From contig CAVSHT010000003.1 of NCBI GenBank assembly GCA_963727895.1, positions 64,001 to 128,000 on the forward strand: a stretch of DNA of 64,000 nucleotides. The letters run 5' to 3'. Below the pieces are notes generated by a model. That model ran no database searches. It was not told the DNA's origin and saw only the letters and a program-made list of their open reading frames with translations. Of this stretch, positions 1 to 64,000 are shown piece after piece (the stretch's first letter is position 1; each line of letters opens with the position of its first letter). The position numbers were made by a program, and so were the translations under genes. Source of the DNA: an uncultured Methanosarcinaceae archaeon (lineage in GTDB: Archaea > Halobacteriota > Methanosarcinia > Methanosarcinales > Methanosarcinaceae).

Positions 1-320
1 ATATATCCAGGATAAAATCTTTTTCCTAACCTGGATGCAAAAAATGATGTTGCAAGAAGTGCATAGCAGGTCCAGTAAAGCAAAGAGTAAGGTTCAATAA
101 GACTTTTTATTGACTGAAAAAAACGTAAGCCTACATAATAGTTTCCGGCAATATAGATTGAGATAAAAATACTTAAAATACCGAGAAAAAGCAAACTTAT
201 TTTTGTGTTTTTCTTTCCTTTATCCTTCATAATATTCTATCTCAGAATACTGTTTTGTTAATGGCACTTTTCTAAATCCTTGACAGAAATCAATGCATAT
301 TCATGCGTCTTCGGTTAATC

Positions 321-606
321 TTCATGTCCACAGATCTCCTGCAGTAACACTTAATCTTCATGTCCACAGACCTCCTGCAGTAACACTCAATGAAACTACC
401 GATGAATTTCATATTTCCACTGGACTTCGATAGTTGAATGATGAATGCTCACGTAAATTGTATCTATTTTTCGCAATCACAAGAAAGTTCTAAAAATAAT
501 TAAAAGTTGCATAATTTAGCCTCTTGACTACAGATGTTGATTTGTGTTTACAAATATGTCAGAAGATTTAAATCAAATTTACTGTGAAAGGTCTCTGGAC
601 ATGAAC
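321..606. mobile_element. Internally deleted miniature copy of the rve-type IS at 8378-9620, left end tandemly duplicated
   Basis: 357-510 resembles 8379-8535 and ~513-606 resembles ~9527-9620; ends TTCATGTCCACAGACC...GGTCTCTGGACATGAAC; 36-bp duplication 315-350/351-386. Confidence 0.9.
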
Positions 607-1316
607 CCTAATTGTGAAAATTTACACTGATTTTGTAACAAAGCCAGATTTTTTGCACCATAACCATAAAAGAGAAACGAAATTTTAGCGAAGTACTGAA
701 ATTACCTGATAAAACAAAACAGGATGTAAATGTATAAATATCACATATATACTGTTTAGAGTATAAAATTGGCTGGATCAGACTGACTATCTGAATATTG
801 GTTCTACTTGTTTTGTTGCATAATTCCATAGGATTCTTGATTCTGCTTGAACCCTTTTTTATATGTTTAAATGATGAGGCTTCGTAAAAACGAATGAATG
901 CTGCAGGGATGCAGCACAAAACCACGCCAGGAATTTTGCAGGTATCATTCAACATAGACAGGCTGATTAATTCTGCAACAAAGTAGCTATATTTTGAACT
1001 TGCATACTCCTGAAGCTTCATCTAGGATGAAAAATGACTTTAGTTAGATTATTTAAAAGATTTGAGTGTTTTTACCTAGATCTATTAAATATATATGAGT
1101 CCTTAAAGGAATACAAGTTTTCAAAAAAGTATAATATGACCTATCTCTCTTTGAACAGCTTCTTTAACGTGAAGATAGCAAAAAAGCTCCAGAACTTGAA
1201 AAAGAAGCTGACAGATTCTTAACAGGAAAAGCTCGTGCTATTCTCTAAGAGAAAGAATTGAAGACCCAATTACAGGCCTCCGAAAAAATGGTTTTAAATC
1301 TTGAGGAAGGCATTGT

Positions 1317-2735
1317 ATGGTAAGCGATGAAGAAATGAGGTCCGGGAGTATTGTAAATCTGTTCTGGAAATTTGCATTTCCGGCAGTTGTAGGAGTTGTC
1401 ATTGCAGGAATTCAGGAAATAATCGATGGTTTCTTCATAGGAAACGCTATCGGAAACCAAGGACTTGCAGGAGTTACTCTTGCTTATCCCCCTTATTTGG
1501 TTGTAATTGGAGTAGGCGTAATTATAGGTATTGGCTCATCCAGTCTCATAGCCCTGGAACTTGGAAAAGAAAATTTCAGAGAAGCCCTGGACATAGTACA
1601 TAATGCTTTTCTCTTAAGCGTGCTTGCAGGAGCAGTTTTTATGGTAGCTGGGCTGATTTTTTGCGAAACCTCTATCAGTTGACTTGGAGGCAGCGGGCCT
1701 GCCCTTATCTTCGCTCGCGAGTATCTCAGGATCATTTTCATGGGTTCGATTTTTATGATCCTTACGATCGCCCTTGATCCCCTCGTCAGGAATGACGGAA
1801 AGCCAAGGCTTTCCATGCGCATAATGGTTGCAGGAATAGTTCTAAACTTCGTGTTTGATTACCTTTTTGTTATGCATATGGGAATGGGAATGTCAGGTGC
1901 TGCCATTGCTACGGTAATTTCCTTTACTTTGCCTGCAGTAATGCTTATGCAATATCTTTTTGGCAGCGAGGCAAAATTGAGACTTCAGCTTAAAACCATG
2001 AGATTCAAAATCGGGACACTGATACAGATCCTGAGAGCCGGTCTCCCATCCTTCATGATGCAGTTATCACTGGCTCTCGTGATCTTTGCCTATAATTACA
2101 TGCTGCTCAGATACGGTTCTGAGCTTGCAGTCTCAGCCTACGGCATTATAGAATATGTCTTTTCAATATTCTATATGCTCTTTGAAAGAATAGCCCTGGG
2201 AGTGCAACCGATCATAGGTTCAAATTACGGAGCTGGCTGCTATGAAAGAGTTTCAAAGACCCTGAAATTGACAATGCTTTCGTGTATTCTTATAGGAGCT
2301 TTCGGATTTGCATTGATCTACTTCTTCCCAGAGAAGCTGGTACAAATATTCAGCAGGGACGACTCTGAACTTCTGAGGATTACACTGCGAGGAATGAATT
2401 TTTTCATGTTCTCTTTGCTTGTTGAAGGCACTGTGCTGCTCACTTCTATCTATTATCAGTCAATAAACATGGTCAGGACAGCACTCTTCATTCAATTAGG
2501 AAAAATTTTTATTTTCCTCTTTCCCCTGCTATTTATTCTGCCCATCTTCTTCGGTCTGGATGGAGTCTGGTTTGCAGCGCCGGTTACGGAGTATATCATG
2601 ATGCTGGTGGTTTTGTCTATGCTTTTGAAGGAATTTAAGTTCCTAAGGAATGGAAAGGCAGAAACTGAGACGAATTCCAAGTTTGTTAATTTCAACCACG
2701 CTGAAAAGGTGGAAACTTCATTTCAGGTACATTGA
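1317..2735 (+). pseudogene. MATE family efflux transporter split by one in-frame TGA
   Basis: ORFs 1317..1682 and 1740..2735 are in the same frame; TGA at 1680-1682 then LGGSGPALIFAREYLRIIF continues; MATE-like motifs (FAFPAVVG...IIDGFFIG, RNDGKP, GSNYGAG). Confidence 0.85.
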
Positions 2736-2885
2736 AAGATTCTGTTGCAAAAAATCATAATAAGGATTCAATTGAATAAGGAGAAAATCAATAGAACGAT
2801 AATATGCTATCTAATTCCTTTAGGTTCCGTTGCAAAAAAATTATGAAAGGGATTCATTGAAATAAGTAGAAATTTAAGGGTTCTG

Positions 2886-3004
2886 TAGGACTTACGCAGT
2901 TGAGCTGAAAAATCAATATCATCAAACTCTTAACTATCTAAAAATAAATATATGACCGCACAGCCTATTGTTACCGATTTTGTATTTATAGTGCGTAAAT
3001 CCTA
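2886..3004. mobile_element. MITE with TAGGACTTACGCA terminal inverted repeats
   Basis: TAGGACTTACGCA...TGCGTAAATCCTA; interior is an inverted relative of 41058-41175. Confidence 0.8.
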
Positions 3005-3007
3005 AAT

Positions 3008-4186
3008 TTATATCACCAACTTAAAACTATTAGTCCAGAATACCATCAAAAAACCTTGTAAAAGAGCGAACGATAGCATAACAAGATCTTCTGAAACGCG
3101 ATTTTTAGTAATGTCCGCAAATAGGATGTAAATTGGAAAAATTACAAGAATAAACCTAGGCATTGACAAAATTCCGGTAGAAAGTGGAACTAAAATAGAA
3201 TACATACAAAATAACCAATAAGAAAACCGGATTTTTTTGTAAAACAATATGAAAATAAAGATAGCAATGGTGGTCGAAGCGGCCTCAAAAGCTGAATAGA
3301 TATTCCTACGATAACTGTCAATTAGAATCCCCAGAGGATTTCCAAAATGTCTGTGCCACATTACTTGAGCATGTGCAAAAGCCATGGAATCTCCAGTTAT
3401 ATGATAATTAAAGATCATAACTAAAATTGTGCCTAGGGGAATTAAGAAGAGATAAAACAGAGGCAGTATCTGATACCTAGTATTTTTAAGGCTTTTTAAA
3501 GCTTTATATTCCCTTAGCAAGGGCATAAGACCTTCGTAAAGCAAAGGTAAAACGACAAGAACACCAGTAGACCTTGTTAAGGATAAAAAGAATCCTGTGA
3601 TTCCAACTAGATACCATTTACCTATTCTGGCATAATAGAAACACATCAAAGTAAGAGCAAGATAAAGAGATTCGGTGAAAACTCCCGAAAGGATAAAAGA
3701 AACCGGAAAGAGAAACAGGTATTTTATCGCTTTAGTTGATGTATCTTCATCATAATCGAGCTTTACTAGTTGATATAAGTAAATACAGGAAACTATTAAA
3801 CAAAAGTTTGATACTATTAAGCCAGCGATATAGTAATTTTCTATGATTAAACCTAAAAATCTCATAATTAATGGATATAGTGGAAAAAACGCAATACTAG
3901 ACTGATGTGAAATCACCTGAATCGGAGAACTTGGGGTATAGCCATACTGAGCAATTTTCATATACCATCTTGTATCCCAAACACCCCATATATCCAGCCA
4001 GGCATGATTTGTCCAGGCATGTTGATGGACAAGTCGATGTAGTCCATAAAAGGATTTGGATGCTAAAACTTTACGAGATAATATGCCAATCATACTCAAA
4101 ATTATTCTCGTGCTGAAGAACATCAATAAGATATATTTGATTTTAGGAATCTGAACTCTATAGTTGGACAATGATATTGTATTCAC
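3008..4186 (-). CDS. GT-C membrane mannosyltransferase (PIG-V/Gpi18-like)
   Basis: WD..WY..IA..GY, AFFPLYP, FTESLY motifs; multiple TM segments. Confidence 0.8.
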   Translation of the reverse strand: MNTISLSNYRVQIPKIKYILLMFFSTRIILSMIGILSRKVLASKSFYGLHRLVHQHAWTNHAWLDIWGVWDTRWYMKIAQYGYTPSSPIQVISHQSSIAFFPLYPLIMRFLGLIIENYYIAGLIVSNFCLIVSCIYLYQLVKLDYDEDTSTKAIKYLFLFPVSFILSGVFTESLYLALTLMCFYYARIGKWYLVGITGFFLSLTRSTGVLVVLPLLYEGLMPLLREYKALKSLKNTRYQILPLFYLFLIPLGTILVMIFNYHITGDSMAFAHAQVMWHRHFGNPLGILIDSYRRNIYSAFEAASTTIAIFIFILFYKKIRFSYWLFCMYSILVPLSTGILSMPRFILVIFPIYILFADITKNRVSEDLVMLSFALLQGFLMVFWTNSFKLVI

Positions 4187-4226
4187 GTGTTGTTTTTCCT
4201 TCTTAAATCATTTTCTTGTTTTATTT

Positions 4227-4401
4227 GTATCCTTTTCAAACTCAATGTAAAAAGTACATTTCTTACTTATGACGATAATTGAAAAATTTAACTAAACTTG
4301 AAAAACATGTTCAAACGGCATGCTGGACTTCACTACTGTACTAATAAATTCCTTAGGGTGTTCCAGGTTAGAAAATTTACCATTGAATTTGAAGAGGATA
4401 C
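4227..4401. mobile_element. MITE with GTATCCT(C/T)TTCAAA inverted ends
   Basis: GTATCCTTTTCAAA...TTTGAAGAGGATAC; second copy at 15419-15594. Confidence 0.7.
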
Positions 4402-5112
4402 GATTTTTGCTGCATAATAGAGCTTACTTCTGCCATATAATCTTTGCAACAGAACCTTAGACTACACAGTACAAAAAACTTAGCTTCAAATTTACAGCAA
4501 ATTCAGGAAACTGCCTAAATTTTTAATTAAATAATTTTAAAGCTAAAAATTTTTGTAAAGAGGTAAATCTATATTAAGAAATTTAGGGATTTGTTACGAA
4601 ATGTTAATTTCAGGGATATTATATACGGCTAAAATGTTGACTAGATTTTAGGAGATCCACATAAACTCAATTACCGGAGCCAAAATGAATATGGTTAAAA
4701 AAGAACAAGTCAAAAATCTAAATTATTCTGCTCCTAATGAAGCTAAATATATTAATCAATTATTTGGAATAGTTCTATAATATTGACAAACATTTTTAAA
4801 TATTTTAACTTTTGTTCATTGTCTGTAGATTTACATGCTTATTCTGAGATTTTTTGCAACGGAACCGGAAAGACTATTCAACTTTCAGATCTGTATCATT
4901 GCAATGATCATGAGGTAGGATTAGCGAATTTTATAAAAATCCAGATTACTAAAGAAGAAAAAGAATAAGAGAAACAAAATTTTCTCAATGTAATCAATTT
5001 TCTTGAATATTTTAACTTTTTTCATTGTTTATAGATTTACATGATTATTCTGAAGTTTTTGCAACGAAATCTTTTAACTTAATAACAAAAGTTATACTTG
5101 CATTAACTTGCA

Positions 5113-5514
5113 TTACAGATTTTCCTCTGGGTTATTGAGAATTGCAGTCCACCACCAGCTAGCCATATCCAGAAGATCCTTTGAAAACTGGCCTGAAAGC
5201 CTGTATTCTTTGTTTTTTATAGAGATAAGCCCTGCTCCAAGCAGTTTATTGCGCATTGCGTAAAATGAAGCACGACATATTTGGAGTTCTTCCAAAATGA
5301 CTTTCCACTCATCCGTTCGGATTGCATTTCCTGCAGCTTGTCGCTCTTCAATCATTACAAGGAATTTTCCCCCTGTAACCGCAGTGGTATCTTCTTGAAA
5401 GATACGCCGCATAAGGTTATAATAAGGGTCTCTTGAATGACTTATACGAGTATTGGCATCAGATCTTACAACAATAGTTGTTGCTGTTTTGGGAGCATTT
5501 TTAACAAGTGACAC
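5113..5514 (-). CDS. Hypothetical protein, probable winged-helix DNA-binding domain
   Basis: 133 aa; LEELQICRASFYAMRNKLLGAGLISIKNKEYRLS resembles an HTH recognition helix plus wing. Confidence 0.6.
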   Translation of the reverse strand: MSLVKNAPKTATTIVVRSDANTRISHSRDPYYNLMRRIFQEDTTAVTGGKFLVMIEERQAAGNAIRTDEWKVILEELQICRASFYAMRNKLLGAGLISIKNKEYRLSGQFSKDLLDMASWWWTAILNNPEENL

Positions 5515-5962
5515 GACTCATTATATTCAAACACATATTATAAAAATAGATTCAATGTATCTCAAAGAATTGATTTTTTAGCTCTTGTAAGATCTCACAA
5601 AGATAGCTACGTTTTACCTCAAAAAGTTCGTATCTTGAATTATCCTATAAAATTAGAATTTTAGATTATTTGCTGCATAACAGAGTTTACTTTTGCCATA
5701 TAATTTTTGCAACGGAACCGTTCATATTATAGCAAAGTTCTACTAAGAGCCTATCCGAAAAGTAGAAGAACTGCATTTTAGGGTAATATTGAGTAGTGAC
5801 ACCACGAAAGATTGTTTTTCCATCTAATTTTTTTAGATAGATCTAAACGTTTCAGAAATTTCGTAAATATTTAGACATCAATATCAAAGAAAATTTAGAT
5901 TTAAAGTAAGAATTTATGATCAAAAATTGTAATGTCAAGAAAACGATATAAATTCTTGTCAA

Positions 5963-6082
5963 GGCCGGTTTACTTTTCCCTATTTTGGCCGGATTAATTT
6001 TTCTAGAAATGAATGCAGTGTACTTAATTTTAATTCCGGTGAATAATTCCTCATTTTAGCCGGGATTTAAATTCCCAAATTT
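5963..6082. repeat. Degenerate 24-bp period direct-repeat array with CCGG core
   Basis: CCGG at 5965, 5989, 6036, 6060, each followed by an AT tract and TTCC/TTCT. Confidence 0.6.
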
Positions 6083-6481
6083 CCAATCCTTAAGAAAAGT
6101 TTGACTAAAATCTCTTTTTTCCATATAAATTTTCAAGAATTTAGCTTATTTTGTTAAGGGTAGATTTCGATTGCAAAAAAATGAACATGTTTTGAATATA
6201 TAAAAAATAAAAGAAGAAAACAAGTAAAAGAATGGAGAAACAATTTTTATATTATTGAAACCTTTCTTACTTAAAAAAGATTAATTTAGTAGGGTTCTTC
6301 GTAGCCAGCTTAGAACCCTGACTCCCCGTATAAGAGGAATAAGTATGTATACACTTAGTAATAACATGGGTACCTTAGGGTATAAAGTTTTCGATCGTAC
6401 TGAACAGGATAGCAAAATAAATGAATTTTTAGCACTTCTAAAAACTGAGAAATACTGTTTTTATACAGGAGAGGACTTCTT

Positions 6482-7189
6482 ATGAGTCTCTCGGATTATG
6501 TGCCTATTGAGTTTATGCACTTTTTTGAACAACCTGGAATTGTTGAAGCTCTTAAAGGTTTTGCAAGATATCTGATTAATGAAGATCCAGAATTCAAAGT
6601 TGAACTTAAAACAAAATTTGATGCTCATCTTCTCACATCCGAGGTAGAGCCTGTGCAGAGATTATCTAGTATTGAAACTGTTTTGGGAATTGATGACCTC
6701 TCGTATGATGATGAAGACCACGAACCTACTATTCCAGATCATATAACCAGGCTATACGACATGGTCTCTAAAATAAACACAACATTAAAGCCTGAACTTA
6801 TTGATAGATCACTTGTAGCACCTTCTAAAAATATCACAGAAATTCGCGCGGATTTTCTCGTTGAGTATATGAAAAAAAGTACAGACCTTCCAAAGGCGGT
6901 TTCGCCGTTTGCAAATATAGATACACGGGTTCTGGACTCCAGAGATTTTAAAAAATTTGTTGAAAACTATCTGCCTGAAGAATTCCAGCCTGAGTCTACG
7001 AAGAACCTAAGAAAACTTAAGCGTGATGTGTTTGAGGCTGCGGAGAAAAGATGCTACACTAATGATATTTTTGTTGACAAAGCAGATCATGGCAGAAACG
7101 AACTTAGATTAATTTTCGCAAGACAAATCCCAGATGAAGAACTGCCTATGTGGTTGACAGGTTCACCGGAACAGACCGTAACTGCGTAA
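6482..7189 (+). CDS. Hypothetical protein (mobile-element associated, possible Rep/DNA-binding)
   Basis: 235-aa ORF with GGAGAGG upstream; no family recognised. Confidence 0.6.
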   Translation: MSLSDYVPIEFMHFFEQPGIVEALKGFARYLINEDPEFKVELKTKFDAHLLTSEVEPVQRLSSIETVLGIDDLSYDDEDHEPTIPDHITRLYDMVSKINTTLKPELIDRSLVAPSKNITEIRADFLVEYMKKSTDLPKAVSPFANIDTRVLDSRDFKKFVENYLPEEFQPESTKNLRKLKRDVFEAAEKRCYTNDIFVDKADHGRNELRLIFARQIPDEELPMWLTGSPEQTVTA

Positions 7190-8377
7190 CGGACAAGCAA
7201 AAAAGAAGGTTGAAAGCAAAAACAAGGATCTCATGAAATCCTATCGTTAAAAAGAAAAGTTACTAATATTAAAGTTAAGCATTGACTGAAAATAGTCTAA
7301 ACTTAATACGATTAGTGTAGGGTATATAAAAATAAAATTATAAAAAAGAAATTAAGAAAACTAATTTTGAGATAAATCTTGTAAAGTACGTTACTTGGTC
7401 ACAGTTGGTTACTACAATATCTCAACGACTAAAACAAACGCCTCAAATTTGCCCCTACAGCCCCAAACTCCTGAGCCGTAAGGAAAAATTACCTCACCAT
7501 TTTTTCAAACCTTTCCTAGAGCTTTAAAAAAGGGGAGTATGTGCTCTTCAATATCAATAAGTAGGATTCCCGTTGCTTTAGAAAATAATGAGAGGAAAAG
7601 AGGAGTGTGCTGTCAGGGAAAGCTTGAAAAACCCTCATAGCAGGAAGTGTCGCCCAAGGACGAACGGCTTCATCAGGAGGGTGTAGGAGAGGTGATAGAG
7701 AACTCCTGCAATGTTTTTAATGGTAACAAAACTTTTAGTAAGTGATTATATTATATGTGTTTAAATATATATAAAATGTTTACAATAATATCGGCTGATT
7801 CGTTGAAATATTGGTGTGTTCTTCTGGCTGGCTGCTCCCTGTGCCTTGCACGTCTATATAATCATTTAGAGATACAAAAAAGACCACCTGTCTGTTTCCA
7901 CTGATAGCGTTTTCGCATGGCTTGCATGTTTCAAAACCTTCAAAGCCATTTCTGCAACTCTTTAGAAAAATTCCCCTTAAAACTCAACCCTTCCACCACT
8001 AGCAAAAAGCAATTTTTTGTTTGTCTGTCTGTCTGCTACTCTTAGACACATGTCTAGTTAGTAATAAGTAGCCAGTCATTTTTTTCTTTTGATCCTGGTT
8101 TTACTGGAGCAGACACAAAAATGAGATAATAAATAAAATGTTTGTAAGAAGTGTATGCATAGCGTTTGTATGAAAGCAACAGTCTAAAAAACTGTCTGCG
8201 AAAAAGAAGTGTATTTTCTGGAAAAAGAAAGAAAAGTACAAATTTTGAAGAGAGTAGTTCATATTAATCCAGGCGTTTTGTGAATGTATTAAATCTTAAT
8301 TTATCTTCATCTACTACGTGAAGACCTCTTTTTACAATCATAAAATGTTTTTTCTGAATATATAACTATATGTTAGC

Positions 8378-9620
8378 GTTCATGTCCACAGACCTCTTGC
8401 AGTAACACTCAATGAAACTTCCGAAGAATTCCATATTTCCACTGGACTTCGATAGTTGAATGATGAATGCTCACGTAAATTGTATCCATTTTTAGTAATC
8501 ACAAGAAATTTCTGAAAATCATTAAACGTTGCATGGTATTGTAAATTTATGAATTCATATTGCAAAGTCTCTATTGCTCGTTCAATGAAAGCGTTCAACC
8601 ACGGATGTGCCTTTGGAAGAATATGATGTATAATATTATTTTTATTACAATATTCACGCGCAGTCGCATTATTAAACTCCAAACCTCCATCAGATTGAAT
8701 CTCGATTACAACATCTTTTGGTACTATTTTGCGTAATTGGTGAAGAGATTCTACCACATTCGCACCTGATTTTGTCTTATGGGCATCAAGGATTACAATA
8801 CCACTGTTAAAAATATCAAGTACACCAAAAACATACGCAGTCTCACCATTTCCAATTCTCCGTTGAGTATAGTCCATATTGAAAGAGCTCAATGGTTCTT
8901 GAGGGCGTTGAAGATGTTTGGAACTTATAGCCGTCTTCTGTTTTCCAGTAAGCCCAGCAATAGCAAGAATATGATGAACCCATGATTTGCCAACACAAAC
9001 TGAGCTTTCTTTGTTCTCTTTTTTTTTATTGAATGAAGCTGCAATTCTTCGAACTCCCTTCACAGCTTTATCCATTAATCCCGTCAATTGCTGTACTCTC
9101 TCTGATTTTAAGACATGGTCTGTTTTTTCCATTGCATCAACAAACGCATGTTTAGATGATTCGATTTTGTTTGTATTATTCAAATAGAGATTTATTATTT
9201 CAGCTTTATCTTCATCCGTTAGCTTTCGATATGGATTTTTAGGCTTCGAAGGCGTGTCCTTCAAGTCTTCTGCTCTACTTCCGTCTTTTGCTCTTTCAAC
9301 AAGATAATAGAAAGTACGTTCGCTCATTCCATACATTTCCCACAGTTCTCTATCGGTATATTTTCCAGATTTTCGCAGTTCAAGGATTTTGGCTCGAATT
9401 TCTGCCACTCTTTCAGGTGGAAAATATTTTTGGATATCCTCCCATTTATAAACGTATATTTCAGACATATAGTAACGCCCATAATTGCTGCAAAAAATAA
9501 CATTTTGTATCTCAATAAAGTTGTAGTATTTAGCCTATTGACTATAGATGTTGATTTGTTTTTACAAATATGTCAGAAGATTCAAATCAAATTTACTGCA
9601 AGAGGTCTGTGGACATGAAC
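8378..9620 (-). mobile_element. Insertion sequence, IS481/IS3-like (rve integrase core), 28-bp perfect terminal inverted repeats
   Basis: GTTCATGTCCACAGACCTCTTGCAGTAA at 8378-8405 and its reverse complement at 9593-9620; no clean target duplication. Confidence 0.9.
8380..9468 (-). CDS. DDE transposase, integrase (rve) core with N-terminal HTH
   Basis: FNMDY, IQSDGGLEF, NAFIERAIETLQ, YNLREHSSFNYRSP motifs; stop codon lies inside the TIR. Confidence 0.9.
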   Translation of the reverse strand: MSEIYVYKWEDIQKYFPPERVAEIRAKILELRKSGKYTDRELWEMYGMSERTFYYLVERAKDGSRAEDLKDTPSKPKNPYRKLTDEDKAEIINLYLNNTNKIESSKHAFVDAMEKTDHVLKSERVQQLTGLMDKAVKGVRRIAASFNKKKENKESSVCVGKSWVHHILAIAGLTGKQKTAISSKHLQRPQEPLSSFNMDYTQRRIGNGETAYVFGVLDIFNSGIVILDAHKTKSGANVVESLHQLRKIVPKDVVIEIQSDGGLEFNNATAREYCNKNNIIHHILPKAHPWLNAFIERAIETLQYEFINLQYHATFNDFQKFLVITKNGYNLREHSSFNYRSPVEIWNSSEVSLSVTARGLWT

Positions 9621-10088
9621 ACTAGCTTATCAGAATCATTGTCCCCTACTATATATGGTAATACCATAGTATGGCAGGATGACCGTAATGGAAATTGGGA
9701 CATATATGCATATGACCTTAAAACCCATCAACAGATACACACTAACGATAAGATAGGTCAGATTAGTCCTGCTATATACGATAATAAAATAGTATGGCTT
9801 GATTCTCATGACGATGGAAAAACAGATATCTACATGGGCACAATCAGTTACCTTCCAGTTGCTGCCTTCTCTGCATCTCCAACAACAGGGAAACATCCAT
9901 TGACGGTGAAATTTACTGATAAAAGTACAGACGTATATTACTGGTCATGGAACTTTGGGGACAAAACAACTTCAGCAACGCAGAGCCCAACCCACAAGTA
10001 TACTAAAGCTGGGAAATATACTGTAAAATTAACTGTAAAGAACGCTGCTGGAAGTAGTACTAAAACGATGTCTATTACAGTGAAATAA
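9615..10088 (+). pseudogene. 3' remnant of beta-propeller repeat + PKD cell-surface protein, truncated by the IS
   Basis: P.IYGNTIVWQDDRNGNWDIY repeats and PKD (VKFTDKS..WSWNFGD); no signal peptide; begins at the IS end. Confidence 0.8.
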
Positions 10089-10385
10089 AATTGATAACAG
10101 TAAATTGTTTTTAACTTTTGGAGCACTTGGGACAGTTATTCTATCTGTTTCATTTGTTCCTTTTAATAAGAAACATTTAATTGTTGTATTTGATGATAAT
10201 AATTTATGAAATAGCTATTTTAAATTATTTCATTTTGCGTTACTATCTTTATTTTTTATAGGCTTTTTACCACAAAAGTAAATTCATTTTGTAAAATTTT
10301 GATTAAAATGAAAATGTTTAACACTATAAAATATATTTTAATATTAAACATATTAAATATCAAATTAAATGCAAGAGTTTTAATT

Positions 10386-11531
10386 ATGAGATCGAATAAA
10401 AAATTAGTGTTTATATCAGTAGTGATGATTTTATTTTTAATTGTAATTTCGTCTAGTGCATCAGCTGCTACTCTAAAGGTTGGATCTAAAGAAAAATATC
10501 ATACAATCCAAAGTGCTGTAAACGCTGCACATGATGGAGATACCATTATTGTTAATTCGGGTACTTATCATGAGACCGTAACGATTACAAAAAGTAGTTT
10601 AACAATCCTTGGAAAAAATTATCCAAAGGTTGATGGATTTACTGATTATGCTGATCCTTATAGTCAATATGGACAAACTGAAATTAATATCAATGGATTT
10701 TCTATAATCAAAAATGGTATTTATTTAGGTGGGTATGGAGCACAGAACGAAGTAATAAGAAATAATTATTTTTATTCTTGTAATGCTTATATGGATGGGG
10801 AAATGTCTACTGGTGCTATTAAAAACAACGATTTTACAAACGGTGGAATTTTTTTAGTAGATTCTTATGTAGACATTACTGGAAATAAAATTAGGAATAC
10901 AGATATTGGAATACAGTTAGCTGAAGGAGTTGGAGGGGATGTAAGTGCAGATATTTCAGAAAATAAAATAACTGGTTGTAATGTAGGAATTAAGTTTTGT
11001 GGAATTGTTATATCTAGTATTTATGATAATTACTTCAGCAATAAAAAGAATATAGTATTTGATCCATCATATCCTTCAGAGGATTATAGTGGTCAGTCTT
11101 GGAATACTACTAAGACTCCAAATTATAACATTGTTTTAGGACCTTACATTGGTGGAAACTTCTGGGGTTCTCCTAATGGCAAAGGTTTCTCCCAAACAGC
11201 TGTTGATAATAATTATGATGGAATTGCAGATTCCCCTTATAAAATAGACAATAACAATATTGACTACTTACCTCTAGTTGCTATCAAGTCTCCAGTAGCT
11301 TCTTTCACAATGTCAAAATCAAGTGGAAAAGCACCATTAACAGTTTCATTTACAGATACAAGCAAAGGGGTAAATATGACCGAAAAATGGAATTTTGGAG
11401 ATGGAACAACTTCAACTTTAAAGAGCCCATCACACAAGTATAAAAAGGCGGGAAAGTTTAAGGTTATTTTGACAGAAACTAATAAGATTGGAAGCAATTC
11501 AAAGAGTCAATTTGTAACAGTTACTAAATGA
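10386..11531 (+). CDS. Secreted right-handed beta-helix (NosD-like) + PKD cell-surface protein
   Basis: Signal peptide after ATG 10386; YHTIQSAVNAA..GDTI.V..G.Y.E; GPYIGGNFW..P.G.GFSQ; C-terminal PKD. Confidence 0.85.
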   Translation: MRSNKKLVFISVVMILFLIVISSSASAATLKVGSKEKYHTIQSAVNAAHDGDTIIVNSGTYHETVTITKSSLTILGKNYPKVDGFTDYADPYSQYGQTEININGFSIIKNGIYLGGYGAQNEVIRNNYFYSCNAYMDGEMSTGAIKNNDFTNGGIFLVDSYVDITGNKIRNTDIGIQLAEGVGGDVSADISENKITGCNVGIKFCGIVISSIYDNYFSNKKNIVFDPSYPSEDYSGQSWNTTKTPNYNIVLGPYIGGNFWGSPNGKGFSQTAVDNNYDGIADSPYKIDNNNIDYLPLVAIKSPVASFTMSKSSGKAPLTVSFTDTSKGVNMTEKWNFGDGTTSTLKSPSHKYKKAGKFKVILTETNKIGSNSKSQFVTVTK

Positions 11532-11546
11532 GAAAATATAATTTTC

Positions 11547-11695
11547 TTTCATTTGTATTCGATTAAGGAATCTGTTAACGTTGTAATGACTACTGCAATA
11601 ATCTATGCATCTCGATTTACATTTATAGGTTTACAGAAATGGCAACAAAGATAACATATTTTTTATAGATCGTATCTTAACCGAATACAAATGAA
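11547..11695. mobile_element. MITE with TTCATTTGTATTCG(A/G)TTAAG inverted ends
   Basis: Inverted ends; about 95 bp recur inverted at ~47575-47669. Confidence 0.65.
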
Positions 11696-12944
11696 TTTTC
11701 TTTTACTCTTTTTAATAACTGTTATTGGATTATTATTAACTGCAGGAATAATTTGTCAATTTAAATAGGGTGGTGTGTATAGATTAATTAAATTATTCTA
11801 TAGTACACCCTTTTCTGTTAATCACAATTTGCAAATTTTCGATGTATTAATTTGGGTCACGATATTTTAAAAAAAGTTTTATGAAATTTTGAGAGGGGGG
11901 TCTGTTTAAATAGATTGAATAATTGTTAGACAATTATTTGAAAAAAATTTCCAAATCGTTTGACACATTTCTGAAGAAATTGATAAAAATTGCCTGAACT
12001 ATTACCCTATCAGTATTTCAATTAATTTTTCTGTCGTTGCGTCTAACAATAAATAATTAAAACCATATAACACACACGTATGTGGTAAAATGATCAATAT
12101 AATTCAAGTGCAAGCTGAGGTTAGTAAATAAAATTAATTATAACTATAATTAGGCAGTTATATCTAATGACAATGAAACAGCATAATGTGTGACCATGAA
12201 AGAAACGCAGTTAAAAATGTGAATTACCAATGTCTATAGCGCTTACAAGTTTTTTATTAAATTAATGTATGAAAATATAATATAAGAAGACTTCCACCAC
12301 GAATTATTGTTTCCTGGACGTTCGATTGCATTCTAATTTAGAGACTTTTTATTATTTTCTGGTCTTGTATTGATTGCAGTCAATTGCTAGTGAAATTAAT
12401 GATAAATTTTGGCAATCCCAGAAGATATTAAAAAGTCTCCTAATTTATTAAGTAGTTTTAACTCTTCTATTTCTTTTATTTTGAAATAATATTCAGAAGA
12501 ATTTCTTCTGTAATTTTGATAGGATAGTAGGTTGTATCTAGATTGTAAAACAAACCTCCTTTTATGGATATGCAGGGAGCTTTGGTGGAGAGTTTTCCTG
12601 CAAATTATAATAGCAAATTGATCCTTAGTAATAGGCTTTTTACATTCCAGTTTTTTATCCATTTTTTGAATTTATAGAGGTTCCTGATAATATAATTCAC
12701 AATCTCAAAAGTTTTTTAAGCTATTATGTCTTCAACAGCTCTTTCTAGAAAAGAGAAATCCCTAGAATATAAAAGTTTATCCCCTCGATGTTCTCTTTTC
12801 TTTTTCTTCTTTTTATTAGAGTATTTCAATATTCAGCGCCTATTGTTATTGATTTACAAAACCCTTTAATTGTGATTTATCACATAAATCAATGCAGGAG
12901 CAAGAGAACTAATTATAAATATTATAAACATTATAACAATTATC

Positions 12945-13160
12945 ATGCAAGCGAAAACTACAATCCAGATATCAACAAAAAATCGAGATGAGCTAAAGGC
13001 TATCGGAAAATTCGGTGAAAATTACGATGACGTCATTGAAAAATTGATCAACGAGTACAAAAACCAAGAACATAAAACACGAATTGACCGAATAGCGACA
13101 GAAGCAAAGCAACACTTTCGAGATCATCGGGATGAATATGTGAGTATAGATGACCTTTAA
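12945..13160 (+). CDS. Putative antitoxin (RHH-like)
   Basis: TTIQIS...RDELKAIGKFGENYDDVIEKLI; overlaps the toxin start; C-terminal YVSIDDL. Confidence 0.75.
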   Translation: MQAKTTIQISTKNRDELKAIGKFGENYDDVIEKLINEYKNQEHKTRIDRIATEAKQHFRDHRDEYVSIDDL

Positions 13161-13416
13161 AGTTTTCATAAAAGCAAAAGTTCTTGATGACCTACCACAA
13201 AGTAGAAGAAAACAAGTTGCTGAAGCTTTAAAAGATCTAAAAAATGGGTTTCAAGGCGATAATAAGTGCAGAATAGAAGGTTATAAAGAAGATGTGTACC
13301 GCCTTCGAATCGGGAATTACAGAGCGTTCTATACCGTTGATTTCGAAGAGAATGCAATTGTTGTTTTTGACATCCTGACACAAGAGCAAGCGCACAAGAA
13401 ATACAACCGTCTTTGA
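13150..13416 (+). CDS. RelE/ParE family toxin
   Basis: 88 aa; YRLRIGNYRAFYTVD. Confidence 0.85.
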   Translation: MTFKVFIKAKVLDDLPQSRRKQVAEALKDLKNGFQGDNKCRIEGYKEDVYRLRIGNYRAFYTVDFEENAIVVFDILTQEQAHKKYNRL

Positions 13417-13430
13417 TTTTTCTATTCTTT

Positions 13431-13967
13431 TTACCAAAACTTATACCATGGCCTCTTTTTATCTCCAGGTGCTTCTATTGACTTCTGATTCAGCATATCA
13501 TGAATATTAATTGCCTGAGATTGCATTGTATTTGTTAGATTTTCAATTTGGGTGTCCTTTTTCTCTAACTGTTGATCTTTAACCGCAAGTTGGTCTAACA
13601 GATCTTTAATTCTTGCGTTCTGTAGATCATCTTTAATTTTGATTTGTTCTTGAAGGTCTTTAATTCTAGCTTCATGTAATTGCAGAATTCCTTTATTATC
13701 AGGTTCTTTATTTTTTAGATTTTCAAGATTTTTTAACAAATTTTCATTATAGTTTTGTAACTCTTTTATTTTTACATCTTTTTCTTCTATGCAATTTTCA
13801 TGTTCAGTGATCGTGATTACATCTGTCTTACAGATAAGTTCATTTTGATTACACAAGAGTTTTAAGCCCGCAATTATAGCATCAGTCATGTTCTTATACT
13901 GCTGATTACAGTCATCATACATCTCTATCGGTATTCTAGCAGTCACGGACTTTTTTATCTGCTGCAT
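13431..13967 (-). CDS. RHH-like N-terminus + coiled-coil protein with basic/aromatic tail
   Basis: SVTARIP.EMY; long heptad region (KDQQLEKKDTQIENL); ends KKRPWYKFW, a style of tail seen in plasmid proteins. Confidence 0.7.
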   Translation of the reverse strand: MQQIKKSVTARIPIEMYDDCNQQYKNMTDAIIAGLKLLCNQNELICKTDVITITEHENCIEEKDVKIKELQNYNENLLKNLENLKNKEPDNKGILQLHEARIKDLQEQIKIKDDLQNARIKDLLDQLAVKDQQLEKKDTQIENLTNTMQSQAINIHDMLNQKSIEAPGDKKRPWYKFW

Positions 13968-14230
13968 ATTGATTACATATGTCTTACAGGTTAAATAGAT
14001 AATTATTTGTTTTTTTGCAAAATAATTTTCTCTATTATTTTAAAGTTTTAAGTCTTTTTTATATATAACCTAATATTCAAATTAAAAGTTATTGTTTAAA
14101 ATATAACGTGAACAGTATTGAGAAACACATAAAATTCATTATGAGGTGGGTAAGTGACTGGAATATCAAATAAACTGAAAATACTGTATAAAGGAATTAT
14201 TAGCTATCTTTTTGGAGCTTTTTTTTAATA

Positions 14231-15289
14231 ATGAGTTTAAGTTCGTTTGGTTTACATAATTATATTGCAGGACTACTTTTCTTTTTAGCGTCAATTGTGA
14301 CAATTCCTCTAGCTGTAAATCAATTGAAAAAGAAAACAAGAATTACAATGAGTGGAATTACACAGTTTTTTATTGTTTTTCTTTTAGTAGCAACAGCATT
14401 TGCTGCTATCCCTGTTGCTCCATCTGCAACAAATAGTACCTTTAATAATTCCAAAATGATAGCAACGTCGCCGTCATCTGTCAATGGTAATGAGGTAGTC
14501 TTAGTACCAGCCAATTTGACTCAAGTTGCAACACAAAATCCTATCTCAAAACAAAATATAATATCAACTGCAACACCATCTCAAACATCTACTTCGATAA
14601 TTGAAAATAAAGGAAAACTGGACATTTTAACAAGCCCCACTGGTGCTACTATTATAATTGATGGAGTTTCTAAAGGAATTTCACCAATAGAGGGATTATC
14701 TGTTGATGCAGGAACTCATACTGTAGAAGCATATCTCTCGGGATATTCCTTACAAAAAGAAAAGGTAGAAATCTCAAATTCTGAAACAAAAAAATTATTC
14801 TATACTCTTATTATAAATACAAATTTAAGTACAACATCAACAGGAATATCAACTTCTGAATCAACAAAGGCACAAGCCACAACATTAGATTCAAAGACTA
14901 CAACAACATCAGATACGAATAAGAAGAATAGTATATCTAATTATGAAAAATCGAAGTTTACAGCTACAACAACGTCAGATACGAATAAGAAGAATAGTAT
15001 ATCTAATTATGAAAAATCGAAGTCTACAGCTACAACAAAGTTAGATACGAATAATACAAACAATGATAGTGTATCTAATTATGAAGAATCAAAGTCTACA
15101 ACTACAACAACTTTAGATACGAATAATACAGACAATGAATTAATATATGCAAGCTCAAAATCTGATGTATACCATGCAGCAGGATGCAGGTATGTAGAAA
15201 GAATTAAGCCCGAGAATCTTATTACCTTTAAAAGCAGAAAAGAAGCCGAAGCCGCAGGTTATAGAGCATGTAAAGTATGTGGTGGTTAA
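14231..15289 (+). CDS. Membrane-anchored PEGA domain protein with Thr/Ser repeats and C-terminal Ada-like metal-binding domain
   Basis: Two TMs; S.P.GA.I.IDG...G.SP (PEGA); VYH..GCRY...EAEAAGYRACKVC. Confidence 0.8.
   Translation: MSLSSFGLHNYIAGLLFFLASIVTIPLAVNQLKKKTRITMSGITQFFIVFLLVATAFAAIPVAPSATNSTFNNSKMIATSPSSVNGNEVVLVPANLTQVATQNPISKQNIISTATPSQTSTSIIENKGKLDILTSPTGATIIIDGVSKGISPIEGLSVDAGTHTVEAYLSGYSLQKEKVEISNSETKKLFYTLIINTNLSTTSTGISTSESTKAQATTLDSKTTTTSDTNKKNSISNYEKSKFTATTTSDTNKKNSISNYEKSKSTATTKLDTNNTNNDSVSNYEESKSTTTTTLDTNNTDNELIYASSKSDVYHAAGCRYVERIKPENLITFKSRKEAEAAGYRACKVCGG
14897..15130 (+). repeat. Intragenic tandem repeat of about 63-69 bp (TTTSDTNKKNSISNYEKSK)
   Basis: Three to four visible copies. 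Confidence 0.8.
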
Positions 15290-15418
15290 TTAGCCTATTC
15301 TAGATTTTCTTTCTATTGTTCTTTTATTGTCCTATATTATTTTGGGTGAATAAACTAAGTGATTCTGTTGCAAAAAATCTGGCTTTGTTACAAAATCAGT
15401 GAAAAACTTCACACTTAG

Positions 15419-15594
15419 GTATCCTCTTCAAATTCAATGGAGAATTTTCCAACTAGTAAAATATGTACCAATTTTGTTAAACAGTTGTTAAGTTGAATAC
15501 ATTGCTTGATGTTGTTTCTTAGATTTGGTTAAATTTTTAAATTTTTAGCAAATACATGAAATTTACTTTTACCCATACAATTTGAAGAGGATAC
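15419..15594. mobile_element. MITE with GTATCCTCTTCAAATT inverted ends
   Basis: GTATCCTCTTCAAATT...AATTTGAAGAGGATAC. Confidence 0.75.
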
Positions 15595-15784
15595 GAATAT
15601 TTTGTATATTGTCCCTTCTTTTACAATTTAAAAGTTTAAAATATCTTATTTTTGCATATTTTCTCAATATTGAATTATCGGAAAGCCTTCTTCGGATAGG
15701 ATTACCGTACACATTTTAATTTCAATATTTTTATTTTTAATTTCGGCATGTTTTTAGAAAGTATGTCAAGCAATATCTTTAAAA

Positions 15785-15800
15785 GTAAGTAATTACTTAC
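15785..15800. promoter_or_regulatory. Probable TetR operator
   Basis: Perfect 16-bp palindrome GTAAGTAATTACTTAC between the TATA-like TTTAAAA and the TetR start. Confidence 0.75.
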
Positions 15801-15812
15801 ATACTTATTTAT

Positions 15813-16433
15813 ATGGAAGACACAGAACAAAGAATCTTAGATGCAGCTTTGAGGGTATTCGCCAGCGAAGGATACACAGGTGCGACTACTCGAAGAATTG
15901 CGGAAGAGGCAAACGTTGCCGAGGTAACTTTGTTCCGAAAATTTAAGTCAAAAGAAAATTTGCTTAGAGAGGTGTTAATCAATAACCAAACTGCTTTTTC
16001 ATCACTGTATGACTTATTCCAGAAAGAAAAAGATGTAAACCTTGAGGTCGAGCTTCGTATTTTGGGGAAAAACATTGCAAAAGTTATGAAGGATAAAAAG
16101 AAGGATAGCAAGCGCCGGATGTTTATGTTCATGCTGTTTGAAGAAGGAAAAAGGAGACCCGAAGTATCTGAGGCTCTATTAGCTTTTCTTCAAATGAACA
16201 TTAAGCCTTTAAGTGAATATTTTGAGCTACAAATTCAAAATGGGAAAATGCGTACCATCAATTCTAGATCGGCAGCAATAGCTTTTGTCAGTTATTTTGT
16301 CTACACAACTTTACTCAGAGAAGTATTTGGTGACAGTTTTTTGGGTGATTGTGATGAGGAGATTGAACGGTTTATTGACATATTTACTAAAGGTATCCTG
16401 AAGGTTGAAGAAAACTCAAAAACAGGTGAGTAA
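15813..16433 (+). CDS. TetR/AcrR family regulator
   Basis: [42 protein letters not shown]. Confidence 0.95.
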
Positions 16434-17183
16434 ATGGAACCAATTATTGAGATAAAAAATCTTGTTAAAGTTTTCCATTCAAGAGGGAGAACAATAACTG
16501 CAGTAAATGATGTCAGCTTCGATGTATTTAAAGGAGAAATTTTTGGTATGATAGGACCAAATGGAGCTGGCAAATCCACTACGTTTTCCATGCTTACTAC
16601 TTTGTTAAAACCTACTGGTGGCAGTATAAAGGTTGCGGGCTTTGATGTTCAAAAACAAGACGATAAAATAAGACCACTCATAGGCATAGTCCCACAGAAG
16701 CTCAGCCTTTATCCACTCCTTACAGCCAGAGAGAACCTGGAATTTATGGGTAATCTCTATAACATTCCAAAAAAAGTTTTAGAAGATAAAATCGACTACT
16801 ATCTGAAGCTTGTAGGACTTGAAGCTAGTTCTGATCGCTATACTGGAGGTTTTTCTGGTGGTATGAAGCAGCGCTTATCAGTAATCGCTGCGGTATTGCA
16901 TGATCCTCAGATTTTATTCTGGGACGAACCTTCAACCGGTCTTGATCCTCAGACTAGAAATGTTATCTGGAAACTTGGTAGAAAATTCAATGAAGAGGGA
17001 AGAACGCTAGTTTTTACAACTCATTACATGGAGGAGGCAGATAATCTCTGTAACAGGGTTGCTGTAATGGATTCAGGCAAAATGGTAGCTCTTGATGATC
17101 CCGAACGTTTAAAGAAAACTACCGGAAGTACAAATCTTGAAGAAGTGTTTGTACATTTCACCGGAGAACAGGTACGTGATTAA
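16434..17183 (+). CDS. ABC transporter ATP-binding protein (DrrA-like)
   Basis: GPNGAGKST, FSGGMKQR, DEPSTGLD. Confidence 0.95.
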   Translation: MEPIIEIKNLVKVFHSRGRTITAVNDVSFDVFKGEIFGMIGPNGAGKSTTFSMLTTLLKPTGGSIKVAGFDVQKQDDKIRPLIGIVPQKLSLYPLLTARENLEFMGNLYNIPKKVLEDKIDYYLKLVGLEASSDRYTGGFSGGMKQRLSVIAAVLHDPQILFWDEPSTGLDPQTRNVIWKLGRKFNEEGRTLVFTTHYMEEADNLCNRVAVMDSGKMVALDDPERLKKTTGSTNLEEVFVHFTGEQVRD

Positions 17184-18291
17184 ATGACAATAAAAACTGA
17201 GCTAATGGATTCATTAATAGTAGCAAAAAAAGAATTCAAAGTACTTTTTAGAAAAAAGTGGCTTGTAATTCCTTTGTTTTTATTTCCCATAATCATGATA
17301 GTCTTTTTTGGCTATGGAATGGGAGGGACTGTCAAAAATTCCCCTATTTTAATAGTTAATGACGACACAGGAAGAGCTTCAAATTCCCTTATTCAGGAGA
17401 TCGGAAGTTATACTCCAAAATACGATGCAAACCCAATGTTTTCAGTGACCTATACAAAGGATATGTCACAATCGGAGGCTGAGAGCAAAATAAATGATGG
17501 AATATACAAAGGTGTTCTGCTTATTCCAAATAATTATAGTGATAGCATAGCCAAAAATGAAAGTACTAGTTTAACGCTTCTGACAGATTCTTCAGATACG
17601 ACCACGAGTCAAACAATAATAAACTTTATAAGGCAATTGCTGTCAAAAACGGGATCAGTTATCCTAAACATTCCCAATATTTACGGTAACCTTGAATATT
17701 TAGATTTTCTCACACCAGGCGTTATAGCTCTTACAGTGTTTATGGGTTCTGTAGCAACTACAGGTTCTGCAATTGCCGGAGAAAAAGAAGACGGTACACT
17801 TATTCGTATGCTGATGACACCAATCAGTAAGAGATCTGTAATTCTAGGAAAAACGATCTACCAGTTAATCTTGCAATTAGCTAGAGCTGTTGTTCTGATA
17901 CTTGCAGCGTTTTTCCTTGTAGGATTCCATATGAATGGTAGCTGGCTTCTTATTTCTCTTGTGCTTGTTATTTTCACTCTTGGTGGCGTAGGGATGGGAA
18001 TAGTCATGTCTTCAAGGGTAGAAGATATGGAATCTTTCTTTCAATTAAACATGCTAATTACTATGCCATCAATGTTTGTTACAGGCGTATTTTTCCCCTT
18101 GAGCTCGGTTCCTGATTGGATGCGTTATATAGCTTATTGCTTGCCGTCTGACTTATGCAATCGATGCTATGCGTACTATTATGATCAAGGGTCAGGGTTT
18201 GAACGCCATATCTAGTGATTTGATAATACTTACACTCTTTGCAATTGTTACTTTTACTTTAGGTGTCCATCTTTTCAGGAGGGAAGCATAA
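17184..18291 (+). pseudogene. ABC-2 permease with a late +1 frameshift
   Basis: Extra base near 18147 (CCG-t-CTG-ACT-TAT); shifted frame continues LTYAIDAMRTIMIKG to TAA 18291. Confidence 0.8.
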
Positions 18292-18292
18292 A

Positions 18293-19280
18293 ATGAAAAA
18301 AATGATAATAATCTCTCTTCTATTAATTGCTATGATGTCATGTGCAGAAGGAGCTTCTGATACCCCAAACAATTATAATGTTCCCCAGAGCTTTGATCTT
18401 GGAAAAAACTATTACACTGTTTACGGTAGTCCTGATCTTAATGCTAATATTATTGGAAGTAATGAATTTGATAAGGACCAAACTGGCTACTTTGAATATT
18501 AATCTAATGAACAGAGGTAAATTATTAGGATTCAAAAATGACAAAACTCCTTATGGTTCCGATGAAATGTATGCTGCCCAGACCGAAATGAAACTGGAAA
18601 GTGGTGTAGTTGACGCTGAAAACGTGGTAGCTTCTCTTTCAACAGATCCCGGAAGTCCAATAGAAATCAAATCAGTTAGCCAGCAGATAGGTTCCATAAA
18701 AAGTGGAGAAAATGCACTGGCACCGACACAATTTGCAATAAAAATTGATAAAAAGGCAAAAGCAGGAGAATATAACCTCTACCTGAACCTCTCTTATGAT
18801 TATCAAAAGAACGTCCAGATAATGGATCCGAATGTCACTGCTCAGACCTATGATGTAAATCGCTGGTATGGAACAATGGAACAGAACCAGACGTTAAAGA
18901 TTAAAGTGAAAGATCAGGCTGATTTTGAGATTGTAAATACTACAGGTAGTCTTTCTCCAGGTGGAGAAAATATAATTGATATAACAATTAAAAACACAGG
19001 TGAGGAAGAAGCAAAAAACGTTAAAGCAATTATTAATCCAGCTGATCCTTTAAGCACAACTGATAGTATGGCATTCCTGTCTACTATGGCACCTGGCAGT
19101 ACGGCTGTTGCAAAAATTAAGATTAAGGCAGATAGCGAAGCTGTACCCAAAGTATATGGAATTGATACGGTTTTAAAATATGAAACTCCAGAAGGTGACA
19201 CTAATTATTCCGATGTTCTTGATGCTCCGGTAGAGGTAAAAGAAGCTGGATTTTTCGAGAAGCTTTTTGGATGGATTTAA
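18293..19280 (+). pseudogene. COG1361-type secreted/S-layer domain protein, frameshifted near 18486
   Basis: Signal peptide in 18293-18502; body in another frame to 19280. Confidence 0.75.
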
Positions 19281-19407
19281 TCAAAAATATATCTTGGGGA
19301 GATACTCCTCAAGATCACTATTTTTATTTGAGTAAATAGATCTAAATATCATCACCAACACAAAGTATATATGTTATGGTGCGTTCTCTAGTCATGTTTT
19401 TACCGAA

Positions 19408-20031
<624 letters not shown>

Positions 20032-20175
20032 AAAACCTGGAAACTATTTTTATGGTTGGTTTGCTTATCTGGCAAACCGAACCACGATTTTAAAAATTCT
20101 ATTTTAAAATTCGATTTATTCTTTTTCTTAGTTAATTTCAAAATTGCTACTTATTCTTAAATTTATTTTTTTACA

Positions 20176-20959
20176 TTATAGGTTATGAGCTAATGCCACA
20201 TCAGGGCTCCCAGGAACAACATACCGCATACCAGCAATCTTTCCTATAACTACGGGCAGACCATATACCTCCTCAATAACCTGAGGTGTAATTACCTCAA
20301 CACCTCCGTGAGCGTGAATTCTCCCTCCTTTCAGGAAAATAAACCGATCTGCATACCTGAGGGCCTGGTTAAGGTCGTGCATTGTCATTACGGCTGCAAT
20401 CCTGTGCTCAAGGACAATCTGCCTGATAATAGTCAGAATTTCAACCTGATTTTTCATATCAAGACTACTTGTAGGTTCGTCAAGGAGGAGGTACTTTTGG
20501 CTCCTGTACGAGTGAGCGTGCAATTGAAACCTTCTGAAGTTCCCCTCCACTCATCTCATCAATATATGTAAGGCGAAGTTTTTCCATGGAAAGTAATCTG
20601 AAAACTGAATCGACTATTTGAAGGTCTTTTTCGGTAACATCCCATTTTATATGAGGCCTCCTTCCAAGCAGGACTGCATCAAAAGCTGTCAGCTTCCCGG
20701 TTTCCACCCGCTGAGGAACATACCCAACAAGGCGTGCGATCTCCATTGTTCCAAGGTCAAATAGGTTATTTCCATCAAGATGAACTGTTCCTCCTTTGGG
20801 GCGGAGAATTCTGTTTATACATTTTAAAAGTGTAATCTTACCAACTCCATTGGGTCCAAGGATTGCTACAATTTCTCCTTCCTCTATGGAAAAAACTATT
20901 TTATGGAGGATTTTACGGTTGCGAGACAAGAATTCAAGTTCCTCTACTGAAAGAATCAT
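20176..20959 (-). pseudogene. Iron/cobalamin-type ABC ATPase, frameshifted at Walker B
   Basis: GPNGVGK, MSGGELQK, EPKV then LLLDEPT in another frame. Confidence 0.85.
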
Positions 20960-22025
20960 CGTTTGTACCCCTTAAGAAGTAAGTATATGAAGACCGGTGC
21001 TCCCATGAAAGCAGTAAGGATAGATACGGGAAGCACATATGGTGATATTATAAGCCTTGCCGCAGTGTCTGACGCCAGAAGAAGAAGTCCTCCAAATATT
21101 GTAGAACCAGGTATCAGGTACCGCTGGTCATCTCCTATTACCTTTCTGACCATATGAGGGCAAACCAGCCCTATAAACCCTATAACCCCAAGAAACGAAA
21201 CAATCACTGCAGAGACTAGGGCTGCGCCTACCATACCTATTAACCTTATCCTTTCCACATTGACGCCCAGACCTTTTGCAGTCTCATCTCCTGCATCTAT
21301 TGCATTGTAATTCCAGCTGTTAGCAATGAAGAATATAATTGCAAGCAGCACAACGCCTGTCATTATCTCAAGTTCTGACCAGTTCACTCTTCCTACATCA
21401 CCAAGAGTCCAGAAAACAACTGCTGCAAGCTGGGTATCATCAGCAAAGTACTGGAGGAATGCTGTACCTGCGGTAAAGAGGGAAGAAAGCGCAACTCCTG
21501 CAAGTACCATTACCTCGGGTGAAGCTCCCCGTATACTTGAGATTAGCAAGATCATTCCTGTCGCAAGAAGGCAAAAGAAAAGAGCTACCGTTGTTGTCAG
21601 GTAAGGATTGTTGATTATCACGGCATCTGCAACTGTAGACTGTACTTTTCAGGTGCCGAGAAGCACAACAGATACTGCAGCTCCAAAAGCGCCGGCATTT
21701 GAAATTCCAAGCGTGAAAGGAGATGCGATGGGGTTACGCAGAATAGACTGCATCGCAACCCCTGCAATCTACAGCCCGGCTCCTGCAACTATTGCAGCCA
21801 GGGCTTGAGGAAGCCGGATGTTCCAGATTATTAAATTCCATTTTGTCGAAACACTGTGTCCTGTTATGGTTTGCAGTACTTCATAAGGTGGTATTGTCAC
21901 TGCTCCTACTGAGATTGAGTAAATAAGCATAATGAAGAGGAACAGAATCCCCCCATTATCCAAAAGTATTTTCTGCGTATATACACAAGATAATCTTCTG
22001 AAACTGCTCCTTTTGAGAAATGCAC
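20956..22025 (-). pseudogene. FecCD/BtuC family permease, multiply disrupted
   Basis: Frameshift near 21950, in-frame TAG 21769-71 and TGA 21649-51; [28 protein letters not shown] motifs. Confidence 0.85.
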
Positions 22026-22043
22026 TTTTTTAAACCCTCCATC

Positions 22044-23252
22044 TTATTGCAGAATTTGTTTAAATCCTAGATTACTGTATTGTTTGTTCAGATCTGAAAA
22101 TACAGGTTTACCAACGAAGAAAGTGTATATCTCGTTAGCTTTTGCTTCCGGATCGATATCTTTAAACCTATCTGGATAGAGCACTTTTCCTACAAAATAA
22201 GCGTTTGCAAGCACGGATTCATAATTAATGCTGTAGTAGTTGTAAGGAATCACTCCATAGACCTTTTTGTTTTTTACAGCTGAAAGTCCTGCGAGAGATG
22301 TATCATTCTTGAGCTCTCCAATTGCTCCTTCATTACCAAGCTGAAGGGTTCCAACATCAATGAATAGATAATCGGGGTCCCAGTCTACAAGTGCTTCTTT
22401 GGCAATATCCGCATGTTCTGTACCCATTCCGGCTGCAACATTCTTTGCATTCACCCAGAGGAATGGTGGATAAGCAGGTTCTGTAGAAATTATTCCATGA
22501 GCTCCTGCCATGCTCACACCACCAATATAGGCAGTCTTTCTTTCGGACTCGGGAATGTCGGCAGTCCTGTTTTCTAAGTCCTGCATAGTAGCATTGATAT
22601 AATCGATTATCTCTTCTGCTCTTTGCTGTTTACCTACTACTTTACCCATTATCCTTAAAGAGCTATACATTTCAGCTTTCTGTTTTTCATTCGTTAGAGA
22701 TCCGTAAGGGAACATGACAACGGAAATTCCGGTTTTATTCTGAAGTTTGTCGGCGTCAGCTGCACTGGTTGTTGTCGATTGACCACTTGTACTGGTTTTC
22801 AGAATGACCTGGGGGTTGATGGCAATTATCTTTTCAGGATCATCTTTACCTCTGAATTCCCCAATAAGGGGATAATCTTTAAGCTGCGGATTCGCAAGGG
22901 CATAGGGACGACCTTCTGATTCGCTTTTCTCTTTCTCTATGCCGTCAACCCCGACTACATTGTTCTGAGCTTGAAGGTATACAAGATAACGCAGGCATCC
23001 TGCTCCTGAGCAGACAACTTTGCTGACATTTTCAGGTATGGTGACGTTTCTCCCTACACCATCAGTTATTGTGATTCCAGGAGACTCTGCTACTTTATCT
23101 GTACTCGTGTTTCCAGCAGAGCTTGCGAGCCCTTCATTATTTTTCCCTCCAGATGTGGATTTGCTGGTACATCCAGAGGCTACTATCAGGGAAACAATGA
23201 GCAATCCTATAAGTATAATTTTTCTTAATTTAATACTTAAATCTCTTTTCAT
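22044..23252 (-). CDS. Iron-chelate/metal ABC substrate-binding lipoprotein
   Basis: Lipobox-like VASGC; ITDGVGRNVTIP; periplasmic-binding-protein motifs. Confidence 0.9.
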   Translation of the reverse strand: MKRDLSIKLRKIILIGLLIVSLIVASGCTSKSTSGGKNNEGLASSAGNTSTDKVAESPGITITDGVGRNVTIPENVSKVVCSGAGCLRYLVYLQAQNNVVGVDGIEKEKSESEGRPYALANPQLKDYPLIGEFRGKDDPEKIIAINPQVILKTSTSGQSTTTSAADADKLQNKTGISVVMFPYGSLTNEKQKAEMYSSLRIMGKVVGKQQRAEEIIDYINATMQDLENRTADIPESERKTAYIGGVSMAGAHGIISTEPAYPPFLWVNAKNVAAGMGTEHADIAKEALVDWDPDYLFIDVGTLQLGNEGAIGELKNDTSLAGLSAVKNKKVYGVIPYNYYSINYESVLANAYFVGKVLYPDRFKDIDPEAKANEIYTFFVGKPVFSDLNKQYSNLGFKQILQ

Positions 23253-23765
23253 GTTACTTCCTCTAATTTAGTAATGAAAATGTATTACATAAATTTAACT
23301 AAATCTTCCTATTATAGTTATATATTGAATATTTTTTCTTTATATTGTATGATTTATCATGAACTAATTGAAAAATAAACTTATTATTTTAATTTTTTAT
23401 TTTACAAAAATAATATAATTAATTAACAGTGTTTACTAATCTTTATTTAAAATAACACTTTTATATAATTACATCCTACAATATTTCCCTGAATCACTAT
23501 CCATAAAACTCACGCATTTGAAGTATAAAATCAAGAACAATCAGCGTTGTTACTGGCTCCATATTTTGAACAGTTTAAGGTTTAATGCTATTGGTTTCTT
23601 AGCTCAATTGCGTTCAGTCCGAATCCATTTATTTACAGTCTACTCGAACCAGAGATTTTTGAAACAAATCTTTTGTCTCACATTTTCTTGGTTTAATCCA
23701 GTTGGAGTTTCTAGAAGTTAGAAGTAGAAAAGATTCAGTTTGAATCAATAATAAGGATAGATAGC

Positions 23766-24899
23766 ATGGAAAAAGGCAAAAGCATAATCGGGATTGATCT
23801 TGTCAACGAGGCCGAAAATTGTGAAAGAGCCTCAGACTTAATGCAAAAACCTAAAATTGAAGCCGATCGTCTTTTTAAGCTTCTCGATTCTTCGATTCAG
23901 GGTTTAAGAGAATGCAGACTTATTTCTACTGCACTTGAACTAGGGGTTTTTGAAGCTCTTAAAGTTCCTTTATCTGCAGAAACTTTGGCTGAAAAGCTTG
24001 GTTGTGATCCTGTACTTATGCCTCATTTCTGTGATGCTCTCTATAGCCTTGGGCTTCTTGATAGATTTAAAGAAGGGGAGTATGAGGAAAATGAAAATCT
24101 ACAAATGAAGGAAAATAAAGGTGCAGTATATCTTGTTTCAGAACTTAGTGCAACCTATCTTATGAAAACTTCTCCATTCTCGCAGCAGCATTACCTTAGT
24201 GAAAGATTAAGGAATATTGAGTTATGGTCTCGTCTTCCTCAGATCTTGAAGAATGGACCTGATATCGTTGAGAAAGGACCTTTTTTCGGGGAAATCATTC
24301 AAAACATGGCTGAAAATGCACGTTGTGGGGGGCTTCAGGAAACTGTCAATATTGTTATGGAAAACGTTGATTTCAAAAACATTAATAAGATGCTTGATCT
24401 TGGGGGAGGACATGGATTATATGCTATTGCTTTTTCAAAAATAAAAGAAAACCTTCAGGCTTTTGTTTTTGATTTACCCTCTGTAACGGAAAAGACAAAG
24501 CACTTTATAGAAAAATATGGAGTATCAAATGTAGATGTAATTCCAGGAGATTTTTTCAAAGATAAAATCGGGAATAGATACGATCTGATTTTCTTTTCCT
24601 TTAATCCTGGAGGAAAAGTACCTTCCCTCATACCTAAAATTGCAGAAGCATTAAATCCTGGAGGCATTTTTATAACACGGCAGGTTCCTGATGAAAAAAT
24701 GAAGTCCGATCCCCTTATAAGCCTTGACTGGAACCTCTGGACATTTGAAGATGTGAAAAAAGGAGGTTCAAGCTACAGTTTTGAGAACAGTGTTCCTTTT
24801 TTCGAATATATAGAGATGCTTGGAAATTACGGGCTTGAAGTATTCCAATCACTCGATATGAAGGGCGCATCAAGGATCGTTTTTGCACGGAAAATATAA
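23766..24899 (+). CDS. SAM-dependent O-methyltransferase with dimerisation domain
   Basis: ALELGVFEAL; MLDLGGGHG; GDFF. Confidence 0.9.
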   Translation: MEKGKSIIGIDLVNEAENCERASDLMQKPKIEADRLFKLLDSSIQGLRECRLISTALELGVFEALKVPLSAETLAEKLGCDPVLMPHFCDALYSLGLLDRFKEGEYEENENLQMKENKGAVYLVSELSATYLMKTSPFSQQHYLSERLRNIELWSRLPQILKNGPDIVEKGPFFGEIIQNMAENARCGGLQETVNIVMENVDFKNINKMLDLGGGHGLYAIAFSKIKENLQAFVFDLPSVTEKTKHFIEKYGVSNVDVIPGDFFKDKIGNRYDLIFFSFNPGGKVPSLIPKIAEALNPGGIFITRQVPDEKMKSDPLISLDWNLWTFEDVKKGGSSYSFENSVPFFEYIEMLGNYGLEVFQSLDMKGASRIVFARKI

Positions 24900-24989
24900 T
24901 TAATCTGAGTAAAATCTGGATTGAACTACAAACAAGTTAAACATTTTCGAAAATTCAGCTTGATTTATGGATAATGCATTTAAAAATAG

Positions 24990-25729
24990 GGCATTGATAC
25001 TTAAACATAGTTATATACTATTAGAAAATATATTTCTTCATGAACTGCCCCAGATGCAATAGTTCCAGTCACAAAAAGAACGGTATAGTTGGTGGGCATC
25101 AACGCTACAAATGCCATGATTGTGGCTATAACTATACAGTAGAGCTAAAATCAACTGCTTTTTCCGCCTCTGTTAAAAGACAGGCTTTACAACTTTACCT
25201 TGAAGGATTAGGCTTTCGTTCAATAGGAAGAGTTTTAGGGGTGAGTCATGTTTCTGTCCAAAGATGGATCAAGAAATTTGGTCAGGAGTTAGAGAACCTA
25301 AAAAGTGAAAATGAGATATCTATTGTTGAAATGGATGAAATGTACACTTACATTGGTAACAAAAAAAATATTGCTGGATCTGGATTGCTGTTGATAGAGA
25401 TGGGAAAAAGTTCATCAACTGCTCTTTTGATAGCAGAGGAACGGAAACTGGAAAACTACTATGGGAAAAAGTGAAGAAAAAAGAGATTGGAGAAGTGATG
25501 ACAGATCACTGGAGGGCATATGCAGAGTTTCTTCCAGAAAAGAGTCATACTCAATCAAAAGCAGAAACGTATACTGTTGAAGGATATAACAGCATATTGA
25601 GGCACTTTTTGGCAAGGTTGAGAAGAAAGACAAAGTGTTATACAAAAAGTCTTGAAATGCTAAAGTACTCGGTTATTCTATTGATGAAATACAGAAATAA
25701 AGAACTAGATATATTTAGATAACAATGCC
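24990..25729 (+). mobile_element. IS1 family element, complete (InsA 25040-25474/InsB to 25722, A8 slippage site)
   Basis: GGCATTG...CAATGCC ends; 8-bp target duplication AAAAATAG (24982-89, 25730-37); CPRC/CHDC zinc ribbon. Confidence 0.95.
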
Positions 25730-25747
25730 AAAAATAGAATGGGGTTT

Positions 25748-26572
25748 TTAATTTGATATCTCCAGACTCATATCTATCCATCTTGATTTATGGATAAGGG
25801 ACCCCATGGATATAACATCGACTCCTGTTTTTGCATAAACTTCAAGGTTTTCCTGATATATCCCACCAGAGGCTTCTACAATAACCGAGTCTCTCAGCCC
25901 TTTTTCCTTAAGGATCTCCAGTGTTTTCAGAATAGCGTCGGGTTTCATGTTGTCCAGCATTACAATATCGGCTCCGAGCTTTATAGCAATCACGGCTTCC
26001 TCTCCAGATTCAACTTCAACTTCTATTTTCCTGGTGAAGCTGCTTTTTTTCGCGGCCTCAATAGAGGCTTCTATTCCCATCAGTTTAATGTGATTATCTT
26101 TAATCATAACCGCGTCAGAAAGGTTGAACCTGTGGGTGTCTCCTCCACCTGCAGCTACAGCCAGTTTTTCGAATTTTCTTATGCCTGGAGTAGTTTTTCT
26201 AGTGCAGGCTACCCTCGTAGTCTCAGAATATTTCCGTACCATATTCACACAAGTTCTGGTAAGGGTTGCAATTCCACTTAAGTGCCCAAGAAAATTCAGA
26301 GCAAGCCTTTCTGCTCTGAGTATAGATACTGCCCCTCCTTTCAGTCTGAAAATTATTTCTCCTTCTTTGAGAGTGTCCCCGTCTTTATGGGTGGTTTCAG
26401 CTTGAATCCCAAGATAACAAAAAATTGATTCGGCTTCTTTAATCCCTGCAACAGTGCAATTTTCTTTTGTAAAAATTACGGCTTCTGTGATCATATCAGG
26501 CATAATAGTACAAGAAACGTCATCGTACCCCATATCTTCTTCCATAAAACTTTCTATTTCTTTGACAAGCAT
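25748..26572 (-). CDS. nadC: Nicotinate-nucleotide pyrophosphorylase (carboxylating)
   Basis: TRKTTPG, HRFNLSD, KDNH, EVEV, MLDN. Confidence 0.96.
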   Translation of the reverse strand: MLVKEIESFMEEDMGYDDVSCTIMPDMITEAVIFTKENCTVAGIKEAESIFCYLGIQAETTHKDGDTLKEGEIIFRLKGGAVSILRAERLALNFLGHLSGIATLTRTCVNMVRKYSETTRVACTRKTTPGIRKFEKLAVAAGGGDTHRFNLSDAVMIKDNHIKLMGIEASIEAAKKSSFTRKIEVEVESGEEAVIAIKLGADIVMLDNMKPDAILKTLEILKEKGLRDSVIVEASGGIYQENLEVYAKTGVDVISMGSLIHKSRWIDMSLEISN

Positions 26573-26914
26573 AATTTTACCCTGTATATTTCTCGAATTT
26601 ATAAGATGCGTGCTGTTATCCCTGCTAGCTTCTTTACCAAAGTTAAAGTATTAAAATACATGCAGATAAAAACCAAATCAACAGTTTTGGTTTAAAAATA
26701 ACTCTTTTCCAAGTCTTTTCTGTGAAGTGGAATATGTAGACTCAAAGTTTGAAAATTTTCATATTAAATAGTTCAGCAGAAGGTTTAAAGATGGGAACCT
26801 GAATACAGTATTCTGATTTTAGGGCTTATAAAGCCTGTTAATAAAATACGATAATCATGTAATGATAATTATGGAATAATGATACGGTTATTTATTGTTT
26901 CTCAGGAGTCTAAA

Positions 26915-27730
26915 ATGCTGAAAATAGGAATTATTGGCTGTGGATTTATTGGTGGGCAGATTTGTAAGGCTATTGAAAACGGGGCTATCGACGCAGAGCT
27001 GTATGCTATCTCGGACTTGTCAGAGAGCAGGGCTCTTAAACTGGCAGCTTCCCTGAAAAACTGTAACCCTGCCTGTATGAAGATAGAAAAATTACTTCGA
27101 AATGTTGACCTTGTTATAGAAAGTGCCTCTCAGGGCGCTGTAAGAATAGTAGTACCTCAAGCTCTTGAAGCAGGAAAGGACGTGATGGTTCTAAGTGTAG
27201 GCGCTCTTGCAGATAAAGAACTCCGAGACAAGCTCTTTAGACTTGCAAAACAGAATAACTGTCATCTCTACTTCCCATCAGGTGCAGTTGCTGGGATAGA
27301 TGGAATAAATTCCGCATCAGCAGCAGAAATATATTCAGTTACCCTTACTACCAGAAAACCGCCTGTGGGTTTTGTAGGGGCTCCACATGTCGAAGCTTTG
27401 GGAATTAAGCTTGAAGACCTCAAAAAAGAAACTCTACTATTTGAAGGTCCTGCCTCGGAAGCAGTCAAAGCTTTCCCTGCAAACGTAAACGTTGCAGCTA
27501 CAATAAGCCTTGCTGGAATCGGCTTTGAGCGAACTAAAGTAAGAGTGATTGCCGACCCAACGATCTCAAGAAATATGCACGAGATAACTGTAGAAGGTGA
27601 ATTCGGTAAATTCCTCACCAGAGTTGAAAATCTTCCCTCTCCTGAAAACCCGAAGACCAGCTATCTTGCAGCTCTTTCTGCAATTTCTACTCTTAAGAAA
27701 ATCCTGAGCCCCGTTAAGATTGGAACCTGA
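26915..27730 (+). CDS. nadX: L-aspartate dehydrogenase
   Basis: GIIGCGFIG, PSGAVAGIDG, FPANVNVAA, NPKTSYLA; between nadC and nadA; RBS AGGAG before ATG 26915. Confidence 0.93.
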   Translation: MLKIGIIGCGFIGGQICKAIENGAIDAELYAISDLSESRALKLAASLKNCNPACMKIEKLLRNVDLVIESASQGAVRIVVPQALEAGKDVMVLSVGALADKELRDKLFRLAKQNNCHLYFPSGAVAGIDGINSASAAEIYSVTLTTRKPPVGFVGAPHVEALGIKLEDLKKETLLFEGPASEAVKAFPANVNVAATISLAGIGFERTKVRVIADPTISRNMHEITVEGEFGKFLTRVENLPSPENPKTSYLAALSAISTLKKILSPVKIGT

Positions 27731-28167
27731 TCTTTTTATAAGGAGTAGAATATTACCCGCTGGATGACCCCGTTGAATGATCCATACCGAAATTTGGGTT
27801 AACCAGCTTTCCTGAATGAGCTGAAAATATATATTTTCTTGCCCTTAAATATCTCTTTTGATCAAAATAAAGAATCGAAAAAAGGACAACTTTTTCCTTA
27901 AGTGCAATTTTGCCATTCTTTTGAGACAGATCTTGGGTGATTCACAAATATTATATAGAGCAGAAGAGTTAAGCACGTAAGTTATCAGGAACAAATGGAA
28001 TGTGTGCAAAAAGAAAACGCTGTATCAAATTTACGCAGTTAAATTCTTTTTTTACGTCCAATTGCCTGTTGATATTTCTTAATATTAAATTATGATCTTA
28101 AGTTCCATCTTTAACTTCATTTCCAGATCTTAGTCCGGGTTTTATTTCAAAAACTCACGGTGTTCCC

Positions 28168-29082
28168 ATGCAGCAAGCAGAGCTTATAGAAAAGATCAAA
28201 GAACTCAAAATAAAACGAAATGCTGTTATTCTTGCTCATTACTATTCTCGTCCTGAGGTTCAGGATATCGCAGATTTTGTCGGCGATTCTCTAGGCCTAA
28301 GTCAGGAGGCAATTCGTCAGAATGCTGATGTTATTGTCTTTTGCGGTGTTCATTTTATGGGAGAAAGCGCTGCAATTCTTTGTCCTGACAAGACTGTTAT
28401 CTTACCGGAAAGCGATGCCACCTGTCCTATGGCTGAGATGGTGAATGTCGAAGGTCTTAAGAGAGAAAAAGAAAAACACCCTGATGCCCTGGTTGTCTGC
28501 TATGTTAATAGCTCAGCTGCTATTAAGGCCGAGTCTTATATTTGCTGTACATCCGCTAATGCTGTAGAGGTAGTGAATTCTCTCGAAGCCGATGAGATTA
28601 TCTTTGTGCCTGATAAAAATCTTGCAGCTTACGTTGAATCCAGAACTGATAAAAAGATTATTCCTTGGGAAGGACACTGCCCCACGCATCATCAGATTCT
28701 CAGAGAAGATGTCTTGAATATGAAAGAAAAGCATCCTGATGCTAAGTTTATTGCGCATCCGGAGTGCCGTCCTGAGGTTCTGGAACTTGCAGATCAGATA
28801 GCAAGTACTCGGGGGATGATAATGTATGCAAAAAATTCTCCTGCAAAAGAGTTTATCATAGGCACTGAATGCGGACTTCTTCATGGGCTCTATAAAGCAG
28901 CTCCAGAAAAGAAATATTATTGCATCTCTGAATTTGCTTGCTGCCCAAGCATGAAAATGATTAATCTTGAAAAAGTCCTTACATCACTTGAAAAAATGCA
29001 AAATATGGTTACCGTTCCATACGACGTGAGGATCAGAGCAAAAAAGGCACTTGACCGTATGCTTGCAGTAAAAATTGGATGA
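28168..29082 (+). CDS. nadA: Quinolinate synthase
   Basis: LAHYY, VGDSL, CGVHFM, CPMA, HPEC, CPSMK. Confidence 0.96.
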
Positions 29083-29751
29083 ATAATCGGTAATTTAAAC
29101 TTTGTTTATTTGTTGGACTCCTTTATTTAATTGAGTCCATTCCAAAACTCAAAGTTTGTTTTCTGGATTTTTATTTTGGTTTTGAATTCTTACTTGAGTT
29201 TCTTGTCAGGAATTTGGTTCTAAAAGTTGGCTTTGTAGAAATTCTCTAAACTCTGTTTTTGAACCAACATTATGAAGTATCTGATTAAAAAAGCAGTATG
29301 GATGATATCTTGATTTTTCAAAATTTTGAACTCTTTATATTACTTTTAAACATATTATCTAATGTTCATATGGGAAAAACCATATAATTGGATCTGTATG
29401 GGGTATGAGTCAAAGGAATTTTATAGTAAAGTAATATACTTATTAAAAGGATAATATTAAGTAAAAAAAAGTTTTATTTCTTACCGTTCTTAGCTTTGAT
29501 ATATTAGGATTAACTAGTTTCAATATATAGGCGGATGTAGACAATGGTCTTGATACTCAGAGAAAAGTCTGTTTCGTTATTAAACAAACTGTGACACAAC
29601 AATTTGGGACTAAGAGTTATCTATTGAACTATGGAATAACAAATTCGATTACAACCTCTCAATTTATTCAATCGATTTTATAATTAACTGTTGATGATTT
29701 AATGAGATACCATAGATTTCTGTTCATGGATGTGTGGACGGAGGCAAAAAA

Positions 29752-31191
29752 ATGAAAGCCGATTTTTGTAATTCATTATTTTATATTCTATTGATATTGC
29801 TAATAATTCCTGGAATGACTCCCGGTCTGGCATCTGCTCTAGGGGACAGTCAAAACACAAATAGTGGATACTCAGCAGATAGTGGAAGTTCAAGTGCAGG
29901 AGATTCAATTTCGGATAATGGAAGTTCAGACTCAGGAAATTCAATTTCAGATAGTGGAAGTTCGGATACAGGAGATTCAGTTTCAGATACGGATAACAAA
30001 AGTTCTGACAATGGGGATTCAGGTTCTAATTCAGACACGGTAGATTCAGGCAATAGCTCAGACAGCGGAAGTTCATCAGACAACGGAAGTTCAGATTCCG
30101 GTTCGGATAACGGAAATTCAAGTACTAATCCAGATAATAAAAGTTCAGATTCTGATAATGGAAATTCAAGTTCTAATTCAAGCACTGTAGATTCAGGTAC
30201 CACTCCTGATAATGGAACTACAAGTTCTGATAATGGAACTACAAGTTCTAATAATGGAACTACAAGTTCTAGTGAAAATTCAGGTTCCAATTCCGTCAAA
30301 GTATATTCAGGTACTAGCTCAGACAGCGGAAGTTCAGATTCCATTTCAGATACTGGAAGCTCAGATAACTTAAGTTCTAATAGTGGAGATTCTGAGGTTC
30401 AAAACTTAGAAAATACAAGTTCAGATAATGAAAGTTCAAGTAACGAAAGCTCAGATAATGAGAATTTAAGTAGTGGAAATGACAGTTCTGATTCTTCTTC
30501 GGATAGTTCATCTTCTTCTAGCGGTTCTGGATTAGCTGTTATTTCCAGCGAGCCATCAAGTAATATTGCTGTCAAAGAATATTCGACTATGAATGTTATG
30601 TCTGGATACCCTGTCAAATTCGATTTTGTGGAAAATTCAACATGCATTACATATATCAAATTTGACCCAACAAAGACATTCAGGCAAACAACAGCAATTG
30701 TAGAAGAACTTAAAAATACATCTGCTCTTGCATCAACACCTCCCCCAGGCAAAATATACAAAAATGTAGATATCTGGGTAGGCGAAGGAGCAGGGCTTCC
30801 TTCTTCTTTAAAAGATGGAAGTGTAGGGTTTAGAGTTGAAAAGTCATGGATCAAAGAACAAAATATCAGTGATTCTCGGATAACTCTTCAAAGATATGAT
30901 AATGGATGGAAATCTCTTTCCACGGAGAAAGTAGGAGAAGACGAAAATTACGTTTACTTTGAAGCTGAAACACCTGGCTATTCGTGCTTTGCAATAACAG
31001 ATTCTACTGGGCAGAGTGAAGATGGAAACAAAACTCTGGTTGAACAGGAAATCACAAAAACTCTGAAAACCCTTGAAGCAAATAACAGTATGATACAGAA
31101 TCCAATGAGAGCAGGTAGGATAGTTATGTCTGTTTCTTTTCCACTTTTCTTGGCTATAGCTGGATATTTTGTGGTAAAGAGAAAGATCTGA
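29752..31191 (+). CDS. PGF-pre-PGF domain cell-surface protein with Ser/Asp/Gly-rich linker
   Basis: Signal peptide, low-complexity linker, F.VEKSWI...AETPGYSCFAI, C-terminal TM + KRK. Confidence 0.85.
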   Translation: MKADFCNSLFYILLILLIIPGMTPGLASALGDSQNTNSGYSADSGSSSAGDSISDNGSSDSGNSISDSGSSDTGDSVSDTDNKSSDNGDSGSNSDTVDSGNSSDSGSSSDNGSSDSGSDNGNSSTNPDNKSSDSDNGNSSSNSSTVDSGTTPDNGTTSSDNGTTSSNNGTTSSSENSGSNSVKVYSGTSSDSGSSDSISDTGSSDNLSSNSGDSEVQNLENTSSDNESSSNESSDNENLSSGNDSSDSSSDSSSSSSGSGLAVISSEPSSNIAVKEYSTMNVMSGYPVKFDFVENSTCITYIKFDPTKTFRQTTAIVEELKNTSALASTPPPGKIYKNVDIWVGEGAGLPSSLKDGSVGFRVEKSWIKEQNISDSRITLQRYDNGWKSLSTEKVGEDENYVYFEAETPGYSCFAITDSTGQSEDGNKTLVEQEITKTLKTLEANNSMIQNPMRAGRIVMSVSFPLFLAIAGYFVVKRKI

Positions 31192-31607
31192 AAATAGACT
31201 TTTAAATTAGTATGTGAGATTTTTTTCTCACCTACTTTTATGATTTCTCTTAGGTCCAAGACCAAGTTTCTCCTTAATTTAAGAAATACGGGCTGAACTT
31301 CTGAATATTAGCGTGTTACATGCAATATCAGCTTTTTCTTTTTATATTGAAATAGTATTTAAGCACATAATACTGTTTTTTGTAGAACTCATTGAGCACA
31401 ATACTCTCAAAGGTATATGATCCTGCTAGTTTTCCAGCAAGAAAATCGTACAAAAGGTACCTGTCAAGTCTATAAGAGACACAGGTTTTTCAAGATACAG
31501 TCAAATTTACAAATTGTCTATCCCATCCAGATTTGATAGTTTTTCCTTCCAGTAAATCGAATAAAAAAAGGAGAAATAAAGGTTGAAAAGAATGAACAAG
31601 TACATTC

Positions 31608-34145
31608 TTAACTTTAGACCTTTACTTCTCCTCCATTTAATACAGCTGTTTCACTTAACATTTACTTCTTTTGTCGTATTACCGTAGCTCACTACATAAG
31701 GACCTGTAGGTGCAGTCACGAATTTAGTCTGACATGAAATAGGACCTTCTGTTGAATAAGGCACTGTAAATTCATACCGACCCTGTGAATCCGCAGTGGT
31801 GGACTGTGAGTAGTCAAAAGTTTCTTCCCTGATTTGTGCGAATTGTAGTGTTTATTTTAACTGTCTCATTTGGGGAAGCTGTACCGGTTATGTTTGCACC
31901 TTTGACATACTCAAAGATCTTGACATAGCCGGTGTCCGCTAGCGGAAATATTTCCTCCAAATACGAAATCATAGATCTGTTTATACGTAGTTTCGTCGGT
32001 TTGGTAGGCCTCGGTTTCGTAAACCATACGGTACTGCTTCAAGCCGTTTCCATCAAAAATATGCAGTCTTGCCTCCATGGAATTGAAGTATCGAGTTGAA
32101 GGGATTTCCTGATACCCGTTACCTGTCCAGTAAGCTTGATAATAACCATCATTATCAAGAGTCCAGGCAGTCATTGCACTGAAAATATATCAATAGCCAT
32201 TCTGTCATCAGACATAATGTAACGTGCACCCATTTTACCTGGTCTTGGATCGATAGCTTTAACACTTACGGTTGCTTCTTTTTCGGATTGAGCCGTGAAA
32301 AAGGTAGCTGCACCAGGCTCGTTTGTCTCGTTAATACTTACTCTTCTCCCTCCTATGCCTTCCTGCATAGGATTAGCATTTGGCATTCTATGTCCAAAGA
32401 TTTCGATCCAATCACCGTAATCCCACCACGACATAACACCATATGCTGTATCAGGATAATTGAAAGTTTGTCCGTTTTTTGGAGGATCATAGATACCATT
32501 ATAGTCCATTCCAGGATCTGGAGTATTTGCACGAAGCCATTGGCACTGCTTCTATCCAAGCATCAGGAGGATCAATGGAGCCAGTTGCCTGTTGCAGTGC
32601 AGATCCATATACCGGATAAACTAAGATAACTAATATCGCCAGGACTGCAACGACTTGTTCTACTTCTCATGAACTTAAGAAAGCTTGGGATATCTGCATA
32701 TGACTTTACATTGGCTTTGAACTTTTTATCAAGTTCATTCCATTTTACCTTTTCAAGCAGAAGACCTCCTACATAGGCACTAAGAACTGAAACATTTACT
32801 GAATAGTAATATGCATAACGGTTCTGACTGAATAGTTGCATAGAAAATTAGAATACTCCATACAATAACTAATACCTCTTCAGGCTTAGGCCTTCGAATA
32901 TTGCTTCCAATTAGGATAAGTAGTCCTAGAAGAGAAGCAAAGAATGCTTGAGCAGTAAAATTAGCATAAGCCACAGATAGGGTGAAAACGCCTCCTGGAT
33001 AAAACATAGAAGACATCTTCACCAATTGTAGCTGCCCCACCGGTTGGAATTCCAAAAATTGCGTTGGGAGCATTTATTATAGTGGAATAAAGCGACGGTT
33101 CAACTAACTTAATGCTATTAATCCAATGATGCCAATTCCAATTATCACTGGTGGATAATAATGGGAATTAAATCCTTTCTTTATGAATGTTCTTTCAATA
33201 AAACTTAAGAACCGCAAAACAGATCAACTGTCCCCAAAACCACGACTATAGGGAACCAGGAGTAGTTATATATATCAAATCCAATTTGAGAGTGGACGGA
33301 GGGTAACAAAAGCACTGCACTTGGTAAAAATGTTGTTATTCCTACAATCCCAAGATAGTCACTCGACTCTTTATGTAAGTTATTACTAAAGTATTGTACT
33401 ACAGCATAAATCAGAGTGATCAATGCAAAGAGAGAACCTCCTATCCATATAAGCTGGTATACTGAATAAATAACACCAGCCATAGCAGCATATATTAAAG
33501 GTTCTTTGAGGACATTAAATTCTTTATTAAATACATGATCAAAGCTTATATTGTTCTTCTTTGCCGACATCAATGCCAGCATGAAAAACATTATGAAAAA
33601 GGTACTGAATAGAGTTTCTGCGAATGATGATGAGTAAAACCAATCATTGAACGAGCTAAAAATGCTCCAGGGGCAAAAGCCATTAAAATCGCAGCAAGTA
33701 TTCCAGTCTTATGGCCTCCAAGGTATTTTCCTATATAATAAATCGGGATAACTGTAAGAGCTCCTATTATTGAAGGAAAATATGCTGCTATAGTGTTAAC
33801 CAATTCTGAGCTAGGATGACCCAGGCCTAAAATCAGTGAAGGTATAGCTAACATGTAGTCAAATAATGGACCATAATGATTGTAAGTACCGTAAGGATAG
33901 TTAGTCCATGGGTCAAAAAACAGCCTATTGGGAAAATTTTGAAGAAGAAAATATAATAGTCGTATATGATACCAGGCATCATTGCCTACAAACCTTACAA
34001 CACCATTTGGTAAGAATACAGTGTCTGCAGGAAGTGTTTTGATTCGTAGAGATATAAAAACAGTTATTATAACAGCTAGGGTATAAGGCCAGCTGGATTT
34101 TATTTTATCTTTAAAGGATGATACAAGATGATCTTGAGAACTCAT
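31608..34145 (-). pseudogene. aglB: Oligosaccharyltransferase AglB/STT3 paralogue, many frameshifts
   Basis: Fragments carry ND.WYH, FDPWTNYPYG, WWDYG, NANP.Q.G, VPYSTEGP across at least six ORFs; 3' end approximate. Confidence 0.9.
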
Positions 34146-35448
34146 AATGATCTCTCTTACAAGGTGCATTTACATTTTTAAATCGAAATCAACCTATTTC
34201 TTGGCTTATGAAGTACAGATTTTTGTTTGAAAACCACAAATATGCAATAATAAGACAAATTTTCTCTAAAAAAGTCACAAAAATGTTTACTTCAATAACA
34301 TCAATTGTCTTTTTAATATCCTTTCACCCTTTCAATAACATGTAATACTATTATTATATACGTTTTGGAATACCTAAATTTTTGAATAAAAGCTTTTAAC
34401 ATTACATTATTATTTTATTATAATAATGGGCATAATTTTTTGGGAAATTGGTCTTGAGAAATTGGTCATATCTGAAAGTTATTGATCAACTATGAAAAAG
34501 AAGGTACATCTACATGTTTTAAAAATATTCAATAGCTTATGCCATTGCCAAAGAAGGTAACTTTAAACAATCTTTTAGAGCCTATCCGAAAAGTGATTGC
34601 ATATTAGAACCTTTACAATGATTTGATTCCAAAACTCAATATTACTTCTCAGATTTCCTATATTCTGAATAATCAATAAAGTTTCAGATCACGATACCGA
34701 ACTCTAAACAAAAATGAAAGTTAATAATTTGATAATAAATTGGTTTTGGGATAAACTTTTTAAGTGCTTTATCCTATGAACTTACTCCCCCGATACAAAA
34801 AAGTCAAACCCAATAACATAAATGATAAAATCAGGCTTTGTAGAAATTTTGTGATTTTGGAGTTCTTAGTTAGTTTGGATGACGGTATTATTTTCTTTTA
34901 CTGAAATTGCTGGTGATACTAATGCTGTAATTAGAAAAATAGTTATAAGAGCCAATAATCTAGATTTTTCCATTGTACCTACTCCATTTTATTTCTTATA
35001 ACCCTGAAGATGTCTGCTCAAATAGGTCAAACTCAAGGTAGACAATTTGTGTTTTATGGGAATGTTGTAAAACTCTACACAATGCTTTATTTCAGTTGAA
35101 TACTCGCTAGCTTAGCGTGAAAATGGAGTGCACGTCCAGTAACCTTATGGAATATGATTTTTCAATTCCATTTTTGATTTTTAACTCATCTTAAAAATCA
35201 AAATACAGACCGAAAACTAATTCTAAACAGATCGTCCAAAAAATTACTTATAGTTATAACAGAAATTTTTCTTTTTTAATTTAAAAGTCTAAATGTTTTT
35301 TCTCTAGGTTTTTGTCCTGAATAATCTCTCTGGCAGACTGTAAATATCATGGTATTCGTGAGCATCTGTGTACTCACAGTAATAAAAAAGAAACTAGAGA
35401 AAATCTCTAAATTTTTTCTATGTTTGTTGAGACTACAAGAAAATTATT

Positions 35449-35679
35449 TTATCTATGAACATGATGAGTACTTGTGCTCGAAGCTGTTAGAGCCCCCTCA
35501 CCTTCAGGCCATAAGGCGATTATTTTATCTACGGCAACATGAGTATACTTTCCATTATTATTGAGAGTAAGGACGTTATCAGCACAGGCTTCTATAGTCC
35601 CTTTGAAAACATCAGTTCCACCGCAGTAAACGTCTACAGTTTTGTTTAAATAATGTCCTGTTATGAAGCATTGGTACAT
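35449..35679 (-). CDS. Small Sm-like fold protein (MM0924-like)
   Basis: VDVYCGG...KG.IEACADNVLTL...THVAVDKIIALW; RBS GGAGG. Confidence 0.7.
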   Translation of the reverse strand: MYQCFITGHYLNKTVDVYCGGTDVFKGTIEACADNVLTLNNNGKYTHVAVDKIIALWPEGEGALTASSTSTHHVHR

Positions 35680-35742
35680 GTTTTTCCTCCATTTTCTCTT
35701 TTTAAAATACTCTATTTTTTTCTTTTTGTTTACTCTATCTAA

Positions 35743-36027
35743 TTATTCAATTTTCTCTGTTTTTTCTTTCGTGACAAAGGGCTGATTTATTTTTTCTGGC
35801 ATCCATCTTGGTCTATTTTGGGGAGCCTTGACCGTTTTTTTCCATGCCTTGTAAATATGTATCTTCTTTGTCCCACATTCTCTTAGTCTAATAATTTGTG
35901 GTTTAGATTTTGTTCCTTTTCCACGGGTCGCAACTTTTAGTGCAGCTTGACGAGGTTGTTTTCCTGTGAAAACTCCGCGTTCATTGCCATCTTCGTCCCG
36001 TAAAACAAAATTTCTCTTGTCTGGTAT
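35743..36027 (-). CDS. Chromosomal protein MC1 homologue
   Basis: RNFVLRDEDGNE.GVFTGKQPRQAALK; SD GAGGTGA precedes ATA at 36027. Confidence 0.9.
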   Translation of the reverse strand: MPDKRNFVLRDEDGNERGVFTGKQPRQAALKVATRGKGTKSKPQIIRLRECGTKKIHIYKAWKKTVKAPQNRPRWMPEKINQPFVTKEKTEKIE

Positions 36028-36280
36028 AACAGTCACCTCGAAAATCAACAGCTAGCTATTGATCCTGTTTTTAATACGCCTGGTTTTCTTTCAATAAGGT
36101 AAGAAGTGATTGATTTTTTAAAATATCAATTATTTTAGTTTTGTGAAGTTGTCGATGGTTATTTTCACAGGTTCATTTGATTGCGGTCAACATTGGTTAC
36201 GAAAACTCCACAAAACTGCATATGGAAAACTTTTGATCTGTCATATTTGAGAATTTACATGACGTACAATTTACTCTTTT

Positions 36281-37091
36281 TTACCTTCTTTTATACAAGA
36301 ATACACAAATTAGACAAATGATACCAGCACCTATTCCAAAACCGGGTGTCTTTGTGCTTCCATTCTCAGAATTATTTTGGGTAGTAGCGTTTGTCTGATC
36401 AGGCATTTGTTCAGCGTTTGTTTCTGTACTGTTTTGTTCAGAATCCTGCACGTTATGTTCAGATTGTGTTTCTGTTGCAGCTTCTGTTACATTAGCTGTT
36501 ACATTGCTTTGATTCTCAGAAGAAGCGCTGACGGTATTTGAATTTCCACTACTGCTGCTACTTACGCTGGCGCTACCGGTACTGCTCCCACTGCTCCCAC
36601 TGCTCCCACTGCTCCCACTGCTCCCACTGCTCCCACTGCTCCCACTGCTCCCACTGCTCCCACTGCTCCCACTGCTCCCACTGCTCCCACTGCTACTGCT
36701 GCTACTGCTACTGCTACTGCTACTGCTGCTGTCACTGGAACTACTTTCTTCCACACTTATTACTGCAGTTTTATAGGAAGTTCCATTTTCGTTACTTGCT
36801 GTTAAATTTGCTGTATAAGTTCCTTCTGAAGAATAAACATGAGTTGGACTCTCATCGGTTGATGTATCTCCATCTCCAAAGTCCCAATTCCATCCCGCTG
36901 CATTTTGCGAAAGGTCTGTAAACTGTACGGAAAGAGGGAAATCACCGCTGGTGACATTTGTACTGAAATTGCTAACCGGAATAGAGAAACACTCTGGATG
37001 AATCAATTTTGCAACCATTTCGATCGCATCTACAATCCGTGGTCCTCCTCTACTAATTGTATCAGCGTCAACAAGAATTAGATGGTTATTC
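36281..37091 (-). pseudogene. 3' remnant of substrate-binding + PKD + PGF-CTERM surface protein, truncated by an IS1 end
   Basis: SRGGPRIVDAIE, PKD, Ser linker, TPGF + TM + YKRR; N-terminus abuts IS1 TIR at 37092. Confidence 0.8.
36581..36688. repeat. Perfect 9-bp tandem repeat x12 (ACTGCTCCC; Gly-Ser-Ser)
   Basis: Direct count, 108 bp. Confidence 0.95.
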
Positions 37092-37625
37092 GGCATTGTT
37101 ACTTAACTATATCTAGTTATTTAGTTGGTATTGTTAACTAAACATAGTTAACTCTTTATTTCTTTATTTCATCAATAGAATAACCGAGTACTTTAGCATT
37201 TCAAGACTTTTTGTATAACACTTTGTTTTTCTTCTCAATCTTGCTAGAAAATGCCTCAATATGCTGTTATATCCTTCAACAGTGTACGTTTTTGCTTTGG
37301 ATTGAGTATGAATAGTTTCTGGAAGAAACTCTGCATATGCCCTCCAGTGATCTGTCATCACTTCTCCAATCTCTTTTTTCTTCAATTTTTCCCAGAGTAG
37401 TTTTCCAATTTCCGTTCCTCTGCTACCAAAAGAGCAGTTGATGAACTTTTTCCCAACTCTATCAACAGCAATCCAGATCCAGCAATATTTTTTTTTGTTG
37501 CCGATGTACGTGTGCATTTCATCCATTTCAACAATAGAGATCTCATTTTCACTTTTTAGGTCCTCTAACTCCTGACCAAATTTCTTTATCAATTTTTGGA
37601 CAGAAACATGACTCACCCCTAAAAC
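37092..37625 (-). mobile_element. IS1 5'-truncated copy with two stacked right ends
   Basis: TIRs GGCATTGTTA (37092) and GGTATTGTTA (37127); InsB homology; A9 fusion. Confidence 0.9.
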
Positions 37626-37656
37626 GCACATGCTTTTCTTCGAATAACAAGCACAA

Positions 37657-39147
37657 CTAATGAAAGTACTCTCCGTTCTTTTTTTTGACTATTAAGCCCT
37701 CATTACCTTGGGCAGTAAGGTTGTCTCGATTTTGGTTTTTCAAAACCGTCCTAAAACTAATCAGTGAATTGCCATCGAAGGCTCAAGTGTGACTTTGATC
37801 ACGGATGCTAAATTGGCCTTTTAGGCAATTCCACTGCCCAAATAAATTTGGTGATCTAATTTGATTGAAGTCATAAACAAAGCTTGTGGTTTAGACATTC
37901 ACAAACTCTTTTTCATTGCTACAATTTTCAGTAGATCTGGTGAAAAACAACAGCAACGTTTCAACAGAGATGATGAAGGAATTTTAGCCCTTAAAAATGG
38001 GGTAATATCAGAAAAATGTGATGTTGTTGCATGTGAATCAACCAGCTACTTTTGGGTTCCGATTCATGATTCATTGGTAAAGCATCTAACTGTGATAGTT
38101 GGAAATGCGCGAGATATGAAGGTATTTACCCATAAAAAACAGATAAGATTGACTCAGAAGTCATTGCACAACTTGCACTTAATAATATGATTCAGCCATC
38201 AAGAGTTTTTCCAAAGGATCATATAGATTTTAGATCATATGTTCGACTTCGGTTAACACTTGTACAAAAAAGAACAGATTTAAAAAATAAAGTTCACTCA
38301 ATTCTTGCATCTGAAATTCAATTCTTGCATCTGAAATGCTACACCTGAATAATGTGCTGACAGACGTTTTTGGCAAGAATGGCAGAATGATCTTATTAGG
38401 AATCTCTTCAGGTAAGAGTGTTGATCAGATTATTGCAAGCCTCTCTCCAAATGTTCGGAAAAAAGCTGCTCAGATAAGAGAAATTCTTGATCGAGAAATT
38501 TCTCAAAGTGCTGCATTCAGACTTCAGATCTGTCTGAAACTCATAAAAAGTCTTGATGATGAACTCGAAGCTTTAGAAAAAGAAATTTTCAATTATGCTT
38601 CTCGAAATCATAAGCTAGAAATGGAGATTTTAATGTCAGTTCCAGGTATAGGGGAACTTGGTGCGGCAATTTTACTTGCTGAAATAGGCAACTTTAAGAA
38701 TTTTTCTTCTGGAAATAAGCTTGCTTCTTGGCTTGGTCTAGTCCCTAATGTGTATCAATCTGCAGATAAATACTATAACGGCAGAATCACAAAGAGGGGA
38801 TCAAAAGTAGCAAGGTGGATTCTGACACAGATTGCTCAAGCAGCAGCAAGAAAGAAGAATAGCAGGTTAAAAGAGTTTTTTAACAGAAAAAAGAAGTCGA
38901 TTGGACATGCAAAAGCAATTATTGCCTTAGCAAGGAAAATTGCAACTGGCATCTTATTACAAACGATGAGATGGACGAAGATGAAACCGGATATCAAAAG
39001 GGAGAAATCCAAAAGAGAAAGATTATTGAGACTGAGATTTTTTAGGTTGATGAACGGATTAAAATAATTAGTGGAATATTTGCGGTTATGGGGAAAAAGG
39101 ATCAAGAGAGCACGTGAGGATAATCTCCTCATGTACTTTCATGCTAA
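37657..39147 (+). mobile_element. IS110 family element (recombinase pseudogene 37861-~39115)
   Basis: CGLDIHK, ACEST..W.P, SVPGIG...AEIG, GLVP..QS motifs; frameshifts; 20-bp duplication 38298-38337; subterminal IR ATGAAAGTAC/GTACTTTCAT; CTAA at both junctions. Confidence 0.85.
37700..37845 (+). ncRNA. Candidate IS110 bridge/seek RNA
   Basis: Nested stems TTGGGCAGT/ACTGCCCAA, GAATTGCC/GGCAATTC, GGTTTT/AAAACC, GTGA/TCAC; loops contain CTAA. Confidence 0.65.
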
Positions 39148-39441
39148 ATAGAAAAAAGGTATGTAAATACTTAAAGCTAACTAATAATTCTTGGAGAGTA
39201 AATGAAACTCACGTTAAAGTAAAAGGAAAATGGAAATACCGTTATCATGCAGTTGATTCAACTGGAAACGCAGTTGATTTTCTGCTAAGTACAAAGCGTG
39301 ATAAGAAAGCCGCGAAAAGTTTTTTAAGAAAGCTTTGAGGTTTAATCAGAATCAAATTCCAAGGGTAATAACCGTCTATAAAAATCCAGCTTATCCACCT
39401 GTTATAGATAAACTGAAAAATGATAAAATACTGCCTAAAAA
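39148..39441 (+). pseudogene. IS6 family transposase fragment
   Basis: SWRVNETHVKVKGKWKY.YHAVDSTG..VDFLLS..RD..AA..F. Confidence 0.85.
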
Positions 39442-39592
39442 GGTTCCGTTGCAAAAATCTTCTTCTTACACTTTTAGGCTATAATTGGTACCTTTATGTA
39501 CTATTTTTATGGGTGATGAGAATAGTTAACTTTCCTAATTATGAAGGTTTTCAACGATTATGTAAAATAACCAGATTTTTTGCAATAGAACC
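39442..39592. mobile_element. IS6-ended MITE
   Basis: GGTTCCGTTGCAAAAATC...GATTTTTTGCAATAGAACC. Confidence 0.75.
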
Positions 39593-39620
39593 TTTGGATA
39601 GGCCCTAAATACAAATATTT

Positions 39621-39977
39621 TCAGGTTCTCCCGTATTTATCCTCAAGCCTCTCTATATCGTCTTCCCCGAGGTAATTTCCCTGCGCGATTTCAACAAAAA
39701 CGAGATTTTTATTGTCTATATTTTTTACACGATGTATCTCGTGTACCAGAAGATCAACAGAATCGCCTTCCAAAACCTTGATTTCACTTTCATTTTTGGT
39801 TACAATTCCCTTTCCACTGATTATGTACCAGTGCTCGCTTCTGTGAGAATGACGTTGAAGTGAGATTTCACTATGGGGTAATATAGTAAGGATTTTGACT
39901 TTATATCCTAGCCTCTGCATAATCACCTCATAGTGCCCCCAGGGCCTTTCTGACTCATTTTTGCATTTTGAACTCAC
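39621..39977 (-). CDS. Cupin, type II mannose-6-phosphate isomerase C-terminal domain-like
   Basis: RPWG.Y, SLQRH.HRSEHW, GNYLGEDDIERLEDKYGR. Confidence 0.9.
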   Translation of the reverse strand: MSSKCKNESERPWGHYEVIMQRLGYKVKILTILPHSEISLQRHSHRSEHWYIISGKGIVTKNESEIKVLEGDSVDLLVHEIHRVKNIDNKNLVFVEIAQGNYLGEDDIERLEDKYGRT

Positions 39978-40992
39978 GTTTGCATTTCTCCAGAATTATT
40001 TCGTACACCTTAATGTAATCATCTACCATCCTGTCAACAGAGAAACGTTTTTCCACACTTTCCCTACATTTTTTGCGGGATATAGAACCAACCTTTTGCA
40101 CAGTCTCGGCAGCTTCTTCAACGCTGTTAATCAGAAATCCAGTTTCTTTATCCCTTATTAGCTCAGGCATCGAACCCCTGTTCATTGCAATTACCGGTGT
40201 ACCGCTAGCCATAGCTTCAACCACACCAAGTCCGAAGGGCTCATCATAATTGATCATGTGCAGCAAAGCAGATGCATTTGACAGGAGTTCCTTCTTTCGC
40301 TCAGGATCGACATTTCCCTCATAAATAATCTGTTCATTGTCTATATAGGGTAAGACTTCTTTTTCGAAATAAGTCTGGTCCGCGATAAAACCAGCTATTC
40401 TGAGTTTTCGGCCGGTCTTTTTTGCAACTTCTATTGCTTCTTTTGCGCCCTTATTTTCATGCAAGCGCGATAAAAAGAGGAGATAATCCTGTGGATTCTC
40501 ATTGAAATAAAAGCTTTCTACGTCTATTCCATGCATAACTGTTGCTATATAATCCAGTTCACTGCATCTGTAAGCATCACTTATCGATACATAAAAAGTT
40601 TTATCATTGTACTTTTTATAGACAGGTAAAATTTTCCGTGAAGAAATTCCATGTATGGTTGTTACAACTGGCGTATTGACAAGTGAACTGTAGGTCAGAG
40701 GAAGATAATCAAAATGGTTATGGATTATATCGAACTCACTTGCTCTCTCAAAAACTTCCGATATGTGCAGGCATTCGCATACCTTTACTAATATACTATT
40801 ATCTTCTTCGTAGGGTCTAGGGCATACTGCATGAAGTTTGGCTAAAGTGTGAGAATCTGCTGTCGCAAATAATGTAACGTCAATTCCTCTTTTAACCAGC
40901 CCCTCGGTTAATAAAGATACTACCGATTCCCATGGTCCATACTTTTTAGGTGGCGTGCTCCAGGCAATCGGAGACAACATTGCAATTCTTAT
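39955..40992 (-). CDS. GT4 family glycosyltransferase
   Basis: RIAMLSPIAW.TPP..YGPWE; EPFGL.VVEAMASGTPV; expected start codon is ATA (next ATG 40980). Confidence 0.9.
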   Translation of the reverse strand: MRIAMLSPIAWSTPPKKYGPWESVVSLLTEGLVKRGIDVTLFATADSHTLAKLHAVCPRPYEEDNSILVKVCECLHISEVFERASEFDIIHNHFDYLPLTYSSLVNTPVVTTIHGISSRKILPVYKKYNDKTFYVSISDAYRCSELDYIATVMHGIDVESFYFNENPQDYLLFLSRLHENKGAKEAIEVAKKTGRKLRIAGFIADQTYFEKEVLPYIDNEQIIYEGNVDPERKKELLSNASALLHMINYDEPFGLGVVEAMASGTPVIAMNRGSMPELIRDKETGFLINSVEEAAETVQKVGSISRKKCRESVEKRFSVDRMVDDYIKVYEIILEKCKREFKMQK

Positions 40993-41057
40993 AATAATAC
41001 CCCCAAAATATTTAGATCTCTAAATTTATTCTTAAATCCAAATGTAATTTCATTTTA

Positions 41058-41175
41058 TAGGACTTACGCACTTGAAGTACAAAATCAAGAACAATTGACG
41101 TTGTGACGAATTCAGTGTTTTAGACAGTTAAGGGTTTAATGCTATTGATTTCTCAGTCCAACTGCGTAAGTCCTA
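41058..41175. mobile_element. MITE with TAGGACTTACGCA terminal inverted repeats
   Basis: Perfect 13-bp TIRs. Confidence 0.85.
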
Positions 41176-41300
41176 ATTTTAGTTATAATTTTATTTTAAG
41201 AGCTTATCCCAAGACTCAAAATTGGTTCTCCTAATCTAGTATTCTTGGTGATCAATCGAGTTTATGGTCATGGAAAATAGTTCATAAGGAAGTTGAAATT

Positions 41301-42362
41301 TTACTTTTTTGAGAATAAAACTGGTTTTGGGATGATATCTAATTTTATATCACCTTTCTTTGGATCAGTGGATTTTCCTCTGTTTTCTTCAAACCATCTG
41401 CAGTATTCATCAGGGCATTGTGTCTCAGGACATCCATGGATATACTCCAGGATATCGTGCACTTTTGCGCTGGCCATTGATACTGATACATCCGCACTTC
41501 CATAATAAATACGGATTTCATCGTTCACTAAGACCCATCCGCAAGGGAAAACAACATCATTAACGTCTCCACTGCGTTCATACATTTCACGAGGTCCGAA
41601 AACCCATCCTTCGGACCTGTGGAGCACTTTTCTGGGATCTTCAAGATCAAGAAGAGCCAGTCCAAGCCGATAACTTGCTTTAGATGTTGTCTGGCGTACT
41701 CCATGGTACATAATTAACCATCCGTCAGATGTGAGGAGTGGCTGAGGGGATAGACCTATCTTGTTTGCATCCCACCATCCACCTTCTCGGGCATACAGAA
41801 GAACCTCATGTTCTCCCCAGTATTTCATATCTGGAGAAAAGGATATCCAGATGTTTGCCTTCGCACTTGCAGACACAGGCCTATGTAACATTGCCCATCT
41901 ACCATTAAATCGTACAGGAAAAACAGCAGCATCTTTATTTTCAGGAGGTAGAGTAGCTCCCATTCGTTCGAAATTACGGAAATCTTCTGTAAGAGCAAGA
42001 GATGGTAAGGGCCCCGAATCTGAGAAAGCGGTATATGCTACAGCCCATTTTCCAAGTTCATCTATATAAGTTATACGTGCATCTTCAATGCCGTATATCT
42101 CTTCAGGGTAATTTACGGGATCTGGAGAAAAGGTTGGCTCAGGATCAATTTCCCAGCCATCAATTCCGTTTCTGCTCCTGGCTATTGTAAAGTGAGAAAA
42201 GCCTCGGTGGTCTTCGACCCGTACCATTAATAAAGTTATACCATCAACTATGACAGCCGCAGGGTTAAACACTGAATTTGCCTGATAAGGCCAATTTTCA
42301 ACAGTTAGTATAGGATTTTTCTCACACCTTTGGAACAATTCTCCATGGTCTTTCCATATCAT
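41301..42362 (-). CDS. GH130-type beta-mannoside phosphorylase/hydrolase (five-bladed propeller)
   Basis: VFNPAA, GIEDARIT, NKDAAVFP, LHRP, YHGV, VVFPCG, YYG.AD. Confidence 0.88.
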   Translation of the reverse strand: MIWKDHGELFQRCEKNPILTVENWPYQANSVFNPAAVIVDGITLLMVRVEDHRGFSHFTIARSRNGIDGWEIDPEPTFSPDPVNYPEEIYGIEDARITYIDELGKWAVAYTAFSDSGPLPSLALTEDFRNFERMGATLPPENKDAAVFPVRFNGRWAMLHRPVSASAKANIWISFSPDMKYWGEHEVLLYAREGGWWDANKIGLSPQPLLTSDGWLIMYHGVRQTTSKASYRLGLALLDLEDPRKVLHRSEGWVFGPREMYERSGDVNDVVFPCGWVLVNDEIRIYYGSADVSVSMASAKVHDILEYIHGCPETQCPDEYCRWFEENRGKSTDPKKGDIKLDIIPKPVLFSKK

Positions 42363-44857
42363 GTTACTTCCCTCATTCCGCCTTGATTTTCTGATAAAAG
42401 GCTCTTTTTCTTTTGTAGAACCCTGTCACTTACTTTGGACGGGAACACCGTAATGATGGCTTCATTTTCGTGTTTATTTAACGAGTTCGTTAATAGCAAG
42501 CTCCTTTTATTTTGAAGAATCCCGTCATTTACTTTAGATTTAAATATCGTACTGAAGGGCTGATTTTCGTGTTTATTTAAAGAGCTCAAAGCCATAAGGT
42601 AGCAAATTATGGATTCCGCACCCTGGTTGCAGTTCATGCCATCGGAGTTGAGCCCGTCACATACTGCACCTGTCGAATAATCGTACATAACAGCTTGCAA
42701 GCGGTTTCTACCTAGAAAATATTCAAAAGAACATTTTGCGAGTTCCAGATATTTCCTTTCACGCACAATCTCATAGGCTGAAACATAAGCCTGAGTCAGA
42801 TAACCTGCCTCTATAGGCTGCTGGTCAAAAAGCGGTTTTTTTCCATTATAGGAATACCAGCCGTGATTTCCAACTAGATCAAAAAAGTCGCCTCTCCATT
42901 GAATCTCAGTAAGAAAATTCAGGGTATCAAGGCCAATTTTTCTGTAAGTTCTGTCTTTAGTGTAATTATACGCCAGTAAAAGGGATTCACTTAGTTTTGC
43001 ATTGCTATAGGTAACTGTAGGTTCGAACCAGTTCCAGTCTTCTTTATAGTTAGCCTCATATAAGTCAACCAGGGAATCCGCATGGCTGATAAATATGGAT
43101 TCAAATTTGTCTCTGTCTACAAGAGAATCTATGGACTTGACTGTATCTCTGCGTGAGTTAAATACAGATTTAAATTCATCAGCATCCACATCTGTCCTGA
43201 GCATCTCATACAAACCGCATATTGTATAGGCTTTTGCTCTCGGAGAATCCAGATTTTCAATTTCCTGCCTGGATTTTCGGATCAGGGTATTTGCAAGGGT
43301 ACGCAGATTTTTTGAAAGGTAAGGGCAGCTCACCACATGTCCGAGTCCATAAATTGCACGCCCTAAAGTGTCTTCACTACCTTTTTCATCCAAAAATTCC
43401 CTTTTATAACTCATGAAGTTATGAAAGTGACCCGTGTCGGTCTGGGCATGTTCAAGAAAGCTCATGTATGTAGTAATTAACTTACGAAACTCTTCGGCTT
43501 TTTTCGGGCTATCTATCAGTTGTGTTAGTGCAACAAGAGCTCGGCTTATATCATCAGTACTGTATCCATAACGGCGAGACGGTACACCAAGATTGGTGTG
43601 CTGGATAATTCCCACGTCATCAGTCAATAGCTTAAGATGATCAAGTTTAACTTCAGGCAGCTGAATAGGAAGGAAATTAAATCTGTTTTGTATTCCGGGA
43701 TAGGTACTGTAATTCTTTAAAGCCTTATTGAAAACAATATTATATTCTTTACCTACATTTTTCCATGTCATTTTTCTGCCAAAATCATATGCCTTTTTGC
43801 GCATATCATTACATTCTTCCGGATTTTCAATTAAGTATAGTAGGGATTTTTTAAAGCCATCAGTGTTTCCAAAATCTACAAGTAGCCCACGATTTTCGGA
43901 AAGCATTTCCTGGGCATACCAGTAAGGAGTGGATACTATTGCTTTTCCCATACCCATTGCATAGGTCAGAGCACCACTTACTACCTGTTCTCTGGAAAGG
44001 TAAGGGGATACGTAAATATCACTGGCAAGGATATAATTGCAGAGTTCTTCTTTTTCGACAAATTTGTCGTGGAATATTACATTGTTTTCAAGCCCGAGTT
44101 CGGAAACCTTGTTTTCAAGATAATGCCTGTATGCTTCTCCCTGAGTCTTTTTGACCATCGGGTGTGTGGCACCCAGTACAAGGTAAATAAGGTCAGGATA
44201 CTGGCTTACAACTTCAGGAAGAGCCTCGAGCACACTTTCAATACCTTTATTCTGGCTCAGCAGGCCGAAAGTAAGGATAAGCGGAGCCCCTTTCAGATTC
44301 AGCATCTTTTTGTACTTACTGCAGTTGTTAAATGGGCAGTCAGGTACTCCATGAAATATTAATTCTATCTTGTCCTCAGGAGCTTTATAAACGTCTTTTA
44401 ACATGTCGATTGAAGACTGGCTCATCACAACAAGCTTTTCGGAATATCTGATAAGTTTTTCTGTGGATACCCGGTACTCAGGTTCAGGTTCTCGAATTAC
44501 AGTATGCATTGTGGTTATTACAGGCTTATTTATTCCAGATAGAAGAGCAAAAATGTAATCTCCTGCATCCCCACCAAAAAGACCGAATTCATGCTGAAGA
44601 CATACGATATCAGCATCAGATTGATTTATATAATCTGCAGCCAGGTAATAATCCTCGATCCTGTCCCTCTGAATTTGAAAAACGACTTCTTCCGAATAAT
44701 TATAAGTTTCAGAAGGATCACTCAAAGCAATAACTTCACAATGAACGTCTTTATATTTTCTAGAAACTGAATTTAAAAGATCAGAAGTGAATGTAGCAAT
44801 CCCACATTCTTTTGGAACATAAGTTCCTATAAATAATACTCTCAATTGTTTCTTCAA
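42359..44857 (-). CDS. GT4 glycosyltransferase fused to a C-terminal glycosidase-like (alpha/alpha)6 domain
   Basis: CGIATF, QHEFGLFGG, SGALTYA.G.G..IVSTPYWYA; C-terminal GIIQH, YSTDD..RAL, FDQQPIEA, NQGAES. Confidence 0.88.
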   Translation of the reverse strand: MKKQLRVLFIGTYVPKECGIATFTSDLLNSVSRKYKDVHCEVIALSDPSETYNYSEEVVFQIQRDRIEDYYLAADYINQSDADIVCLQHEFGLFGGDAGDYIFALLSGINKPVITTMHTVIREPEPEYRVSTEKLIRYSEKLVVMSQSSIDMLKDVYKAPEDKIELIFHGVPDCPFNNCSKYKKMLNLKGAPLILTFGLLSQNKGIESVLEALPEVVSQYPDLIYLVLGATHPMVKKTQGEAYRHYLENKVSELGLENNVIFHDKFVEKEELCNYILASDIYVSPYLSREQVVSGALTYAMGMGKAIVSTPYWYAQEMLSENRGLLVDFGNTDGFKKSLLYLIENPEECNDMRKKAYDFGRKMTWKNVGKEYNIVFNKALKNYSTYPGIQNRFNFLPIQLPEVKLDHLKLLTDDVGIIQHTNLGVPSRRYGYSTDDISRALVALTQLIDSPKKAEEFRKLITTYMSFLEHAQTDTGHFHNFMSYKREFLDEKGSEDTLGRAIYGLGHVVSCPYLSKNLRTLANTLIRKSRQEIENLDSPRAKAYTICGLYEMLRTDVDADEFKSVFNSRRDTVKSIDSLVDRDKFESIFISHADSLVDLYEANYKEDWNWFEPTVTYSNAKLSESLLLAYNYTKDRTYRKIGLDTLNFLTEIQWRGDFFDLVGNHGWYSYNGKKPLFDQQPIEAGYLTQAYVSAYEIVRERKYLELAKCSFEYFLGRNRLQAVMYDYSTGAVCDGLNSDGMNCNQGAESIICYLMALSSLNKHENQPFSTIFKSKVNDGILQNKRSLLLTNSLNKHENEAIITVFPSKVSDRVLQKKKSLLSENQGGMREVT

Positions 44858-45622
44858 ATAATCCCTCCAAACTTACATTGATTTATATACTTTTTGATAT
44901 CTGGTCGTGCCCTCGAGTTACTTAAAATAGTGAGCATAATAATATCTCATCATTTTCCTCAAATGCAAGGAAAGTACTCTTTTTTCAAAATAGATCCATA
45001 ATTCACGGACACTATCAAAATCTAGACCAAGATAAAATTTCAGATCAAGATCTCACCCCAAAACTCAAAATTGATTCCCTAAATCTCAAATTTTGAACCA
45101 TAGGTCGAGTTTCTTGTCATGGAATATAGTTTTGAAACTTTTATTGATTTAAGAAACTTGGTTTGGGGATGAGCTCATACATAAGAATTTCAGTCAATGG
45201 ATTCCTAAAAAATAGAATATTTTATAGTCCCATATATTAAAAATCTCAGTATTCTTCATGCAGACTCTTTATCCGTAAATCATTATTGAATCGAGTCTTG
45301 CAGTGCCGATTTTTGTCCAGTATTTGCAAATACTACAATACTGAGTCTCGCCATCTGAGCGCAATTTAAGGTTCGAGTGGCATTTTGGACATATTTTTAA
45401 ATGTTTCATGAATAAAACTCCTTGAATTTTAATTTTAAGCTCATTCCAAAACTCAAAATTGATTCCCTAATTGATTCCCTTAGTATTGAATTTTAAATGA
45501 TTAATCAAGTTTTTCGCATACCATTTTTAATCGCCTTTTAATGGTATACCACCTTACCACCCATTTTCAGTGCTCAATTTTCAGCAAACTGATTATTCGT
45601 CTTTTGTAGTCACATGGTTATA

Positions 45623-46072
45623 TTATGCAAAGTTGTCTATAATTCCTTTAATCTCTTCTTTTGACACTATTACTATTACATCTTTAGTTTCACTGAATGA
45701 GTCAGGATCATATGCAAGCAGGCACATTCCAAACGCATCACAAGCAATTAATAAATCATCCGAACACACACCAGCCAATTCACGAGCAATCTCTTCTGCG
45801 GTGATCTCCTCCACATGATCTACACTTACAACGTTGTTCTCCTTGTAGCGCCTTATAGGAGTAAAACCCTCAAGATGAAATTTAATTCCTTGCTTTACTG
45901 TTTGATCATATGCTTTTGAGATAATGTTAAAGAGATCTAGTACAGTCTGTGTTTCTGGATTCCAGTGATTAGCATAAAATTTCAGAATGTCAGTCTTTAC
46001 ATTAAAGTTAAAATCGGATATATTCGATTTTTCCATAGATTTTTCCATAGATTTTTCCATAGATTTTTCCAT
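45623..46072 (-). CDS. Hypothetical protein with N-terminal (MEKS)4 repeat
   Basis: 149-aa ORF; 12-bp tandem repeat at the start. Confidence 0.55.
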   Translation of the reverse strand: MEKSMEKSMEKSMEKSNISDFNFNVKTDILKFYANHWNPETQTVLDLFNIISKAYDQTVKQGIKFHLEGFTPIRRYKENNVVSVDHVEEITAEEIARELAGVCSDDLLIACDAFGMCLLAYDPDSFSETKDVIVIVSKEEIKGIIDNFA

Positions 46073-46262
46073 ATTATCCTTCGTTTTCCATAGTGTTTTT
46101 TGATTATTCTTTCGGTTTTTGTTTCCTTATGAATACCCTAACATCTTCACCAACATGATTGCAATCTACATACACCGTCCAATTCTTTGTGATAATAGGG
46201 TGTGTCTCTGTTTTCTCCCTTTAAAGCAAAGACTTGTTCTCATATGTTTAAAATCCATACAG

Positions 46263-46433
46263 TAGGACTTCCTAAAACCCATGATTAAATCCCCATTAAA
46301 CAACAATTTTATTTTTAAGACTTAAGCCGTTGAATTGCAAAATCATTATGCTTTAGACCTTCAACTCTCTAAAACACACATTTAGCTGCAACGTCTAATG
46401 TGCTTGATTTTGTACCTAAGTGCGTAAGTCCTA
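46263..46433. mobile_element. TAGGACTT-ended MITE interrupting the upstream ORF
   Basis: TAGGACTT...TGCGTAAGTCCTA. Confidence 0.65.
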
Positions 46434-46999
46434 TTTTTCTGATCCCCGGATTCTAGTGCAATCTTTTTCATTGTCCATGCTTCTGAAGAAGTGACCCCAC
46501 AAGTCGCCACTATTATTTCAGTACCAGACCCCCCAATTAAGCACTTATTAAACTTGTTCATCTTTCGGAGTTGTGTAGATGTGACCCCATGCAATTGTAA
46601 TTCATGTGTGGTGAGCCCTTTTACTCGCAATTTGAAAGCATCTACGATTGAAATATTTACAGGTCCGATTGCTTTCAAATATGGCTGCATTTCTTTATTT
46701 TTTTCTATGAAATTCATCTTCGATGTGTACGAATTGCGCATTTTTAGAGTTTTCAGTTCCTCTCTTGCTCTTTTTCTGATACTTCGCAGGTCACAACAGA
46801 AACAGGTTGACCATCCTCCCAGATCTGTTGCAATTTGCGCGCCATGTTTGCCCTCTGAAGCAGCAGCAGTATAAGCTTTTAACGTCTCTTTTTGCTAATT
46901 GGGAAGCTGTAGTTCGTCAAATGGAACTCCCAAGCACAGTTTCTTATATTCTCTCTTAAGCTCGATTTGGTCTCTTGAGCTTGGTTTTTTAATAGACAT
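46434..46999 (-). pseudogene. Hypothetical gene with in-frame TAG (codon 35) and MITE-truncated 3' end
   Basis: ATG 46999 after a G-rich RBS is in frame with ORF 46382..46741; TAG at 46895-46897. Confidence 0.55.
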
Positions 47000-47259
47000 G
47001 TTTTTCAACCCCCCCTTTCTAAACTTTGGGTTTAATTCCCATTCTCCCGGACTTAGTAACCCGGAGAGCAATTATTGAGAAAGTTTTTCAATAATTTATA
47101 GTCGTCATCTGACGTATCGAAGCTATCGATTGAAGCTTATTTGAGCGTATGCTGGTTATTCAGATCAACTGATTGATTGGGTCAAAGATTCTAATTATAT
47201 TAGATATCTAGCTAAAAAACTAGGAAACCAGCTAATTTCAATATTAGCTTTTTTCAAGC

Positions 47260-47493
47260 TTATTCCCCTTGTTTGATCATTTCTTGAACCATTTGGATGT
47301 TAGCTATAGCCTTTTTCTTTAGCTCGATCATCTTTTCCATATCATTTATTTTTGTTTCTATCCACTGTATTTTCATATCCATCTTCATTACTGTGATTTT
47401 CTTTTTCTGTTCTTCAGTTAAAAATCCCCATATCTCAGATATCGATTCATCATGTATCATTAAATGTGTTCCTGTTGAATGTTCTTTAAACAT
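47260..47493 (-). CDS. Small coiled-coil hypothetical protein
   Basis: 77 aa with GGGGT upstream. Confidence 0.6.
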   Translation of the reverse strand: MFKEHSTGTHLMIHDESISEIWGFLTEEQKKKITVMKMDMKIQWIETKINDMEKMIELKKKAIANIQMVQEMIKQGE

Positions 47494-49173
47494 GTTTAAT
47501 TACCCCTTTATATTAAAAAACAAATTTTAGATAAATCTAGAGAATGTATTTATAGGCCTTTTTAATCTTTTATGGCGTCTGTAAACCTATAAATGTAAAT
47601 CAAGATGAATAGATGATTACAGTAGTCATTTTAACGTTAACAAATTCCTTAACCGAATGCAAATGAAAGGATACTATTAATTTTACTAGCAATTGACTGC
47701 AAGCAAAACAGTAAATATTTTGTTATTTGTTTTAACATTTTATTCACCCATTGTCTTGCTCATGAATTATTGATATGAGAATATTGATATGAGAATTACT
47801 GATTTTATATAATATTAATGAGATATTCTTCTTGCGAAGCTTCTCCAAAGAAAACCGCTTACTTTATTTTCAAGCTTCCTTCTGCGATTTTTGTTGGCCT
47901 GACTTTTTCTTTTGCATCTTCCTTTGTAGTCTCTACTTTCTTAGTATCTATCATATATTATACTCCTTTGTTTGTTTACCTGTATTGTTTTTAAAATGCT
48001 GGCCAACTCAACTTCCAATAAAATTACTATTCCATTAAACGGTAAGTAAAGTTATGATTGGTCACCGAAATACGATGACTCGACAAACTATATTGTATCT
48101 CAGCAATCTATCCTAGATATCTCTAGATCTATATATACATATGGATTCACTAAATATCTTTACATCTAAATATATAGGATTGGTAAATACTATAAACATA
48201 TGGAATGGACATGTATATTTATGTATTTGTTCAAGGAAAATGATCTGTTATAAAAAAGTATTAAAAATGTTCGTATCAAGAGTTGAAGGCCTATTAGGAT
48301 CTGATAATCAATCTCTAAGTTTTGAATATACTTATAGAATTCTTCATCTCAAGGATCACAGCTGCAGGAGTATATAGCAATATTTCTACTTGAAAACGTA
48401 GCTTTCTCCTCATATACGTAAGATATATATGGTTATATATTTACAATATTATTTAATGCCCAAATATATATAATATGGGACCAATATATGTGATTACTAA
48501 AAAACATACTGTTTTAGTATTTTCTGTTTTTCGAGTATTAAAGTACTGAAAAATAACATAAGGAGTATTTATGGATTATTCGATAACATCTAGGCAAAAA
48601 AATTTAGTAATAAAGTCTCTTAATTATATGGAAAGACATAAAAAAATTGATCAGTATTGCAAAGAATATTGCAAAAAGAGCTGGACTAACTTGTCCTTTG
48701 ATGAAGCAAGTAACTTAATCAGGATGCTTGATAAGATGGCTTGGCGATAATTATTTTTAGCTCTTCTGATTTAACCTTGAGGTTAAAACGTTCTACAAAT
48801 TATTCTAAATGCCTACAATGAATTTTATTTATGGTCTTGACACATTTGTATTCTCTTTTCTTAAAATCATTTAGATTCAATTCCAAAGAGACTTTTTGTT
48901 ATTTTTTTGTTTTTATTTCAGGGAGAGCGAGCCTCTCGCAATTAATCTATACTTTTGTTGGCCTGGCTGGAATCTATCTGATAATAAACAAGGTGAAATG
49001 TTTGGCTATGAAAAAGCATGGGCTTACAGAGAAAGAGTACCGGTATGGTGACAAGCAATACAGTTGAAGTGGAATTCAATAAACTATGGAAATCGTCTTC
49101 CATTATCGGGCTTATTTAGAATATGTTCTTGAATAATATGTGCTTGTAACGTCAAGTACATATTAATCTCTTT

Positions 49174-49913
49174 GGTATTGGTAAACAAAAATAGATATAT
49201 ATGCTTATAACATATATTTCTTCATGAACTGCCCAAAATGTAATAGTTCCAGTCACAAAAATAATGGTATAGTTGGCGGGCGTCAACGGTACAAATGCTC
49301 TGATTGTGGCTATAACTATACAGTAGAGCTAAAATCAACTGCTTTTTCCGCTTCTGTAAAAAGACAGGCTTTACAACTCTATCTTGAAGGATTGGGCTTT
49401 CGCTTAATAGGAAGAGTTTTAGGGGTAAGTCATGTTTCTGTCCAAAAATGGATAAAGAAATTTGGTCAGGAGTTAGAGGACCTAAAAAGTGAAAATGAGA
49501 TATCTATTGTTGAAATGGATGAGATGCACACTTACATCGGTAACAAAAAAAATATTGCTGGATCTGGATTGCTATTGATAGAGTTGGAAAAAAGTTCATC
49601 AACTGCTCTTTTGGTGGTAGAGGAACGGAAACTGGAAAACTACTCTGGGAAAAATTGAAGAAAAAAGAGATTGGAGAAGTGATGACCGATCACTGGAGAG
49701 CATATGCAGAGTTTCTTCTAGAAAAGAGTCATACTCAATCAAAAGCAGAAACATTTACAGTTGAGGGATATAACAGCATATTGAGGCATTTTCTAGCAAG
49801 ATTGAGAAGAAAAACAAAGTGTTATACAAAAAGTCTTGAAATGCTAAAGTACTCGGTTATTCTATTGATGAAATAAAGAAATAAAGAGTTAACTATGTTT
49901 AGTTAACAATGCC
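49174..49913 (+). mobile_element. IS1 family element, full length (A8 site; InsB stop at 49876)
   Basis: GGTATTG...CAATGCC; near-identical to 24990-25729; no target duplication. Confidence 0.92.
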
Positions 49914-50135
49914 CGAATTTTGACTACAGGCTTTTTAGAATAAAGCTTATAATATCAAACAATCTTGGAAAAATCAAGTAGATGGTACAGGTTAGTCTCT
50001 TCTACTGTAGCTTTATAAAACCATTTCACTCAAAAATAATAACTATGCTCAAATTAACTAACTTTTTCCAAAATTTCATAACACGTTTTGCTTGAGCTAT
50101 GAGCTTTTCCAAGTAAATCTTAAAAAATAATTCTA

Positions 50136-50975
50136 TTAAATTCCTATTTCGTTGTAAAGTTTTCTCAACATAAGTGCATCTTCTTCCAGAACGGGACTTT
50201 CAATTATAGCCCTTCCTCTAACTTTGAATTCTTTTAAGGCCCTTATAAATTCGGAATAATTAAAATCCGATTCTTTCAGGTTTAGATGTCTCTTTTCCCC
50301 GTTAATGCCATATTCTACTCCTGCGACATGTATATGCATATTTAAAAGTCCTTCTTTTCCAAGACTATTCTCTACTCTTGATAGGATTTCTGTAAATTCG
50401 GAGTAAGAATTTTCGTTTCCTTCCCTCGCATGCAGATGGCAAAAATCAAGGCCGGGCATCACTCCTTCTATTTCTGCACTAAGGGCAAGTACTTCTTCCA
50501 GTGTTCCAAACTGCATACGTTTACCCATAGTTTCAGGGCGTAGAATTGCAGGGATTCCTTCATCCTGAAGTTGTGCGGTAATTTCTTTCAGAGCTTTTGA
50601 TATATTCTCATAAGTAGTCTGCCTACTACTTTTCTGATAAAATCCTGCATGCAGTACAATTGATTCAGCTCCGCAGAGGCTACCTATTCTTGCTGCCTGG
50701 TAAATTCTTTCCAGGCTTGCCTTTAATTTTTCTTCTTCATAAGAATTCAGGTTGATATAATATGGTGCATGGACACTCAGGGATACTTCTTCTTTATTTG
50801 CGGTTTCCAGGACGTTTTCTGCTCCTTTTTCACCCATCCTTACTCCCTGAACAAACTCAAGTTCCATGCAGTCGAGTCCAAGTTCCCGTATCTGTTTGAT
50901 TCCTGAGACACTGCTCGTTCCTTTTGTGCTTCTAGGAATTCCTCCTGTTCCAAAAAGCAATTTTTGTGAGGGCAT
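50136..50975 (-). CDS. Endonuclease IV-like TIM-barrel protein
   Basis: HAPYYINL, ETMGK..QFG, DFCHLHAR, HIH, IIESP. Confidence 0.9.
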   Translation of the reverse strand: MPSQKLLFGTGGIPRSTKGTSSVSGIKQIRELGLDCMELEFVQGVRMGEKGAENVLETANKEEVSLSVHAPYYINLNSYEEEKLKASLERIYQAARIGSLCGAESIVLHAGFYQKSSRQTTYENISKALKEITAQLQDEGIPAILRPETMGKRMQFGTLEEVLALSAEIEGVMPGLDFCHLHAREGNENSYSEFTEILSRVENSLGKEGLLNMHIHVAGVEYGINGEKRHLNLKESDFNYSEFIRALKEFKVRGRAIIESPVLEEDALMLRKLYNEIGI

Positions 50976-50989
50976 TTTTATGTGTCCTT

Positions 50990-51322
50990 TCAGAAAATTC
51001 CCACGAAATCCTTTAGCTGCTTTGCTCTTTCAGGAGACAGCCTTTCAGAAACCACTGCAACCAGCTCTTCCAGGTCTTCGTCCAGGGATTGGACATCCTC
51101 TTTTCCTTCCAGCGCAAGTCCTACAAGGTAATCAAGTTCTTCAGGGTCTAACCTTTCCAGTCTCTTTCTGAAATCTTCAGATGACTCGGCAAACTTATGT
51201 GAGACTGGGCGTAGAATAAAGGAAAACTGATGTCCTGCTCCTTTGGAAATTAAGCTTCCTCCAGCTTCGGGAACAAGTTTGTTAAAAATCTCAATATCCT
51301 TCGGTGTAAATTCTCTGGGCAT
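50990..51322 (-). CDS. Hypothetical protein
   Basis: 110-aa ORF in operon context. Confidence 0.75.
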   Translation of the reverse strand: MPREFTPKDIEIFNKLVPEAGGSLISKGAGHQFSFILRPVSHKFAESSEDFRKRLERLDPEELDYLVGLALEGKEDVQSLDEDLEELVAVVSERLSPERAKQLKDFVGIF

Positions 51323-51394
51323 ACTATCACTTTATGTTTCTGTCCTGACTTATAACCTGCTTAAATACTAAAAAGTCTTGGATTAGAAGATGGC

Positions 51395-51865
51395 TTAATG
51401 CTCAATATTTTTTTTCAGGTTGCCGTGCCTGTCAATTTCCCCATTTGCAATCCTTGTTGAGGAAATAGGGATTCCATCTTCTGCCATTACGTATTCAACG
51501 TATACGATTTTCAGGGGATGTTTCCTTTTTTCATCTCTGATGCGGTTAATTTTAAGGGCAACAGGATAAGTTTCAGGAGAAACGATTATAACGTCGAAGT
51601 CCTCTTCAAGACTAGGACCATAAGGGTCATTCAGCTTTGTAATTTCATATTTATCATCTGAAATTCCCTTTTTATTAATACATTGAAGCAGCCCGTTTCT
51701 CCTTTTTTCATAATTATCAACGCTATGACTTTTACTTAGCATCTCATCCGAGGTAAGTCCTATATAGACCTTTCCATCCTCTGCCATTTCAAATGCTTTT
51801 TCAATTAGTTTGGCGTGGCCATCATGAAAATACTGAAACGTACCGCCTACTGCGACCTTTGGCAT
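51395..51865 (-). CDS. coaD: Phosphopantetheine adenylyltransferase (archaeal)
   Basis: VGGTF..FHDGH, GLTSD, IVSPET, ISSTRI. Confidence 0.92.
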   Translation of the reverse strand: MPKVAVGGTFQYFHDGHAKLIEKAFEMAEDGKVYIGLTSDEMLSKSHSVDNYEKRRNGLLQCINKKGISDDKYEITKLNDPYGPSLEEDFDVIIVSPETYPVALKINRIRDEKRKHPLKIVYVEYVMAEDGIPISSTRIANGEIDRHGNLKKNIEH

Positions 51866-52148
51866 GATGGGTGATAATCTGCTAAGTAAAAAGAATTTTT
51901 GGTTTTTTCCGGATATTTGGAAATTTTTATTGTTTTTTCACTTCTCTCTCTTCTTTTTTCTAATGTAAACACTAACATAAATTTTCTAATTTTTCCTCTA
52001 TTTTTCTATTTTCCAACAATATAAATGTGCTTTATAGCTGCTTTAAAATACTTTCACCCTACCTACTCTAGCTATATATACCTGTAAAACTATTTTGGAG
52101 CAACTGTTATGCACCTTACAAAAACATGTGCATCTAGGAGAAGTTGTA

Positions 52149-53126
52149 ATGAGCGAAATAACACTCGAAGAGTTGCCCGGAGTTGGCCCTGCAACCGCAG
52201 AAAAACTCAAAGAAGCCGGATTTAATACCATTGAAGCAGTGGCTGTAGCCTCTCCTTCTGAACTTGCAAATACAGCCGAAATAGGGGAATCAACGGCTGC
52301 AAAAATCATTAATGCTGCAAGGCAAGCTGCTGATATTGGGGGCTTTGAGACCGGAGATGTCGTGCTTGAAAGGCGGAAAATGGTAGGCAAGCTGACTACC
52401 GGTTGTACGGAGTTTGATGAAATGATGGGTGGGGGTATAGAAACCCAGGCAATTACTGAACTGTACGGAGAATTCGGTTCCGGGAAAACCCAGCTGGCCC
52501 ACCAGCTTGCAGTCAATGTTCAGATGGACAGAGAGCACGGTGGACTTGATGGTTCAGTTATCATCATAGATACTGAAAACACTTTCAGACCTGAAAGAAT
52601 TGACCAGATGGTAAAAGGGCTTTCCGATAAGTATGGCATGGAACTTGATCCTGAAGAGTTCCTCCAAAATATCCATGTCGCCAGAGCATATAATTCCAAT
52701 CATCAAATACTTCTTGTGGAATCTGCAACAGACTTGGCAAACGAGCTTCAGGATATGGGTAAACCCGTTCGTCTGCTGATTGTTGACTCTCTTATGGCTC
52801 ACTTCAGGGCTGAGTATGTAGGAAGGGGGACCCTTGCCGATAGGCAGCAGAAACTCAACAAGCATATGCATGGCCTTCTCCGCTTCGGGGACTTATTTAA
52901 TGCCTGTGTAGTTGTAACAAATCAGGTCATGTCAAAACCTGATGCCTTCTTTGGTGACCCAACAAGGCCTGTTGGAGGACACATAGTCGGGCATACAGCA
53001 ACCTTCAGACTCTATCTGCGGAAATCCAAAGGAGATAAAAGGATTGTACGTCTGGTTGATTCTCCTAACCTTCCTGAAGGAGAAGCTGTTATTGCAGTCA
53101 CTACAGCCGGACTGACAGATCAGTGA
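52149..53126 (+). CDS. radA: DNA repair and recombination protein RadA
   Basis: LEELPGVGP Hh[26 protein letters not shown] 52149 after AGGAG. Confidence 0.97.
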
Positions 53127-53270
53127 AAGTAAGGATTGAGCTATAGTGATATTAAGGCGATTTGTTAACAAATGTGTTAATGAAAACTTACTGTCATAAA
53201 TCTATTAACTATAAACATATTCAAAGCTAGGTAAGGAAACGTTTTATCTATCCTTACTCAATCTTTTTTA

Positions 53271-53951
53271 ATGAAATTCAAAGCTATTGTTGCTGATATT
53301 GATGGGACAATCACCTGTGAGAAAAGGGAACTTCATCTGGGGGCCATGAAAAAGATCCGTTCTCTTAAAGTTCCAGTCGTGCTTGCCACAGGAAATACTC
53401 TATGCTATGCAAGAACAGCGTCAAGGCTTATTGGTCTGGATGGAGCTATAATCGCAGAAAATGGAGGGGCTATTACAGTCCGTTTTGATTTGCAGGGCAC
53501 TTTTGAAGAAAGCCTGGAAGAATGTGAAAAAGCCTATTCTTCTCTTTCTCAATATTTCGAGCTCACTAAACTGGATCCTCAATACCGGAGGACCGAAATT
53601 GCTCTTAGAAGGGATTTCGACCTCCAAAAAGCTAGAAATCTCCTTGAAACCCAGTTTTCCAACGTTGAAATGGTTGATACCAAATATGCTATTCATCTCA
53701 AAAGCAAGAAGATCAACAAAGGAGTAGGCCTTCTGAAGCTTGCAAGCCTTATGGGAATAAAAGCCAAAGATTTTGTGGCTATAGGAGATTCCGCAAACGA
53801 CGTTGAAATGTTTAAGGTATCAGGTTTCGGGATTGCTGTTGGAAACGGAGACGAAAAAATAAAGGAAGCTGCAGATTATGTAACAAACGCTTCCTTTGGA
53901 GACGGAGCCATTGAAGCCTTGGAATTTCTCGAATCAAATGACTGGATTTAA
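53271..53951 (+). CDS. HAD phosphoglycolate phosphatase (archaeal type)
   Basis: DIDGT, ATGN, NKG, GDSAND. Confidence 0.9.
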   Translation: MKFKAIVADIDGTITCEKRELHLGAMKKIRSLKVPVVLATGNTLCYARTASRLIGLDGAIIAENGGAITVRFDLQGTFEESLEECEKAYSSLSQYFELTKLDPQYRRTEIALRRDFDLQKARNLLETQFSNVEMVDTKYAIHLKSKKINKGVGLLKLASLMGIKAKDFVAIGDSANDVEMFKVSGFGIAVGNGDEKIKEAADYVTNASFGDGAIEALEFLESNDWI

Positions 53952-54496
53952 AGAAACCATTGAAAAAAATAAATACTCTATATTTTCATATAATTGACGC
54001 ATTTGTTCCAAAACTTAAAATGTACTTTTTGAATCTCATTTTTGAAATAATCAGTTGAGCTTTAATCAAGAAAATAACTCTTGAACTCTTATGAACTGTG
54101 GCATAAAAGTTGTTTTTGGAACAATTTTCCATATAAACAAATTTTTTATTTAACAGTTTATGATGACTTCTCTACTCTTTTTATTTATTAAAACACTTTC
54201 TTTTTTTATATAAATAGGTTCCTCTTTTATATAAGCTCAAAATAGAAATAATTATATATTATTAACTAGGAAATAGGATTCTGTATATCAACCTGTAATT
54301 GAAGAGAGATGTCAGGAAATGATTACAAAAGTAGATTTTGATCACAAATTGTCAGGTAACAGACGATGTCAGAGACCTTTCACAAAAAATTCTTAATATC
54401 AGGTGGGATGATAAAATGAGTTATATATAATATTTTTTTGAAAAGTAGGCTGCACCTGCCTTTTATAAATCAAAGTATCTACGAGAGGTGTTGCTT

Positions 54497-55996
54497 GTGA
54501 GTGGAAAAGGTAGTGGTTCAGGAGTCGATTGGGAACATGGTCCTCAGTGCAGTAAGGTGATATGTGAAGCAAAAAAACTGGAAAGGACAATTGATTGGAA
54601 ACAGGGGCTTGCAATCGCTCTCAGTGTCCCATTATTGATCCTTCCTTCCATAGGCTACCTTACTAATTATGTTTGGGCTTTTTCAATAGTAGTCTGGGGC
54701 TTAACTGTCCTTCTGGGTTTTTTCCAGAATATTTCATTCGGAGAACTTGCAACTGTTTTACCAAAATCTTCAGGGTTGCCAGGTTATACCCAGATTGTCT
54801 TTGGCTCTAATACTGGTGAAAACAAGAGTGAAAAATCCAGGTTGATGGGAAAATTCATAGGAGGTTTCAGTGCTTGGAGCTACTGGTTAGGCTGGAGCCC
54901 AGTAATTGGAATCTATGCGATCCTTATCGGGACGTATTTACATGGGATGCTCCCAATCTTTAGTGCTATTCCTCAGACTCTTTTTAACTTAGCAGTCGGA
55001 GCGCTAGTGTTTGGGTTTATGATCATTATAAACTCCAAAGGACTTAAAAATGGAGCTACTCTTGGTTATATTCTTGCTGTAGTATCTCTATTGCCATTGG
55101 TTATTATCACCCTTGCTCCATTCTTTACTGGAGACTTCCACCTTACAAACATTACCGGGGCTTGGCTGCCACAGGACTGGAACTGGGACCTGAAGCATAT
55201 CTTAATTATTCTCGGGCTTTTTGCAATGGCTGAATGGAGTGCTGTTGCCTGGGAAAGTGCAGCAATATTTGGGCCAGAATATAAGAATCCAAATACCGAT
55301 ACGCCAAAAGCTCTGCTGGTCTGCGGCCTAATTTGCCTTGTACTCTATGTGCTTGTCCAGACTTCGGTTATAGGAGCTCTTGGAGTTAAAGGCGTACTTG
55401 CAGACCCTGTTTCCCCCATGCTTCCTCTTGCAAAGCTTTCTTTAGGTTCTGTTGGAGGTTCGATTGCAATTCTCATGCTGGTTGCAGCTATGGTCCTTAT
55501 TATTCAGACTGCTTTCCTGTCCTCTGCAAGGTCGATCTACTCAATGGCAATTGAAGGCAACCTGCCATCTGTCTTTGGAAAACTGAACGCTAACGGAAAC
55601 CCTGTAAATGCAATGATCGCAGATGGGCTCTTTAATATGTTCTTGATATTTCTTGGGAGTCCTACTGCAATTCTCTCAGCTTCTGCAGTTGGGTACATTG
55701 TAGCAAATGGAATGAGTCTCTTCGCTTACGTAAAATCGAAAAAGGACCCTGAATTTTCAAAACTGGAAAGGCCATTCAAGGCTCCTCACGGCTGGACTGA
55801 GATAGCTTTTGCAACCGGAATTCTGAACATTCCTCTCTTCCTGATTGGGATTATATATATCAGCACTCAGGAAAGCGGATGGATTGCCACAGCGGTTGGT
55901 TTTGTTGTGCTTCTCCTGTATGTACCTATCTGGATGCACTTACAAAACGAATCAAAAATCGAAAAGAAAAATGAAGCCGTCCTTGTTGCAGACTAA
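54497..55996 (+). CDS. APC family amino acid/amine permease
   Basis: LERTIDWKQGLAIA, about 12 TMs, WESAA..GPEYKNP..DT. Confidence 0.9.
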   Translation: MSGKGSGSGVDWEHGPQCSKVICEAKKLERTIDWKQGLAIALSVPLLILPSIGYLTNYVWAFSIVVWGLTVLLGFFQNISFGELATVLPKSSGLPGYTQIVFGSNTGENKSEKSRLMGKFIGGFSAWSYWLGWSPVIGIYAILIGTYLHGMLPIFSAIPQTLFNLAVGALVFGFMIIINSKGLKNGATLGYILAVVSLLPLVIITLAPFFTGDFHLTNITGAWLPQDWNWDLKHILIILGLFAMAEWSAVAWESAAIFGPEYKNPNTDTPKALLVCGLICLVLYVLVQTSVIGALGVKGVLADPVSPMLPLAKLSLGSVGGSIAILMLVAAMVLIIQTAFLSSARSIYSMAIEGNLPSVFGKLNANGNPVNAMIADGLFNMFLIFLGSPTAILSASAVGYIVANGMSLFAYVKSKKDPEFSKLERPFKAPHGWTEIAFATGILNIPLFLIGIIYISTQESGWIATAVGFVVLLLYVPIWMHLQNESKIEKKNEAVLVAD

Positions 55997-56239
55997 GTTC
56001 TGTTATTGTGACAGCTATTGTGGCTTGAAATTCCAGAAGATAGAATCATTTAAGGTTCTATCTTTTTCCCTAATTGCAAGTATTCCACAAAGGTCACAAA
56101 CAAAAATTTATAATTCCGATATTGTCTTATTTTCAGGATACTCTCAATATTAAGCTCAAAATAGATCTTTCAGTCCAAGATCCCATTGATCCCATAATTC
56201 TTTCATATCTTTGCTTTTCTTTAATATTTCAACAACAGT

Positions 56240-56763
56240 CTAATTAGGCTTTGCAAAAATTATGGGACTATCTTTTTCCCCAAGCTCGTTATTAACTTTC
56301 TTGGAAATCTTTTCTTCGTATATGGAAAATTGGGCATCATGGCATGGCTTGTTACCTCTTGCATCTAATCTTATCCATTTGTCCAGATCTTTTAAGTATA
56401 CCGCATTTAAACCGTGCAAGAATTTTATGTTAGCGTCGCGACTTGAAGAAAGTTTCTGATAACAGAACCCAGCAGGTATTCCAAAATATCTCAACATGGC
56501 TGCAAACAGATGGGTTTTAGCACAGCATATTCCGTGACCAGCTTCTAAAACCTCTGATGCCGTGCATGTAACTCTCATTTCTCCTATATCACCTGAATGA
56601 TGAATCTCATCCCGAACAAACTCGTAAATCTTTTTAATCAAACTGATTTCGTCTTCAGTTCCTTCTTTTAATTCAAGGCACTTATCAACAATCAGCTTGT
56701 TATTATAGTCTATGACTTCACTTTTTTGAGGTAATCTTGAAGATTATTGCTTTCAGTATACAT
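56240..56763 (-). pseudogene. Transglutaminase-like protein, frameshifted in an A-run near 56725
   Basis: GICCAKTHL, HGLN, WIRLDARG; N-terminal MYTESNNLQDYLKK lies in another frame. Confidence 0.75.
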
Positions 56764-57172
56764 TTTACTCACTAGTAGTAAGTAATCTAAAGTCTTTACT
56801 ATATGAAATTTAAGTCTAATAAGTTTTATTAATACTCTTTTTTTAGGATGTTCTATTAACTCTGAGGAAATTAGTGTCATCTATGTTTTTATTTCGTCAA
56901 AAAAACATATTTATATATTATACTTCTTTGTTTCTTTTGTTATTATATATTTTCCAATTTTTAATTATATTTTCTTACTCTTTTGACAAAAAGTATTAAA
57001 TATTAATAAGTAATACCATTATCGTGATAATATGAACTAGTATCATTATCGATAATAATACTAACTAAAAATTTGACTTCCTTCTGAAAGTTTTAAAGAT
57101 TATTGATTCCTGTATAGAAGGAAGATTTTGTTAAATGCTAAGGAGAGTAAACAAAAGTAAAGAAGGAATATT

Positions 57173-57418
57173 ATGGAAACTGAAAGTAAAAGCAGATTTG
57201 TTGCCGAACTTCCTATAGAAACCCAGAAAATATTACAGAATACAGAGTATCCTGTACAAAGGAACGGCATTATTGAACAAGCAAGGAAGAATGGAGCTAC
57301 TCCTGACATACTGGTGGAACTTGGAATGCTTCCAGACCAAAAATACGATAGTGCTGAGAATGTTGCTAGGGAACTTCATATTATTTACATGGGAATCCCT
57401 GCCGAAGTCCCCGCCTAA
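57173..57418 (+). CDS. DUF2795-like small protein
   Basis: L...EYP.....I.QARKNGA......L..LP...Y.S...V. Confidence 0.8.
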   Translation: METESKSRFVAELPIETQKILQNTEYPVQRNGIIEQARKNGATPDILVELGMLPDQKYDSAENVARELHIIYMGIPAEVPA

Positions 57419-57622
57419 AAAACTTAATTTATTTTTCATTTTTTTGTTTGAATACCCTTCAGCAAGTAACAGTGTATTTATCTGAAACAAATTATTCAAT
57501 AGAAGAGAGCATATTCTCAAAAATCGTAAGGTTTTTGAGAACCTCAAGTCTTTCCTTTATTCTTCTGTAAAAAAATCAGATTGAAAACAACAATTTTCAT
57601 CTCATCACTCGAAAGTGATTTT

Positions 57623-57994
57623 TTAAATTTCCCAGTAAGGATGAACTGTATACTGTTCATATACTCTAGTTAAATCATCACGAGTTAAAATCCACACGTC
57701 GTCACCCAAGCCTTCTGACGTTTCGAATGCTCCTTTCTCAACTCTAAGGATATAATCGCCTCGACTTGCTTCAAGAGCTTCCCAGGGAATGGCAAATAAT
57801 TTACAGGACATACCTAGAAAACAATCACAAGCAAGTACTACGTATGCTATTCTTCCCCTTTCAGAGTCAATCATTACTTCTTCAATCTTTCCGAGTTCTT
57901 CATCTTTAACAGTTAAGACCTTAGATCCTTTTATTTCAGTTGCCGGCACAAAAGTCATGTTCTTAACTACTTGCAATTCTTCATCTATTTCCAT
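57623..57994 (-). CDS. PRC-barrel domain protein
   Basis: G.KV....EELGKIEEVMID...GRIAYVVL...FAIPWEAL. Confidence 0.88.
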   Translation of the reverse strand: MEIDEELQVVKNMTFVPATEIKGSKVLTVKDEELGKIEEVMIDSERGRIAYVVLACDCFLGMSCKLFAIPWEALEASRGDYILRVEKGAFETSEGLGDDVWILTRDDLTRVYEQYTVHPYWEI

Positions 57995-58825
57995 ATACCT
58001 CAACCCCCAATGTATTACTTATTTCTTCTAGTTATCTCTTTCAAAAGTACAGAGAAACGTTACGTTCTTTCAGCCTGCTCCGTCCCCATTTCAGACTTAA
58101 GCATGTAAGTTTCCTTTCATGGTCCCTCCCATGAGAGATCCCATTAATAAAGAATTCATTATAATATACATTCCTTACGTACTTGAGGTTATGACTCCCA
58201 GTAACTAAAAGATGAGCAAGAGAACATCTATAAATATAACTCAAAGTAACCCGAACTGTTACATACTGGTTTAGAGTTAGAGATTACCGAGTGTTTATCA
58301 AATTGATGAAGCAGAAAATGAAATGTACGTTTTCGAGATTTTAACTGCTGAACAAGCATATAAGAAGTATGGAAGAATATGGACTACTTCTTGCTTCAAA
58401 ACCAATAACATACAGACTAGAAATTATTTAGCCGACGACCATTGAATTAGAAGATATTTTATCTCCACCATTTACTATTGTCTATGTGCTATTTATCTAA
58501 TACAAAACACTACTTTTTTATTGGGCATATAGGCATATATAAAATTCAACCAAAACCTCAAAGACTACTCTTAAATTTTTTATATATATTTTCATTTATT
58601 TTGATACGGTGATAGTATTCCCAATATACAAACAGACACTAGAATCACACAAGAATTATTTGAGCAGCGCAAAGAAGGTTTAGGTAGGTTTTCTTCACTC
58701 CTAAATGTCTTACTTGTAATAGTTGGATTTTATTATACAATTCTGAATTTTACAATAGAAAAAATAACAACTAATGAAAATAGTATTACATTAGTAACTG
58801 ATATTAAGGATTCAAATCTTATTTT

Positions 58826-59357
58826 GGTATTGATAATCAAATTTCGCTCAATAGGAAGAGTTTTAGGGGTGAGTCATGTTTCTGTCCAAAAATGGATAAA
58901 GAAATTTGGTCAGGAGTTAGAGGACCTAAAAAGTGAAAATGAGATATCTATTGTTGAAATGGATGAGATGCACACTTACATCGGTAACAAAAAAAATATT
59001 GCTGGATCTGGATTGCTGTTGATAGAGTTGGGAAAAAGTTTATCAACTGCTCTTTTGATAGCAGAGGAACGGAAACTGGAAAACTACTCTGGGAAAAAGT
59101 GAAGAAAAAATAGATTGGAGAAGTGATGACAGATCACTGGAGGGCATATGCAGAGTTTCTTCCAGAAAAGAGTCATACTCAATCAAAAGCAAAAACGTAT
59201 ACTGTTGAAGGATATAACAGCATATTGAGGCATTTCCTGGCAAGGTTGAGAAGAAAAACAAAGTGTTATAAAAAAAGTCTTGAAATGCTAAAGTACTCGG
59301 TTATTCTATTGATGAAATACAGAAATAAAGAACTAGATATATTTAGTTAACAATACC
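58826..59357 (+). mobile_element. IS1 internal-deletion derivative
   Basis: Left TIR GGTATTGATA joined directly to mid-InsA; right TIR CAATACC; TAG in InsB. Confidence 0.88.
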
Positions 59358-59362
59358 ATATT

Positions 59363-59989
59363 TTGTTTAGCAATAGAACGATAATTATCGGATTATACAT
59401 AATTTCATTACTTAGTTCTTTACTCTTAGTCGTTATTTCAACTGATCTATTTTGCAGGCGACAAAGTACAATTAATCCGCAAATACTTAATAAGTATAGT
59501 AAATATATTCGAGTTACTGGTATCATCTTTTTTATTGTACCTACAGCTTTTTTCGTTCAATATATTCAGAATTACAATTCATCTCAAACTATACCCGATT
59601 TACAAATTGAATTTATTAATAACGGATCTAATGAGATTCATATTTATGGTCAAGGAAAATTTATACTCACCGAATTCAAAACACCATTAACTGACCAGCA
59701 AGTGGCTTCAGGAAAAATCAAATTGAAAACAGCTGATAATAATTATCAAAATGAATTTATAATTTCTCCAAAAGGAAAGTTAATTGTTTATGCTCAAGTT
59801 ATTAACCCAGTAGGCTATCTGCATCTTTTTCAAAGAGGAGACATTAACACGTGGTTAATATTTAATCAAGCGGATGGAAAAATGATTACTGTACAAGGAA
59901 TACCCTTTGATAGAGAGACATTTTCAAATTACTGTATTCCCTTTGAAATTGGAAACACTCACGAAGACTCAAATACAAGCATCCTTTGA
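59363..59989 (+). CDS. Hypothetical membrane protein, possibly 5'-truncated by IS1
   Basis: 208-aa ORF starting 6 bp after the IS end; two TMs. Confidence 0.55.
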   Translation: MFSNRTIIIGLYIISLLSSLLLVVISTDLFCRRQSTINPQILNKYSKYIRVTGIIFFIVPTAFFVQYIQNYNSSQTIPDLQIEFINNGSNEIHIYGQGKFILTEFKTPLTDQQVASGKIKLKTADNNYQNEFIISPKGKLIVYAQVINPVGYLHLFQRGDINTWLIFNQADGKMITVQGIPFDRETFSNYCIPFEIGNTHEDSNTSIL

Positions 59990-60092
59990 TCCACTACATA
60001 CAAAGGATGACCAGTAAAACAGCTAAATGAAAATATGTATAAGTAAGTATTCAATATTAAAAGTTTGATCAAAGAGAGAAGGAGTAGGTCTC

Positions 60093-60443
60093 TTACTCTT
60101 CAGCTCTCTGAATCCGTTTTCCCCCAAATGCATGAATAGTTCTCGTTCCAGCAATACACCTTCCCCCTTGCTCTGTCTCCTTAGGAATGAATAATTCGTC
60201 TCCGGGATTAAGAACAAACTCTTCGTCATTCAATATCGCTGTATACTGACCGCTAACGCAAACCATGTATTCATCAAATTCATGGGTATGCTTCTTAGAA
60301 ACTCTGTCAGAATAACATGTCCAGAACGCCATCTGACTGCCGTCTGTGCCTTCGTAAAAATAGCCGTCGATGTCCTCAGTATTTTGTTCCTTATTGCTAA
60401 TATGATTACTTTTACTTTTCATAAACTCAGGAAAATCTTTCAC
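60093..60443 (-). CDS. Cupin domain protein
   Basis: HTHEFDEY..C..G, PGDELFIP; RBS GGAGG. Confidence 0.88.
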   Translation of the reverse strand: MKDFPEFMKSKSNHISNKEQNTEDIDGYFYEGTDGSQMAFWTCYSDRVSKKHTHEFDEYMVCVSGQYTAILNDEEFVLNPGDELFIPKETEQGGRCIAGTRTIHAFGGKRIQRAEE

Positions 60444-60716
60444 ACTTGAAAACCTCCTAGTATTTAAGTAATCTACATAATATTAAATCAATGTATGAAT
60501 TGTAACGTCAAATCAAAAAACAACTCATTGAAAACTTGTATTCCTTAGTCGCAAGTTGAAATAACACAAAATGGTAATTGATATATATCATAATGTTTTA
60601 TGCTATTGATTTTATATTACCACAAATAGAGTTGTATTAACTAAAAAATTCAGTATCATTTAAGCATTTCAGTATATTTATTACTTTAGCAGACATCAAA
60701 ATATTGAGGTGAACAA

Positions 60717-60857
60717 ATGCCAGCAAGAAAAGTAAAGAATGATAATAAAGAAAAGGAGTTAATGGCAAAACTAGAATCAATAGAAGAAAAAAGAAAAGAT
60801 ACTGCAGAACAAATAAACATAGAAGAGGAACTCGATGAAAGTAAAAGGCCCAAATAA
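60717..60857 (+). CDS. Small charged protein (46 aa)
   Basis: SD GAGGTGA then ATG; MPARKVKNDNKEKELMAKLESIEEKRKDTAEQINIEEELDESKRPK. Confidence 0.6.
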   Translation: MPARKVKNDNKEKELMAKLESIEEKRKDTAEQINIEEELDESKRPK

Positions 60858-61193
60858 ACAGTATGTTACAAAAAGATAGTTACATACTAACTATTGTTGC
60901 AGACAAAAAAATTTGATTCAATATTTTTCATGAGTTAAATCCATTTATATTTATATCTCTTTTTTAATCCAATAGAAATTAAGGCACTATATTTTATTTT
61001 AGGATTTTGCTTCGATTTCAATGCTTCTGAACTCAAAAAGAGAAACATAAATTTTACCATGAAAAATATGATCAGAAGCATATTTCTTTAAGGAAATGCT
61101 TCTTCTCTGAAAATAAAATTTTTTTCTGAGACAAAACATTATTTTTTCTTTAATTGCAGTGAATTAAAAGCTTTAATTGATAATTCATAATTA

Positions 61194-62459
61194 TTAGAAT
61201 TTACCACGGCCAAGCTGGGCATGAGCACGGGCAAGGTGGCCTGCAGCCTGAGCTCCTATAAGGTTAACTTCTCCTGCAAGCACGGCAGCAGCTACAATTT
61301 CCGCAAATTTCTTAGAGTTTGTTCCGGGAACATCACCTGCCCCTGCAACGCCGAGAATATTCAAGCAATCTCTCTGGGTTCCAAGACCAGTGCCTCCCCC
61401 AACAGTTCCTACAGGTAGAGCAGGTAGAGTGACAGTACAGTGAATCTCTTCGTATTTTGTAAGTTCCATGCTTGTAATTGCAGTGCTTCCTTCGACAACA
61501 TGGGCTGCGTCTTGTCCACAGGCTAGATATATCGCAGCAATAATATTTGCAGCATGGGCATTGAAGCCAAGCGCTCCTGCTCTTGCAGATCCAAGCAGGT
61601 TTTTGCTGTAGTTAACCTCAAACATGGACTCAGGAGTACATTTCAGAATTTCCTTGACAAGCTCTTTTGGAATCGTAACTTCGGCTACAACAGTTTTTCC
61701 CCTTCCTAATATTGTGCTGATCGAAGCCGGTTTTTTGTCGGTACACATGTTTCCTGAAACGGTAACAGGATGTGCGCCGAATTCATCTTCTATCAGGTGC
61801 GTCACTGCCTCAGTAGCTATAGTTACCATGTTCATGCCCATAGCGTCTTTTGTATCGTACGAGAACCTGAGATGTACATATGTGCCGACTACGAAGGGTT
61901 TTACAGAAAGTAATTTTCCAAAACGTGTAGTTTTTTCAGCAACGGTTTTCATTTGCTCAAAAACTTCAGGGCATTTTACCCACTCATAAAATTCCTTAGC
62001 CCTGATAAGGTTCTCAAGCTTAAAAACAGGTGCTCTGGTCATTTCGTCTTCAAATACCTTTACGTTTGCTCCTCCGGATTTTGTAATAACTGAACAGCCG
62101 CGGTTTACACCGGCAACAAGAGCTCCTTCTGTTGTAGCAAGTGGGATGTAATATTCAGAATTCGCATATTCACCCTTTACTTTCAGAAGCCCGGCAATTC
62201 CGAGAGGAATCTGAACTGCACCTATCATGTTCTCAATGTTCTTTTTTGATGCAACTTCTACATCCAGAGAATAATTTTGAATATGCTCAAACTCGAGTTT
62301 CATAAATTCTTGTATTGCAAGCCGTCTGAGTTTTACGGAAGTCAACGGATCTGCAAACTCCTCAACCTTGCGGAGGGCTAAATCCCCATCCAGAATTTTT
62401 TGTAAAAGGACTTTTTCTTCGTCATTTAAATCATAATCCTCTGAAAACATGAAAATCAC
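61194..62459 (-). CDS. hmgA: HMG-CoA reductase (NADPH, class I)
   Basis: IENMIG, PLATTEGAL, DAMGMNM, GN.CTDKK, GTVGGGT. Confidence 0.97.
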   Translation of the reverse strand: MIFMFSEDYDLNDEEKVLLQKILDGDLALRKVEEFADPLTSVKLRRLAIQEFMKLEFEHIQNYSLDVEVASKKNIENMIGAVQIPLGIAGLLKVKGEYANSEYYIPLATTEGALVAGVNRGCSVITKSGGANVKVFEDEMTRAPVFKLENLIRAKEFYEWVKCPEVFEQMKTVAEKTTRFGKLLSVKPFVVGTYVHLRFSYDTKDAMGMNMVTIATEAVTHLIEDEFGAHPVTVSGNMCTDKKPASISTILGRGKTVVAEVTIPKELVKEILKCTPESMFEVNYSKNLLGSARAGALGFNAHAANIIAAIYLACGQDAAHVVEGSTAITSMELTKYEEIHCTVTLPALPVGTVGGGTGLGTQRDCLNILGVAGAGDVPGTNSKKFAEIVAAAVLAGEVNLIGAQAAGHLARAHAQLGRGKF

Positions 62460-62942
62460 CTGTTTAAATTATTTTTATGTTCATATCTTTAAAATTAGTT
62501 GATTGAAAGGCTGAAATATTCAGTGTTAATCAGTTATTTTAATATGTTTTGTACTAAAACCCATTTTTATCCTAATTATGTGATATTGGCATATAATTCA
62601 TTCCTTAATGTGAGATCTCATATTTTGTTTTCTAAATGGGATAATATTGTATAAAACATAAAAAGTTATACATTTTTGTCAAAAGTTCATATTTTTAAAA
62701 ATTAATCCATAAATCAAAATTGGTTTTCTGAATTTCAAAATTTGAGCAATCAACCTAGTTTTTTCATTGAATATTTTGCCACAAAAGTTATGCAGTTTGA
62801 TCACGTTGTTGTGATGGTTTTCTCTTGGAAGAATTTGGAATATAACCAAAATCTATGATCCTTAAAGAAAATATTCTGAGATTAAAGGATGTTTCTATAT
62901 CCAGATCACGAAATCTGAAATTGAAGCTTGCTTAAAAAAGAA

Positions 62943-63690
62943 GGTATTGATACTTAAACATAGTTATATATTATTAGAAAGTATATTTCTTCATGAACTG
63001 CCCCAGATGCAATAGTTCCAGTCACAAAAATAATGGTATAGTTGGTGGGCGTCAACGCTACAAATGCCATGATCCATGATTGTGGATATAACTATACAGT
63101 AGAGCTAAAATCAACTGCTTTTTCCACCTCTGTCAAAAAACAGGCTTTACAACTTTACCTTGAAGGATTGGGCTTTCGCTCAATAGGAAGAGTTTTAGGG
63201 GTGAGTCATGTTTCTGTCCAAAAATGGATCAAGAAATTTGGTCAGGAGTTAGAGGACCTAAAAAGTGAAAATGAGATATCTATTGTTGAAATGGATGAAA
63301 TGCACACTTACATCGGTAACAAAAAAAAATATTGCTGGATCTGGATTGCTGTTGATAGAGTTGGGAAAAAGTTCATCAACTGCTCTTTTGGTAGCAGAGG
63401 AACGGAAACTGGAAAACTACTCTGGGAAAAATTGAAGAAAAAAGAGATTGGAGAAGTGATGACAGATCACTGGAGAGCATATGCAGAGTTTATTCCTGAA
63501 ACGATTCATACTCAATCAAAAGCAGAAACATTTACAGTTGAAGGATATAACAGCATATTGAGGCATTTTCTAGCAAGATTGAGAAGAAAAACAAAGTGTT
63601 ATACAAAAAGTCTTGAAATGCTAAAGTACTCGGTTATTCTATTGATGAAATAAAGAAATAAAGAACTAGATATAGTTAAGTAACAATACC
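62943..63690 (+). mobile_element. IS1 element; InsA disrupted by a 7-bp duplication, A9 in-frame InsAB fusion
   Basis: GGTATTG...CAATACC; CCATGAT x2 near 63067-63080; near-duplicated flanks AAAAAGAA/AAAAATAA. Confidence 0.92.
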
Positions 63691-64000
63691 AAAAATAAGT
63701 ATCTAATAGTTAAATAAGAAAAGTAAAAAAGAACTGAAGTAGGATCTCCCTCATGTCCTACCACAGATCCTTGGAGGTTTTATGTTGTGGAGGTTTTATG
63801 TTGTTTTAAGACGTTTTGCCATTTTTGTTTTTGCCATTTTTGGTACTCCAGATTTACTGGTCTACTGAATTACTGTATCGTCTTCTCGGGATCCGCGTAA
63901 ACTTCATGTTTACTGATAAAGGTTCCCTCTTTGAGATATTTAACTCTCATTTGTTGATGATTGGGGTCCATGATACACATCCAGATTTTAGAGACTCTCT

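Follow-up and report, generated by a model that had tools for sequence, protein, structure and literature searches.

RNA-guided recombinases of the IS110 and IS1111 families are under development as programmable tools for DNA insertion, excision and inversion, and the characterised examples are, to our knowledge, all bacterial. In the bridge RNA of IS621, each loop is composed of a stem, a left guide, a stem-loop and a right guide, the left guide being located 5' and pairing with the bottom strand (Durrant et al. 2024, PMC11208160; Hiraizumi et al. 2024, PMC11208158). In the seekRNAs of the IS1111 family, the stretch matching the top strand lies 5' of the stretch matching the bottom strand, an order that is reversed in ISEc21 of the IS110 family (Siddiquee et al. 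2024, PMC11187229). IS1111 elements exhibit subterminal repeats of 11-13 bp, with extensions of 7 bp (or 6) on the left and 3 bp on the right, and their non-coding region is usually downstream of the gene, with a few exceptions in which it is upstream, such as ISMtsp17, which is named but not described in that account (PMC11187229). Bridge-RNA variants have been catalogued across bacterial and archaeal genomes in a 2026 preprint (COMPASS), the text of which leaves the archaeal ones unnamed. Our literature search found no account linking a bridge RNA with Methanosarcina; the supplements of Durrant et al. 2024 and of the COMPASS preprint may list the family described here.

The window that we analysed is a stretch of 64,000 nucleotides from an uncultured Methanosarcinaceae archaeon. 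It contains what is, in all likelihood, a non-autonomous copy of an archaeal IS110-family insertion sequence, whose upstream RNA of ~134 nt would act as a guide for both the target and the right end. The preliminary description of this DNA had proposed a programmable RNA guide in a mixed architecture, and the comparison of homologues bears out both parts of this proposal: loop strands of the putative RNA track the insertion-site flanks and the right terminus, and an upstream RNA, as in the IS110 group, is found together with subterminal repeats and a guide order of the IS1111 type. Like the IS1111 seekRNA elements ISEc11, ISKpn4, ISPa11 and ISPst6 (PMC11187229), the element has a DEDD/Tnp recombinase and shows no target duplication. 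Unlike these elements, it carries its RNA upstream of the gene and resides in an archaeal host (PMC11187229). The system is a variant of the known RNA-guided IS110/IS1111 kind with an unusual archaeal layout, not a new system, its family membership being assigned by profile matches and its IS1111-type label by layout.

The element, its ends and its recombinase

The element and its surroundings comprise the following features, with the evidence for each in brackets.

37164-37621, minus strand: left flank, an IS1-family transposase gene into which the element is inserted (PF03400; NF033558, 155.7 bits)
37619-39148, plus strand: IS110-family element, defective copy (flank alignments of own-genome copies; empty versus filled sites)
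37622-37659, plus strand: left terminal extension, with the A-run and CGCA (7 bp, 37622-28) and a degenerate palindrome starting CATG (37629-38 / 37642-51)
37660-37669, plus strand: left subterminal inverted repeat ATGAAAGTAC (sequence reading, homologue alignment)
37861-39045, plus strand: broken recombinase gene, DEDD RuvC-like plus Tnp domain (ORF pieces 37861-38190, 38187-38348 and 38336-39067)
39133-39148, plus strand: right end, with the subterminal repeat GTACTTTCATG (39133-43), CT (39144-45) and the A-run (39146-48)
39149-39338, plus strand: right flank, from the interior of an IS6-family transposase gene (PF13610)

The source genome assembly (3.67 Mb, 19 contigs, 84% complete) contains ~23 copies of the element, which allowed its limits to be mapped by aligning the flanks of 23 left and 21 right ends. 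Where the left flanks are unrelated, copies converge from 37616-37619 on, the shared sequence starting with C-TAAAAC at position 37619; ten copies have a left flank in common for more than 250 bp. All 21 right ends are identical through 39148 and diverge from 39149. The earlier placement of CTAA at both junctions is therefore correct for the right end (39144-48) only. On the left, where it had been put at 37657-60, the true end (37619) lies 38 bp further left, and the circle junction built from 37657 is consequently wrong. The exact crossover is ambiguous, because the run CTAAAA (37619-24) / CTAAA (39144-48) is common to both ends. In our model, the element proper would extend over 37625-39148, with the left flank reaching to 37621 and the core formed by AAA at 37622-24 and 39146-48. 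The sequence at 37619 also reads CTAA, which is a coincidence.

As for the non-coding ends, they measure ~240 nt upstream of the gene and ~100 nt downstream. The left terminal extension is kept in all homologues; its CATG palindrome is better preserved in other Methanosarcina copies than in the window copy, and Methanospirillum has a perfect 8+8 palindrome of other sequence. The 10-bp subterminal inverted repeat that had been noted previously is present (ATGAAAGTAC 37660-69 / GTACTTTCAT 39133-42). Across homologues, the subterminal repeats (10-11 bp, 37660-69 and 39133-43) are conserved and covarying, both having changed jointly in Methanospirillum (CATGAAAAAC / GTTTTTCATG). Repeats of ~11 bp and a short extension past the right repeat (2-5 bp, here CT plus the A-run) are as in IS1111 elements, but the left side does not fit the 7-bp extension of these elements, since the perfect left repeat is 35 nt from the A-run and it is the first CATG of the palindrome that lies 7 bp in (PMC11187229).

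The recombinase of the window copy is dead, as originally proposed, its ORF being in three pieces and carrying three frameshifting indels. Relative to the one intact sister copy, it lacks 1 nt after 38134 and 7 nt after 38946, and 20 nt are duplicated in tandem (extra unit 38298-38317). The source genome has one intact copy (contig C4), with an open frame of 390 aa, which matches PF01548 with 63.5 bits (cut-off 29), PF02371 with 91.8 bits and NF033542, "IS110 family RNA-guided transposase," with 261.3 bits (cut-off 140). The window copy scores 95.8 bits against PF02371, and its fragments score 22.3 and 20.4 bits against PF01548, under the cut-off of 29. The only solved relatives of the intact copy are the IS621 and ISCro4 recombinases, with similarity restricted to the Tnp domain. 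The alignment with the IS621 protein (E = 3.6e-9, residues 224-362, Tnp domain only) places the Ser of a Y-Q-S motif in the query opposite the Ser of Y-E-S in IS621, which we take to be the catalytic S241. Relatives on plasmids bear generic names, the enterobacterial ones aligning in the Tnp domain alone. We considered whether the 20-bp duplication might produce a working two-piece recombinase and rejected this, both ORFs being open in just 2 of 17 duplicated copies.

Taken alone, the window copy is ordinary: dead, and nested between two other insertion sequences in an IS-crowded genome. Its predicted RNA and its ends are intact, however dead its gene, and it is probably still mobilisable in trans, because the non-coding region differs from that of the intact copy at 37673 and 37697 only, both outside the fold.

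The RNA structure upstream of the gene

Matches at E <= 1e-40 are found in 64 of the 284 genomes of the order and in 8 of its 31 genera, own genome included. Two of the genomes each have six copies with open frames. Within Methanosarcina, relatives occur in M. spelaei MC-15, Methanosarcina sp. DH2 and MAGs; Methanospirillum purgamenti has five copies with 54% identity, and further relatives are found in a Methanoculleus MAG and in Ca. Methanoperedens (41%). The comparison of guides and structure covered ~70 copies from Methanosarcina, Methanospirillum and Methanoperedens. The region upstream of the gene contains three predicted features.

37708-37841, plus strand: predicted guide RNA of the bridge/seekRNA type, ~134 nt, a three-way junction (fold z-score, covariation)
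37719-37762, plus strand: putative target-binding loop, a 10 x 10 internal loop (closing stem GGTTG 37719-23 / TAATC 37758-62)
37766-37831, plus strand: putative donor-binding arm (P3a, P3b, hairpin and loop strands)

The stems and hairpins of the two-lobed fold given in the preliminary description can all be read in the sequence at the same positions. The closing stem P1 is formed by TTGGGCAGT (37708-16) and ACTGCCCAA (37833-41), with compensatory change in eight of its nine pairs. Loop 1 encloses a hairpin at 37734-47 (GGTTTT 37734-39 / AAAACC 37742-47), followed by GTCCTAAAAC (37748-57). In the donor arm, P3a pairs GAATTGCC (37766-73) with GGCAATTC (37824-31), and P3b pairs 37777-82 with 37816-21, including AAGGC (37778-82) and GCCTT (37816-20). 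The arm is capped by a hairpin (37788-92 / 37799-803, including GTGA 37789-92 and TCAC 37799-802), which is flanked by a 5' loop strand, TCAAG (37783-87), and a 3' loop strand, GATGCTAAATTG (37804-15), that contains ATGCTAAA (37805-12).

The segment 37700-37845 has an MFE of -42.3 kcal/mol (z = -3.05), with 1 of 200 shuffles as low. When the 330 nt upstream of the gene are compared in 24 homologues, they display a near-invariant scaffold with short variable blocks between. The structure that we tested consists of the stems described previously plus the closing stem 37719-23 / 37758-62, which comes from RNAalifold. In the 24 close homologues, 94.9% of cells are paired and five pairs have changed on both sides. 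A covariance model gives 41 matches in 45 sources, with one in the window, and these include elements whose recombinases are only 33-54% identical. In 34 distinct sequences, the stems are conserved and covarying, with 93.4% of cells paired versus at most 46.2% with slid partners, and compensatory change in 22 of 37 pairs versus 8.3 ± 1.7 when shuffled (0 of 500 reaching the observed number); this alignment leans to the structure because it was fitted to the model, and a plain MAFFT alignment goes in the same direction with less power. A conserved, covarying RNA structure upstream of the gene is thus well supported by comparative analysis. An Rfam scan of 37000-39800 returned nothing relevant, its single match being a chance lncRNA (E = 0.25).

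Insertion sites, putative guides and right ends

The usual target is one site in an IS1-family transposase gene, at about codon 69 and within ...IGRFLGVSHVSV..., a stretch that is presumably the helix-turn-helix region, after IS1 InsA. In the source genome, the element occupies 14 of 235 such sites. The flanks of the window copy are hybrid: to the right, the IS1 gene of the left flank does not continue, and the flank instead begins inside an IS6-family gene, at a site like CCTGAAATCGAAAAG, as determined by alignment to intact IS6-type copies. As in ISEc21, which targets IS3-family transposase genes, the target is a conserved coding stretch of the transposase gene of another IS; unlike in ISEc21, insertion is into an IS1-family gene and, in one case, an IS6-family gene, and the guide order is opposite (PMC11187229).

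The commonest empty site, present in 133 copies, reads ...ACCC-CTAAAA-CTCTTCC (CCCCTAAAA-CTCTTCC), and the next, with 45 copies, reads ...ACCC-CTAAAAA-TCGTCC. Filled sites read ...ACCC-CTAAAA-CGCAC... on the left (...CCCCTAAAA-CGCAC) and ...CATG-CTAAA-CTCTTCC (CATGCTAAA-CTCTTCC) or CTAAAA-TCGTCC on the right. Empty sites, when set against filled ones, thus indicate that nothing is duplicated beyond the common A-run. At the right junction, one A of the empty site is missing, and none of the 235 sites in the source genome has only three A before CTCTTCC, which points to a three-A donor junction, with crossover within or at the A-run. The circle junction would then read ...CATGCT-AAA-CGCACATG..., i.e., ...GTACTTTCATGC(T)-AAA-CGCACATG..., with three A. 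This three-A junction is one that we infer, since neither the source genome nor any of the fetched homologue loci contains a circle-junction or tandem-copy sequence. The TCGTCC variants of IS1, which are in the minority, make up a larger share of the filled sites (7 of ~14) than of the empty ones (46 of 221), an excess to which we give little weight because the copies are not independent.

The variable blocks of the RNA are both strands of the loop-1 internal loop plus one base of loop 2. The loop-1 3' strand, GTCCTAAAAC at 37748-57, is identical in sequence to the left flank (top strand) together with the A-run, and the 5' strand, at 37724-33, is the reverse complement of the right flank. We compared these strands to the flanks using unique (guide, flank) pairs only, with the left junction anchored on the constant AAAC (three left junctions without this anchor were dropped) and the right A-run stripped. 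On the left side, the 3' strand gives 210 of 248 matches versus 104.7 ± 21.3 when permuted (maximum 185), for 62 sites in 15 classes. On the right side, the 5' strand gives 193 of 276 matches versus 121.2 ± 14.3 (maximum 170), for 69 sites in 22 classes. None of 20,000 permutations of guide classes reached the observed matches on either side; the insertion sites are not all independent, as many copies share flanks, the element-carrying IS1 having perhaps itself spread. The covariation of lobe-1 loops with insertion sites that had been anticipated is therefore found on both sides, and the earlier assignment of the lobe-1 3' strand as a guide stands, except that this strand does not act alone, since the 5' strand would guide too.

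Consensus sites equal the guides class by class, for CCTA, ACTA, CAGA, AGAA, GAAA and GATA on the left flank and for TAAG, GTAA, TCGG and TGAA on the right (given as target top strand). Class GATA / TAAG is represented by 12 left and 13 right sites. In class CAGA / TAAG, found in M. spelaei, CAGA has 11 left sites, of which nine are from M. spelaei, and TAAG has 13 right sites; CAAA / GTAA, ACTA and AGAA are further guide classes. In the class of the window copy, the guides read CCTA-AAA(A)-TCG, and the longest exact matches of this copy are CGATTTT (37727-33) and CCTAAAA (37750-56). In its own genome, the right guide matches only modestly, with a mean of 2.3 out of 4 in the main class, and CTCTTCC, the IS1 variant with the most copies, fits poorly.

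Of 72 copies, 62 have an 8-mer in the donor arm (37805-12 in the window copy) that is identical to the eight bases with which the right end closes. The matches fall into seven states: ATGCTAAA, ATGCCAAA, ATGGAAAA, ATGTTAAA, ATAGAAAA, ATAGGAAG and ATGCAAAA. In the other 10 of 72, the two differ; a number of these copies are decayed or hybrid, and the search pattern may have mis-anchored two of them. For the window copy, the identity of the 9-mer ATGCTAAAT at 37805-13 to 39141-49, which had been pointed out before, is confirmed. The comparison across homologues thus shows that the putative loop-1 guides covary with the flanks and the putative donor guide with the right end. The idea that lobe 2 reads the circle junction holds for its right-end half. 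For the other half, i.e., the right donor half consisting of the A-run, four variable bases and CATG, no guide was found: an exact k-mer scan of the window copy gave no complementary stretch of at least 6 nt, and when homologues were compared by eye no RNA segment tracked the variable bases after the A-run. We also weighed a partial pairing of GUGAC-UUU (hairpin, 37789-96) with AAA-CG-CAC, but discarded it, as there is hardly any variation in either partner. Since the right-donor guide was not found, the term "bridge" is documented for three quarters only.

These comparisons also revise the core. CTAA had been viewed as the junction core, but only the A-run is constant across the family, the C and the T being variable (T, C, A or G). 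The C and the T would belong to separate guides, for target and donor, because each tracks its own guide across homologues.

Proposed mechanism and relation to known systems

By analogy with the IS621 bridge RNA (PMC11208160, PMC11208158) and the IS1111 and ISEc21 seekRNAs (PMC11187229), we infer that the RNA is expressed and that the recombinase binds it. The guide RNA would fold as a three-way junction, its loop-1 arm pairing with the target and its second arm with the right end. The DEDD/serine recombinase, supplied by the single intact copy in the source genome, would together with the RNA join the excised circle junction to an N4-AAA-N4 target, with crossover in the A-run and no target duplication. 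A more specific version is possible, but we hold it tentatively and doubt that it is right in every part. It posits a compact archaeal bridge RNA in Methanosarcina, Methanospirillum, Methanoculleus and Methanoperedens, with both loops as arms of one three-way junction. The RNA would read three of the four half-sites and the protein would read the right donor half via the CATG-palindrome/subterminal-repeat module, with an archaeal promoter inside the element and no circle-junction promoter.

The likeness to IS621 is substantial: the RNA is upstream, in a long left end, a target loop and a donor loop are each composed of a stem, a guide, a stem-loop and a guide, and donor and target have a core in common, on which the guides overlap, with a target of ~11 nt (Durrant et al. 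2024, PMC11208160; Hiraizumi et al. 2024, PMC11208158). Unlike in IS621, the order of guides is reversed in both loops and the core is an A-run, not CT (PMC11208160, PMC11208158). In addition, the loops are arms of one three-way junction instead of tandem stem-loops, the right-donor guide was not found, and the sigma-70 promoter that forms at the circle junction of IS621 cannot apply in an archaeon (PMC11208160). In having the top-strand guide 5' and both matches overlapping in the target, the RNA resembles those of IS1111 elements (PMC11187229).

It is very unlikely that we are dealing with a classical IS110-group bridge RNA of the IS621/ISEc21 kind, i.e., two independent stem-loops with the bottom-strand guide first, a CT core and no real subterminal repeats. 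The RNA does lie upstream of the gene, and of the two ends the left is the longer one (~240 versus ~100 nt), which is also the case in the IS110 group (PMC11208160). However, a guide order opposite to that of both IS621 and ISEc21 contradicts this reading already. Neither a 5' bottom-strand guide, nor absent or very short subterminal repeats, nor a CT core is seen here: the core is an A-run, subterminal repeats of 10-11 bp are conserved and covarying, and both loops sit under one closing stem with 8/9 pairs covarying.

Another reading is that loop 1 alone guides, as a short target-selecting seekRNA, the second arm being a protein scaffold and the identity with the right end reflecting a shared protein motif or non-RNA recognition. 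Since seekRNAs of 58-96 nt with target matches only are described and end recognition in IS1111 elements may differ (PMC11187229), and since no right-donor guide was found here, this deserves consideration. We nevertheless find it unlikely, because the seven states of the 8-mer are mirrored in the right terminus, also at bases that do not belong to the inverted repeat; with 8-mer and terminus changing in step, a fixed protein motif is not expected. To the view that the upstream region is a mere leader or regulatory structure of the recombinase mRNA, its flank matches arising from A/T-rich sequence, we give almost no credence. Guides and flanks are A/T-rich indeed, and the permuted baseline is high (42% left, 44% right), but the observed matches exceed all 20,000 permutations on both sides, and class-specific G and C are matched too, as in CAGA, TCGG and ACTA. 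A guide RNA for target and right end remains our preferred reading.

As such, the well-populated archaeal family would be a natural starting point for programmable DNA tools in methanogens: its guides can be read, natural "reprogramming" events are numerous and the target, N4-AAA-N4, is simple. Copies occur in cultured Methanosarcina and Methanospirillum strains, in M. purgamenti J.3.6.1-F.2.7.3 as matches and in M. spelaei as contig-end pieces. The family is also a test case for the relation between the IS110 and IS1111 layouts, for RNA expression without the bacterial junction promoter, and for the need of an RNA guide at all four DNA half-sites.

As for expression, just 8-10% of sampled words were found in 24 RNA runs. 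An archaeal TATA box in the T-run 37679-86 was tried as a candidate and rejected, Methanospirillum homologues having no such run there. RNA-library contigs of relatives, from four runs in three studies, cover 37700-37855 and the gene, which as contigs cannot show transcription, ends or strand; the higher figure of a contig over the non-coding region is likewise not to be read as a higher level. These contigs are without the 20-nt duplication, and one run also restores the 1-nt and 7-nt deletions, which agrees with the indels being lesions of the window copy.

The IS1-family target and the flanks of the copies

The two flanks of the window copy of the IS110-type element differ, an IS1-family gene lying on its left and an IS6-family gene on its right.

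37164-37631, minus strand: IS1-family element, left flank of the window copy, abundant genome-wide
39149-39400: right flank of the window copy, interior of an IS6-family transposase gene

The insertion point of the IS110-type element falls at approximately codon 69 of the IS1-family transposase gene, whose target site is present in 235 copies over the 3.67-Mb genome that contains the window. The IS110-type element is an insertion sequence preying on another insertion sequence. As for the right flank of the window copy, it begins at a guide-like site, which reads CCTGAAATCGAAAAG in intact copies of the IS6-family transposase gene, itself present in tens of copies in this genome. Like eight others, the window copy is flanked by IS1 on a single side (9 of the 20 full-length copies in the genome), which suggests either recombination between copies or rearrangements by the element itself.

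An open reading frame (ORF) of 271 aa (36281-37096, minus strand) lies nearby. Its product, in which a long repeat rich in Ser and Gly (SSGSSG...) is combined with a hydrophobic C-terminal tail, looks like a surface protein.

A duplication in the recombinase gene and a palindrome at the left end

Two further features of the window copy are found elsewhere.

38298-38339: 20-bp tandem duplication, also in other copies of the same genome
37629-37651: palindrome starting CATG, in the stretch from the left terminus to the left inverted repeat, also in the upstream region of L110, a homologous locus

The duplication, carried by 17 of the genome's 20 full-length copies, breaks the recombinase gene into an N-terminal ORF of 162 aa, corresponding to the RuvC-like part, and a C-terminal ORF of 238 aa starting at an internal Met. 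Both ORFs are still open in only two of these 17 copies. The duplicated form has spread, as its copies occupy three or more sites outside IS1.

The CATG palindrome, degenerate in the window copy, has 9 of 10 positions paired in other Methanosarcina copies. Its equivalent in Methanospirillum is a perfect 8+8 palindrome, with a sequence quite unlike that in Methanosarcina.

Guide variation and unusual homologues

In four copies within the genome, both strands of the predicted target-binding loop carry a C-to-T change (TCTTGATTTT with TCTAAAAC), at the equivalents of 37727 and 37750, while one further copy has only the first. These joint and single changes represent small-scale variation of the putative guides inside one genome.

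Four homologous loci (L087, L108, L109, and L115) are on contigs from metagenome-assembled genomes labelled as bacterial (Oricola, Deltaproteobacteria, and Cloacimonadota). Their copies are 54-84% identical to the Methanosarcina recombinase and they too have this RNA scaffold. Mis-binning of archaeal contigs seems a likelier explanation than transfer. Another homologue (L052:1239-1478), probably a copy in decay, has an insertion of ~95 nt in the small-hairpin loop of the target-binding loop, and its donor 8-mer mismatches its own right end.
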